From Epiperipatus broadwayi (taxonomy: Eukaryota > Animalia > Onychophora), in contig JAQFVV010000006.1 of assembly GCA_028023455.1 (NCBI GenBank), positions 2,356,001-2,420,000 on the forward strand: a stretch of 64,000 nt of DNA, given 5' to 3'. Positions 1 to 64,000 of this stretch are shown in pieces. Under the pieces are notes generated by a model. That model was not told the origin of the DNA and ran no database searches. It saw only the letters and a list, made by a program, of their open reading frames with translations. The position numbers and the translations under genes were made by a program. Numbering within the stretch: the stretch's first letter is position 1; each line of letters starts with the position of its first letter.

Positions 1-239
1 ATTTAGATAAGATCAGATCTAAAATAATTTGGCAAACTTTACCTAGTACTACTAAAGATTGAGATGCAAGCACTTTATCAACAGCTTCTTTAATACTAGC
101 ATATTTTCTTGGTGAGTAATATATCCTTGTTTGGAAAAAGCATGCTCGCTCTAAACTTTTAGACAATATTACCATATTCACCACTTCTTTTTTTTTTGCT
201 GTAATATTTTATATAAGTGCAATTCATCCACTCTACTTT

Positions 240-400
240 GAACACTTTTTAGCAAAATCTTTTATTGTACATATATATGTACACAACCTTATGTTTCAAC
301 TGTCCTGCAGTCTTCTTCAGAGCCATGATATAATGAACAAAATAAAATGCATAACTGTATAAATAATACCATAAAAAATGTAAGCAATAAAATTTAATAA
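240..400 (-). mobile_element. Non-autonomous PLE-like 3' end (pLTR fragment), family shared with 11765-11930
   Basis: Aligns by eye with 11765-11930; carries a hammerhead followed ~25 nt later by AATAAA on the minus strand. Confidence 0.55.
287..323 (-). ncRNA. Degenerate minimal type I hammerhead ribozyme
   Basis: Minus strand: gct CTGAAGA a gactg cagga cagtt GAAA ca TA agg; stem II gactg/cagtt, very short stem I. Confidence 0.55.
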
Positions 401-1362
401 ATAATCAAACCCAAATAAAATCCAGTTAATATAAAATAACATATATACAATATAAATATAAAATACATATAAATTATACATGTGTATTCCTGACTGTAAT
501 ATTCATGAACAATTACCAGAGAAACATTGCTGGAACACTCAAGCCCACTTTTTTGCACCAAAATTGTCTCACAGAACATGTATCAAAAGCTATTAAGTAG
601 ATTAGATTTGCCGATAATTCATGATTTAGTTTCATCAGTTATGGCTCATCTCAAATCAAGATCCTTTTTTAGAATGTTCAACCAGTAATTTCATCAAAAA
701 AATTTGGAATAATAAATGGATTTTTATGATGTTATGAACAAATTTATGTGATATGTATTATTACCCTACATCAAATATCTCACAATTATCTCAATAATAT
801 AAATACATATAACAATATAAAATAAAATACATATAAATTATATATAACAATATAATATAAATACATATATTATGTTCACATCTCACAGTGGTGCCACCTG
901 GATTTGATCTGTGTAAACATCTGCTTTATTAATAAAAATTAATAGCCATTCTTCTATGTTGATGTCATCAAACAAAACCATCAGCCACATAGTTAATAAT
1001 TACCAAGCCCACGAATACTGTAGTGAATTGAAGGACTTGATAAAGCCACAATTAAATCCGTTTCATTTAAATCTCACTAGATTTTTTTTTTGTAATATTT
1101 TGCTAATAGTCAATCTGCCTTAACATAAACTAAACAACTTAAGAAATTGATTTTTTTTTTAAAAACTCAACTGAAAATTATGGAATTTTTGATTCCATCA
1201 TTATTCTATTACTGCGTTAGAACATATGGGGTATCCTTAGCAAAGCATCTAGGCATAGATCTTTCATCTGCAGCTTGACTTACAATGTATAGACTAAGAC
1301 AGTTGAACAGAGAAGATCACAATACTGGCTAAGAAAAAAGTCATGAATCAGAAAACTTTACC

Positions 1363-1461
1363 TGGTCGAGAGGTCAGCACGACTGCCTTGCACTTGCAGG
1401 CAGTTGCCCGGGTTGTGGGTTCGCATCCGGGCTGATGCTATGACACTTAAAAAAAAAAAAA
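1363..1461 (+). mobile_element. tRNA-Gly-derived SINE, 5'-clipped
   Basis: A-box-like tggtcgagagg, B-box gggttcgcatcc, shared 3' end gatgctatgaca plus poly(A). Confidence 0.7.
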
Positions 1462-2333
1462 GTAAAATTCTAACGTGAAAATAATTTGATAGTAATTTAT
1501 CATTAATGTTTAATAATAAAAAAAAACAGTCGTCGATGTAGAACAACCTCATTGGCAAGCAAATTCTTTCAAATTACAGTTCTACATATTATAGACTTCT
1601 GATTTAAATAATCCATCTTTTTTGCAATGCAGAGATATTAACAGCATAAAATTTTTGTAGCCTCCATCAAAAGTGTCTTTGACTAATTCTCAAGAACTTA
1701 TGTTTTATTCCCCTGTAAAGTTTCCTTCATTAACGTGTTTTATATTTCCAAAACTAAATTAACCAAAACTACATTTAAATTCGTTGCTATAGATCATTTT
1801 TTTCCTTCACAAAATATTACATTTCAAACATAAATTTGTGTACTGTAGTCACATTTTCATTATGATTTAAATACTTTACCTCTGTAGTTAAAAGCATGTT
1901 TTTTCTGAATATTTTTTTAATCATGAAGAGTGTTGTTATTGCAGAATCATTTTTGTAATAATAGATTGCTTTAATAAATTTTTTGAAAGATTTAATGTAA
2001 ATTAAACAAAACATTTATATAAATAAATTTTTAAATGTTAATAAAGCTAAATTAAAATTTACATTTTTAAATATTTGTTATATTTGATATTTACTGGAGC
2101 ATCCTCTGGGTAAAAAAAATTTTTTTTTCCAATAGTCAGTTATGACTCATAATTCTAAGTTGTTTTTTTTTAGTTTTATTAATAGTTACTGTTTATTGTA
2201 ATTTTTTTATTAAATATATTTGTAATATTTTTTACTTAATTGGTTGCTTTAACAATTTTTTTTTAAGATTTAATGCAAATCTGTTTTTTTATTGAACATT
2301 GCACATTTATAAAAATTGGTTAACATTGCTATA

Positions 2334-2561
2334 ATTATAAATTTATTTAATGCACATTGATTATGTAAGTAATATTTACTAAGGCAATAAACCTTTAAGC
2401 ATCTGCGCTTGAAAATATGAAGGTAGGGACCTCTACAGGTCTTAACCACAAACTTACTCTTTTCTTCTAAAGAGTAAGCTTGTGGGTAAGACCTGTAGAG
2501 GTCCCTACCTTCGTATTTTCAAGTGCACATACTTAAAGGTTTATTGCTTTAGTAAATATTA
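2334..2561. repeat. Fold-back palindrome (~92-bp arms, 2370-2561) with one-sided 36-bp tail and 13-bp TSD
   Basis: Near-perfect inverted arms around a ttcttct loop; direct repeat taacattgctata at 2321-2333 and 2560-2572. Confidence 0.85.
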
Positions 2562-3554
2562 ACATTGCTATATACATTGTTCATCTGAAATATTAGAGGA
2601 TTGACAGATCTTGAAAGTATGGAATGCCTCAATGTCAAATTATGGTTGACATTTGTGGCTATTTCTGCAGCTGGATGGGAACTTTTATCATGAAATATAT
2701 ACTAAATCTCTGTAGTTAAGAGTACTGTACTGACTTTTTTTTCCAACATTTTTTATTTAATGGCAGAATTACTTCTGTTAGTGATTGTGATGTCATAGGA
2801 CAAACATTCATTCACCAGTCAGATTGCAGAGAATTTACAAATTTTATATATAAGATATCAGGACTCAATAAATTGAACTCGATTTACAATTTTTTAAAAA
2901 AATTCTAAAAATGCATATTTGAACTTTGCAAGTAATGAAAAAACTGAATTCATAATGATAACAAAAGATGCTTTCATTATTGACCAGCTGAGTGATTTCA
3001 GAAAATGAATGAAATCTTTTCTAATTGAAATTTGTATTTAAATTGTGAATGAATAAACATTCATCTCAGATAAATCTTAAAATTGCTTTCTAATTTTTAG
3101 AGTATCTCAAAAGATCCTGACACAGTGCTGGTAATGATGCATTAGAAATCAGTTTTATAAGGTATGGATATCAGAAAGTTATTTTTTTCCCAACATTACA
3201 TTGGCATTTATTATCTTAAATTTTTAAAAATAAAACATATATGTATAAAATAATAGTGTCATAGTACATTTGATTTTTAACAGTTATTGAACAACTATTG
3301 TATGAAAATAATTGTGAAACTTAATAAATTTTCATTCCCTCAAAACAAACTAGTTTTTAATTATTTTAAAATTTATCTTGAAATAATCTTGCAAATGGTC
3401 TCAAAGTGGATATACAAAAGAGTATATCCATCAAACAAAGAGTTGGAGGCAGGAATAAAATACCTCAACTTTGACACAATTTGATTGTTTTCAACTCTAA
3501 TTTTTTTAATTAAAAATCAAAATATAAAAGTATATAGTCAAAATAAGAGTCATA

Positions 3555-3735
3555 GATCACGTGACCCTATCTCTTAAGCTTGTAAGTTATAAACAATGAG
3601 GATTGCCAATTCCTCTACAAGCTTTGTGATAAATGCTTAGTCAGAGCCAGCACTTAAAATATTTCTGTCAGGAACCCCTCCCAAAACCCCTGACCATGGT
3701 TTCATGCTTTGGCACTCCTCAGAGAGGTGTCAGGT
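3555..3735 (-). mobile_element. Short 5'-truncated hammerhead-bearing retroelement
   Basis: Flanked by near-TSD aaataagagtcata / aaataaaagtata; tail gatcacgtgaccctatctcttaagcttg resembles the tail of the 12 kb and 53 kb elements. Confidence 0.6.
3687..3727 (-). ncRNA. Minimal type I hammerhead ribozyme, apparently intact
   Basis: Minus strand: cctct CTGAGGA gtgc caaa gcat GAAA ccatgg TC agggg; stem I cctct/agggg, palindromic stem III ACCATGGT, GUC site. Confidence 0.85.
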
Positions 3736-5504
3736 AAATAAAAGTATATGATTTAACAACAAAAAGAAGTCAAATATCTCAATAGATGGCTGTACAAATG
3801 AAATTTGAATTTAACACGATTAGACTTTTTCTAGATTTCTCTGAACGGAGACTATTGATCTGAAATAGGGAAGAATTAAGTATGTTAATATTCGGATTTT
3901 ATTATAAAATCTCATCTTTTATCAATATTAGTAAAGTTAACATCTGATATACATATGTGTGTGTGCGTGATATTATTGATAATATAAATAAATAATAGCA
4001 GTATCTTGACTTTAAATATAATTTTGAAGCTTTGGGTTTTTAATATTTTTTCAATAGCTTTTATTTTTAGCATTTATTATTAATACAAACATTGGTATTA
4101 TTTTATATATGTTTTATATAAGATATAAATGTAAATTAATCTTCATAGTTCTTTGATGGGGCGGGGGGGCATCTCTTCAACAGCTCTTCACAAGGAAACA
4201 GTAAAGGCGAAGACATTATTCAGCAGGCTTTCTAATTGACAGGTTTGAAGGTTTGAGTAGTTTTTCCAATATTTATTTCAGCTTGTATCTAAGAATAGCT
4301 AGCTCTATTCCCATTTACCAACCGATGTTGGATGATTAGTTAGTAGGCAAACTTTCTAAAGGAAATCCTAACCCCTGTCAGGCTAAATATATCTGGCCTG
4401 AATTTAAATTCAAGTTATAGGTCATGATAAAAGGGTCTAATATCATTACCTCATAAGCCTTATGATATAATTCAATATTTTATTAATCAATATTTGAATG
4501 ATTTATTGTTTGGGAATTTACAACATGTTCGGACACTGGAGGTAATAGATTAAAGCCATAATTTAAGGTCCTTTCTGCTCTAGAATCTGATAATCTACCG
4601 CTGCACTAAAACATAGAAGTTATATATATAATTTATTGTAGATATTATTTAAATTAATTTTACAATCATTTTGTAAAAGTTGTACAATATCATTTTTGCT
4701 AATATGTATGTCTATTTTCTTGGTATCTTTATCTAAGTCTTTTTAGTTCTTTATTTAATTTTTAAATGTCACTTTTGATGGATGATAGTAAAATAATCAT
4801 TTATTTTAAAGATGAGGAAATATTGACCAAATTAAATGTCTTTTTTTTTTCATGTTATGGCTTCTTATATAAAAATAGATGTTTAATATTGGTTATTAGT
4901 ATAGCTTCATTGTTTATATACATTTATAGGGCTTTTTTAAAATCATGATGTCTTGTGACTAGATATAATACTTGTAACTACTTCATGATAAGAGATTTAT
5001 TCTTGGAAGTGGGGGGAGGGGGTGCTTTGTTACATTAAGAAATTAAATTTTAAAAAATTTATATTGATTTTTATTTTGAAATATGGAATTAGTTTTAAAG
5101 ATTAAAAATTGTTGTATATTTAAACAACCATATTGACCGATCAATCATTGTAATGTAATGGTTAGTGCATTTGGCTGAAATATCGTAACATGGGGGTTTG
5201 AAAGAGAATGAGATAAAATTTGGGGAATTTTTTAGATATCAGTGAGGCTTAGAAAGTTTTTTGTTAAGATAAGCTTTCCTTGGCCAAGCTAGTTAACCAT
5301 CTACTGTTGGTCAGTAGATGGATAAGCAGTAATCATAGAGGATGAAATAAGGATGTAGAACCATGACTTGAAATTTGAATCTGGTTCCAATAAAATTTGG
5401 AATTATTTCAGATACCAATGAGGCTTATAACTTTTTTGTTAGAGTAGGCATTCTCATGAAGTATTTTAACTTTATCTTTCTTATTGCATTGCCAAATTCA
5501 TATA

Positions 5505-5690
5505 ATATTAATATCATCTATGTTCTGTATTACTTTTTACAATGCTTTTATGGGAACCCATTATTGACAGTTTCGATTGAACAGTTCTGAACATTTCTGA
5601 AGAAGATTGCTGGGGCAATTGAAACTGTCAATAGTGAGTTGTTAAAAAGCATTATAAAAAGTAATAAAAAACATAGATGACATTATTATA
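5505..5690. repeat. Head-to-head inverted repeat containing a hammerhead (right arm) and a half-hammerhead (left arm)
   Basis: Arms align in reverse complement (tcatctatgtt...tattgacag / ctgtcaatag...aacatagatga); 5562-5579 is the reverse complement of caatcgaaactgtcaata. Confidence 0.75.
5594..5633 (+). ncRNA. Minimal type I hammerhead ribozyme (21 kb family), weak stem I
   Basis: ttt CTGAAGA a gattg ctgggg caatt GAAA ctg TC aat; identical core and stem II to 21210-21256. Confidence 0.7.
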
Positions 5691-8248
5691 ATAATAGTAG
5701 ACATTTTATGACTGAGTTGGCTAACCATCTACTGATGGTCAATCATCACTCAAAAAATGTAAAACATGCTTTTAAAATCTTCTTGACTGTTTTTCCATGT
5801 GGTTCTGCCAGAAAGGGTTTTGTACTACAAGGGACTACCATTTAAAATGCACCTTATCTTTACTTATTGGAAGATAATTTTTGAATACTATAGATTGTGG
5901 ATCCCTTTATTTTTCAACATACTGATTATATGCTATTTCTTTTTTAATATGATTAAGTCTACATTTCTTCTAGATGGAGTTTTTGTATGAATACACAGTA
6001 AATAGTAATAGACTTTTAATTTTTTTATAATTTATTAAACTAGGTAGCTGCTAATTAATGAATGTGTGTTTACCTTTTTTCCTTTATCTGAAAGCTATGA
6101 ATTGAAATTATTTAACCATGTTAAATGGTTTAGAGGGTGGGTTGTCGAACATTCAGCTGAAAAAACTTAAAATTACTCGAGGATTTCTTTAAGTATTTCA
6201 ATAATTTTCAACTCCACTCAGAATTTTGGGTCATGTGAATAACTTCCCAATGCATTAAGCACTATACCACAAGGTATTTATTTTTATGGATATAAATAAG
6301 TGAATACTTTCTCAAGAGCTCATATAATATTTAATTATCACTAGTAACAGATTGAGTGTTTATTCAGGAACCTTCAGTTCCTGACTCTGCCATTCTACTG
6401 CTGAGATAAACCACATGTAGGCAGAGTAATCAAATGGTTAGACATTCAGGAGATAATGGAACCTTTGAACATGGAAACAATCAATGGGCTTTGGCTAGGA
6501 ATGTTTTGTTTTTATGTTCTTTCCATCATCTTATTGTGAATAACATTCTGGAATCTTGAACTCTGAAGTGTATATCTTTCTACTATTGTGCTAGCCCACT
6601 TATAGCACTGATAATTAAAACAATCAAGATGGTCAGGGAGTCATGTGACATTAAACCCCGAAAATGATTGTTTGAACTTTTATCTAGGAGGGTTTAACTT
6701 CTTAAGTCTATACTTCTACTGCTGAACTAATCAGATTATTGTTAATGGATGAGGCACTGTAAAATTGGGAAATGGCAAAACCAGTGTCCATATGAATTAT
6801 TAATTGTGCAAGCATTGGTTTAATACATTATAGATGCATAAACAGGTATTTATTTCCACCAGTAATTTTTCAGCAACTATAAAGTATGCTTCAACATAAC
6901 GAGTCATGGAGCTGGAATGATTGCGTTATGGTTTTTTATGGCTTGAACATTAATTTCTACATAGAAGAATGTAAACGGTTACCTTCATCATTGGTCATTG
7001 AAGCATTGTCATGGATAACTACCTTCAGGTGGTTTAGGGAATTTTTCAGGGACATAGTTTGTTTCATGTTAACAAACATACAGGATGGCTTACTACAGCA
7101 GTTTATAGCATAATTATTTCTTTTTTCTCCATCCACATTTTTTTTTCTGAAAGAATTGTTGAAACATAGTAGCTTGAATCTTGTGTTATAATTAGTTAAA
7201 CTTTACTAAATTTCGTAAATGAATTATTATAAAATATATTCTATGCTTTTTTATGCCTAATATCAATTAGTTGCTTGTAATTCACTTATACATTTTTGCC
7301 TTTTCTTATAAAATTGTAATTAGGAATAATCACTTTGGAAGCACTGAGCTGAGTTTGCATTCAATCTCTAAAACAATATCATAGCAAACCAGCCACAAAT
7401 TGGAGGTTGTTTTTCTATGATTGTGATACCATTTTAGAGATATCTAAACATACTCAGCATGCTATACTAACTCTATAAGCTTTCCGTTAACTTTTTTTAT
7501 CTTTTTCACTTCCAAAGTTCTTTGTTTGTTTATTTTTTCTATTTAAAAAAGTATATGCTATGAAAAACTTTGTGGTAAGGTGGCAGCTTATTCTCTTGCT
7601 ATGATAATCCCGAGTTTGAATGTGGCTAGTCTTACTAATCGTCTATTGCTCAATAAATGGGTATTTAGCTATTCTTAACTAGAGGAATGAAAACATGAAT
7701 AGAGAATTTGGTCAACACCCAACAGATGCAAGCCTAGTGAATACTGCCCTCTTTTTTACTATTACATTGAAGAATGTTATGAAGTAGGTTGTTTATAGAC
7801 CATCTTATCTACCTTCACTGTGAAGAACAATAAATAGCCTGGAGTATATTTTCTGATAGGCTTAAGATTATATTTAAAAGATCTATTTTATCAAGTTTAA
7901 AAAGAAGTGCTAATTTGGAATTTATCATTAACTAAAAAAAAAAAAAAGAAGTGCTTTCAATCAATATAGTAAACCTGTTTTAGCTTTGTAAATAAAAGTA
8001 TTGGGTAATACTAGAAAATTTAAAGATAAGTTTAGCAAAAGATAGATGAGATATAAGTTCGCTGTGAAGTTTTCTGCATCAGTTGGAAAAATAAAATTGC
8101 AAAGAAGGATTTGCATGAGAGATTACAAATTGTTGCTAATGGTTTTTTATGCATAATAAATATTATGTTAGTATTAACTTAAATTTTTTGACACAGATAG
8201 TGTTAAGTTGTTGATTTTTTCAGAGATATATATAACCATTCATAGCCT

Positions 8249-8556
8249 GAAAACGCAATATATGGGTAAGAGAACAAACAGGTGTTACTGACCTCATTGA
8301 AAAAATTCTGAATTAGAGTTGGGCTGGACATATTACTAGAAGAAATGATAATAGATGGACAATTGAAATCTTAGACTGGATTCCAAGAAATTGTAAAAGA
8401 CCCAGAAAGAGACCATATGTGAGATGGGTGGATGTAATAAGAAAGTGCAGGGGTGATGTGGAGAAGAGAAGCTTAGGATCGGAGAAGATGGTTTGAACTT
8501 GGAGAGACCATCATCCTGCGGTGGATTGATAATGGTTGATGATGATGATGATGATG
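8249..8556 (+). mobile_element. RTE LINE 3' fragment with (GAT)n tail
   Basis: Homologous to the RT C-terminus at 33134-33790 (WAGHI..R..D..W motif); ends in gatgatgat. Confidence 0.9.
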
Positions 8557-8844
8557 AGCCATCCTAATTAACTATCCAATTGGAATTTAGATATTCTTAG
8601 CACTAGAGTCCAAAGGTCACAGTTGGTCAGATGTGCTTCATTGTGCTGGTTGCAAAAATAAAAATATAAATTTATAACCTCAATTATTGACATGAAGATA
8701 TCATGCTTCTACAGTTTCTGAGCTTATGGTTACATTTTCATATTCTAGCTTCAGTTGTTTAATATTGATTGTAAGGAATAGCCAATAATTTGGTCATGTA
8801 TGGTGAGTGATCCTGTAAATAAATTCAATTGTGAACTCAATTTT

Positions 8845-9125
8845 TGTGTAATTCCAATTATAATTTGATCTGCACCTTTGCAGGTTTAATAGTGATTATG
8901 TTTTGAATTGCATTTTTTGAAAGTGTGATTCTAATTACATTTTGAACTGAATCTGTGCAGATGTGACTTCTTTTGTTTTTTGAATTGCATTTTTGCAAAT
9001 CTGACTCCAGTTATGGTTTGAACTTCATCTTTGCAGGTGTGATTCCAATTACCTTTTAAACTAAGCTTTTTGCAAATGTAATTCCAGTGTAGTTTTGATT
9101 TGAATCTTCACAAATATATAATTCT
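8845..9125. repeat. Degenerate minisatellite, 38-39-bp period, ~7 units
   Basis: Unit ends tgcag/tgcaa recur at 8883, 8922, 8960, 8998, 9036, 9075, 9113. Confidence 0.7.
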
Positions 9126-11146
9126 TCATTGTAAAGAAACTTTATAGTTTGAAGACTCACTAATGCAGTTGTGAATGTGTTATACTTGCTACCCAAAGCC
9201 AGATTGAGTAGCAACATTACTTTGGTCAAGTGGAAATACTTGATCATCATCATTGATAAGTAGTCATTGTTTATCAGTTTTTTAATGATTTACTGTAAGC
9301 ATCTCAATTTCAGAGTTTCATTATCACCTGCAATGTGGCCCTACATCATTAAGGTGTTTATAAATAAACATCATTGCTTGAAGATTCAGTAATGGAAGTA
9401 TGGTTGTGGTTATGATAGATCTCTTTTTGTATGTTCAAACATCATACTTATACTACATATATAATGTAGATCTGATTAGGTTTTTAAATGATAAATCTTA
9501 ACAACTTGTTATCTCCTGTAGAATAACATTTTGAAAAGGACTTGTTTAATTTCCTTGATGAATTCTTGCACGATGTATGATGTGTGGTAAGGTTGTAGAC
9601 CCTGGTTCTCAAGTTCCATTGATTGTAGTTCAAGCCCATTACTTTTGAATCTCTAGTTTGTAGCGAATCTTATGAATTTTGTATTGCTTCGTTACAATGA
9701 AAATAGTGCCCTGTTCAGCTTAAGTTAGTGAAATATTTGTTGTCTCAAGAGCTAAATGTTGCCAACTGATGAATTGAAAAAGTCTTAATTTGGTCACTTT
9801 TTCAACCTTCCACTTGGATGTTTAAACATTACACAATCTCCCAACCGATTAATAACCAATTATAATAGATAAATAGTAAAACGTTCTTTAAATAATTCAT
9901 AACTGAGCAAAAGTCAATTGTTCACAGTACAATTTGCCTCTCTTGTTTTTACTTTCTAGCTAAGAATAGCTAGATAGCTATTTGGATGTCTAACTGATTT
10001 GGCCAGGAGCGTGTTACCTTTAACGGAGCGATATTTAAATGTTTATTGAGCTATTTGTTTGTACTAGAATGCTTAGAAGCGGCCGCGCACACACAATACA
10101 AATGTCTGATTTTTAAAGGTGTTTAAATATGATTTTTTTTTCTCACAATATTTACTGTATATATGTAGTCTCATTTTAAGAATATATGATAAAATTGCAG
10201 TTTTAATTCTAATAGAGAAATGCTGTAAGCTGATAAACTGAAAGAAGATGGCACGTACTTCAGAAATCTTAAAAGTTTTAATCGGGAGAAGCACATTTTT
10301 GGCTTCGGCAATTTTTAATCAGCTCTAAATACCTTTCTCAATGCCCAATTCATGAGTTGAAGCTTAGATTCCTTCCGACCTATTCTTTTGTAAAATTGCC
10401 TCATGTCATTCTTCTTCAGCTCATTAAAAGTTCAACTTGTTAATGGTCTGGTAAACTCTTTTAAAGAGTGACATATCTTCACTTTTTAGATGGAATGGCT
10501 CTTGCTGTCTTAGCAAACAAATCTTTTAACATTGTTAGTTTAATCTTTTTTTTTCCAATATACATTTATTTTTTTTACTTTAAATTTAAATATATATATA
10601 TATCCGTACATGCGTGTCTAAATGATTAACTATGATAAATGACTGCATTACAAACCTGCATAGATTAATAATGATTTTTGCGATTAATGATAAGTAAATA
10701 ATTTGTATAATTAAAACCTTTATCAAAAATAGTAATAATTGATTCTTACTGTCTACGTGAAATAGTTGTGGCAAGGTGTGCTACCTGGTAATAATTTTTT
10801 AATCAGTAAATAAAGCCCAAAACAAACATCTTAATCTCTTTAATATACTCATCACATAGTTACTACATTAGGATTATAAGTATAGGGTTTGAACCCAGAT
10901 TTTTAAGCACCCTTCAACCATCCACACTATCTCATACAACTGATACACCTGACTACACACATTTTCAAATATTTACATTATGATTAGCAATGCATATCAT
11001 TTACTCTATTCCTGTTTCATCTGTTATAAGCTTGAGTGATTAATGCATCCTAGATGATAGTGTAAAATAATTCCGAGAAAGCGTGCGACCTGATTATTTA
11101 TCGGTAACTGGAATCCAAAAGAGGCATTTAATGGGTAATAAATATG

Positions 11147-11599
11147 TGCTTAACATAACATATCATCTAGTGCAGTTACCACATTAGGAGAAGGGTGTTT
11201 TAGACTATTTATTGTACTCCACATCATCTATTGTTAGTTTGGGTCATCAGTGGGCCAAAGATGATAATGCATCTGAATTCTTAGACTAATTTCTGGCAAC
11301 TGTCCCTCATAACCAGGGTACATTGGATTTTACCTACACATCCCTTTTATGCTATTCTTGCTAATGACCTCAGATTATGCTTAACATAACATCATCATGT
11401 AATACAGTTACCACATTAGGAGAAGGGTTTAGTCTATTATTGTACTCCATGTCATCTATTGTTAGTTTGGGTCATCTCTGGACCAAAAATAATAGTGCAT
11501 CCGAATTCTTAGACTAATTTCTGGCAACTGTCCCTCATAACCAGGGTACATTGGATTTTATCTGCACATCCCTTTTATGCTATTCTTGCTTAATGACCT
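11147..11599. repeat. Tandem duplication, 2 x ~231 bp
   Basis: gcttaacataac...ttatgctattcttgc repeated with a 231-bp offset and high identity. Confidence 0.9.
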
Positions 11600-11764
11600 G
11601 ATATTCAAACTGTGTAAATATTTAAATTAAATCCAGTTTGTTTATGAACCTATATAGATTTGACACTAATCTGATGATATATTTTAAATACCCCAGTAAA
11701 TAAATATATAACCAAATGCCTTTATTGCTCAAGAGATTGTAAGAACAATTTGGACACCTTACTT

Positions 11765-11930
11765 CAAACACTTTTTAGCCAAAAAATTTTTTTATTGTAT
11801 ATACACACACAATCTGATGTTTCAACTGTCAATGCAGTCTTCCTCAGAGCTATGATATAATGACAAATAAAAAAAATTAACTATATAAATAATACAACAA
11901 AAAAATAAAAAGTGTAAGTAATGAAATTAC
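11765..11930 (-). mobile_element. Non-autonomous PLE-like 3' end, second copy of the 240-400 family
   Basis: Pairwise similarity with 240-400 including the hammerhead. Confidence 0.55.
11813..11850 (-). ncRNA. Degenerate minimal type I hammerhead ribozyme
   Basis: Minus strand: gct CTGAGGA a gactg cattga cagtt GAAA ca TC aga; ca is probably a decayed cg (ACGT palindrome). Confidence 0.55.
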
Positions 11931-12164
11931 AAAACAGAATGGTAGATTTAGTGATGTTTGTGAAGAGTTTGTAAGAAGTTTGTGTATTGAAAGTAGCAGC
12001 AGTGGAATATGTGTATTATCTCTGTTATATAATAACATTAGATATAAACATCACATGACCACCACCTCTTATGCTTGTGTATAACTTGTTAAAACAGGCA
12101 AAACTCACTATACGTATTGCAGGCTTGTGCATAAAATCCTCATCTAGGGCCTACTCATCCAATA

Positions 12165-12206
12165 TCCCCAGACTAGTTTCTGACTTGTGGCCTTCGTCAG
12201 TGAGGA
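12165..12206 (-). ncRNA. Minimal type I hammerhead ribozyme (left arm)
   Basis: Minus strand: tcctca CTGACGA a ggc cacaa gtc a GAAA ctag TC tgggga. Confidence 0.8.
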
Positions 12207-12243
12207 GCCTTGGATCTAGGTGCAGTGCTCTCAGATCCAAGGC

Positions 12244-12285
12244 TCCTCACTGACGAAGGCCACAAGCCAGAAACTAGTCTGGGGA
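12244..12285 (+). ncRNA. Minimal type I hammerhead ribozyme (right arm)
   Basis: tcctca CTGACGA a ggc cacaa gcc a GAAA ctag TC tgggga; 6-bp stem I, palindromic ACTAGT stem III, GUC site. Confidence 0.85.
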
Positions 12286-13470
12286 TATTGGCTGAGTAGG
12301 CACTAGATGGGGATTTTATGCACAAGCCTTCTGGCATCCATTGATTAGCTTGCTGTGTGTGGCAATACTTATAGTGAGTTTTGCCTGTTTTAACAACATT
12401 AGATATATTGAACTCTGGGAAGAGTTGATATATACTAAACAAGTTATCATATAACTTCTCCCCTGCTTAAATTGTAGCTTTTGCATGGATGTGTGCTATC
12501 ATTTCATGTCTCAATGGCACTAGAGTCTGATAAGTAGAGTGGATTATTGCTCCAATGCAAATAGGTCTAGTCGTAAACTATTTTGACAACAAATCAAAGG
12601 TGTCCATATTCAGCACATTGTTGAGGTTTTCTAATAAACTACATTGGGTAGAGATTGCATTGAGTACTAACTTCTGAGTCTAAATTAGCAAGCTGGATTG
12701 GATTTAAAAAATTGTAGAGTATTTCAGTTTTAGATTATATGAAAGAAATTAAATGGATTTTTATATAGCCAAAGCCTTTCGATATGTGTCATTAACAGGT
12801 ATGCCCACTATTGACTAGGGCATAAATGTCCTGGTTAATTAGGATTAATGTTGATGCATTAAGTCTAAATACAAAGAATACAATTGTAGTATAATGCAGT
12901 TTTATCAATTGTGTGGGAATGGCGAGAGGTGCCATTATTCTGCAAGCATTGAACTCATTATTTTTTTTTTCTGATTTTAAAATGGATAAAGTAAATATTT
13001 AGACCAAAAAGTCCTTTGAAACAAGTACATATTAAATTGTTGCTAATTTTCTTCTTTTTTGAGCCATTCTAATATCTGATAATTAATGAATATACTCACA
13101 AAAAAATGTAGTTTTTTAATATTTAACTTTATTACTGCCTAACATGCTTTCATTGTATTTACTATATCAAATTTGTGGCATATAAGTAGTGTGATTATAA
13201 ATAATTTATGAAAAAAATAAATATATGGATTCAAACAGTCTTTCTGTAGCCATAACATTGAAATTCAATAATAAAGTTATAACACGGTTTAGTACAATAG
13301 ATGATTAAAGACATCAAGGGTGAGAGGTTCCTAGACTGTAATTTAATCTTCAGCTTCTGGTACATGATTATAAGAAGGACAAATATTTCAATATCATTTT
13401 TTACCATTATTAAAAACAAAAAAATATATATGTAAACATCTTCATAAATACATAAGTGCCACTAAAGTAT

Positions 13471-13626
13471 GAGATCTGGCCACCAGATAGACACTCCAGT
13501 GATCAAAGACAAGACTACTCAATAAATAAAATGTACATTTTTCTAAGAGATCTGGTCACCAGATAGAGCTACACACCAGAAATCCAAGACAAGACTAATC
13601 AATAAATAAAATGTACATTTTTCTAA
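13471..13626 (+). repeat. Tandem pair of 76-80-bp units, each with an atctgg-nca-ccagat hairpin and an aataaa tail
   Basis: Two aligned units starting gagatctgg and ending aataaataaaatgtacatttttctaa. Confidence 0.8.
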
Positions 13627-15125
13627 TGCATAGAAATAATTTATTTAGAATCTTCAGTGATAAATGTAATTGATATAAATATGAAATTAATATCTTTAGC
13701 ATTGAATCTATTGAGAATGAATAATTCCTGTTTTTGTATTTTGTCTAGTAAATAAAAATGATTTTATTTAGAAAAAATATGAGCATGGCCATTCATAAGA
13801 AATTAATTGATGGTGATAAAGATATTGGCATTGATAAGAAATGCAATGCGAGCAAAAGGCTATACATGAAATGAAATTCTACTAGCGTTTTCTTTACGGC
13901 AAAGACCATATACAGTAAAACCATAAAATAAATGTTTTAGCAATGAATCCAAACGGAAATTCATACATTTTATTTGTTTTCTATTACATTTTTTTGTTCA
14001 TTACTATATAATATTTGGCTGTAGAAATGGTTTTACTGTTAACTGAAAGGTGTTTTTTAATTTCTCTTAGAAATTTTAAACCATGGTGGAAAGCTTTTTT
14101 TTTCTCCCAAGACCTTTTGAATATTTATATCATTCACAGGTCAAACAAAATTATCGAATTAAAATTTGACTGCTATATTTGATCAAAATTTAATTGATTT
14201 ATCTCAAATCATTGGGAGTGAATAATCTTTTCAACTTAAATCCAATTTCACTTTTAAATGAGGGCTACAATTCTTTTATAAGTTAAAGTAACATCATTAT
14301 TATTAATGACTGTTCCACATTTAATGACAACTTTTCCAATGCACAATGTAATTCTTCATATCATATTTATATTCTCCAATTTATTTTTATGCCCTGAATA
14401 GATTAATTCTACAGCAGTTAGGATACAGTTTTTATAAACTCTCCTTCAGAAAATGCATTCAAATTTTCTGCTTTGTTTTAAATGTAACTTGCTTTTCACA
14501 GAATTTTCTGTCTGGTTTGTTCTTTTTTATGTAACCTGACAGCCACGTGATGAAGCTTCTTTTCAAGTTTTCTACTTTAAGATTTTTTTTTCCCCAACAA
14601 TTTTATATATTGCCTCTTAATATCATGTTATTTTGCAACTGGAATATTTTTCAGTCATGTCAGACACATCATTTACTATTTCTTTCTATAAAAAGTTAAG
14701 CATCTATCTATTTCTTTTGAAATGCATGACTTTCTGTGTTAATTTTTCTAATCTTATTCGGTATAGCCATTCTAATAAAGAAAAGAGCAAAATAATAATA
14801 ATAAAACAAAGTAAAATTTTGGTTGCTAAAACTTATTGCTGTCTTGGCAGCATATTTTTTTTCCAACCTCTGTGCCACCTACTGTATGCTTTAGTAACTA
14901 ATAAATGTCAGAAAATAATGGTTAGTGACTTATGTGAGAGAATCATGTGACATTTTTTTGGTTTTATATTTAGGATAAAGATGCCTATGGTTGTTAAAAA
15001 ACTAATCACCCATTATACATATATATATGATCAATAGTTGGCGTTTTACCAAAAACACTGTCAAAGTGTAAGTTTGTTTACATAAATGTCAGAGTAAGCA
15101 TTCACTTTCTCTTTCATTAGTTCCA

Positions 15126-15170
15126 CCCTCAGATCATGATTTCAAGCTGATTTGCTATCATCAGTGAAGG
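15126..15170 (-). ncRNA. Minimal type I hammerhead ribozyme, monomer 1
   Basis: Minus strand: ccttca CTGATGA t agc aaatca gct t GAAA tcatga TC tgaggg. Confidence 0.85.
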
Positions 15171-15528
15171 ACAGGAATAAGAAACTAGATCTAAACACTA
15201 AACTCTGAGCATTTATGAAACAATTTCTATTCAGCTTGCAAGCGTGAATTTTTTAGACACATAATGTCTTCAAACTCAGCATAGCAAGCCAGATAGCTAT
15301 ATGGGTCTGATACCAGTTCAGTATCACCACATAGTAGAAGCCTCTGCAATATATATTATTGCAAGAAAACTTCAAAGGTACATTTATGAAAAACAAAAAA
15401 ACAAGTTAAACTTGCTAATGCTTGTATTTATGATCAATAGATGGCATTTTACCAAAAACACCGTCAAAGTGTAAGTTTGTTTACATGAATGTCAGAGTAA
15501 GCATTCACTACCTCTTTCATTAGTTCCA

Positions 15529-15573
15529 CTCTCAGATTATGATTTCAAGCTGATTTTCTATCATCAGTGAAGA
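15529..15573 (-). ncRNA. Hammerhead ribozyme, monomer 2, stems decayed
   Basis: Minus strand: tcttca CTGATGA taga aaatca gctt GAAA tcataa TC tgagag; core intact, mismatches in stems I-III. Confidence 0.65.
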
Positions 15574-16093
15574 ACAGGAATAAGAAACTAGATCTAAACA
15601 CTTAACTCTGAGCATTTATGAAACAATTTCTATTCAGCTTGCAAGCGTGAATTTTTTAGACACGTAATGTCTTCAAACTCAGCATAGCAAACCAGATAGC
15701 TACATGGGTCTGATCTCAGTTCAGCATCACCACATAGTAGAAGCCTCTGCAATATATATGATTGCAAGAAAACTTCAAAGATACATTTATGAAAAACAAA
15801 AAAACAAGTTAAACTTGCTAACGCTTGTATTTATGATCAATAGATGGTGTTTTACCAAAAACACCGTCAAAGCGTAAGTTTGTTTATATAAACGTTTTCT
15901 TGCAATGATATATGTTGCAGAGGCTTCTACTATGTGGTGATTCTCAACTGATATCAGACCCGTATAGCTATCTGGCTTGCTATGCTGAGTTTGAAGACAT
16001 TATGTGTCTAAAAAATTCATGCTTGCAAGCTGAATAGAAATTGTTTCATAAATGCTCAGAGTTTAGTGTTTAGATCTAGTTTCTTATTCCTGT

Positions 16094-16138
16094 CCTTCAC
16101 TGATGATAGCAAATCAGCTTGAAATCATGATCTGAGGG
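16094..16138 (+). ncRNA. Minimal type I hammerhead ribozyme, inverted monomer
   Basis: ccttca CTGATGA t agc aaatca gct t GAAA tcatga TC tgaggg; palindromic ATCATGAT stem III, AUC site. Confidence 0.85.
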
Positions 16139-16717
16139 TGGAACTAACGAAAGAGGTAGTGAATGCTTACTCTGACGTTTATGTAAACAAACTTACGCTT
16201 TGACAGTGTTTTTGGTAAAACGCCACCTATTGATCATAAATACAAGTATTAGCAAGTTTAACTTGTTTTTTTGTTTTTCATATATATATATTGTGCAGTT
16301 TTCAGATCTATTTGATTGTGCAAGAAAGTTAGCTTAGATTGGAAATATTTATATTTTTTCCAATTTGGGATATTTTGATCCTTTAAAAAGAGATTTTAGC
16401 TATCTTTGCAGAAAGGAATATGCATTAGATCTAAAGTTACAGGCTGTGTTCCAAGATCCAAAGCTTCTCTTTAATGAAAGTCATAAGCCTGAAACTAGTC
16501 TGTGGATACATGATAGAGTTTGTTGAGCACTATTATCTCGCATATCTATTAGTTATTAAAGCTTACCATAGATTGCATAATGATATGAAGGGAGACATAT
16601 GCTGTTGAAGATGAAAATTACTAATAATTTTAATATTTGTGTATATAAATATTGGTTACTAAATATGTAGTGTTGTTTATGGAGAAGCAAACTTCAAATA
16701 TGTATACCATATTAATG

Positions 16718-17571
16718 TAGGCAGTTCTATACTTTCGTACAATTCATTATTTCGTACTTTTGATTTTTATCAATATATATGGCAAAATAAGTGTTCTTTC
16801 ATGTAATAATTCTCCCTTTTTCATGGACTATTAGTCACTAGTCTCTCCCTACCTCTTGCATTAATCATGTCCATTTTCAACATCACAAATTCAGTCTTGA
16901 GCAGAGACATTTTGACTTAGCATGTATGTTGATAAGTTGTTCTTGTCAGTTTATGTTAGAACATGTGCAACCACTTTATGTACATTTCTGTTATGGTGAA
17001 ATAATTTACCCTTATTAATTCATAAACATCAATGAAAAATGAAAAAATGGCAGTGTTGGTACAGACAAAAAGAACTCAAGATCTCAATCTCCATACGATC
17101 ACAACTAGATGTTGAATCTTTTGCTTCAATTGATCATTTGTATAATTTAAGCCAATCGACAATATGTTCGGTTGTGAAAAATAAGAACAAAAGGAATATT
17201 TCCAAATTCATAAACTGTCAAATTAATCTTTATTATGCTTTTAAACTTTTTTTAATATTATTTGTCTAGATCTTACGTGTATATGATTGGGTCTCGCATC
17301 TATATACTGTATTTAGCCTCATATTCTCAATTAAAATAAAAAAAATTATAAGAAACATTTTTTTAAAGTATGAACATTTATTATATATTAAAAATTCTTG
17401 AACTTTTTAAAAAAAATAGAAACATAATACTTAAGTAGAAATATATATATATATATACATATATTTTGAAAATCCTTTTTTGATTTTTTTTTACATTGCT
17501 CTACTTTCATACATTTCAACTTTCATACACATTTTAAAAACCACTTAGGTACAAAAGTAGAAGTCTGCCTG
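16718..17571 (+). mobile_element. Tigger/pogo-derived non-autonomous DNA transposon
   Basis: TIRs (c/t)aggcag..ctactttyg-tac, TA at the right end, CENP-B-like HTH remnant (QKELKISISIRSQLDVESFASIDHLYNLSQSTICSVVKNK); second copy at 47457-48256. Confidence 0.75.
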
Positions 17572-18364
17572 TAATTTATGTCAAATTTATTAGAATTACT
17601 TTAATAAATGTACAAAGAATGTTTTCTTTCATTTCAATGTTAATTCATTACTCATATAAAAAGCAGATCACTTTTAATTCTTTCATAAGCAGTCTGAAAG
17701 CTAACATGACTGTTTACATCAAAAATAGCTATGTATTTCTGTCATTTTAAATCACACTTCTACAGCTATCTGTTTAAATAATTCTATAGATTTTTTTAAT
17801 GTTAAAAACTGAACTAACTAATGTTGATTTATTAGTTTGAAAATTTTGTGAAAGGGTTAATATTTTTCAGGCAGTTTAGGCAAGATCAAAAACTATCTCC
17901 CCACGTTTAATCTTTATCTCTACTTTTTGAATGGTTTTGTTTTTTTGCAATATAATTTCCATAGCATTTGCAAGATTACTTCAAGAAAATTTTTGGAATA
18001 ACAAAAAATTTGAAATATACTTAATTTATTAAATATTTTTGATTATTTTTACACATTAACTGTATAATAATTATTTAAAACCAAAAGAATATACATATAC
18101 ACTTTGATTTATTCATATATGTTTTTTTAAAATAAAAGTTAACAAATTTGACTGTATTCTTGACAAAAAAAACTACCGCAATTATAATGACTATGCCTTG
18201 TGATACTTTTCTTATACCGTCATTACTAATCATTACTGACACTATGTTTGAATCTTTTGATATATTCTAAAAAATTATAAAGCAATTTTAATATTTTAAA
18301 ACTGGATTGTATAAGATTATCAGAGATTAACATGCATTTATCTGCATTTAAAAAAAACTACTGA

Positions 18365-18458
18365 ACATCACATGATCCCCATCTTTTATACGAGCACATA
18401 ATTGATTACTCTGATTGGCACAGGCTGGCACTACTGTATGGAGTTTTGCCTTGTTTAA
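18365..18458. mobile_element. Short derivative of the 12 kb / 53 kb fold-back family (tail fused directly to an inverted arm)
   Basis: acatcacatgatccccatctttta tail followed by attgattactctgattggcacag...ggagttttgccttgtttaa, reverse complement of 53115-53170. Confidence 0.65.
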
Positions 18459-21102
18459 AAATAAATTTCAATGAAAGCAGATTTCATTGATTTTCTGAAG
18501 TCGCTCACTGAGATTAATATTCTGCCATTTGTTGAACAAAGAAAACATTCTTTTTTCATCACAAACTCATTTTTTCAATATTTGCAAAGTTCAAGTATGA
18601 TTTTTTAAGAATGTTTTTCATTTATAAATTTAAATGTGTAAGAAATTAAACCCAATTTTTGAGTTTTAGTATAAGATAAAGATTTTATACTGAAATCAAA
18701 GTTTGAATATTGACAAAAACTGCCACCAGGAGTAACAATAGAAAATGTCAATCTATTAATGAGATAATTTTCCATCTAATTATGAGGGTAATAAATAAAG
18801 TCTGACTTGTGAATTATTATTATTGTATGCACATTCATAGCTTCGGCAATTGTCAAAATGCTATGTGAGATTATTTCAATGCTAATTTAACAAAGTTTTA
18901 AAGAGTTTATTTTAATTAATTTTGGATTACATTATTCTAATGTGTTTGTTTTAAACTGTGTATTTTATATTGTTGAAACCATCTTAATTTTGAATTATTA
19001 ATTTTGTATTGCTCTATGTGGAATTTTTTCCTTGCACATTTGATCAGAGGCAAATTGAGGAAATTTTTATCTTAAGTTTCTTTCCTTCATATTTCCTCTC
19101 AATGTTTGCTCCTATTTAGAATTCAAAATTTTATTTAGATTCATCTCAAAACTGCATGTCAATATTGACTGTTGTCTTGGATAGCTGGTAAGGTTTTTTT
19201 AAGTATTTTTGTCAAGATATGTGAAACAATAATACAAGAATTAATTAAAAAATTAGACAATGAATATTTATCTTATTTCTAAAATTAATATTTTCATAAT
19301 CTAATATAAATATTGACACATGCACACAGTACCTTTTTAATCAGTAGATTAATTGTATATATTAAATTGCAATGCTTATTTATGCTAGCATATATATTTT
19401 CATTTGATACATTATTGGTTTTTTAAAATTAAATCCATCTTAGTTCTTTCTTCAGTATGTACATTCTTATTCTTGGGTATCTATATGATGTACAGATGAG
19501 ATTAGAAAATTCTCTTTATGTTTTTGTCAAATAAAAATTAAGAGTGGTATATTCCGAGATCAAACATTATGAGTAATGCCAAAATAATGGGATTGTGTAT
19601 ACAAGAATAAATGTGGTTTAAGCAGACATAATAGTAGTTTTCTGTTGCCGTAATCATTGGTTTTCATCATTATTATGTTACTCATTAGGGCTGACATTTG
19701 GTAGAAATAATATGGTAGATTAACCCAAATTTAGAAGCAATATGGCTTCAAGATATAGCCATGTATGTTATAATCATTTCTTAACAATAATGGTGTGTCA
19801 ATGCAATAGGAAGTAAATTTTAATAAGTGGTCAATATATAGTTGAATTATTTCTTATAACATTCCATTCAATTACATTTGACAGACCAGCATGCATTAAT
19901 CTTCTACCAGTGACAATAAAACATCACTATGTTCTGATACATTTGGTTCCCAACATGAGGCCTGCTGTGATATCTATATCAAATGCCTTTGAGATTTTTC
20001 CTTTTGTTAAAGAGAGACAAAAACTAATGAAAATGTAAAAGGTGGATGATATTTACTGGGGCAATATGTGATATCTATCAACTGGAATTCTATTGAAATG
20101 TTCACTTCTACAGTAACGATCATGAGACAATCTACCAACTCTCATTAATAGTATCATTTCTCCTTATCTATGGTAATTCCAAAATAACCTTGGACATATA
20201 CCCAGAAGTTTTATGTACAATGTCAGAAACCTGCTTACATTCAATTTTTTCAATACTATCTTACGGAAAAGAATGTATTGGGAAGACCTAGTGATAGATT
20301 TATTTTCTTAGTAGAAGTTTGAAACTTATCCTGTTGTGTTCTTTAAAGCCTTTAATGGATTCTAGTTGTTGTAATTATTATTCAGTTAAAATTATATATT
20401 TATAGCTAATTAAATTTTTTATATATTGTTAAAGATCTACTTGAGTATATATTTTTTAAAATATGACATACAATAGTATATAATACTTGCGGCAATAATA
20501 AAAAATAAAAATGAAGATGACTGCCATTTTAGCAATACACACTTGTGTGTATATATATATATGCAAATTTAGAAACATGCATAGAACAGTCCTTAAATAT
20601 CTCACCACAGAAGGTGCATCTAATAACTTAACTATCCCTTTCTTGAAATTTTTTATGTTAACTTGATTTAACAATAAATTTGCAATATTACATATCCATA
20701 ATTTCAATCAAACAGTTGGTTTTTCAATAGACCATGTAGTGTTTGAGCACCAAAAATATAACTTGATCTTTTATTCAGGAATTTTCAGCTTAACCTTTTA
20801 ATCAATCATTTTTGCTATTATACTAGGCCATTGATTTTATTTTTATTTTTAATGATGGATCTAGTGTATCATGGGATATGCTTTGCTTCAGTTTTAAATA
20901 CATCTTTGTGACTATCTTTTACAGTTATTTTGCTGATTTTACATTCATTTGGCAATAAAAATTAGAAGCAAAGTAAATATTAATTTATTAATTCAAGGAA
21001 AAAAAATCTGAAAACGTAATATCCCATAAAGAAAGACTGTATAATCCTAAATTGTCCATTTACTTTACTACTGTTACACAATGCTTTATTTACCACTCTT
21101 TT

Positions 21103-21149
21103 TACAGTTTACAGTTTTGATTGCCCCGGAAATCTTCTTCAGAACTTTA
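21103..21149 (-). ncRNA. Hammerhead ribozyme with G12A lesion (probably inactive)
   Basis: Minus strand: taaagtt CTGAAGA a gattt ccgggg caatc AAAA ctg TA aactgta. Confidence 0.65.
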
Positions 21150-21209
21150 TATCTTTTAGCCTCAAGTCTAAGTATTTTTTTTTAAATTTAGAGTTGAGAC
21201 TAGGAGATA

Positions 21210-21256
21210 TATAGTTCTGAAGAAGATTGCTGGGGCAATTGAAACTGTAAACTATA
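21210..21256 (+). ncRNA. Minimal type I hammerhead ribozyme
   Basis: tatagtt CTGAAGA a gattg ctgggg caatt GAAA ctg TA aactata; 7-bp stem I, 5-bp stem II, GUA site. Confidence 0.85.
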
Positions 21257-21373
21257 AAAAAGGGTTGTAAGTAAAGCAGTGTGTAACATTAGTAAAGTGA
21301 ATGAGCAATTTAGTATTATATGGTATACATTTGGCAATGCAATAAGAAAAAGTAGTTATTATACTTCTTATTA

Positions 21374-21481
21374 GTCAAGCATTGTTAGCCGAGAGGTTAT
21401 CGCAGCAGCCTTGCAAGCAAGTAGTTGGTTGCAGACAGTTGTGGGTTTGCATCTCGGCCGATGCTATGATATATGAGAAAA
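21374..21481 (+). mobile_element. tRNA-Gly-derived SINE (long variable-arm subfamily)
   Basis: gtcaagcattgttagccgagagg...gggtttgcatctcggccgatgctatga. Confidence 0.75.
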
Positions 21482-23089
21482 TTACTGATTGGTAGATTCT
21501 TTGATCTTGGGCATATAAAAAAATTTATAAACTTTTCGACAATGAGCAAGTTTATTCAAATGTTTATGATTATTTTTAGAAAATATTTATATAGTAATTA
21601 TTAAAATATTCATGTTTACCTTAGATTTTTAAAAATATGTTTCATTTTTAAAAATACAAGTTAAGAAATTTAATGTACCAATAGAAATGGAATTATGATT
21701 ATTATGTTCTGATAAACACTGTAGTATTCAAAATGAAATAATTTAATAAATATAAATGCAATTTTAAGTTTTACAATCGAATTTTATAGCTTTATAATGA
21801 TTTTATAATTATTCATTCATGTTTAAAAAATGAAACTGATTTAACAAAGATTTTAATTTCCTTTTTTTAAATTGTAGCATGATAATAAGAATTAAAAATA
21901 ATTATTCTCATTACATATTTTACATTACTATTTTTTATATATATTTGGAAAGTTTTCAACTATCATTTTTTAGCATGTTTTTCATTTGTAAACTTATATT
22001 TTTAATAAATCAAGTTCAGTTTATGCACTTTTAATATTAAAGGTTTTAACATTAAAACAAAATGTTGAAATAGTAACATATATTGCCACAAGGAGAAGGA
22101 TGGAAACATATTGAAATGCAGAATGATTACAAATACTCATTAATACTTTACGTTTTTAGAAGGAAAAAAAATTAAAAACAAAAGTAATTTTAAAAGTAAT
22201 GTATTGAGTTTTCAAATTAAAAATAAGAAAAATAAACCAAAATAAATAATCAAATGAAAGACTAAAATTGTTTTCTTTTTCTGGCAGTGATGTAACAAAA
22301 TTGTTTTTTTAAATAATAAATTTCCATTTATGATTACCACAAAAAATAATAATGACATTCTTGGAAGTAGGCTTTTTTTATTTAACGAGTTTAAAGTTTA
22401 AGTGTCGCTGCCACTGATTTGTTGAAATTAAAACTGTTTTGTCTTTTTTTTTTAATTATGGGAAAACCAAAAGGTTGATGTATATAAAAAAATTATCATT
22501 TTTTGTGGCTTGAGTTCATTTTTAAAATGGAATGTGGCATGTTAAAATCGGACAAAATTTCGATTTTTTATTAGTATTTTTATAATAAGTTCATTTAATT
22601 TTTATTTCTGCTCAGTTTACTAGATTGCATGAAGAAGACAAATGTACAATTTTGGTATTAGCCAGACTCGTTAATTCGTTAATAAAATGGATTCAACATG
22701 TCTCGATGATTTATAATTTCAAGGTCTTCATCCCGAAAATAAGTGTAAAATAGGTCATAAGTATTCAATTTTAATTTTTTTATTATTTGAATATTATTAT
22801 TTTGAATATTTTTATTATTTAAATATTATTTAATTTTTTTTATTATTTGATAAATGTATAATTTATTAATGTGTTTGCATTTGTATTAATGTGTCTGTGT
22901 AGTAAATAAATTATACTTGTATTCAAATATAATGAAAGTAATGATTTATGTACAATGTAATTTTGAGGCTTTGATCCAACTTTGAAGCAACCTTATTTTA
23001 TAAACATCATGATTCTCAAAAGGTTTAAGAATTTATTAGTGAGTTTATATTTGTATTTGTGTATTTGTACTTTCATGTCAATAATTTTA

Positions 23090-23650
23090 TGACAAATAAT
23101 GATTTTTTTATATAAAATTAAGATATGCAATGTAACTTTTACGACTGATTATCAGATGTACAGAAAGGTTGCAGTTGATAAAGCAATCATAAAATTAACT
23201 GGGCATAATAGAATGTGAAAATATAAACTCTTAAAATCAATAAAGAGAGGTTTCAAGTGGCATGTGGTGATAGCCACAATGGTTATGCATACCACATGGA
23301 AGTATATGCAGGCAAAGAATCAAATCCTGATTTTTGCTTATGCCTAGATATTCATGCTGTGGAGCCAGTAATTTGCCAAATCTTGCATTACATTATTTTC
23401 AAGTATATAGCTAGCAAATGAACTATATGCAAATAAATTAAATTTCTGTGAGACAATAAATATAGCAAGATAGTGTCACTAGTGTGCACAAAAAATATAA
23501 ACATCACTGGTGTACACAAAAAATATAAAATGAAGAGAGGAAACTCATTTGATCATTGATATAAGTAGTAGTTTTCAATTTCTAGTTTTGGATAGACAAG
23601 AAGTCAATTGCTATGATGACAAATGCATATTCACCTTCTGAAAATGATTT
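23090..23650 (+). pseudogene. Decayed piggyBac (PGBD4-like) transposase fragment
   Basis: Manual translation gives VAVDKAIIKLTGHNR..K..K.IKRGFK.W..DSHNGYAYHMEVYAGK, matching the piggyBac first-D region, with stops and frameshifts. Confidence 0.75.
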
Positions 23651-25199
23651 TTTTGTATCTTTTATTAGGGAGGGGGTCTTTTTCTCATAAAGGCCTTGAG
23701 ATTTTTTAACTTTTGGGGTAGACAATAAAAATGAAGAATTCTTATGTTATGACTGAAGCTATGGATTATCTCAGGTAAGAAGTATTATATATGATTTGAA
23801 TGAGAATTTTGTGAGGAATACAAAGAAATTATCAACGAAGATATAATTTTAATCTTAGTTAATGATAAATTAGAAATTATGAACAAACACTATGGTTATT
23901 GAAAAATTTTTTTCTTTGTTTTTTTAATGGTAATCACTATTTGTCTTTTTTCCTTAGTTTTTCTCTTTTCTGTCAATATATGGCATTTTACTCTAACATT
24001 ATTAAAACAGAAGTTATTGTGAAAATTGTGTCCCAAGTCAGTTTTTAAAAATTCAGTTTGTCACCAAATACCCTAATATAATTAACAAATGAGCTGTTTT
24101 TTTATTTAACAGTAGGTACTTTCTATTTGCCATTAGTAAATTTTCAATTAATTTATGTTAAAAAACATTTAAAAATGTAAAAAAAAATTGTACGTAAAAT
24201 TGCATTTTTTAATTTTTCAAAAGTCAAAACCAATTATATAAAAAACACATTATCAAGCATATTTAATATTTTTATAGGAGTGCAATTCTTGATCTCCTTG
24301 AATTGATATTTCATAGAAAAGTGCTGAATATGTAGAGCTAATATCCATCAAAATACCATTTTAATTTTACTTTTTGCTCCCAAAGGAATGCAATATCATA
24401 AAACACAAATGAAGAATTCTGAATCCAATTGCTATGCTGATACAAAATAACATTGCACTGTTTTGAACAATCAAGTCCACATATTAATGGCACAATATTA
24501 TGGAAGCAAAGTATTTTAGCTTGTTTTTCATTGATTCATTTATAGATTTCAAATTAAAACATTTTAATAGTGATAAGTTGGTAATTGTACTGATATTTTA
24601 ATATGTTGAACAGAATATGTAATCATATTCACGGTTACTTTGGCTTTAGCTCATCTTGGTGGCTATCTTTAATAGTATTTTTCCAGTTTTGTTTTCATTT
24701 GACAGCAAAAAGTGGAAATAATATTGATGTATTAATTGGAAAAAAATCTCAAGGTATCGCTATTGTACAGACTGCAAATGAATTGACAACCAACTAACAA
24801 CTTTACCAATTGATAATTATTTTTTGTCTCTGCGTGAGGGTGCTTGCAACAACTTTTGATCATACTCATTGTTTTGTTTTCGATTTTTCCAATGAAAATG
24901 TTTATTGTCTGTAGTTTTTTTTTACGTATTTATGATTTTTTTCACAAAGTATTGTATTTGTGTAATATTTATTGTTTTAGAAGAATAGTGTGATTAGATT
25001 CAACTTTATTCAAAAATGTTTATTTTTAAAAGAAGCCGAATTAAGAGAAGTCATAATATATGCCACAACTTCTAATTGGCTAAAAGAAAAAGGTCACATT
25101 CATATTGGCCATAACAGATTTGTTTTTACCATTTTTTTAAAGATTATAAATTAAATTTTAAATAGAATTTTATTATATGTAAGTAAAAAAAGGAAGTTT

Positions 25200-25630
25200 T
25201 TTAATAAATGTGTTTTGCCAGTTTTTACTTATGGATCTAAGACTGGGACACTTAATAGAAGAGCAATACAGAGACTTCAAACCACTCAAAAAAGTATGGA
25301 GAGATGCATGTTGAGGGTTGAAAATGCAATGTATGAGTATGAGAACAAACAGGTGTTGCTGACCTCATTGAAAATATTAAAAGACTGGAGTGGAGTTGGG
25401 CTGGACATATTGCTAGAAGAGATGATAATAGATGGATAATTGAAATTTTAAACAGGATTCCAAGAGATTGTAAAAGACCCAGAAAGAGACCACATGTGAG
25501 ATGGATGGATGAAATAAGAAAGTGTGCAGGGGTGATGTGGAGAAGAGAAGCTAAAGATCAGAAAAGATGGATTGAACTTGGAGAGACCTTCATCCTGCAG
25601 TGGATTGCTAATGGTTGATGATGATGATGA
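25200..25630 (+). mobile_element. RTE LINE 3' fragment with (GAT)n tail
   Basis: ORF 25215 (TYGSKTGTLNRRAIQRLQTTQKSMERCML) is homologous to 33040-33663. Confidence 0.9.
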
Positions 25631-25977
25631 ATCCATACAATAATTTGTTCAAGTTTTAAAAGGTCAATTATTTCAAATGTATTAGCAGTTGCATAATATT
25701 CAATAAGAAAAAAGTTATTGTCATTATTAATGTTATTAATGATTTCAGTTTTAATTTTTTTTATATATTTGCAAAGTTGAAGTAATATTTCTAATAAATG
25801 CTTCAAATTTTTTTGAAAATATAATAAAGAATAAAAGTAAATTTCATCAAATAAAATGTCAGTTATTTAATCCAACTAAATGCTTAAAATAATCTTGATT
25901 TTATGATTGTATTTTGAAATTTCTTGTTACACTTTTCCTGAATTAGCCATCATATTATAAGTATGTCAAGTACTTTG

Positions 25978-26074
25978 TTTTTTTTTCCCATGTGTCATAG
26001 CATCAGCTGGGAAGCGAACCCACTAACCCAGGACAACTGCTTGTAAAGCAGCTGTCACTGACCTCTCGACCAGT
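25978..26074 (-). mobile_element. tRNA-Gly-derived SINE
   Basis: Reverse complement of the family consensus including B-box and gatgctatgaca end. Confidence 0.75.
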
Positions 26075-26324
26075 GCTTTGTTTTTGTAGTTTGATTTTAT
26101 ACAAACTGGAATGTATTTTTGGATAAGTTTTTTTAGATTTTTGATAAAATGTGTGATGTTATTATTTTATAAATAAAAATTGCTTTTTGTAATTATTATA
26201 TATATATATTCTCAGATGTATGCAATATATCCTGGATATATCTCAGTCATGCTTAAATATATGTAAACAAAGTTGGTTAATCAAATTAAACCTTAGCATG
26301 TAATTGAATTGAGAGTAAGTCATC

Positions 26325-26565
26325 CATATCAATGTAATGCTGTGATATAGTGATGGACTCTAGACCTGAAGATCTAGGGTTGTGGAACTACTTTGTCACT
26401 TCCGGTGCTGAAACATCTTATATCTTCTAAGCAGTAAATTGGTCGATTGTTAATGCATGGAGGAAAACCACTATCCGCCACATCATTATATCAATTTCAT
26501 TTTTGAATTGGTAGCATTAGATGGCACTGATGAGTCCCTATCTGCTATCATGACTTGGTAGTTGG
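26325..26565 (+). mobile_element. Decayed SINE-like element ending in a half-hammerhead (ctgatgagtccc)
   Basis: tRNA-like head (ggactctagacctgaagatctagggtt); CTGATGA gtccc at 26527-26538 without a GAAA partner. Confidence 0.3.
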
Positions 26566-26663
26566 TATTTTTAATGCATTATTTATAGGGATAACTATCT
26601 ATTAGTTCATTTACATCTTGTCTAGTGTTTGGTTGATCTGATTTTGTTATTTATATTCTATAT

Positions 26664-26858
26664 TATCATTATCATCATTTTCAATTATTATCCATCCACT
26701 GCAGAATGAAATTCAATCCATTTCCAATTTCTAGCCTCTCTTCTCCACATCACGTCAGTACCCTTTCTTATGTCATCAATCCATCTCACATGTGGTCTCT
26801 TTCTAGGTCTTTACAATCTCTTGGATCCAGTTACTGTCCATCTATTATCATCTTTTCT
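26664..26858 (-). mobile_element. RTE LINE extreme 3' fragment
   Basis: Same family as 33134-33790, degenerate (ATC)n tail. Confidence 0.85.
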
Positions 26859-27829
26859 ATCAATATTATATTTTATATGTTTGAGCATATATATATTTAA
26901 ACTATTATGGTTTGTGTTTTTTGTTATATTTATAAAAATTAAAAGGTTGCAATAATTTTTGGAAAAGGGTCATATTTTATTTTTACATTGTCTGTGAACT
27001 GTACATTAGCTTTTTATACAACCTAATTGATTAATTGTTACCAGCGGTAGCTCCATAAAACAAATTAAATCGAGCATATATATATATGTCTTTGTCGTTT
27101 CTTTGGAACACAGTTTACTAAAGTTTTGTTTTGCATTATTTACTTGATTAATGGTTCCTAGAACAGCAGATCCAAAGCAAAAACATATGTCAGCTCTTAA
27201 AAAATTATCTTTATTTATTTTTTTACTTTTTTGAAAAAGATAAAATAAAACATTTTTGTTTGTAAATAAGTTATCTTAATCAGAAGAAAAAATATTTTTA
27301 AATAGTTTATTTAAAAAATATATTACAGGTAAAATATCTACTATCCAAAAACTTATGTTAACGCAACCATATTTAGAAGATTATCCTTCTCCAATAAATA
27401 AATTTGCACCCACATTCAGAAACATAAAAAAAAATGTTTCTAAATAACTAAATTAACATTGATTTTGAAAGTTTTATATTGTCATTAATACAATAAAATT
27501 TGTACACTATAGATAATAAAATTAATATTTATTTACATATTTATCAAAGTTTGGATTTATAATGAGGAGATAAAAATGTACTCTTGAAATGTGAAATAAT
27601 CTACAAATCTGAAAAAAATCATAGTATCCGGGACTTTGAATTAATAATGACTTGCCCATATATAGAAATATATAGGCATGAATTATTATAACTAGGGTGA
27701 CTGTTTTATGAGATCAAAAACGGGATATTTAGATTCCAAAAACGGGACTAAATAAGACCGTATATTACGTCAAGAAAAAAAAAAAAATGTTTATTCGTAC
27801 CATTGTTAACAATGTTGAGACGTAGAGGA

Positions 27830-29777
27830 AAATGTTTCAGAGTTGTACCAAGAATATTTTTCTGACTATCTAACCTTTTATAGCAAATTTTTATTTTTTT
27901 ATAATTTTCTCATAAAATTTGTCACACTGGATAGAATAATTTTCTTTAACAATTAGAATTGCCTTCATTACGTCAACACAGTCTTGATTTTTCACTTGTC
28001 CTTTGACTCTTCATAACAGAAAATATCCTATCAACAGTTGTTGTTTATCAAGGAATTCAAAGAATAAATTCAACATTTTGAAAAGATTGGGAGTCCAACT
28101 GCTTTCCCCTAATTTCAGTAAAAATCTGTGTCCATATTCCAAAAACAGAAATATTTTCTTTATTCCAATTATTTAACTCTCTTTCAATTATACTTTTTAT
28201 GATAACTCACTTATCAAATAAGTAAGTCTCTTCCATGTTTATATGTTTTATTAATTTTTCACTTATGCTGTTTCGTATTTCTTTCCTTTCAGGTATATAC
28301 TTTAGTAATACCCATTCAAATTTGCCATTATCTCCTAAATTGTATTTCCACTATTCGTATACTTTAAACTTGTATCATAAAAATTGTTAACTATTTCAAA
28401 AAATTTCAACTCTATAATTTCACCCAAATCTACTAATGTTCTTAACTGCGACTTGATATCAAGAGTTATAATTTTTTCATTTTTTTTTTTTTTTTGGCAT
28501 TTAAATTATTTACAAGATTTAATGTAAGTTTGAAACATAGATAATTGATCTCTTGCAAATGATAACCACAATTTTAAACATGAGTTTTGAAATAATTTTT
28601 GCAGCATAACTGGACGTTTTTGTTTTAAATTGGAAGTAAGAACAAAGTCCGTCAAACATGCTTATAATTCACTCTATTGAAGGGCCCAAAGACAAAAATC
28701 TGGTGTTCCCATGTTCCAATAATTTAAGATAACTATTTCCTGCAAAGTCACAAAAGTTCTTTAGTTCTTCAGTTCATACTGTGTATACTTGAAAAAAATT
28801 GTATATTTTTACTGTGAAAGATTTTATATAGAATGGTAAACAATCAACCACAACTTGGAGACAATTATGTACAATATATGTCCCACAACCAATACCGATA
28901 ATAGATCTATCCAACTCATTTTCCAATTTTCTCCATACATTATTTTTTATCAATCTATTGCAACCATCAAAGTTGGTGTTTGTATTATCTGCACACAAAG
29001 CAGCAATCTTGCCCCTCAAGGCAAATTTGTCACACACCCTCTTCAACATAGCACACTGCAGGTCTTCACCAAGCAAAGAAATAAAGTCAATAATTTTGTT
29101 CAGAGCACCAGAATTTGCTAAAAAATAATGTACAACAACTGGAAAAAAATTTTAAATCTTTTTTTTATTTGAAGCATCGACACATGTTATAATGCTTTTT
29201 GTTTTGTTCAAATCTTTTCTTACTGTTAAGCGTTGTTAGCTGAGAGATCATCGCAGCCGCCTTGCAAGCAAGTAGTTGGTTGCAGACGGTTGTGGGTTCG
29301 CTTCCCGGCCGATGCTATGACATATGAGAAAAAAAAAATCTTCTCTTACTTCATTCAATATGTATGGTGCCAAAACATTTATAAGTATTACTTCTGATGT
29401 GGTGCTAGCTGAAACACTTTCCATTCATAAATTTTTTTTATGAGGGTTGACAAGCAGTCATTTGTATGAAAACTTTGGCCATGATGTACAATATGAAAAG
29501 CAAATAGAGCTTTGGATGCTGCAATTTTATCAGTATCAGTTGTTACCATAAATGAGGTGATATTTTTAGATGAAGTTATTGTTTTTGCAGTAATTTTATG
29601 TTTCTGACTCCATAAATGTCAGTTGATGTCGCTTCTGCCTCAATTAGAAATGGAGAAATGAACATTACAATGTGAACATTCTACTTTTGTTCCATCACTA
29701 TACAATTTATTCTATTTAATAAAGGGAAATTCTTTTTGGAGATCGTCATTGAAACTGCTTAATCGTCTTTTGGACAT
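27830..29777 (-). pseudogene. hAT transposase pseudogene (ZNF862-like), N-terminal BED-like finger
   Basis: MSKRRLSSFNDDLQKEFPFIK...CSHCNVHFSIS..GRSDI..H..S.KH; ADNTNTNFDG and GIGCGTYIVHN motifs in ORF 28774-29076; many stops. Confidence 0.8.
29224..29338 (+). mobile_element. tRNA-Gly-derived SINE nested in the hAT transposase
   Basis: Family consensus with B-box gggttcgcttccc and poly(A). Confidence 0.8.
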
Positions 29778-30506
29778 TATGGAGTTAAAAAACTTTTCTG
29801 AACAATAGTAATAATACACTACAAACACAATACACTACTCCTTCACTCTCACTGAGGCAAAGCATCATATGTTAATTGTAATTTTCTGACTCTGGGCATT
29901 TTACGAAATACATAATATGCATTTATAACATTACTTCATTATATTTTATAGTTAAAAATAATTGTGTTAAATTATATATAGCAAAAATATCTTGATTTTA
30001 TTTTAAAATGGGACAAAACTGTTCTTTTTATCAAAACGACATGATGATAAAAAAACAACGATCCTGTTCAAAAGGGAACGTATGATCATCCTAATTATAA
30101 CATAATGGCTCAGGGAAATTTTAAGGATGCTCCTACAGTTCTGAAAATATGGCCAATAATTATTGAAAAGGAACATTTTTGAAAATATATTTTATCATTA
30201 AGGGGAGGTAAAATACTATTTTTGAAATCTGAAAAATTCCCAAATCCGAGCCAACTCACATAATCCGAGATTTTGGCTTAATGATAATTTATCTATATAA
30301 AGAAATATATAGATATTGACCCATATTATCCTAATATAAAGACTCTGGATTTGTTTTTTAAGAATGCCCCTATAATTATCGAAATATTGTATGGAAGGGT
30401 TTTAGGAAATGTGTTTACTTTTACTTACTAACACATCTGAGATTTGGACTTTTTATAGATGAACAAAGGTTTAAGAATACATAATGAAGTTTGGAGGTCT
30501 TTTTTT

Positions 30507-30828
30507 TTTTTGGAGTAACTGGGAAAAGATTGCAAACAAAACACATGATGAGAAAGTAAACAAGTAGCATTGACTCCATTCGAAGAATTAAGATGGTAAA
30601 ACGTAATTTGGGCTGGGCGTGTTACTAGAGCAAATGGCAATAAACGAGCAGATTGAATCTTAAATTGAATACCAAAAGCTTTTAAAAGACCTGGAAAAAG
30701 ACTATATGTAAAACAGATGTATGTAAAAGGGAAGTTTAAGAAATTATAAAACAAACTGAATTAATCTTCATGAGATTTGGTCCTGTAGAGAACTGATATG
30801 GCTTTGATGATGATGATGATGATAATGA
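30507..30828 (+). mobile_element. RTE LINE 3' fragment, second lineage
   Basis: Decayed WAG.V.R..GNK..ILNWIP..KRPGKR-type frame and (GAT)n tail. Confidence 0.7.
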
Positions 30829-31504
30829 TTGCTTTTATTTGGTTGATTTTTCTGAATATGAGCAAGAGTTATGATTAGATAAGATGTTAAAAGGTGTCAT
30901 TTCATAATATGAGTAAGTGGACTTTAGGCATAACATTAACATATGGACAATTTTGTAGTTTCTGGATTTGTTTATATAATCATCAGAAACTTATCTTTAT
31001 CTGTCTTTTTTTTTTTCTAAAATTAGAATGGCTGTGCTAATCTATGGTGCTACTAATTAGAAAAGTCAAATTTTTTTAATACCAATTCCCAAAATAGAAG
31101 GCTAACAAAACCGAAGGTAATTATAGAGATGTACTTTACCTTCCGTCATGAAAAAAAACAAAACATTTTTGGAGTCCATTTAAAAGTTGTGTATTTAACT
31201 AGTAAAAGAAAATGAATGTCTCAAGGCAGTTGTCTAGTTAATGTAAACATATTAAAATTGGATTATGTATTTATGGTTTATTTCTCCAGAATTCGTAAGA
31301 GTTCAAACACCAGAAATGGTAAATCGTGGCAGAAGTCCCTAGACTTTGAGCTCCAGAGTCTCTCACTCTACGAAACTATGCAACGCGTTAATTATATTTA
31401 TGATATTAGATTGGTTGAAAATGGCTCTGGATGTTTAGAGAATTTATAATGTAATCAGACTGTTTTTATTTAGAATTGGAGAAAATAACATCTTAGAATT
31501 TATG

Positions 31505-31600
31505 TTTTTTTTTCCATATGTCATAGCATCGGCCGGGAGGTAAACCCGCAACAACCGTCTGCAACCAAGGTGGCTGCGCTGACCTCTCGGCTGTTGTTGT
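31505..31600 (-). mobile_element. tRNA-Gly-derived SINE
   Basis: Reverse complement of the family consensus. Confidence 0.75.
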
Positions 31601-32039
31601 TTAAAAAGGAACAAGATGTGAATGAATACTTTCTCCAATCTGTTTCAATTTATATACAGAAAAAGAAAATGTTTACCGCTTAAGAGAATGAAAAAAATAA
31701 TTTGAACTGTGGAGTGGTAAAATGGCCAATTCTAACGCTTAAAGCCACTTACTGCTATTGGCTCTGTTTCTTCTGGTGCTTACATTTTTTGTGTTCTCCT
31801 GAACAATAAAATTATTCTATTATTTATTTACAAAGGATGAAGATTTGACTACTGTAGCTATGTAAAAAACCAAAGTCCGTAAAAAATTTAGAATTGTCTA
31901 CTCGAAGTAGAAAAAATAATGATCTTTTTTATGATCTTCTTTAGAAATAAAACAAAGCCAACAACAGCAACCACTTATAAATGAGGATGACCATTTCATC
32001 TGTGAATCATAAATATTTTCATGTATAGAACATGTCAGT

Positions 32040-32700
32040 CCATTCTGTTTATTTAATGTTTTATGATGCGGTCTTTAAACTCTTCTACTGAAATGTTTTT
32101 CCCTGTGATATTTTAGCTCTGTGACTATTTGCAGTTCTCCGATGTATTCTATCCTTAGCTATTTCTTCTCGATGAAAATAATGATCACACTTTTTTAGAA
32201 TGTCTCTGACTTTGAGATAATCTGTAAGATGTTAGATTTACCTCTCTTACAAAAACCAAACTCAAAATTGCCATAAACGACCTGTTTTAGCAAGTCTTGT
32301 ATTGGTCATCCATTTCAAATTACCAGTCCAACGAAGATGCCATTTTACATAAATGTACTCTATAGCATCATATCTAAAAAATTGAAGAACATATTGATTT
32401 GTTTTATAATATTGTAACTGTATTATTAAAATTTTGAAGAGGATCCTTAAATGAAACTTTTCCAATGCTCTTATGTTACATCTGTAAGATGTCAAAGACT
32501 CACTTTTCTATAATAAATTAGATGAAATAATAGTTCTATATATAGTTAATTTAGTTTCTGCAGTTGTTTCACTGTGATGAAACGTTCTATCTCATAACTT
32601 GTTAAAAGTAGCAGCAGCATGTTGGAATCTGTGCTGCACTTCAACATTTAACTCCACCTTTCTACTTTAATTTGAGTCCAAAGTAAAAACAAAATATCAT
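32040..32700 (-). mobile_element. RTE-BovB-like LINE RT C-terminal fragment
   Basis: AAATFNKL.DR.F...ETKLTIYRTII..LL..SESLTSYRCNIRALEKFHLRILFKIL...WHLRWTG. Confidence 0.75.
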
Positions 32701-33133
32701 CTTGGATTTTAAATTTATAGTATGCTGACAATTGTGCAATTTTTGCTTGTTCAAAAGATGATTTATAGAATATACTTAATATTTTGAATGCAACATAGAA
32801 TGACTGTGGTTTAATAATTAATATTCAAACAAATCAAGTTTTTTTATTATTCCATGATGAAGAAAAATGATCAGCAACTTTTAACTCGGATGGTTGAAAA
32901 CTTAAGAATGTAAATGAATTTAAGTATTTTTGTTAACATCATAAGCAGAAACATGGGCTTAGAAGTTAAGGTACAACACAATATCAGTCTTCTACTGTTT
33001 CTAATAAATAAAAGATAAGTATTTTATCTTAAGTTAATTCTATATAGAACAATTTTTTCTTATTGCATGTAACTGAGATTTGGATATTTTATTGACATTT
33101 AAATACACACACACACATATATATATATATATA

Positions 33134-33790
33134 TCATTATCAATCCACTGCAGGATGAAGGTCTCTCCAAGTTTAATCCATCTTCTCCGATCTTTAGCTT
33201 CTCTTCTCCACAACACCCCTGCACATTTTCTTATTTCATCCATCCATCTCACATGTGGTCTTTTTCTGGGTCTTTTACAATCTCTTGGAATCCAGTTTAA
33301 AATTTCAATTGTCCATTTATTATCATCTCTTCTAGCAATATGTCCAGCCCAACTCCATTTCAATCTTTTAATTTTTTCAATAAGGTCAGTAACACCTGTT
33401 TGTTGTCTTACCCATACATTGCGTTTTCGATCTCTTCTTGTTACTCCCAACATACATCTCTCCATACTCCTTTGAGTGGTCTGAAGTCTCTGTATTGCTC
33501 TTCTATTAAGTGTCCAAGTCTCAGATCCATAAGTAAGAACGTGTAAAACACATTTGTTAAAAACCATCTTTTTCAAACACATAGGCATATTTCCTTTTAG
33601 TATCAAGTTATTTTTACCAAAAGCACTCCAACCAAGTTTAATTCTATGATTAATTTCATCCATTATGTTTCCATATGTATTAATAATCTGTTAACTTCTT
33701 CTAACTCATCATAATCAATCTTTATTTTCATATTTTGAGCAAATCGATTAAACACATTACTTTAGTCTTTTTAACATTTATCTTTAGTCT
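33134..33790 (-). mobile_element. RTE LINE RT C-terminal fragment (207-aa open frame 33040-33663)
   Basis: EINHRIKLGWSAFGK...LTYGSETWTL...LKWSWAGHIARRDDNKWT; upstream KINVKKTKVM motif. Confidence 0.95.
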
Positions 33791-33797
33791 TATATAT

Positions 33798-34090
33798 TGT
33801 AACCGTAAAAACAGGCCGAACACGTTGCGGCACTCTAAATTGTAACCGTTGATTGTGTGGTCCCAATTACGTAACACAAGTGCGCTAAGAATCTTAACTT
33901 CTATCACTGATCAATTCCCGCTGCACATTATCAGCTATTAAGAGCTGTAACCACAAGCATATCGTGCTATCTATTTAATGCACCAAAGACCACAATCAAC
34001 ATCTGGAGCAACTTACCACAGATCAAACCCATGATCTAACCTAAACTTTTATGACTTCATTTGATCGCAGCCAGGGTGTACCGCGAAGAC
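33798..34090. mobile_element. Possible solo LTR or other young insertion truncating the RTE
   Basis: Starts TGTAAC, CpG-intact non-coding; no clean CA end plus TSD found. Confidence 0.2.
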
Positions 34091-37000
34091 ATATCATAGT
34101 AGTATGATAAAACACATTAAACAAATTATAAGTGCAATTTTATTATTTTCAAACCTTAATTTGCAAATTTTATTGTATGCGACCCGATGGCCGACCATGT
34201 ACAAGATGGCATAATTTGTGGAATTACATAAGATTATGAAATTTTAAATCATCTATATGATTTCTAATACAAATGCTAGTCCAGGTAAAGCTTTGCAATA
34301 AATAAATATAAATACTTGGGTTCTTTTTATTTTTATAATTTACTATATCACTGAGACTCTTATTATACTGACAAATGACAATTTAAAAACGTTAAGTAAA
34401 TATATTCAATCTTGTCATTATTTGGTAAATCTGTTTACAAGTTTAATAATTAATTTGTATTGTATACTAGAATCAACTACGCAAAGCCAAAATGATGGAA
34501 AAGGTAAATGGGATTTTATTGTACCTTACACATCATAAACTACCAAAGACGAGAAGCATCTAAATGTTTTCTCAAAATATTAATAAACTATTATATCATG
34601 TTGACGATAGTATGTACTTCAATGTATGCTCTATTCCAATGTTTATGATTTCTGATTTCATAAATGAATGAATGACTGAATGACACATAGCAACGGCACA
34701 GTAAGTTTAATTAAAATCAACTTTTATTTACAAAATGATTAATAATAAGTAATTAATTCCCAACGTAATAATTAAATAAATAAATAAACAAATAAGATAA
34801 ATAACTTAAAATTCCATCAACTTTCTTCAAGAACATGTTATAGGTACAGTTTTAAAATCTAATCATACCTTATTTCAAATTTTTATGTAGTGAATGTATT
34901 GAGAAAATTATACTAAATTCAATATCAATTCATGAGATATTCAACGTCATTTCCAGATTCAATAAATCCCTACCGTAAACTTAGAATAATATAATAAATA
35001 ATATTATATCTGTAAGCTTTAGCTATAATGTAATCATTAAGTAAAATAAAAATTTAAACTTACATCCCGGTAAATAATAATTAACCAACAGTTAATTATT
35101 TTGACGTAACTTGATTAGAATGTCCTGCTACCATTTGATGATTTAACTTATCAATTATACTGATAAATGAAAGAAGATGATTTAGCAGATCAACTAAAAT
35201 CTTTTGCCCAACTTAGATCTATGAAGTAAACATATTCCTGTGGATGTATTCATCTACACGAAGGAATTAAATAACACTAAACGTTTTGTGGATTTATACC
35301 ATCATAACGCAATAAGTACAAATACACCATTCCGCGGATTAACCACCAGCGCAGGAATGAGTATAAAATACCAAAATTGGCAATTAAATAATCTGCGGAT
35401 TAACCACCAGCACAGATTAATGCCCTTTAACATTATAAAAAAACAACATTACCATTTACTTCACATTAAAGTGCCAAATCATCATCCTCAGTTATTCTGA
35501 CTATTCAGAAAACACTAACACTTTAGCAAATATGGGTTCTTGTATAATAAAATGCTAAGCTAATCAGGACGACTAATGTACTAACTTCTCTTACTTAAAC
35601 TAAAAAATGTGTAATATAATATAAGTAATAGTATTATATAGGAATACAAATCTGGAAAGATTAACAAAATACCTCATAAAGATTTATACATCTCATGAAT
35701 ACACTTAGTATTTTTCAAGCTGTTTCGCGAGCGCTATTCTCTTGAATAAATATTTTATTCAACCCTTATTGATTTAAACGTAATAAAATATACTTAGGAA
35801 CTTCACATGCAAGTTCCGATAACGATAAACGTAAAGTAATGCATTATGCATCTAACATAAAATTTAACAGGTGTGTGTGTGATATAAATTAAATGTAAAG
35901 CATTTTACAGTTCAATACATGAATTATAACAGGTGTGTATGTCACAACTTGGATTGTATAACGTTTTATAACTCCGAATATGATCCGTGGGATCCATGTA
36001 CGTTATGTCGAACAATAAATCTATGAAGCAATAATTATAACTATAATTTAATTCCATACATGCAATTTTATCCGTTGTATTGGTTATTATAATCAATATT
36101 TGATGAACAATTTTACGTGGCTCCTAAGACATGACACAACTTCAAAATATGAAACGCAGAATTTAAATGAAAATGTTTTTCATTAAGTTATTAATCTCTA
36201 CATTTCTCTATTAAAATGTTCCAATTTTATTACATCCATGCGAATATTTATCCATCCACGCTTAAATATAGGAATATTAATTATAGCACTTAATTCAATC
36301 ATTCCAAATTGACGATAAAATTAGAAATAGCTTTGATTAATTATTTGAAGATTATTTATTATCCAAATGTTAAACAAATTGATTAGCAAATATATTACTG
36401 GCATTGTAGAATTAAATATCAATCAATACTATATTTTTATTAGAATTAGAAACGGAAATATTTAAATATGTTGATAACTTTAACATTTTACTTTAATTTA
36501 GACTTCTTTTTATTTAAAAAGCAAATTTTCATATTCATAACTTCTGTAATTAAAATACTTTTAAATGTTTACAAATTGTAAAATAATAAATATTTCAAAA
36601 CATACCAAACTTGCAATCAATTCTTTTAAAATAGGAAGCTCCGACATTTCAAAATGTAATATTGGAAAATTCTTACTATTGGCGATTCGATCCACTTGGC
36701 CAGCCGACTTGAACAGACTTTTTTAATTTAGCAAGGCATCTTCTAATTAAATACTACTATGTTATTTACGTTTATAGCAAACTTTGTGGTAGTCCGATTA
36801 CTTATTTTTTTACTTTAAAATAAGCTTGGCAAATTTACACTGCTTGCCTTTACCATTTTCTTTTCATTCTCCCTCCAAAAGCAAACTATCAGACAATCGT
36901 CTCTTAAATTCGCGCTCTTTTCTTTTTACATTGAGACGCATACGTAATTACTGTATTTATTTTTAATGATTAATATTTAATTGAACAAATAGTTTTTTAA

Positions 37001-40000
37001 TTCAATGGAAATAATAATTTAAGATCATTTTAAACAAATGAAACAAAATATTATTTTTAATAATATTTTACCAAATTTTTATATGTGGTCAAATTTTTTA
37101 AAAGTTAAACATTTTGATATTAGTTAGTATATGGGAAGAAGCAAACTTAAATTTATTAAAATAATGTAAGAGAGTAGTCTGTTCAAAATGCGACTCAAGC
37201 CAATCAAATCACCAAAAGAAGAAAGAGAAATTTTAATATCAGTTACATCAATAATAATTATATTTTATACCAAAATATATGGTTACAGTTTATATATATA
37301 TATATATAAGTTTTTTCAAGTATTTCTAAAAAATATTGTGTATCTATAGTGTGAGAAGTTGGTCTGACTTCTAGACTGATGATTGGTTGAGATAGGATTG
37401 AGCTAAAAGATGAAGGATGCATTAATGAAAGCAAAAACTTGTGAATATATATTACATAGTAACGATTATACAATTCTTCTCAAGTTGTTAAAAGTGGATA
37501 GAAAACAGTCTCAACCTTGCATGAGAGTGGTATAGTGAACATTATCAAGACTGTCAACATGGGCAAGGAAATCAGTTTTTATAACACTATGATACTGCAG
37601 ACATTCATTCTGAGAGACTTGAAGTATATATTTGGGCTAGGGATAATGTCTAGTTTAATAAATGATTAATATAAGATAGTAATATATTTCCGTAAAGTAT
37701 TTTGTGTCAAAGTTGTAATGCAGTCAAATTTGAATCATGTCAATTAAACTATAGTTATTTTCTATCTATATATGTACTGGACAAATGATGAAAATATGGG
37801 TAAGAGATTGTGATCTGGATTATCTGATGAGTACTAGGTACATAGTGTAAGAAATTAAGTTGTAAGCATCTCTAAAAATAATGGGTATATGAAATTAAAT
37901 GGTAACCTGCTATAAGAATTACTTGAATATGCTTCTAATGTATCTGTAGTGCAAGAGGTCAGTCTGTCTTATGGTTGATTGTGATATTATTGAGCTAAAG
38001 GTTAAAGATGCATTGATAAAGGCAAAACACTATAAAAGCATTTGAAGAATTTGATTTAAGTGTTCCATAAAATTTTAAAGATGCAATGGGAAAATCATAA
38101 AACCAATCAGTATATTCTTCAACTTGTTACATGTGATACTTAGATTCCACTCTTGTAGAATCTCTTTCATTGGATTAGAGATTTAAAATGAGTGAACGTG
38201 AGCATGTTTTTTTGGTGGAAGTAGATCATGTTTACATTATAAATGTTATCTCAAACACCTTCTAAAGTAATGCAATATTGATTATTTCAATTGGGAAAAT
38301 AATAGAATACTTTGGAGAGTTGCAATTAGACTTTGTGTCGAAATATTTGAGAAAGGAAAATATTCTGAAGAAATTGAAATTACAGATTGCAAAATATCAC
38401 ATAAACAGAAAAATGGACTAGCATGTTCTATTTGTAGACATATTTGGGTTCACAGATTGGTGTGTATAGTCATCACAAAACTTGCCCCTAGAGCAGGTTT
38501 TGTTTCTTTTGGTACTTACGTGTTATCTTGTCTCCCAAGCTTGGCAGTCATTTGCTTTTTTTTAAATTAGAACTGGAATGGCTGTACTCATTTATGGATG
38601 GTTGAATATATATGCTGTAATTAAATGATTACAATGTGTGTGGGTTTTTTTTTTTTCAGAATTATATTATTTGAAATGTGCTTGATAAATAATTATAACC
38701 ATCCAATCAACTATTCAGTATTGGTCAGTAAATGGGTAACTAGATAAAATTCTGGCAATTGCCATTTCTCTATCACCATAGCCATAATACTACTTTTTTA
38801 TAATTAATACTCATTATGAAGCTAACTCTTATATATATATATATATATATATATTGATAATCATTTGTAATATGTTACATGTGTTACATATAGTTTATAA
38901 TAATTCTAATCACTTGTTTTATGTTACAAGTGTTATATATGGTTTATAATAATTCTACTGTTTTAATTTTCTTTATTATTAAAACTTCTTTAGTCCATTT
39001 ATATATGCCCTGCATGATTTCAGACTAGTTCTCAACATCCGTGATTCATAGCCTTCTTTTTCACTTTAAGTGCTCGAACGTCATATGAACTCCAAGAATA
39101 AAGTATTCATCATTATTAATATTCCTCCTATATTATTGCATAATATTTTTTTTTATTGCAACGTAACTCAAATTTGCATATTATTAGCATACTGCATAAT
39201 CCCATTATTCCTTTTTTTATATATATTTCTGTAAGAAGATTACTGGCCACTTAAAATATTTCCATTTGTATCATCTTTTATTATTCTAAAGCAGCTATCT
39301 CAAGGATCAGCAACTGTGAAAAATAATCTTGTAATCTTGGTAACATAATTCATTTTCTAAAAAGAAAAGAATTAATTGAGCTGTTGAAAATCTTTTTGTT
39401 CGACTGAATGGAAGAGGAGAAACTTGATTATTCTCGTAAATTTTTAATTTCCTTCAAATAAATATGGTTTTCTTTTTTTTAAAAAAAAAAAAAAGTTGTA
39501 TACACAATCTGATGAGATTATTAAAAGTTGAGTGAATAGCATCAGATATTCTCAGCGAGATAAAATTCTCCGATATTATTCCGATAATGTGCGTGACCAC
39601 ACATTCTATATATATAATGACTATTTTCTCTGTCTCTGGCAGTGAGATTTTGTATTTGTTCAACCACTTACCTTTATTTAATCACTTCCTCAGTAATTCT
39701 CCCTCCTATATATCTAACATTTTACAATAATAATGTATATTTGCATTTAAAAAATAATGTAATACAATTATTTTTTAGATCTAAATACAATTACTCGACA
39801 GTCAAAACTGTTATGGGAGAATTAAATATAGTACTGGGAAGATTGAATTAGGGGTTTAGTTTTTTTTAAAAAAAAAACATTTCACATGTTACTGAAGTCA
39901 ACATGTTAGCATTACTGTATGTAATGAAAATACATATTTTGATTTATTTGTTATTTTTTTTAAAAAAAGAAAAAGATTAATCAAAGTATAAATAACTATG

Positions 40001-41678
40001 AATAATAATAGATCAATGACATATTTAGAAAATATATAAAAATATTTTTTTATCAAAAACTCTTTTTGAAGTGAGATTTTAAAAATTACAAATTATTTAT
40101 GCAAATCTTTATATATATTTAAATGATTTATAAAAAAATTTACATATATATATTTTTTTATTTATCTAAATGTTAACTTTTTATTGTAATAATAATAGGA
40201 ATGAAAGAAACAAATAGATAAGCTTTTTCAAAATTTTTACATTACAAAAGAATTTTTTGTTTTGTTTTGAAAAGTGAAATTTTTTTAAATTATTAATAAA
40301 AAAAGAAGACCTTTAAATTACTTGTAAGCATTAAAGTGTATTGTTAATATATGTTTAATATAAACTAAGCCCTGATTATATATATATATGGGAGATGATG
40401 ATCTGAACCAAGTGATGAGCTGCTGATTCAGCACGAAATACTTATATTGGAGATCATTTATTTTTTTCACATGTATGTGGTCATGTGTATCAGTTATATA
40501 AGCTGGAGTGGATAGCTGAAGAAAGCTTGAAAGTCTGAGTTCAAATCCCTACTAGTTACATCTTAAAAGTTTGGTCTTTACAATATACTAGTATTGATTT
40601 ACTAATATATATTTGTATAATTCATAAAAAAAATGAGAACCTCGTATTGTAACACTCATGATCTCCTGCTTGCTCTAAAATGTGAGTTCAAATAAGGGGT
40701 GACCTTGATACATTTTTTTTTCAGATTTTAATTCAAGCTTAATCCCTTATTCTTCCTTTCCCTCCCAGATAGATATCACGTAGTTAATCAAGCTAACCAT
40801 TCAATATTTATCAGTATATTGATATCTCATTATTTTTAGCAGATGAAACAAGAGTGGAAAACTGCTCAAATCATCAGCCAATTTAAATTTTTCAAATTTT
40901 CGTGAATAATGTTTTCATCATTATTTCTTGAATGGGATCAAGCCGTAGTTTTTTTTTTTTTTAATGCTATTTAAGTCTACTTTTATATAAGAGGGGTGGC
41001 AAAATGGTAAACACTATGTACTATCATACTTATGACCTGCTTTTGTTTTTACATTGATTTTTTTTTCCGATTGCTAAACCAACCAACCCACCCAACTAAA
41101 TATTTATATAGCAGTCAGTAAATGTATATTTAGCTATTATTAACTGAAAGGAAAATCTAACCACTTGGTTATTGAAGATCTTATTGAGTACTTCCTTCTC
41201 TTTCCCTGGTTTATATTTATGAACTTCTAGCAAGACCTTATCCTTACAATTGAGTAATCCCTTCTTTTTCTCTTGTTTAACAACTTCTGGCAAGAGTTTA
41301 CCATGGCAATTACTTATTTAAGGTTTATAGATGAAATTATTTCTCATACCCATTTCAAAGGAGAGCTGAAAAAGATATTTGCTATGGTTTTAACATAAGC
41401 CATTACTATTTATGTAATCCCAGAATATTGTCCAAGAAAGATCATTCCATTTTCTTTATATATATATAATAAACAGCCAAAAATAAAAATTGAAGATAAG
41501 GTTTGTTAAGACTACGCAAATCAATTTCTGAATTCTTATTCCATTTAAGTGGCAGATTTCCATATTAACCATTATTATATCTTTTTTAAATAGAGCAGTG
41601 TTCTTTCCCCAGTTGATTGTGATCTTTCTGTTAATCACAAGAGATTTTCTTTTAGATCCTTTTGTCTAAGTCACATTA

Positions 41679-42392
41679 TGCTATGTGTGTGTGTATTCAC
41701 ATATACACGCAATAATAATAACTCTATTAACTCCATGTATGTGTGTGTATTAACAGATACACGCAATAATAATGTAACTATTACAAATGAATACAAGTAT
41801 GTGTGTGCATGCTTATTAACAGAGATACGCAATAATAATGTAACTATTACAAATATTCAAGTATGTGGGTGTATGCTAAAGGTATCACAGAAACGATTAA
41901 GGTTGGTCAGAGATAACCAGACTGACCACTTTGTACCTCTTGTCATGGGATAACCAATGGAAATAGAGAGTGTTACAAACCGGGATGGCGGGAAAAAACA
42001 AGGTCAGACTTGCTAGGCGAAGTTGAGGGATGGATGCGTTTTCCTGAGTGCACAGACACTACTTCACTTTCAGCTCGTCTCGCGGAGAGGTCTACCTCCG
42101 AACGTACCAAGGTAGACCTAGGGACTATTACAGGTCGTATAGACTTTAATATTATTTATTGTAAGCCTGCGGGCCTTTAAGACTAGAGTTGTATAATAAT
42201 GTGTTAGTCAGTTTATCTTCTGTAATAATTGTATTATATATTGATCCTTGTGTATATATTTATGTATATAAACCTATTAACTCCACTACCGTGTTCGTGT
42301 GTTAATTATATAATATACTTGTCGCTGTTGAGCGCGATAAATCTCACTCAAACCTCAACCATATAAATATCCGACTAGTACTGGATATTGCA
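41679..42392 (+). repeat. 5' LTR (714 bp)
   Basis: tgctat...attgca; ~97% identical to 46431-47144; three ~60-68-bp subrepeats in U3. Confidence 0.97.
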
Positions 42393-42393
42393 C

Positions 42394-42404
42394 TGGCGCA
42401 GTCG
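42394..42404 (+). promoter_or_regulatory. Primer binding site, complementary to tRNA-Ser 3' end
   Basis: TGGCGCAGTCG 1 nt after the LTR; complements CGACTGCGCCA of arthropod tRNA-Ser(AGA/CGA). Confidence 0.75.
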
Positions 42405-42508
42405 TAACAGTTCAATTTGAACCCTAGCAGTCTGCTGACAACCAAATAAGTCAGGCAGAATTATTGAAGTAACGGTATTAAATGAGTTAGTTATATAAAT
42501 TGCTTAAA

Positions 42509-43240
42509 ATGCAATCAATAATATCCGAGTTTGACATCAGAGAGGCAAACGAGTGTCCCCTGTACGTTCAACAGATTGAAAATTACTGTTTTATTAACAG
42601 ATAGAGGAAGATGCGTATAAAACAGCGACATTATTATGTTTTGCATGAAAAGGGGTCATACAAATAGCTAACAGATTAGCAGAACCCAACACTCCTGAAA
42701 AATTAACCTACAATGAGTTAAAAGATCTTTTGTCAAATTATTTTAATCCTCGCCCGTCTAGGCACATCGCCAGACTTCATTTTCGAAATCGCCATCAAGG
42801 CAGAAACGAAAATACGCAGGATTACGACTCAGCCCTATGCGAACTCGCAAAAAACTGCTGTTATGATTCATATTTAGAAGAAGCGCTACTGGAACAATTC
42901 CTATGTGGAATGAATAGCAACAGTTTGAGGCAGCAGTTACTGGCTGATAAAGACATAAATTATCATGAAGCTATCAAACGCAGTATCGCTCACGAAATAG
43001 TGGTGGAGCAAGCAAAAGAATTTGCTTTGAAAAAAGGCATTGATAGTGATCAAACAGGAATATTTGGTGTTGAAAAACTCAACAAAGGGTCTTCCGATAA
43101 CAAAACTATTAAACAGACAAATAAAAGTCAGACAGTGCTATTGTTGCGGAAAACTAGGTCATATAGCTAAAGATTGCTATTTCAAACACGATCGATGTAG
43201 ACTGTGTAAAAAATAGGTCACATGGTGAGAATGTGTGAAA
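42509..43240 (+). pseudogene. gag: gag pseudogene with two CCHC zinc knuckles
   Basis: MQSIISEFD...LTYNELKDLLSNYFNP...; CYCCGKLGHIAKDC and CRLCKKIGHMVRMC from 43136; stop and frameshifts. Confidence 0.9.
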
Positions 43241-43341
43241 ATAGAACAGTTGACCAAGTTAAAGGAAATAATATACAAAGTATAAATAATACCAAATGTA
43301 ATATTGTTATAGATAACACGGTTATAAATCAAGCACAGAAA

Positions 43342-46300
43342 TTTATGACTACTGTGAAAGTTTACGGAAAACCCCTGTCGATGGAAATAGACAGCGGTAG
43401 CGGCATTTCTTTAATATCCGTAACCGACTGGAATTCGATCAGAGCGGAAATAAGAGAGCCCCCTAGGCTTAGCAATACTAAGCTTAGAGCATCGGATGTA
43501 AATGGTAAAGAAATCAAAATTAAGGGTGTAGTCCAAGCCCAAATTACGAGTAGTAAAGGCAACATTTCAATCTTGCCGCTATATATTGTACACGCCCCCA
43601 TAAACCCTCTCATTGGTCGGGACTGGTTTACAGAGCTCGGAATTGAAATTTCATTGGTCAAAAAAATTGACCATGAAAAAGACAAGAGATCGTTTCCCTA
43701 AACTTTTTAATGGCAAACCAGGAACGATTAAAACTAAACCTGTGTCACTGGAAATGTCACCAGAGGCCGTGCCAATAATTTGCAGACCTTGGAAGGTCCC
43801 CTTCGCACAGAAAGAAAAAGTAGCAAAAGAGATAAATGAGTTAGTGAAGAACGGCATTCTAGAACCGACAGAGGAGACAGAGTGGGCGACTCTGCTGGTC
43901 GTTATCACCAAACCTAACGGACAGATATGCTTGTGCGGCGATTATCGCATAACTGTCAACAAATCTCTAAATAAACATCCCTACCCCGTTCCAAACTCCA
44001 GAGAAATATTAGCATCACTGCAAAAATCAAAATATTTTGCTAAATTAGATTTAGATGCGGCCTTCCATCAAATTCCAGTAACAAATAAGGCTGCTGAAAT
44101 TCTAACACTGACTACTCATGTGGGTCTATTCAAATGCAAACGCCTCCCATTTGGCATAGCGTCCATTCCCAGTATATTCCAAGCAAAAATTGAAACTCTG
44201 CTTACTGGATGCGAGGGCGTTATCCCTTATTTTGATGACATATTAATTACTGAAGATCAGAAAATGAATTGCATTGTCGTCTAACTACTGTCTGTCAAAG
44301 GCTAGAAGAGTTTGGAGCGAAATTAAACACTGAAAAATGTATATGGAAGGCCACTGAATTAAAGTTTTTAGGGCACATAGTCTCTAAGTCTGGGACAAGG
44401 CCATCCCCCAAAAAGGTCAAAGCAGTGTCAGAAGCTAGAAAGCCTAGTAACATAAAACAATTGCAGGCTTTTTTGGGTTTGGTAAACTATTTTGAGAACT
44501 TCCTAGAGGGCAAAGCTCGCATAGCCAAACCATTATACGAGCTACTGAAAAAGAATCGGAAATGGAAATGGGAAGCAACACAAGAAAGGGCTTTTCAAAA
44601 TACCAAAGCTTTACTTGTATCAAACAAATTACTGATACACTATGATAGCGATCTTGAAATAACACTAACGACTGATGCATCAGAATATGGAGTGGGGGCA
44701 GTAATATGTCACCCAGCTCAATCTGGGGAACGTCCCATAGCATATGCGTCATGCACTTTGTCCAAAGCTGAAAAAATTATAGTCAGGTGGATAAGGAAGC
44801 GCTAGCTATAGTATTTGGAATTCGTAAATTCCACCATTATCTATACGGTCGTTATTTCAAAATCATGACAGACCACAAACCACTTCTGGGAATTTTAGGC
44901 ATCAAACAAATTCTGGAACACCTCAGCCCGCGCATGTTGAGATGGATTAACATACTTGCTGGGTATGATTACAGTCTGGAATATAGAAAGGGAAAGAATA
45001 TTGGTCACGCCGATGCATTATCCCGAATGCCTGACAACTCAGAGAATACAACAAGCGAAATAGAAATCAATTATATTGATGCGCTTCAAAGCCAGACTCT
45101 TAATAGCCGAAAAGTAGCAGCATGGACTAATGAAGATGCTGGCTACAAATGGCTGATGGAAAAAATTGGAAGAGGCTGGCCAGCACAGCGTCCTCCGTTT
45201 TTGCACATAGAGCTATGGAAAGCTCGCGAAAAATTATCAATATGTAAAGGTTGCATTCTTAAAGGCGATCAGGTCCTAATACCAAAAATAGGTAGATCAC
45301 ACATACTAAATTTATTACATGAAGGTCATCCAGGCAGTCAGGGCAAAAGCGTTAGCCCATAGTTATGTATGGTGGCCAAGAATCAGCACTGAGATAGAAA
45401 CATTCATAAAAAAATGTTCTAGCTGTCAGTCATGTGCAAAAGCGCCCCAGCGAAATATGAAGCTTGGAAAGAAGCAGAGAAACCTTGGCAGAAAATTTAC
45501 ATTGACCACTGCGGTCCAATCCACGGACAATTATTTCGGGTAGTGGTTGATGCCTACTCAGGATGGTCAGAATTTAAACCAGTGAAAAACACAAGTTCGG
45601 ATGAGATGCTGGACAAGCTCATGGAAATTTTTTCATACCACGGGCTACTGGAAACCCTCGTATCTGATAATGGAACCAGTTTCACGTCTGAAAAATTTGC
45701 CGAATTTATGCAGGAATGGGGGATTAAACACATCCTTACCCCCCCCACCCCTAATAAAATGGACTGGCTGAGAAAGCGGTACAAAGCTTAAAGTCATCAA
45801 TGAATAAATTGGGAAAAGGAAGACTCCAAGAGGCAGTTTTCATGGCGTTGCTATATCAGCATTCCACACCCACATCTAAAACGGGCAGATCACCTGCAGA
45901 AAAATACTTAGGCCGGAAATTACGTACAAAGCTCTCAGCAATAAGGCCATCAAAAGAGCATCAAATGCCAATTACGACAAATAACAAATTTTCACCTGAT
46001 GAACGAGTCTGCGTGAAAAATAATTTAAATAAATCATGGACTCAGGCATACGTGGTACGCCATTTAAGTAAACAAATGGTTGCTGTCCATATGGCAGATG
46101 GCAAACAATTGCGTAAGCACATTAACCAATTGCGCAAGAGTGCAACAACAGAATTCTGTACTCCACAATTGTTTAAAAGTAATGACAAAGAAAATGATAC
46201 TCACTATGAAACTAAAAGTGAAACAGAAATCATTACTGCTGACGAAGAAAGTCAAAATAGTGAAGAAAATGAAATAGTCACAGTTGGTGAAATTAAATCA

Positions 46301-46378
46301 CCCCCACGCGCAAAGAGGAGAACAAAAATTCCCCTCCGCCTGCACGATTATGTGCTAAGTTCAGAGAAGAAGAAATGA
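43342..46378 (+). pseudogene. pol: pol pseudogene (protease, RT, RNase H, integrase)
   Basis: IDSGS, RLCGDY-like, KLDL..AFHQI, YFDD, TDASEYG, WWP..C..C, VDAYS, SDNG motifs split over six ORFs. Confidence 0.95.
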
Positions 46379-46420
46379 AAAAAAAAATCTTTTTTTAAAA
46401 AAAAGTACGTCGCTGAACTT

Positions 46421-46428
46421 GGGGGAGG
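46421..46428 (+). promoter_or_regulatory. Polypurine tract
   Basis: GGGGGAGG 2 nt before the 3' LTR. Confidence 0.85.
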
Positions 46429-46430
46429 CG

Positions 46431-47144
46431 TGCTATGTGTGTGTGTATTCACATATACACGCAATAATAATAACTCTATTAACTCCATGTATGTATGTGT
46501 ATTAACAGATACACACAATAATAATATAACTATTACAAATGAATACAAGTATGTGTGTGTATGCTTATTAACAGAGATACGCAATAATAATGTAACTATT
46601 ACAAATATTCAAGTATGTGCGTATATGCTAAAGGCATCACAGAAACGATTAAGGTTGGTCAGAGATAACCAGACTGACCACTTTGTACCTCGTGTCATGG
46701 GATGACCAATGGAAATAGAGAGTGTTACAAACTGGGACGGCGGGAAAAAACAAGGTCAGACTTGCTAGGTGAAGTTGAGGGATGGATGCGTTTTCCTGAG
46801 TGCACAGACACTACTTCACTTTCAGCTCGTCTCGCGGAGAGGTCTACCTCCGAACGTACCAAGGTAGACCTAGGGACCATTACAGGTCGTATAGACTTTA
46901 ATATTATTTATTGTAAGCCTGCGGGCTTTTAAGACTAGAGTTGTATAATAATGTGTTAGTCAGTTTATCTTCTGTAATAATTGTATTATATATTGATCCT
47001 TGTATATGTATTTATGTATATAAACCTATTAACTCCACTACCATGTTTGTGTGTTAATTATATAATATACTTGTCGCTGTTGAGTGCGATAAATCTCACT
47101 CAAACCTCGACCATATAAATATCCGACTAGTACTGGATATTGCA
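46431..47144 (+). repeat. 3' LTR (714 bp)
   Basis: Matches the 5' LTR; followed by CATTA. Confidence 0.97.
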
Positions 47145-47456
47145 CATTATGACAGAAATACTGCATACAACGTGATATCTTGCTTTATGTTTATCTAAAA
47201 CTTTGTGTTGATAGCTTGTAATTGTAATTATACCCTAGATCCATTCTGTTATCTAATATTAATTGTTAAATGTCTTTAAAAAATTAAAATTTTATTTAAA
47301 GGTATCAAATACATTCAATTGTTAGTAATGGTATACACAGACTAGTATATAGCGCAAAGTATTAAGTGGTCTTATTTTTCCGTCTTAACGTATTAGCCTG
47401 ACTAATGCCAATGCTAGCAAGAGAATTGTACCTTGGTCCTTTAGATTCAAGAAATA

Positions 47457-48256
47457 TAGGCAGTTCTCTACATTCATACATTCAACTTCATGCTATTTTG
47501 TACATATTTTGTACTTTCGATTTTTATCGATATATATCTCAAAACATGCTTACTTTCATGTAATGATTCTCCCTTTTTTTGTGGACTAGTCACTAGTCCC
47601 TCCCACTAATCACATCCATTTTCGGTGGAACATGTTCACCATTTAGCAGAGATGTTTTGAGTTAGGACATGCTGATAAATTGTGTCTTGTCAGTTTAAGT
47701 TAGAATATGTGCGATCACTTTATGTACATTTCTGTTTTGGTGGAAAAATTTGCCCTTATTAATTTAAAAACATGAGTGAGAAATACAAAAACAGCAGTGT
47801 TGAATACAGACAAAAAGAAATCAAGGTCTCATAATCTCCACACAATCGAGAAGATGGTGAATCTTTTGCTTCAGTCAATCATTCATACAATCTAAGCTGA
47901 TTGACAATATGTTCAATCATGAAAAACAAGAACAAAATTAAGGAATATTATTTGTCTAGATCTTATACGTATACGATTTTGTCGCACGTGTCTATATACT
48001 GTATTTAGCCTCATTTTTTTCTCGATCAAAATTTTAAAAAAATTTAGCTAAAAAATATTTTCAAAGTATGAAAATTTATTATATGTTAAGAATTCTTGGA
48101 ACTTTTTTTTAAAAATAGAAACATAATATTTAACAGAAGTATATATATATATTTTAAAACTTCTTTTTTTTTTTTTTACATTGCTCTATTTTCATACATT
48201 TCAACTTTCATACACATTTCAAAAAACAATTAAGTATTAAAGTAGAAGATCGCCTG
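47457..48256 (+). mobile_element. Tigger/pogo-derived non-autonomous DNA transposon, second copy
   Basis: Aligns with 16718-17571; ta-taggcag / cgcctg-ta termini. Confidence 0.75.
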
Positions 48257-49672
48257 TATTGATTTTAAGTATATATTCTAGCTAACTAGATTATTCTGTC
48301 AAAATCAACAATCCGTAGAAATGTTATGTACTTTATCCATGGATGTTCTTGATTTCTTCACTTTTTTTAAGGATAAGATTAAAGAGGGGTTATAAATTAT
48401 CACACTAGGTTGAATTATGGGGTTCTTTGCCATTGTTACATGAATAGCTTCATTATTTTGTTTGTGCTTTTTCCCTCTCTGTTCAGATATAAATGTTATT
48501 AACCATTTTAATTTTCTTCCCCAAAGCAATTTACATGTCTGTTTGCCATCTATTGAGAGAAATTGCTAATTTTTTTTTAAAGTATCTAATTATATATATA
48601 TTTATTGAGATAGATTCTCTTTTTCAATTTATAATTTATATGAAAAAAATTAAAATACATGGCAATTATAAATTAAAATTCGGGATTCACAAATTATAGG
48701 TATATTTTTTCCGTTAAATTTAGGTTTTTTTTATTGTAGACATACTGACTCTTTGATTAATATCTGTGCTTAAAATAAAATTTACTAAATTTCAAGCTTA
48801 GTCTAAAAGATAAAGAAACTAATTTATTTCTACTAAATAAATTTGGCTTAAAACTTTTGTTATAGAAACAAAGTTTAATTAAATATTAATCAAGAAAATT
48901 TTGCTAAAATAGTTTATCTCATTATCAAGTGGAATTTATTGAAAACTGAGTTCTTTTATTAAGCTTTGTTTCATGTTTTGGAAGGGTTTTAAAATATTAT
49001 CAATATTTTTTTAAGGACTACAAAAGCTTGTTATCTGTAAACATATTGTTCACTTATCTAAAGAATTTTGTAAATGCAGGAATAAATAGAAGTAATTTCT
49101 GGCTTTTTAATTGTATCAAAAGAAAATATGTATTGCAAAGCTTGGTAACTATATAAAAAGGAATTTGGTCTTTTGTTGCTCTTTCTACTCATCCATAAGT
49201 GATTGCTGCCAGAAAGAATTCCTAGGAATCTCAATAAGCACATGCTGCTAAGAAGCCATGAAAGAAATTCATTCTCAAGCATGGGGCCCATAACTATTAG
49301 GATGTCAAACTCCAATTGCTGAATGAAATCCGACACTATGCCAGCCAGCTTCACATATATTAAATTGCACTTAAAACAGACACACTTCTCAACAATGAAA
49401 CTGAACAAATTTTAGCTGGAAATGTAATACCTGATTGTGACTAATATTTGAAAATTACCAATGGAAAAGGTTTCGCTGATGAACTATCAAAGAGCTCTTG
49501 TTACATCATGTCTGTAGGATGAAAACGTATGTTATAAATATAAGAATACTTTTATAGAGAAACACATTCTTCTCAGTCATATCTTGGACTTAATGAATAA
49601 TTTAATAAACTTAAAATTTTAATTACCATAAGCCAATCAATCATATTTAGAGATATTGGGAGTTTATAATTA

Positions 49673-49945
49673 TATGGAGAAACTAAAACCAACATTGCAA
49701 CCAGAGTAGCTCAACATAGATATCTTTATAACAGAACTAAAACAAAGCTTGAAGGCAAGTCAATTTTCATTGAGCATGAAAGAGCCACTGGTCATGCCTT
49801 TCTACCCACCATAGCCAGTGTCATTTGCTCTGAAGTAAATGATACTAAATGCAAAATCAGGGAAACTTACTACATAGTAAGCAACCCAGCAGCAATCAAT
49901 AGAAGAGAGGCCTGTTTTTCTCTGTCTCGAAAATGGTCCATCTAG
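49673..49945 (+). pseudogene. Penelope-like GIY-YIG endonuclease C-terminal fragment (91 open codons, absent from the ORF track)
   Basis: YGETKTNIATRVAQHRYLYN...SIFIEHERATGH...CKIRETYYI...INRREACFSLSRKWSI*, colinear with the 58632 ORF end. Confidence 0.9.
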
Positions 49946-50005
49946 CATCTCCATATGAATTTGCATAAATTTGCATTAATATTACAGTTCTTGATTAAAC
50001 ACAAG

Positions 50006-50051
50006 TAGCCATAAATATGGGACTATAAACTGTCCTGAAAGCCTTTGGCTG
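50006..50051 (+). ncRNA. Variant (A3:U8) hammerhead, decayed (G5A)
   Basis: tagcc ATAAATA t gggac tataaact gtcct GAAA gcct TT ggctg, 60 nt after the PLE stop. Confidence 0.55.
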
Positions 50052-53000
50052 TAACTTTTCATAATTTTACTTACGTATAATAGCTTCATTATCTATCTGA
50101 AGAGCACATATGTATATTATTTGATTTCAAACGCTAATGAAGTAAAGTCTTAACTATTTCAATTATACTTATGTGATTTTGTGTAGTTATATTTAGCTTT
50201 TTATAAGAATAGGTTTTGTTCTTTATAATACTTAATTTATCATTCAATGGTAAATTAGTTTTAATACTTATACTTTATAATATTTAATCTAGTGTATAGT
50301 TATTGATATATCATGATATGTTTTGAATGTTTTTTAAAGGTGTAGAAGCTATTGAAAATTTCCTTTATCTTTGATATGTTGTTGTTTTTTTTTTTTTGTT
50401 AATTTAGTTGTGTTTAATAGATTACATCTTTAAATATTCAAGATATAAAAGAAAAATCAGTTTTATTTCTTAATTTTTTGCTTTTTTTTTTTCTGTTTCT
50501 TTTAAAGTGTTTTAAATGACAATTATAGTTTTAAATAATCAAAAATTAGTTTTAAGTTAAATCAATCTTTCTCTTAAAGAAATAGTTTTAAAAGAATATA
50601 AGGAGATTTAGATTTTAAATAGTTAAAATTTAATTGAATAAAAGTTATTTCTCTGATGCTATTCAAAAATCATTTAAGCAATGTTACAAAATTAATGGAA
50701 GTAAAGGTATGTGTTCCAGTGCAGATTTGAATGCATACATTGTTTTGTTTCTTCGTCAATGATATCTACTGGTGAATTGTGTAGTATGTCATAGCTTAAT
50801 TAATACTAAAGTACCAGTTAATTTTATTGTGCTTAGAATTTGTAGGAAGTTTGCCATAATTATTTTTATTTATATCACATATGCTTCTGAAATTGGAGAT
50901 AGTATATATATATAATGATCCTGGCTGTTTTATCCATTGTTTTTTTATTGTATATGTTATTTACCTCCCCAATATATATTATTCCTGCTTGAGATACTTG
51001 TGGATGATTTTGCTCTGGCCAGAGATAGCTTCTCATGGATTTTACTTATAATTTGTACTGCAGGTTGTTAGAGGTATTTACTATGATAGTTTAATTTTAA
51101 TGTGGTGTAAGGTCAAATGCATACTATGTAGAACTGATTTTATAATGCCTTTGCATTGGTTCTATTTAAAATTAATTTAGTCTTTTTATAATTGCTTACT
51201 CTTTTAAGTTAATAGAAAGTAAAGGTGTACATCTTATCTTAGCTATTACATATCTATCAGAATCCAAGAAATAACAGACTTACTTGATAATAGTCATAGA
51301 GATGGTGCTGAATTATTAAATATAAGATGTGGTGATTCAATTCATTAACTGTATGATATTGAACTGTTAATAAAATATATTTTGTTTAATATTAGATCAG
51401 TCTTACTGTTTGCTTACTGTTATCTTTTTTGCTAATTGGTGTTTCTAGAGAATCTCTGTTATAATAACATAGTTGTGTAGACATTTACAATTAAGATCTT
51501 CACCAATAAACTTTCATATGATGTCTCATGATAAAATATTTTAGGCTATCTAACATAATATATCTTATCTATCTATATATCTGTCTGTCTATTTGTCTAT
51601 ATGTCTATTTCTAGAATGTGTGATGTGATGCACTGTGACTTCTCCTTAAACGGAGTCAGGAATCTCTCAGCAATTATGTCCAGAGAAACCAGTTAGCCAC
51701 TTTATTAATATATATATATATATATATATTGGTTACAATATATATATATATATTAGTCTAGTGGTGTCCTCTGATGTTGGATATTGATGTACCTATTATT
51801 CATTACAATATATTTTATTCCTACCATTTAATTTCCATAAAAATTCTATAAATATCAGAATATTTGAAAATTTGGCAAATGGGTCATTTTTAAACCCTGC
51901 ATTGATTGATTTCTATTGTTCCTTAGCAGTCTTTGACTTTGTTAAAAATAAAATATATTTTTGAACAAGTCAAATTTTGGAGAAGATAGTTACAAGCTGT
52001 TTGATAACACACAAGCACTGAATGTTATAATATAATTGTAATACTGTAAAATTATGTAAAAAGTTTAAAATTTTAAATCATACATTGATAGATTTATCAG
52101 ATATTGATATTATTCATTCATATTTTAAACAAATAAAAAAGAGTTTGTTCCTAATTTTCCCTTACAATTGAATGATGAAATAGTACTTTGGGTTTGATCA
52201 TCATATAATTTTATCAGTATTTAAAGAACTCAGATGTGATTTTTAAGAATTTACTCCATTTCTAAACAAAAATATCTATCAAATGAAGTCAAATTTATCC
52301 TATTTTGATATTTAATAATGGTTTGATATTAAATTTAATGTTTAAAACTTTCTGCCAGTGAAAACTATTAAACTTTCATAGCTCTCTTGTAGTGCAAAAG
52401 AGTTAAATTAAAAATTCTTGAGTGGACTAACATTTTAATTAATATTTATGATTATCATTTCTCCTCTTCTAATTCTCATTTTAAAAAAAATTTGCAAAAT
52501 CTGCTAAATGCCAAAAAACTTTTATTAATAATTATAATTTTTTGATTTTGTTTTTATCTCATTGTCCACATTTATATTTCAATGTTAAACAACAATAAAT
52601 GCTGAAATCAGATTCCAATATTGTTTTTTCTACAGTCTAAGAATTGATCATGAAGTTGAGCTTCTCTCAAAAAGTATCTCCTATTTGGAAAAAGTTGATC
52701 AGAACCTATTTCAGAGTATTTTTTTAGTGCTGTAAAGTATGTTTTTAGGAAATTGTCAATATTCGTTCACTTTACAAAATTATATACAATTGCTAGAGTT
52801 TTATTAATAGTGGTATAATTACATTTTTTTAATTACAGTAAGTTTCTCCCATTCTGAAATAGGAACAGCCATCTGAAGAATATGGGTTTTAAATTTAGGA
52901 AAGGACAGAACAAAATAAACTTGTGCCCTTTGCATGCTTTTGGTGCTCAAATGTTTATTGACCTCCAGAGCCACTGAGCACATAGAAATAAATATAGACC

Positions 53001-53113
53001 TAGTATTGATAAATTTATTCAGGATATTTATTAATTGATGTAGAGGATTACTCTGCCTTCACACTAAACAATGCAAAACCTTTTTATATTAGATTTTAAT
53101 GTTTGTAAATGTG

Positions 53114-53329
53114 ATTAAACAGGAAAAACTCCATACAGTAGTGCCACCCTGTGCCAACCAGAGTAATCAATGGATGCCAGAAGGCTTGTGAAGAAAATCC
53201 CATCTAGTGCCTATTCATCCAATATCCCCAAACTAGTTTCTGTCTTGTGGCAGAAGGTGGCACTGCTGTATGGAAAGTTTTGCCTATTTAATAACATATG
53301 CTAGCATAAGAGATGGTGATCATGTGACA
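53114..53329. mobile_element. Asymmetric fold-back element of the 12 kb family with 12-bp TSD
   Basis: ~35-bp inverted termini, ~37-bp tail on the right, TSD tttgtaaatgtg at 53102-53113 and 53330-53341; retains only the 3' half of the hammerhead (gaaactagtttgggga, minus strand). Confidence 0.8.
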
Positions 53330-53834
53330 TTTGTAAATGTGTTTATTTAACTTAGAAACACCGTTGCTTGTTTGTGTAGGATACATTTAGTAATCTGTTA
53401 TTAATGTATCATGAAATGGATTCCCTTAAAATTTTGTGCAAGTGTTAGAAATTGATGGCAGTGCAGTATGAAATATTTTAGCGTTGTCCCTTCACTTGTT
53501 TAGTGTAATGAGGTGGTCAGCCTGAATTTCAAACACATTGATATTGTTACATAAAGTTTTCAGAAAATTTTTCTTATATATTGGATTATTTCCATCATCT
53601 ATATTATTGAATGTCTTTAGAAATAATTAATCTTATTGAAACTTTCCAATTACATTCATCTGTTAGTAATAGCCCAAAGGTTCCTTCATGCGCAGTGTTT
53701 TGAGGGATATTATTCTCCTTTTCTTCACATGTTTCTGGTCTGACCAGTGACAGTACTAGCATGGGAATTGAATCTAAAGATACCACACTATATATTCTAA
53801 CATCTACAAAGCCTAAACTTTTAATTCTGAAGAG

Positions 53835-54133
53835 AAAAACTGCATCTATGAAATACCATGTAATGTGGAAGGATGTATATTGTTGAGACCAGTAGTCCCA
53901 TTGAAAAGCATTTGCAAGAACACAAACTGATGATTAGAAGAGAGAAAATGTGTCTAAGGTAGCAGATCATATATGTATCAATGAACATGTTCAATTGAGA
54001 AAATGTATAAATATTTGATAGATAAGAAAAGATTCAAAGAAGAAAATTTAAAGAAGCTGTTCATATAACAATGGCAAACAATTCCATAAGTCACTCTAGT
54101 GTGACTGTACATAGTGTATGGAAACCACTAATC
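53835..54133 (+). pseudogene. Penelope-like GIY-YIG endonuclease fragment, third lineage
   Basis: KNCIYEIPC..CGRMYI.ETSSPIEKHLQEHK...SKVADH...K.KEAVHI...VWKPLI with frameshifts. Confidence 0.85.
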
Positions 54134-54329
54134 AATTTTGCTCTTGGGGAAAAGTGGAGAAATTAGGGTTAATCTTGTAAATACGTATATGAAATTTGTA
54201 AGTATATGAAATTTGTACTGACTGTTACCTTTGGTAGGATAGCTAGAACATTACCTTAAAATTCAATACTCAATAATATGAGTCCAGGTTCAGTTCTCAT
54301 GTTAGTGCTGTCATTGGTCAGGCCAGCAT

Positions 54330-54372
54330 CACCTGAAGAAGAGGGGAGAATACTACTTTTTGAAATATTGTG
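54330..54372 (+). ncRNA. Decayed minimal type I hammerhead downstream of the third PLE
   Basis: cac CTGAAGA agaggg gagaatacta cttttt GAAA ta TT gtg. Confidence 0.55.
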
Positions 54373-54599
54373 CATATACTATCCTGTGTGCTATTACTAA
54401 CAGTTGGATGTATTTGCTTTACTTAAATAAAGGTTAGATTTTTCGAAAGACATTCAATACTCATATTAGATTATAGAAATAATCCATGATGTAAATACAA
54501 CTTAAATACCACCTCACAAACCATCAGAAAATACACTAGAAAGTGTTTATGATAATACAAATTTTAATTAGTTTGATTGTTAAAAAATATATATATATT

Positions 54600-54694
54600 T
54601 TTCAAGTGTCATAGCATCTGCTGGGAAGCGAATTCGCTAACCTGGCACAACTGCTTGTAAGGCAGCTGTGCTGACCTCTCGATCAACAACGCTT
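54600..54694 (-). mobile_element. tRNA-Gly-derived SINE
   Basis: Reverse complement of the family consensus. Confidence 0.75.
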
Positions 54695-55094
54695 ATTTTT
54701 TTAAATGCTTCTTTCATAAACAAAATAATATTGGAATTGATTTTTTAATACACATTTTTTTTTTTCCAAATGTTGTGCAGACTGCAACATATCTTATAAT
54801 CTATACTTTAATTTTGAATTGGAAAAATAACAAAAAATATCCTGAAAACTATACCGATTTGGTATTGTGGTATTAGAGCTGCGACATGAAGAATTATAAT
54901 CGTTTAATCATTAAATTAATTAGGTTATTAAATCAAAAACATATTTTAAAATATACATTTAAAAAAAAAAAACAATTTAACAAAAAAAAAATACGAAAAG
55001 CATTAATGTGAAGAATAGTTAAAATGCGTGTTTAAATCAAATTGAGTGTGTGTTTGCACGTGCATATTCTGCATAATCTATTTTAATACATTGT

Positions 55095-55210
55095 ACAGGC
55101 TTACGACTGCATTTATATATGTACTATATGCGGGATTCGAACTCAGACTTCCACACGACCTACAACTCTCAGTGCCGTCTTAAATTGTTGACTCACCTGA
55201 TCACCCACAT
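55095..55210 (-). mobile_element. Possible tRNA-derived SINE of another family
   Basis: B-box gagttcgaatcccgc on the minus strand with upstream A-box-like tgatcaggtgagt. Confidence 0.35.
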
Positions 55211-56136
55211 GTTGAAAGGATAAATAATCACCAATGTACGTTTTTCATGCTAAACCAGCACTCATTAAAGTATGAAGATTGGTTTTCTTAATATAAAGCT
55301 GAGTACTAATTGTACATATGTATGGAGATGCGGGTTTTCTGTGGAACCTATCTACCGCATAAAACGAGATCCAGGTGTATTATATATATTATTTCAACTT
55401 TACAAGTTTTTATGTGATATATGTTGGGGGGAGGGACCCATTATATTTGAAAATTAGTATTAAAAAAATGAAGTTTCGAAAATTGCTGAATTATTCAAAT
55501 TATTGTTTTGATATACTAGCTGTGAGCTTAATTCAGTTGTTGTTATTAGTGATATTCAAATAAATAAATAAAAAAATATGAGTTGATAGATTGCTTGAAG
55601 AAAAGGAATATTCTTATATCTAGAATTATTTTATGCCCTGCAGTAATTTATAGATTTTTTCTGTCTTTTTTTACATTAAGTTTTTTTTTTTTTTTTTACT
55701 TTTATTTTTATTTAAATTCATTCTTATATCGACTATTTAATATGTTTATGTAATTTTAATACCATTTTATATCCTCTTAACTGCAAATAGGATTTAATTT
55801 AATAGAAGAGAGAAAAACTGTATTGACAATCATAAATACTTTGAAAATTATATCTTTAATGAAATAAAAAAAAAAACTGAAATTGATATCTTTTATTTAA
55901 TGAGCTTTTAGTTTTTAAAATATATAGTTGTTCCTACGTGTGTAGATGTGATAGTTATATGTGTGTGATTAATTGATAATTATCTAGTGTGCTTGCTAAT
56001 TGTCTGCAACCAATAAAATTTTGAAGATTTGCTATATACAGTTCTAAAGCTTGGTATCATTCCCGAATTGAAAAGTATCCCAGAAGAATCTCTCTCACTG
56101 TACTTTCATCTATTTTACGTACCAAAACTAGACTCA

Positions 56137-56239
56137 TGTCAAGCGTTGGTGGCCGAGTGGTTAGCACAGCTGCCTTACAAGCACTTGTCCCGGGATTCGC
56201 TTCCCTGCAGACGTTTTGACACATTAAAAAAAAAAAAAA
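56137..56239 (+). mobile_element. tRNA-Gly(TCC)-derived SINE, closest to the parent tRNA
   Basis: GCGTTGGTGGccgAGTGGTTAGCAcAGCTGCCTTaCAAGCA..TG.CCCGGG.TTCG.TTCCC; poly(A). Confidence 0.85.
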
Positions 56240-56241
56240 CT

Positions 56242-56350
56242 TGTCAAGCGTTGTTAGGCGAGAGGTCATCGCAACCGCATTGCAAGCAAGTAGTTGGTTA
56301 CAGACGGTTGTAGGTTCGCGTCCCGGCCGATGCTATGACATATGGGGGGG
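56242..56350 (+). mobile_element. tRNA-Gly-derived SINE, long subfamily, directly tandem to the previous copy
   Basis: tgtcaagcgttgttaggcgagagg...ggttcgcgtcccggccgatgctatgaca. Confidence 0.85.
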
Positions 56351-57427
56351 ACGGGACTAGATTCATCAGGTGACCAAAGTTTTGAAACACCTAAACATCC
56401 AGACTGAAACAGCAATGAGATTTTTTTTAATCATATCATAATTATTTTGATGGTTAAATTTTTCTAACAACCATGTTTTTAATATTCATATTTCTAATGT
56501 GTGGGTGTGTAGTAAAACTGAAATTATCTATAAATTATTTTTTATTATACCAGTTATTAGTAGTTGTTGGTATAAGGTCTTCTCCATACAAATTGCATTT
56601 GACTTTAAACAATCACATGAATGCTTAAAACTTTAGACAATAGAAAACTATTTAATTTATATGCTTAACAATATATACACAGCTGTGATGTAGTTCTTAT
56701 GAAGACCTCAACAAAAAAAATAATATTAACAAAAAATAGATCTATGCAGTTACAAAAAAGACAATGTAATAGTATGTCTAAAGTGATGGGCTTTTACATT
56801 TCTGAGTGCAATTGAGACAATACAGAGTGTGCTAGGTGAAGAAATGACTGGTTGAGAACTGACTTGTGATAAGTAATATAAATAAATTTTTATTTCGCAA
56901 TGTTTCAAGCTATGAATAATGAGTTTTCAGATTCATGTAGACTACTTTTTTTAATAAATATTAAATTTTAACCAACATTCTCAATATCACGTAAACGTTT
57001 TATGTCTTTTAATTCACCCGTGTCTCTTTTTTTTAAACTTGTATATTTTCCCTGCACATTTAAAAAATTACTGGAAAATATTAGCAATAACTAATTGAAC
57101 TTCATTCCTATACACAAATTACGACAAATTGATTTACAGGTGTCAAACTATTTTCCACACATAATTTTAGCCGTCCACTTCAGATAAATATATTAATAAT
57201 TATTATTAGTTGTTTATTAGGCTAGAAATTACCATTTCAATCTTAGTCCATATATATATTTAACTTCAATTAAAGATTAATATATTGTTTTTAAATAAAT
57301 ATAAACACTTATTCTTCTCTTTCATGTTCTTTGCATATCTTCATATATTCATATATATATATATTGCTTACAACAGTTCTTTCATATACACTTTAATGCA
57401 AACAATTTTTTTAAAAAACTTTATTTT

Positions 57428-57465
57428 CCTTACAGTTTCACCTGTCCAGCAGTCTTCATCAGAGC
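57428..57465 (-). ncRNA. Degenerate minimal type I hammerhead (related to 287 and 11813)
   Basis: Minus strand: gct CTGATGA a gactg ctgga caggt GAAA ctg TA agg, followed by aataaa. Confidence 0.55.
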
Positions 57466-58631
57466 TCTATGCTTCACTGCTTTAGCAATATATATATATA
57501 TATATATAAACACATTGGCATATGGAATAATTTAATTTCACTTTTTTTTTCTAAGTATAACATCTTTTTTTAGATATATTTGATAGTCCGATAACTTATT
57601 ATTGATAAGTACTGAACATATGATAGAGACATATTAGTCATTGTTATTTGGGTAAACTGAATAGTGCTGCTTGAGCATTAGGGTTATCTTTTTCTGATGT
57701 CTTTATTCATACATTTCAAGAATTTATGGGTGGTGGGCATTTTCATTATATCTTAACAACACACAAATTATGGAGTAGCTCTTGTAAGAATTTATCAAAG
57801 TGACTATAATAATCTGTAATGATTATTTAATCACAATCCAATGGATTTCATTTAGTTGGTTTTGATGAAGAATAGGTTAGAGAACATGTACATATTTTCA
57901 TATTCTGGACCTATCGTAATTTGGAATCATAGTTTTGTGGCAATAGAAATGATGTTTTTGTTTAAATGGTCAAGAAGAATAGACATGTAGTAAATGGGTT
58001 GTTTTTTGCCAAATGTGTATGTGAAAAACTAAGTATATGTAGGTCGAAAACGGTGAATGTTAATAAAACATCAGATAGAAAACAATGGAATATATGAAAC
58101 CAGTAGAAGACAGAACTATTTATACAGGGCTTAGTACTAGATTGTTATGAGGGAAACCATAATTGAAATATTTATCACTCAGGAGTTTGTAAAAAATTTG
58201 ATCATTGGAAGTAATGACTGAACAACAATCCATGAGCCTTGAATTCCAGAGACTCCACCTCTTTCATTGCACCAAGCTTTGCAGAGCAGTACTAAAAGAA
58301 TTACATAAAGAATGGTGTAACATTTGATTTAATACCGATTAGATGAAAAGAGATTTTTTGGGAAACAGTACATCATATCGCACAAGGGTAAATAGAGGAA
58401 TAATATATACAAATGATTCCCATGATAGAGTAACAACTTTCCATGTGTGTTCACTTACAATTGATGTCACTTGGGTGAGATAAAATAGGATGGGCAGTAA
58501 TAAAAGAAATTGGAAAAGCTTTAACTTTTTCAGTGCATACTTTTTGACACTCTATAAAGGCTATTTGTAATAAATCATCAACTTTTTACTTTAACGATTA
58601 AACTTTTATTCCACTGTGTTTTTCTACAAAT

Positions 58632-59684
58632 GTGGCAACATTCAATAATCAATGTTACCAAATGAACGATGGATGGCCGATGGGATTACCCATGAGTGGT
58701 ATCATCTCAAGTATCATACTTAATTATTTTGAAAAAAGTATTATTCCTAAATACGAACAAACACTTAAGTTAATTGTATACACAAGATACGTTGATGACC
58801 TTTTCATCGCTGCTACTGAAGAAATTATAGATAAAATTAAACAGGACATACAAGACAGTACGCAGCTGAAGCTAAACATAGAAATGGAAGATCGTGAAGG
58901 GAAAACTAAATACTTGGATATGTATGTGCAAAGAGAAGATCAAAGACTAAATTATACAATGATTATAAAACCAATAGAAAAAAGAGGCAATATTCAACCT
59001 TCTTCAAACACGCCTTCTATTCATAAATTAGCTGGTTTAGCGTCTTTCTTGCATAGGAATGAGCAACTTTGCAGATTTGAATCGGACAAAAGAGCAAACT
59101 TAATCTTATATGGAAACGATTTATTAGATTTCGGCTTCAAGCATTACACAATTGATAGGAAGATTAGACAATTTTACAGTAAATTAAACAGCAATGTTAT
59201 TAAGCAGCAGAAAAATAGAATTTTGTTACCATATATTGCAACTACCCATAGAAAGTTTTACTCAGTGTTTAATAAAGAATTTCAACTAAGCTTTCATACA
59301 CCCCCTAATACAAATAGAATTATTAATAACACCAAAGACATTATAACACCCAACAACACCTCTCAGGCCGTATATATTTCATGTCCAGAAAATAACTGCA
59401 TGGCATCATACTATGGGGAAACGAAAGCAACTCTTTCTACAAGACTATCCCAGCACAGATATTCTTACAATAAGGCCCAAGTAGACCCAAATTGCAACTC
59501 AATATTTGCAATACATCAGAAATCAGCTGGTCATGCATGTGAACCTAAAAATGCAAGAATAGTTTGCAGGGAGAGAAATGACATTAAGAGAAAAGTTAAA
59601 GAAGCATGTTTTATTGCTATTGATGATAAGGCTATGAATAGGAAAGATGCGTGTTACAAAATCTCTAAGAAATGGATCATTTAG
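58632..59684 (+). CDS. 5'-truncated Penelope-like RT plus GIY-YIG endonuclease (350 aa, stop-free)
   Basis: GWPMGLPMSG, YTRYVDDLF, KYLD, AVYISC...C..YYGET, RLSQH, H....H, KVKEACFI motifs. Confidence 0.95.
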   Translation: MATFNNQCYQMNDGWPMGLPMSGIISSIILNYFEKSIIPKYEQTLKLIVYTRYVDDLFIAATEEIIDKIKQDIQDSTQLKLNIEMEDREGKTKYLDMYVQREDQRLNYTMIIKPIEKRGNIQPSSNTPSIHKLAGLASFLHRNEQLCRFESDKRANLILYGNDLLDFGFKHYTIDRKIRQFYSKLNSNVIKQQKNRILLPYIATTHRKFYSVFNKEFQLSFHTPPNTNRIINNTKDIITPNNTSQAVYISCPENNCMASYYGETKATLSTRLSQHRYSYNKAQVDPNCNSIFAIHQKSAGHACEPKNARIVCRERNDIKRKVKEACFIAIDDKAMNRKDACYKISKKWII

Positions 59685-59764
59685 AGCTGACGCATTTATT
59701 TTCAACTAATTTACATATATCAGCATATTTTAGCATATACCAACACGCTATGCTTATTCTTTGT

Positions 59765-59809
59765 TGCCCATGATTATGAGAGCTAAGTTCTCTTGAAAGC
59801 GCTCGGGCA
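59765..59809 (+). ncRNA. Variant (A3:U8) minimal type I hammerhead in the PLE 3' pLTR
   Basis: tgccc ATGATTA t gagag ctaagtt ctctt GAAA gcgc TC gggca; 5-bp stem I, 5-bp stem II, palindromic AGCGCT stem III. Confidence 0.75.
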
Positions 59810-60005
59810 TTATTCTTTAGATATTATAATTATTTTGAGTTTATAATATATTGTTATTTAATCCTGATGAAGCTCGGTTGTTGTGCGCGTATTTGCGCAT
59901 TAAAATTATATACATACAAATATTAATGTATATTTTAAAAATGTAAGTTTAAAGTTAAAAATCATTCTTTAAAGTAATATAATTTTGCAAATGTAGAAAA
60001 AAAGG

Positions 60006-60425
60006 TACAAGGGGGTAACTGAAAAATCATCGAATTTTGTAATAAAAATTGTGCATTTATTTTTAGGTGTTATAAATTGAATATTCCTCAAAGTTCTGTC
60101 CACTTGATGTAATGCACTGGTCTAAACATGTTTTTCAATTTTCAAAATAGTTGTGAAACTTTTGCAAAGTGATGCCTTTTAACGTCTCTGTCATTTTATT
60201 CTTCACCACTGCCAAGTTCACAAAACTTTTTTTGACACATTTTTTGGTTTGGATGAATAAAAAGAAGTCGCATGGAGCAAGGTCGAGTGAATACAGTTGA
60301 TAGGTAAATTGGGTCATGTTGTTTTTATTTAAAAATTGTTTCATATGAAGACTTTGTGAATTAATACTTTGTCATGGTGAAGCTTGCACTCCCCACTTTG
60401 CCACAAATTGGGATGTTTTTTTCTA
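60006..60425 (-). mobile_element. Mariner transposon 3' fragment
   Basis: YSLDLAPCDFFLF (YSPDLAPCDF) motif, FLNKNN upstream, terminal tacaaggggg TIR. Confidence 0.85.
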
Positions 60426-62203
60426 CCATATTGTACCGGTCGAAACCCACCACCACCGCAAGTCAATCGGATTCAAACTCAGCTTAACCAAAACTGATTC
60501 AAACCCAACTCAACAGCTCAGATAGCAGAAATCGACGGCACAGTGCTATGCGCCAAGAACTAGTTCGACGGTTGGTGAGGACTAGAGACCCTTGCACTGA
60601 CACGAATATCTAATAATTAATTACTTTGAATACTTTTTAAATCAAATCATATGTATGTTCGGGTTGCCAACACAGATAGCGGGTATGAACATTTAAATAA
60701 TTATAAAAGGAATGATGAACTAAGAAACCAAGTATGTTAGAAATATTTAATAATAATAATAATTTGTTTTGTTCAATAAAATATAGATTGCATTAGTTAC
60801 CTCTAGTCTTTAAAATAATTTATAAATATAATAAGAGTGGCGGTCCTTATCATATGCCAATACTATTACGCAATATTATATGATAAATATATGTCTATGC
60901 CCCCGACAAGAAAATAAAGGTAGATAAAGGTATTTGGCTATGACTGAAATTATTATTCTGATTCTAAAGGAAAGAATGTGAGATTTATTTTCACATTCGC
61001 AAATCAATTCATAAAGAGCAAGATACGTATTCAGGGCACAACTTTAATATTTAATAGAAAACTTATTTAATTATAACTAAACATGAATTTGTTCGACTTT
61101 AATAAAATCAATTCATCACGATTTACGAGCATGAGAGCGGGCTTTACTGGAACTGAGAAATAAACGGTACTGACGACTTATGAGCTATAAGAATAAATGT
61201 GAAAAATAATGGCTTGTCTATGATTTGATAAAATAGCAGGGCTGCTTGTATTTGACAAGTCTTCAATGCCCTATATGAAGGATCCATAGAACACAGGGAA
61301 AACCAGGTCGGGTCGTAGCCTCGACCCTTTGGTGTTCCAAATATAAAACGAGCAAGTGGAGGAAGTGCTTTCTTCCTAGATAATTAAACTAATAGAAATA
61401 TCACTGAGGACAAGCCTATGAAACAGGAGATGGCTCGCGTCAGCAACGTTCGGAAAATGATGACTTGGTAATCATCGTATTTAAATAATAATACCCAATT
61501 TATATAAAGAGTGCTCTACGTGATGACCTGATCAAGTTAAATTAAAGTCAAACGTGCTTTAATCAAAAAGTATTTAATGCAATTAGAAATTATATTAATT
61601 ATGCCCTAAATCCCATGCCCTTCCTGAATATTACTAGAAAGTATAAAATTTGAATTAGAATATATATATTCATTTAATTCCCTTATCAACCTTTTTGTGA
61701 AACAATAAATTAATGTGAATAAATAACTATTATAAATTCAGTAAAGTGGCCGGGAGCATAAGTTAAAAATTGAGCTAATAATTTGTTGTTATTAGCCATT
61801 AATAAAATAGCAAAAATTGTACAAATCACTCAACTCGATAATTAATAGAACTGTATCAAAATAGTTCTAGTGGGTAAGAATTACTGTAAAAATAAATATA
61901 TTATTTAACAAGGCAAATGCAACGAAGGAAATTATTATCGAGTTGAAGTTATTATTGGCATATAATAAAAAATAAACAATATTAATAAATCACACAATAA
62001 ATATATATATATAATATAATAAATGAACCGCCATCGTAAGAAATGAGAAAGTTAAATATTAAATTTAAAGACTAGAGATTAAGATAGAGAATTGCTACAT
62101 AATTTAAAATAACATTAACAAAAAGACAATTTTACAGTAGATAGCTTAAAGATGTTTTAACTTAAAGTTCAGAACTGGCCAGGTTCAAACGGAAAGATAT
62201 TAC

Positions 62204-62272
62204 CATTTCTTCATGGTTGACTTCTGCGTTTCCACAGGGCAGAGTCCAGTTGGATGAAACATATGCGCGCAT
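62204..62272 (-). other. Candidate first coding exon (MRAYVSSNWTLPCGNAEVNHEEM)
   Basis: CAAAATG start context, G|GTAATA donor, CpG-intact surroundings; no homology recognised. Confidence 0.2.
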
Positions 62273-64000
62273 TTTGAAAATTATGTGAATAGCATTTTGA
62301 TAGATTTCTCTAAGGTTTCGGCAGCTTACAATTGGTATATGAATTTTTATATTGCAGCCACATTGAAGATTTTCAGGGGGCTTAAGGAACCGTAGTCAGA
62401 CTCTTGAAGTTAAGCCCCCCCACCATGGGAGAAACACTATTTTACTTCATAATTTAACTGGGCGACTTCTCTAATGAAATATATATAGCTTCTCTTAATG
62501 AGGAATAATAGCTGCCTGGAAACTTTTATACTGTATCTGATGCCTTTAGGCTAAATCAATCTTGCAAAAAATTTACTAGTTGTTGTTAGATACATTCCTT
62601 TGATAAGGCTTTCAAACTCATTAACTTGAATTCATTTTCTAATTAGAAAATGAATTTTTAATATCAGAAAATGATTTTAATTAGGACCGTCCTAACATTT
62701 TAAAGACTTATCTATTTCTAATTAATAAAAACTTTAACCATTGTTTTGGAAAGAGAAAATCTGAAAGCTTATCGAAAGAATGTGGCTTTTAATCACTAAA
62801 AATTTAACATATTATTTAAAAGTAAAATAAACATTCCGACGCAATGAAACTTTCGAACAATTATATATATTTAAACATTTATAAATATATATACACGCAC
62901 AATCCACGCAGTTATAATATATATAAATTCATGAATAATTCTAACATGAATTTATTAATAGAAATGATTAGTTTAAATCTCAAATGAGTTAATTTTAACA
63001 CACATTTATAATAGTTTTTCTTTAAGGAAACTAGCGTGGACTGAACGAATAAAGCCCCATTGCATCGGAAATTCAAAGTTAGTACAAGGGTTTGAAGTTG
63101 GCTACATGTGAAAGATCATGAAGCTAGGATCGAACTTAGATCCGACTGCTTCAATATCATGCAAATGTTCAGAACTTATAGGTAAAATGCCTGATTATTA
63201 TAAATGAATTTTGAATGAACAATACTGATTGCATTAAAAAAAGTAATTAATTTTTTTGCCATTGGACATCACTCTTCATGCTTTTGTGAATTATGATAAA
63301 TTTGACACTTCCACTAAACTGCTCATAAATTTGTGTTTTTTCCAGAGCATTCTTGCATGTAAACTATTTTAAAGATTATAATTGCTTTAATTATGCAGGT
63401 CACTTCTTTATTAGCCAAGTGAGGCATAACTCAGAAACTTTTAATTGGCCAACTGACAAACTCTTTGATAGAAATATTTTCATCTTTTAATATATATTAA
63501 TTTCAGTTTCATTTTTAAAAAGTATATTAATTATTTGTAATGTTAGGAAAGTAAATGAAAGTTTTTTCAAAAATATATTTTTATTTGTATTTTATAGAAA
63601 TATTCAAAAGCGGAAAAATCAAAGAAAACATTAGCAATGCAAACATCATTTATATCCCTCCCAGATGTACTGTTACAAATTTTTTAAGAATTTTTTAGTA
63701 AAATCTTAGCGTTTTTCTAAAAATAATTATATTTTCAGCATATTTTAACCAAAATTATGATATTTAAATAAATGCCAGAAAAATATTCTAAAACATTAAT
63801 CTTTGTTTGAAAATTAAATAAACAGCTCGGGGCAATCTAAACTCTTGACAGGATGTCAAAAATATTGCTATCGCTGATTTCTTTTTCAATTTACAATCAT
63901 GTAAAGTATACAATTTTTTAATAAAACCTTACTACTTTTGTAAATAATTATTTTCATCAGATTTTATGAAGATATCTATAATATGTATGAAAAATAATAA

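Follow-up and report, generated by a model that had tools for sequence, protein, structure and literature searches.

The 64-kb window (the whole stretch of 64,000 nucleotides that we analysed) contains, at positions 15027–16282, a 1,256-bp insertion built from a 403-nt non-coding, hammerhead-bearing repeat that is arranged in two head-to-head arms. We consider that this segment probably represents one old insertion of a non-autonomous metazoan non-LTR retrozyme that depends on a Penelope-like element (PLE), for which reverse transcription (RT) was primed from both target strands. The element belongs to a kind of animal mobile element that is already known, of which it is a clean example; it is not a new kind. 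Animal retrozymes are abundant repeats that produce circular RNAs, and their mobilizing enzyme has been deduced for the most part from their joint occurrence with PLEs and, more recently, from similarity to frog pLTRs. Insertions of the present layout offer a test of the link between retrozymes and PLEs that requires sequence only, and they allow the start of RT to be mapped on the retrozyme RNA.

Arm A (15027–15895, 869 bp), in which the ribozyme sense lies on the minus strand, consists of two full 403-bp units and a 63-bp partial third. Monomer 1 occupies 15027–15429 and monomer 2, the most diverged copy, occupies 15430–15832 (403 nt each, minus strand); the partial third monomer (15833–15895, minus strand) is 5'-truncated at its inner end and stops 42–43 nt before the next cleavage site. 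At 15022–15892, Tandem Repeats Finder reported 2.2 copies of a repeat with a period of 403, of which 94% were matches and 0% indels, and start-to-start spacings of 403 and 403 were obtained by the repeat search, in agreement with the exact 403-bp period given in the initial annotation. Arm B (15894–16282, 389 nt) is inverted and circularly permuted, with the ribozyme sense on the plus strand; it spans monomer positions 60–403 and then 1–45 and is approximately 14–16 nt short of a full unit. The repeat search paired the inverted arms over 395 nt at 94% complementarity and over 356 nt at 96%, and the four pieces of the element were aligned with zero internal gaps. The repeat search and the alignment thus both confirm the original description of a head-to-tail array joined to a copy that is inverted and permuted. 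The arms meet at the central joint at 15894–15895, where the dinucleotide GT fits both arms and constitutes a 2-nt microhomology. The longest ORF overlapping the element encodes 57 aa, which is consistent with the earlier statement that no ORF is present, and the GC content of the unit is 34%.

At its outer end, arm B overruns the end of arm A by a one-sided 45-nt "tail" (16238–16282, plus strand), which had previously been put at 47 nt and which carries a small stem-loop. The outer ends of arms A and B lie 105 and 150 nt, respectively, 3' of the predicted cleavage site, and the two outer termini differ in sequence: they are displaced by 45 nt relative to each other and have only ATGA in common. 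The element is flanked by (AT)n runs at 15019–15026 and 16283–16291, which form a candidate target-site duplication (TSD) pair. The 8–10 bp of these flanks are compatible with a TSD, which is not provable because the target is a microsatellite. The left boundary is uncertain by 2–4 nt, since the end of the element (...CAT) overlaps the AT repeat; the monomer–monomer junction differs upstream of ATGATC, and the left AT run is therefore outside the unit. The flanks are unique, and no further copies of the 403-nt unit were found by blastn elsewhere in the 64-kb window.

The long inverted arms, with 94–96% complementarity, and the short AT-rich flanking repeats give the insertion a superficially foldback-like appearance. 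We judge it very unlikely that the element arose at the DNA level, either as a Foldback- or MITE-like transposon or by a template-switch duplication-inversion, with an incidental hammerhead. The offset between the differing termini leaves no matched terminal inverted repeats for a transposase, and a DNA transposon or foldback element was rejected on this ground. Moreover, the arms are unequal (869 versus 389 bp) and break at unrelated positions of the monomer, the hammerhead motif is far from a chance occurrence, and the layout is the published layout of PLE retrotransposition (PMC8557442, PMC11167929).

The 45-nt type I hammerhead motif is intact in monomer 1 (15126–15170, minus strand; predicted cut between 15132 and 15131) and in arm B (16094–16138, plus strand; predicted cut between 16132 and 16133), and these two copies are identical. 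In regards to monomer 2, the motif (15529–15573, minus strand) has an intact core but carries four substitutions, which fall in both strands of helix I, in helix II, and in the palindrome of helix III. One hammerhead per monomer, as first proposed, is accordingly correct, but the middle one of the three motifs bears mutations in each of its helices (I, II, and III). A 39-nt core pattern gave three matches in the window, at 15164–15126 (minus strand, exact), 15567–15529 (minus strand, 3 mismatches), and 16100–16138 (plus strand, exact), versus 0 in 100 shuffles. A structural descriptor gave five matches in the 64-kb window, including both intact copies, whereas 0.007 are expected per 64 kb simulated with a first-order Markov model.

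Helix I of the motif, which is open, comprises 6 bp plus 4 bp past an internal loop, and is followed in order by CUGAUGA, helix II, GAAA, helix III, and AUC. Helix II consists of a U.U mismatch and 3 bp with a 6-nt loop, and helix III consists of 2 bp with a palindromic CAUG loop. The positions C3 U4 G5 A6 N7 G8 A9, G12 A13 A14, the A15.1–U16.1 pair, and H17 are complete in both intact copies, and the element lengths of the motif are those of the 45-nt Rfam consensus. This design is the one published for canonical type I hammerheads of metazoans, which have a helix I of 6 bp, a helix II of 4 positions, a helix III of 1–2 bp, and a palindromic loop. The G10.1–C11.1 pair at the base of helix II is absent and is replaced by the U.U mismatch, which has been published at the same position for the active axolotl ribozyme HHR_Amex2 (PMC7229834).

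The Rfam hammerhead models did not match the element at the gathering threshold (34 bits for RF00163, Hammerhead_1) or at E≤10, with either 1.7 kb or 91 nt as the query; as a positive control, Hammerhead_1 scored the motif of a neighboring family at 29.5 bits. The lack of an Rfam match, together with the difficulty of assembling such repeats (PMC8557442), would suit a common short satellite, or an artefact of assembly, in which a hammerhead-like string occurs by chance, an explanation to which we give almost no credence. Two identical intact motifs occur at the same position of the unit against the 0.007 motifs expected per 64 kb, and a chance motif was rejected on this expectation. Furthermore, the copies carry private variants and differ from one another by 4–6%, as distinct DNA does, and an assembly artefact was rejected on the basis of these differences. 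The element has only approximately three units between its unique flanks, and 0.65–0.72 of its sampled words are present in four DNA sequencing runs, which possibly derive from the same sample as the assembly. Small runs guessed to be RNA contain 0.18–0.20 of the sampled words, and RNA from approximately 95%-identical members of the family would give about the same value. Rfam matches to miRNA and snoRNA models were spurious, being caused by the foldback and by the UGAUGA string, and exact-pattern scans of metagenome and viral collections for the ribozyme retrieved no copy.

The predicted folding was examined for the monomer, the dimer, and the circle. For the monomer, the catalytic secondary structure has a predicted energy of −6.0 kcal/mol, versus −16.0 kcal/mol for the MFE fold, an alternative that buries the core; for the mutated copy, the catalytic structure is no longer favorable (+5.3 kcal/mol). 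An 8-bp intermolecular helix III is predicted in the dimer fold. The ribozyme-sense circle folds at −116.6 kcal/mol with helix I present (z = −7.5 relative to dinucleotide shuffles), and the antisense circle gives z = −3.8. Any ribozyme activity is therefore putative, since no Rfam match was obtained and the catalytic fold is approximately 10 kcal/mol worse than the alternative. The ribozyme probably cleaves only as a dimer through the 8-nt palindrome, or with the help of a protein. The closest parallels are the dimer-dependent type I ribozymes of axolotl (HHR_Amex2) and newt (satellite-2), which, like the motif described here, have a helix III of 1–2 bp and a palindromic tetraloop; the U.U mismatch at the base of helix II is shared with HHR_Amex2. 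Poor cleavage of the monomer and rescue in the dimer are expected in both cases. However, the loop and helix sequences differ from those of the two amphibian ribozymes, and tertiary loop contacts are not recognizable here.

Metazoan non-LTR retrozymes are tandem units of approximately 150–450 bp that carry a type I hammerhead, are non-coding, lack an LTR, PBS, and PPT, and have a GC content below 50% (PMC7229834). The present element agrees with this description in unit size, hammerhead type, non-coding nature, absence of an LTR, PBS, and PPT, and GC content. Compared with the retrozymes reported by Cervera and de la Pena (2020, PMC7229834) and reviewed subsequently (PMC7761336), it resembles them in the strong self-pairing of its predicted circle and in co-residence with PLEs, and its 403-nt unit is close to the mussel repeats of 350–390 bp. 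The unit length had been placed near the upper size limit, but it is unremarkable, since units of up to 972 bp have been published. In sequence, the unit bears no relation to those compared, and a head-to-head arm with a one-sided tail is not described in this literature (PMC7229834, PMC7761336). A PLE-type ORF that resembles arthropod, cnidarian, and mollusc clusters is present in the window.

The published footprint of PLEs comprises a partial tandem, an inverted 5'-truncated copy, a tail of 30–40 bp at one end, and (TA)n targets (PMC8557442). At AT-rich DNA, a PLE protein cuts the two strands and extends each of them, and the interval that separates its two internal RT starts gives rise to the tail (PMC11167929). 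In comparison with the insertions described by Craig et al. (2021, PMC8557442) and Frangieh et al. (2024, PMC11167929), the present element shares the head-to-tail partial tandem with an inverted 5'-truncated copy, the tail at one end, the AT-rich or (TA)n target, and a hammerhead located approximately 100 nt upstream of the RT start. The order of modules, ribozyme and then RT start, is common to the element and the PLE studied in vitro; the distance from the cut to the RT start is 105 nt here versus approximately 85–92 nt in that PLE (PMC11167929). The element differs from PLEs in that it has no RT/GIY-YIG ORF, its unit is 403 bp and not 3–4 kb, its tail of 45 nt slightly exceeds the published 30–40, and its hammerhead follows the canonical type I design instead of the minimal variant of PLEs. 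At 12047–12390, the window contains another hammerhead family, unrelated to the present one, that is organized in the same way, with a TSD of 17 bp and a one-sided tail of 39 nt.

We infer the following sequence of events from this footprint. A PLE reverse transcriptase/GIY-YIG endonuclease would have cleaved a short (AT)n tract on its two strands, and each free 3' end would then have served as the primer for copying ribozyme-sense RNA from one of two internal starts. These putative starts are site 1, which corresponds to the outer end of monomer 1 (105 nt 3' of the ribozyme cut), and site 2, which corresponds to the outer end of the tail (150 nt 3' of the cut and 45 nt from site 1). One cDNA would have been 2.15 units long and the other 0.96 unit, and joining of their inner ends at the 2-nt microhomology would have produced head-to-head arms that have the RNA 3' ends on the outside and a tail on one side only. 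This scheme can be compared with twin priming of L1. In L1 twin priming, two cDNAs are made from both target strands and meet at a microhomology joint, which leaves an inverted 5' segment, and the second primer pairs, through fortuitous homology, with a site within a single linear RNA. Such inversions of L1 were reportedly described by Ostertag and Kazazian in 2001. The RNA 3' ends face outward in both L1 twin priming and the element described here. In contrast to L1, both arms here start at defined internal positions, as is typical of PLEs, and on a repetitive template.

The unit could alternatively be the pseudo-LTR (pLTR) or 3' module of an ORF-bearing PLE located elsewhere, of which the present locus would be a tandem insertion with severe 5' truncation. 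Extensive loss of the 5' part is characteristic of PLE insertions, and their hammerheads are located in pLTRs (PMC8557442), Xenopus retrozyme consensus sequences match PLE termini, and the geometry between ribozyme and RT start described above resembles that of a real PLE. However, in a partial tandem of an autonomous PLE the period would equal the complete element, whereas here it is exactly 403 bp, is maintained beyond two units, and leaves no ORF from one ribozyme to the next. Moreover, blastn detected no similarity between the unit and the PLE remnants of the window beyond T-rich low complexity (match at 54946–54980). We therefore consider a pLTR origin unlikely, although less so than an origin at the DNA level. 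The non-autonomous retrozyme that we prefer has a parallel in the MRC1-like derivatives of Chlamys, which are PLE-dependent and produce pLTRs (PMC8557442). Both are ORF-less, multicopy head-to-tail insertions; the Chlamys derivatives differ in that they are algal, mostly lack a canonical hammerhead, and have 3' ends in common with known autonomous partners (PMC8557442).

In regards to the template, all three passes over the ribozyme site read straight through, and the template was therefore either uncleaved or religated. The initial annotation proposed reverse transcription around a circular RNA followed by a PLE-type inversion; the layout does match the PLE footprint, but a circle is indistinguishable from an unprocessed multimer in the DNA. 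A 403-nt circular RNA formed by hammerhead cleavage and ligation, copied for more than two rounds with the second arm made from the other strand, is a plausible template, though not the one that we favor. Metazoan retrozyme RNAs, which are largely circular, make up 0.1–1% of total RNA; according to the published model, circles are copied into tandem cDNA by target priming (PMC7229834). The passage of both arms through the cleavage site without a stop would also be expected of a circle. However, full-length PLEs and non-autonomous derivatives without a hammerhead are likewise inserted as head-to-tail multicopies (PMC8557442). Furthermore, in the single case of a PLE reconstituted in vitro, unprocessed RNA is the main substrate and ribozyme-dead templates are inserted equally well (PMC11167929). 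Since the monomer of the present ribozyme is predicted to be only weakly active, multimers should persist. On balance, we lean slightly toward an unprocessed multimeric transcript or template jumping over a circle, and it is rather doubtful that the locus records PLE-type two-strand priming on retrozyme RNA with its more than two units derived from rounds of a 403-nt circle.

The differences between the copies were examined in this context. Pairwise differences range from 3.8 to 6.4%, and therefore the copies do not result from assembly duplication of identical reads. The differences had been attributed to CpG decay from one template, but CpG decay accounts for only 11 of the 30 variable columns, about a third. 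A star tree fits the three copies, and its branches of 5, 15, and 10 differences are not significantly unequal (p = 0.08), as copies that were identical at insertion would give and as a circular template would predict. Against a circle, three columns have three different letters versus 0.75 expected (p = 0.04), and monomer 2 holds 9 of the 16 private non-CpG changes (p = 0.05), both of which hint weakly at units that already differed when they were inserted. Decay after insertion would amount to approximately 1–4% per copy and would have destroyed one ribozyme.

As a well-preserved but old copy, the single locus is of modest value. If the same layout holds across the family, it would provide insertion-footprint evidence that PLE enzymes mobilize animal retrozymes and would define the entry site of the enzyme on the RNA. 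The head-to-head arms, if transcribed through, would yield a double-stranded RNA of approximately 390 bp that could feed small-RNA silencing of the family.

The element at 15027–16282 is a 1,256-bp insertion composed of a direct array (arm A, 15027–15895) and an inverted copy (arm B, 15894–16282). Tandem Repeats Finder gave a period of 403 bp at 15022–15892 (2.2 copies, 94% matches, no indels), and a repeat search gave spacings of 403/403 together with inverted arms of 395 nt at 94% and 356 nt at 96% complementarity. The head-to-tail 403-bp period described in the initial annotation was thus recovered. We aligned four pieces: full unit 1 (15027–15429), full unit 2 (15430–15832), a 63-nt partial third unit ending at 15895, and the inverted copy at 15894–16282 (unit positions 60–403 followed by 1–45). 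The ribozyme sense of the three array pieces lies on the minus strand and that of the inverted copy on the plus strand. The inverted copy crosses the unit junction, as had been proposed, but overruns the end of the direct array by 45 nt, not 47 nt. No ORF of more than 57 aa overlaps the element, which agrees with the unit having been described as non-coding. The pairwise divergence of the copies was 3.8–6.4%; they are therefore distinct stretches of DNA rather than a duplication introduced by the assembler, and an assembly artefact was rejected. Four DNA runs, possibly derived from the assembly's own sample, contained 0.65–0.72 of the sampled words of the element. Runs labelled as other organisms (coded X2, X7 [organism B], X9 [organism C], and X10 [organism D]) contained 0.05–0.20 of its 31-letter words, and therefore all or part of the family is common to relatives.

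Each unit contains a 45-nt motif consisting of helix I (6 bp, with 4 further pairs past an internal loop), CUGAUGA, helix II (3 bp stacked over U.U), GAAA, helix III (2 bp, capped by a palindromic CAUG loop), AUC, and the second strand of helix I. In the array the motif reads on the minus strand, and the inverted arm carries it on the plus strand. All of the conserved hammerhead core nucleotides are present, and the layout is the same as the published canonical design of metazoan type I hammerheads; the U.U is also found in axolotl HHR_Amex2, an active hammerhead (PMC7229834). The annotated count of one hammerhead per monomer holds for every unit, although the motif of the middle unit carries four substitutions and is predicted to be dead. 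A purpose-written structural descriptor matched both intact copies and, elsewhere in the window, three motifs belonging to two other families, against a background of 0.007 matches per simulated 64 kb, and a chance hammerhead-like string was rejected on this basis. The Rfam hammerhead models did not match the motif of the element, even when a 91-nt stretch was searched at E≤10. At 3686–3728 on the minus strand, the same models detected the type I hammerhead belonging to a third family (Hammerhead_1, 29.5 bits versus a gathering score of 34; E = 6.5e-06 for a stretch of 121 nt), in which the palindrome CCAUGG closes helix III.

In nearest-neighbour folding, the catalytic secondary structure had an energy of −6.0 kcal/mol versus −16.0 kcal/mol for an alternative pairing in which the core is buried, and two copies of the segment were predicted to co-fold through the 8-nt palindrome AUCAUGAU, which makes up the extended helix III in a double hammerhead. 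Because the catalytic fold loses to the alternative and a dimer forms via the palindrome, the single motif would be expected to cleave weakly or not at all, and any cleavage would be expected to occur as a dimer or with the help of a protein, both of which are documented for related ribozymes (PMC7229834, PMC11167929).

The ribozyme-sense 3′ ends of both arms face outward and the 5′ ends meet at a central joint (15894–15895), where the letters GT are compatible with both arms. The element is flanked by (AT)n runs, which lie outside the unit, at 15019–15026 (abutting arm A) and at 16283–16291 (abutting arm B); the target would have been a short (TA)n tract, and the flanks are compatible with a candidate target-site duplication (TSD) of approximately 8–10 bp. 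The predicted cleavage site lies 105 and 150 nt upstream of the outer ends of arms A and B, respectively; arm B extends 45 nt past arm A, and both ends read ...UCAU. A DNA foldback transposon is unlikely, since the outer termini of the element differ in sequence and are staggered by 45 nt. The element has the same parts as the published footprint of Penelope-like elements (PLEs), namely, a partial head-to-tail tandem with a neighbouring inverted 5′-truncated copy, a tail of 30–40 bp restricted to one end, and a preference for (TA)n or AT-rich targets (PMC8557442). In the only PLE reconstituted in vitro, both target strands are cleaved and extended, and reverse transcription begins at two adjacent internal RNA sites, the interval between which becomes the tail; the hammerhead cut lies 26 nt and the start of reverse transcription 111–118 nt into the ORF, that is, 85–92 nt apart (PMC11167929), which is close to the 105 nt followed by a 45-nt tail in the element. 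Insertion probably proceeded by PLE-type target-primed reverse transcription off both strands. An imperfect 24-bp direct repeat (16275–16322, 83% matches) runs from the right end of the element into its flank, where the tail end TTTTCAT, (AT)n, and TGTGCAG resemble the following 24 nt of flank; it could be due to chance in T-rich DNA or to tail–target microhomology.

From its sequence, we interpret the element as a non-LTR retrozyme, i.e. a non-autonomous, PLE-dependent element. The unit size, the single type I hammerhead per unit, and the absence of coding capacity agree with the published defining features of metazoan retrozymes (PMC7229834), as do the absence of an LTR, PBS, and PPT, the low GC content, the self-paired predicted circle, and the co-resident PLEs. 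It is unlikely that the unit is no more than the pseudo-LTR (pLTR) belonging to an autonomous PLE, given the 403-bp period and the absence of an ORF between the ribozymes. The retrozyme class (PMC7229834), its PLE link, and the PLE footprint and mechanism (PMC8557442, PMC11167929) are already published. Because a 2020 review described retrozyme repeats without any motif identifying the mobilising element (PMC7761336), and a 2026 preprint does not contain the word "tail" and has "inverted" only in its reference list, the insertion-footprint argument may be a small addition for retrozymes, which requires a whole family and not a single locus.

A cleavage site was crossed three times, each time with read-through, and therefore the template was either religated (circle) or never cleaved (multimer). 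The DNA of the element fits both alike, and we consider a circular RNA template to be somewhat short of an even chance. The retrozyme RNA of other animals is mainly circular and very abundant (PMC7229834), and a star tree with branches of 5, 15, and 10 accommodates the three copies (p = 0.08), both of which favour a circle. A circle is not needed, however, since full-length PLEs and hammerhead-less non-autonomous derivatives also give multicopy tandems (PMC8557442), ribozyme-dead templates were inserted equally well in vitro with unprocessed RNA as the main substrate (PMC11167929), and the ribozyme of the element looks weak in the predicted folds. Three columns showing three letters each (p = 0.04) and a surplus of changes private to unit 2 (p = 0.05) point the same way, being weak hints of heterogeneity at insertion. 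The ribozyme-sense unit folded as a circle at −116.6 kcal/mol versus −81.5±4.7 kcal/mol for dinucleotide shuffles (z = −7.5), with helix I forming where a long paired stem ends. The antisense circle gave only z = −3.8; this predicted difference between the strands is consistent with an RNA for which structure is important, as has been described for retrozyme circles (PMC7229834).

The 30 variable columns comprised 11 CpG transitions, 11 other transitions, and 8 transversions or multi-state columns, and one CpG became TG in one copy and CA in another. The CpG decay to which the copy differences had been attributed is therefore real, but it accounts for only about one third of them (11/30 columns). 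Each copy retains 2–5 CpGs (observed/expected 0.18–0.43; window ratio, 0.46). The loss of approximately 45–78% of nine inferred ancestral CpGs, versus approximately 1.6% non-CpG divergence per copy, suggests heavy methylation of the repeat at 15027–16282, or some pre-insertion polymorphism at these CpG sites.

A second hammerhead family, unrelated to the element, forms a head-to-head near-perfect palindrome at 12030–12407. Its arms are 12086–12224 and 12226–12396, the right arm with a 32-nt insertion, and it has a 17-bp TSD (16/17 identical) and a 39-nt tail confined to its left side; with these head-to-head arms and one-sided tail, the family (12047–12390) repeats the layout of the element. 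With a spacer of 1 nt, its symmetric centre resembles a snap-back more closely than a pair of independent cDNAs. In the ribozymes at 12200(−) and 12250(+), helix III is 1 bp long with a CUAG loop, and A.A occupies the base of helix II. Four CUGA[A/U]GA...GAAAC strings, at 320(−), 5597(+), 21217(+), and 57462(−), in which helix II is longer, look like minimal PLE-type hammerheads. The string at 57462(−) adjoins a PLE-type ORF. This 350-aa ORF at 58632–59684(+), with a weak RVT_1 match and nearest protein-atlas clusters carrying HTH_animal, RVT_1, and GIY-YIG, looks like a PLE remnant. The frame-shifted ORF chain at 43222–46378(+), judged by its aspartyl protease, RT, and RNase H domains, is a decayed Gypsy-like LTR retrotransposon. 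At 13471–13626 there are two copies of an 80-bp tandem repeat, with 87% matches.
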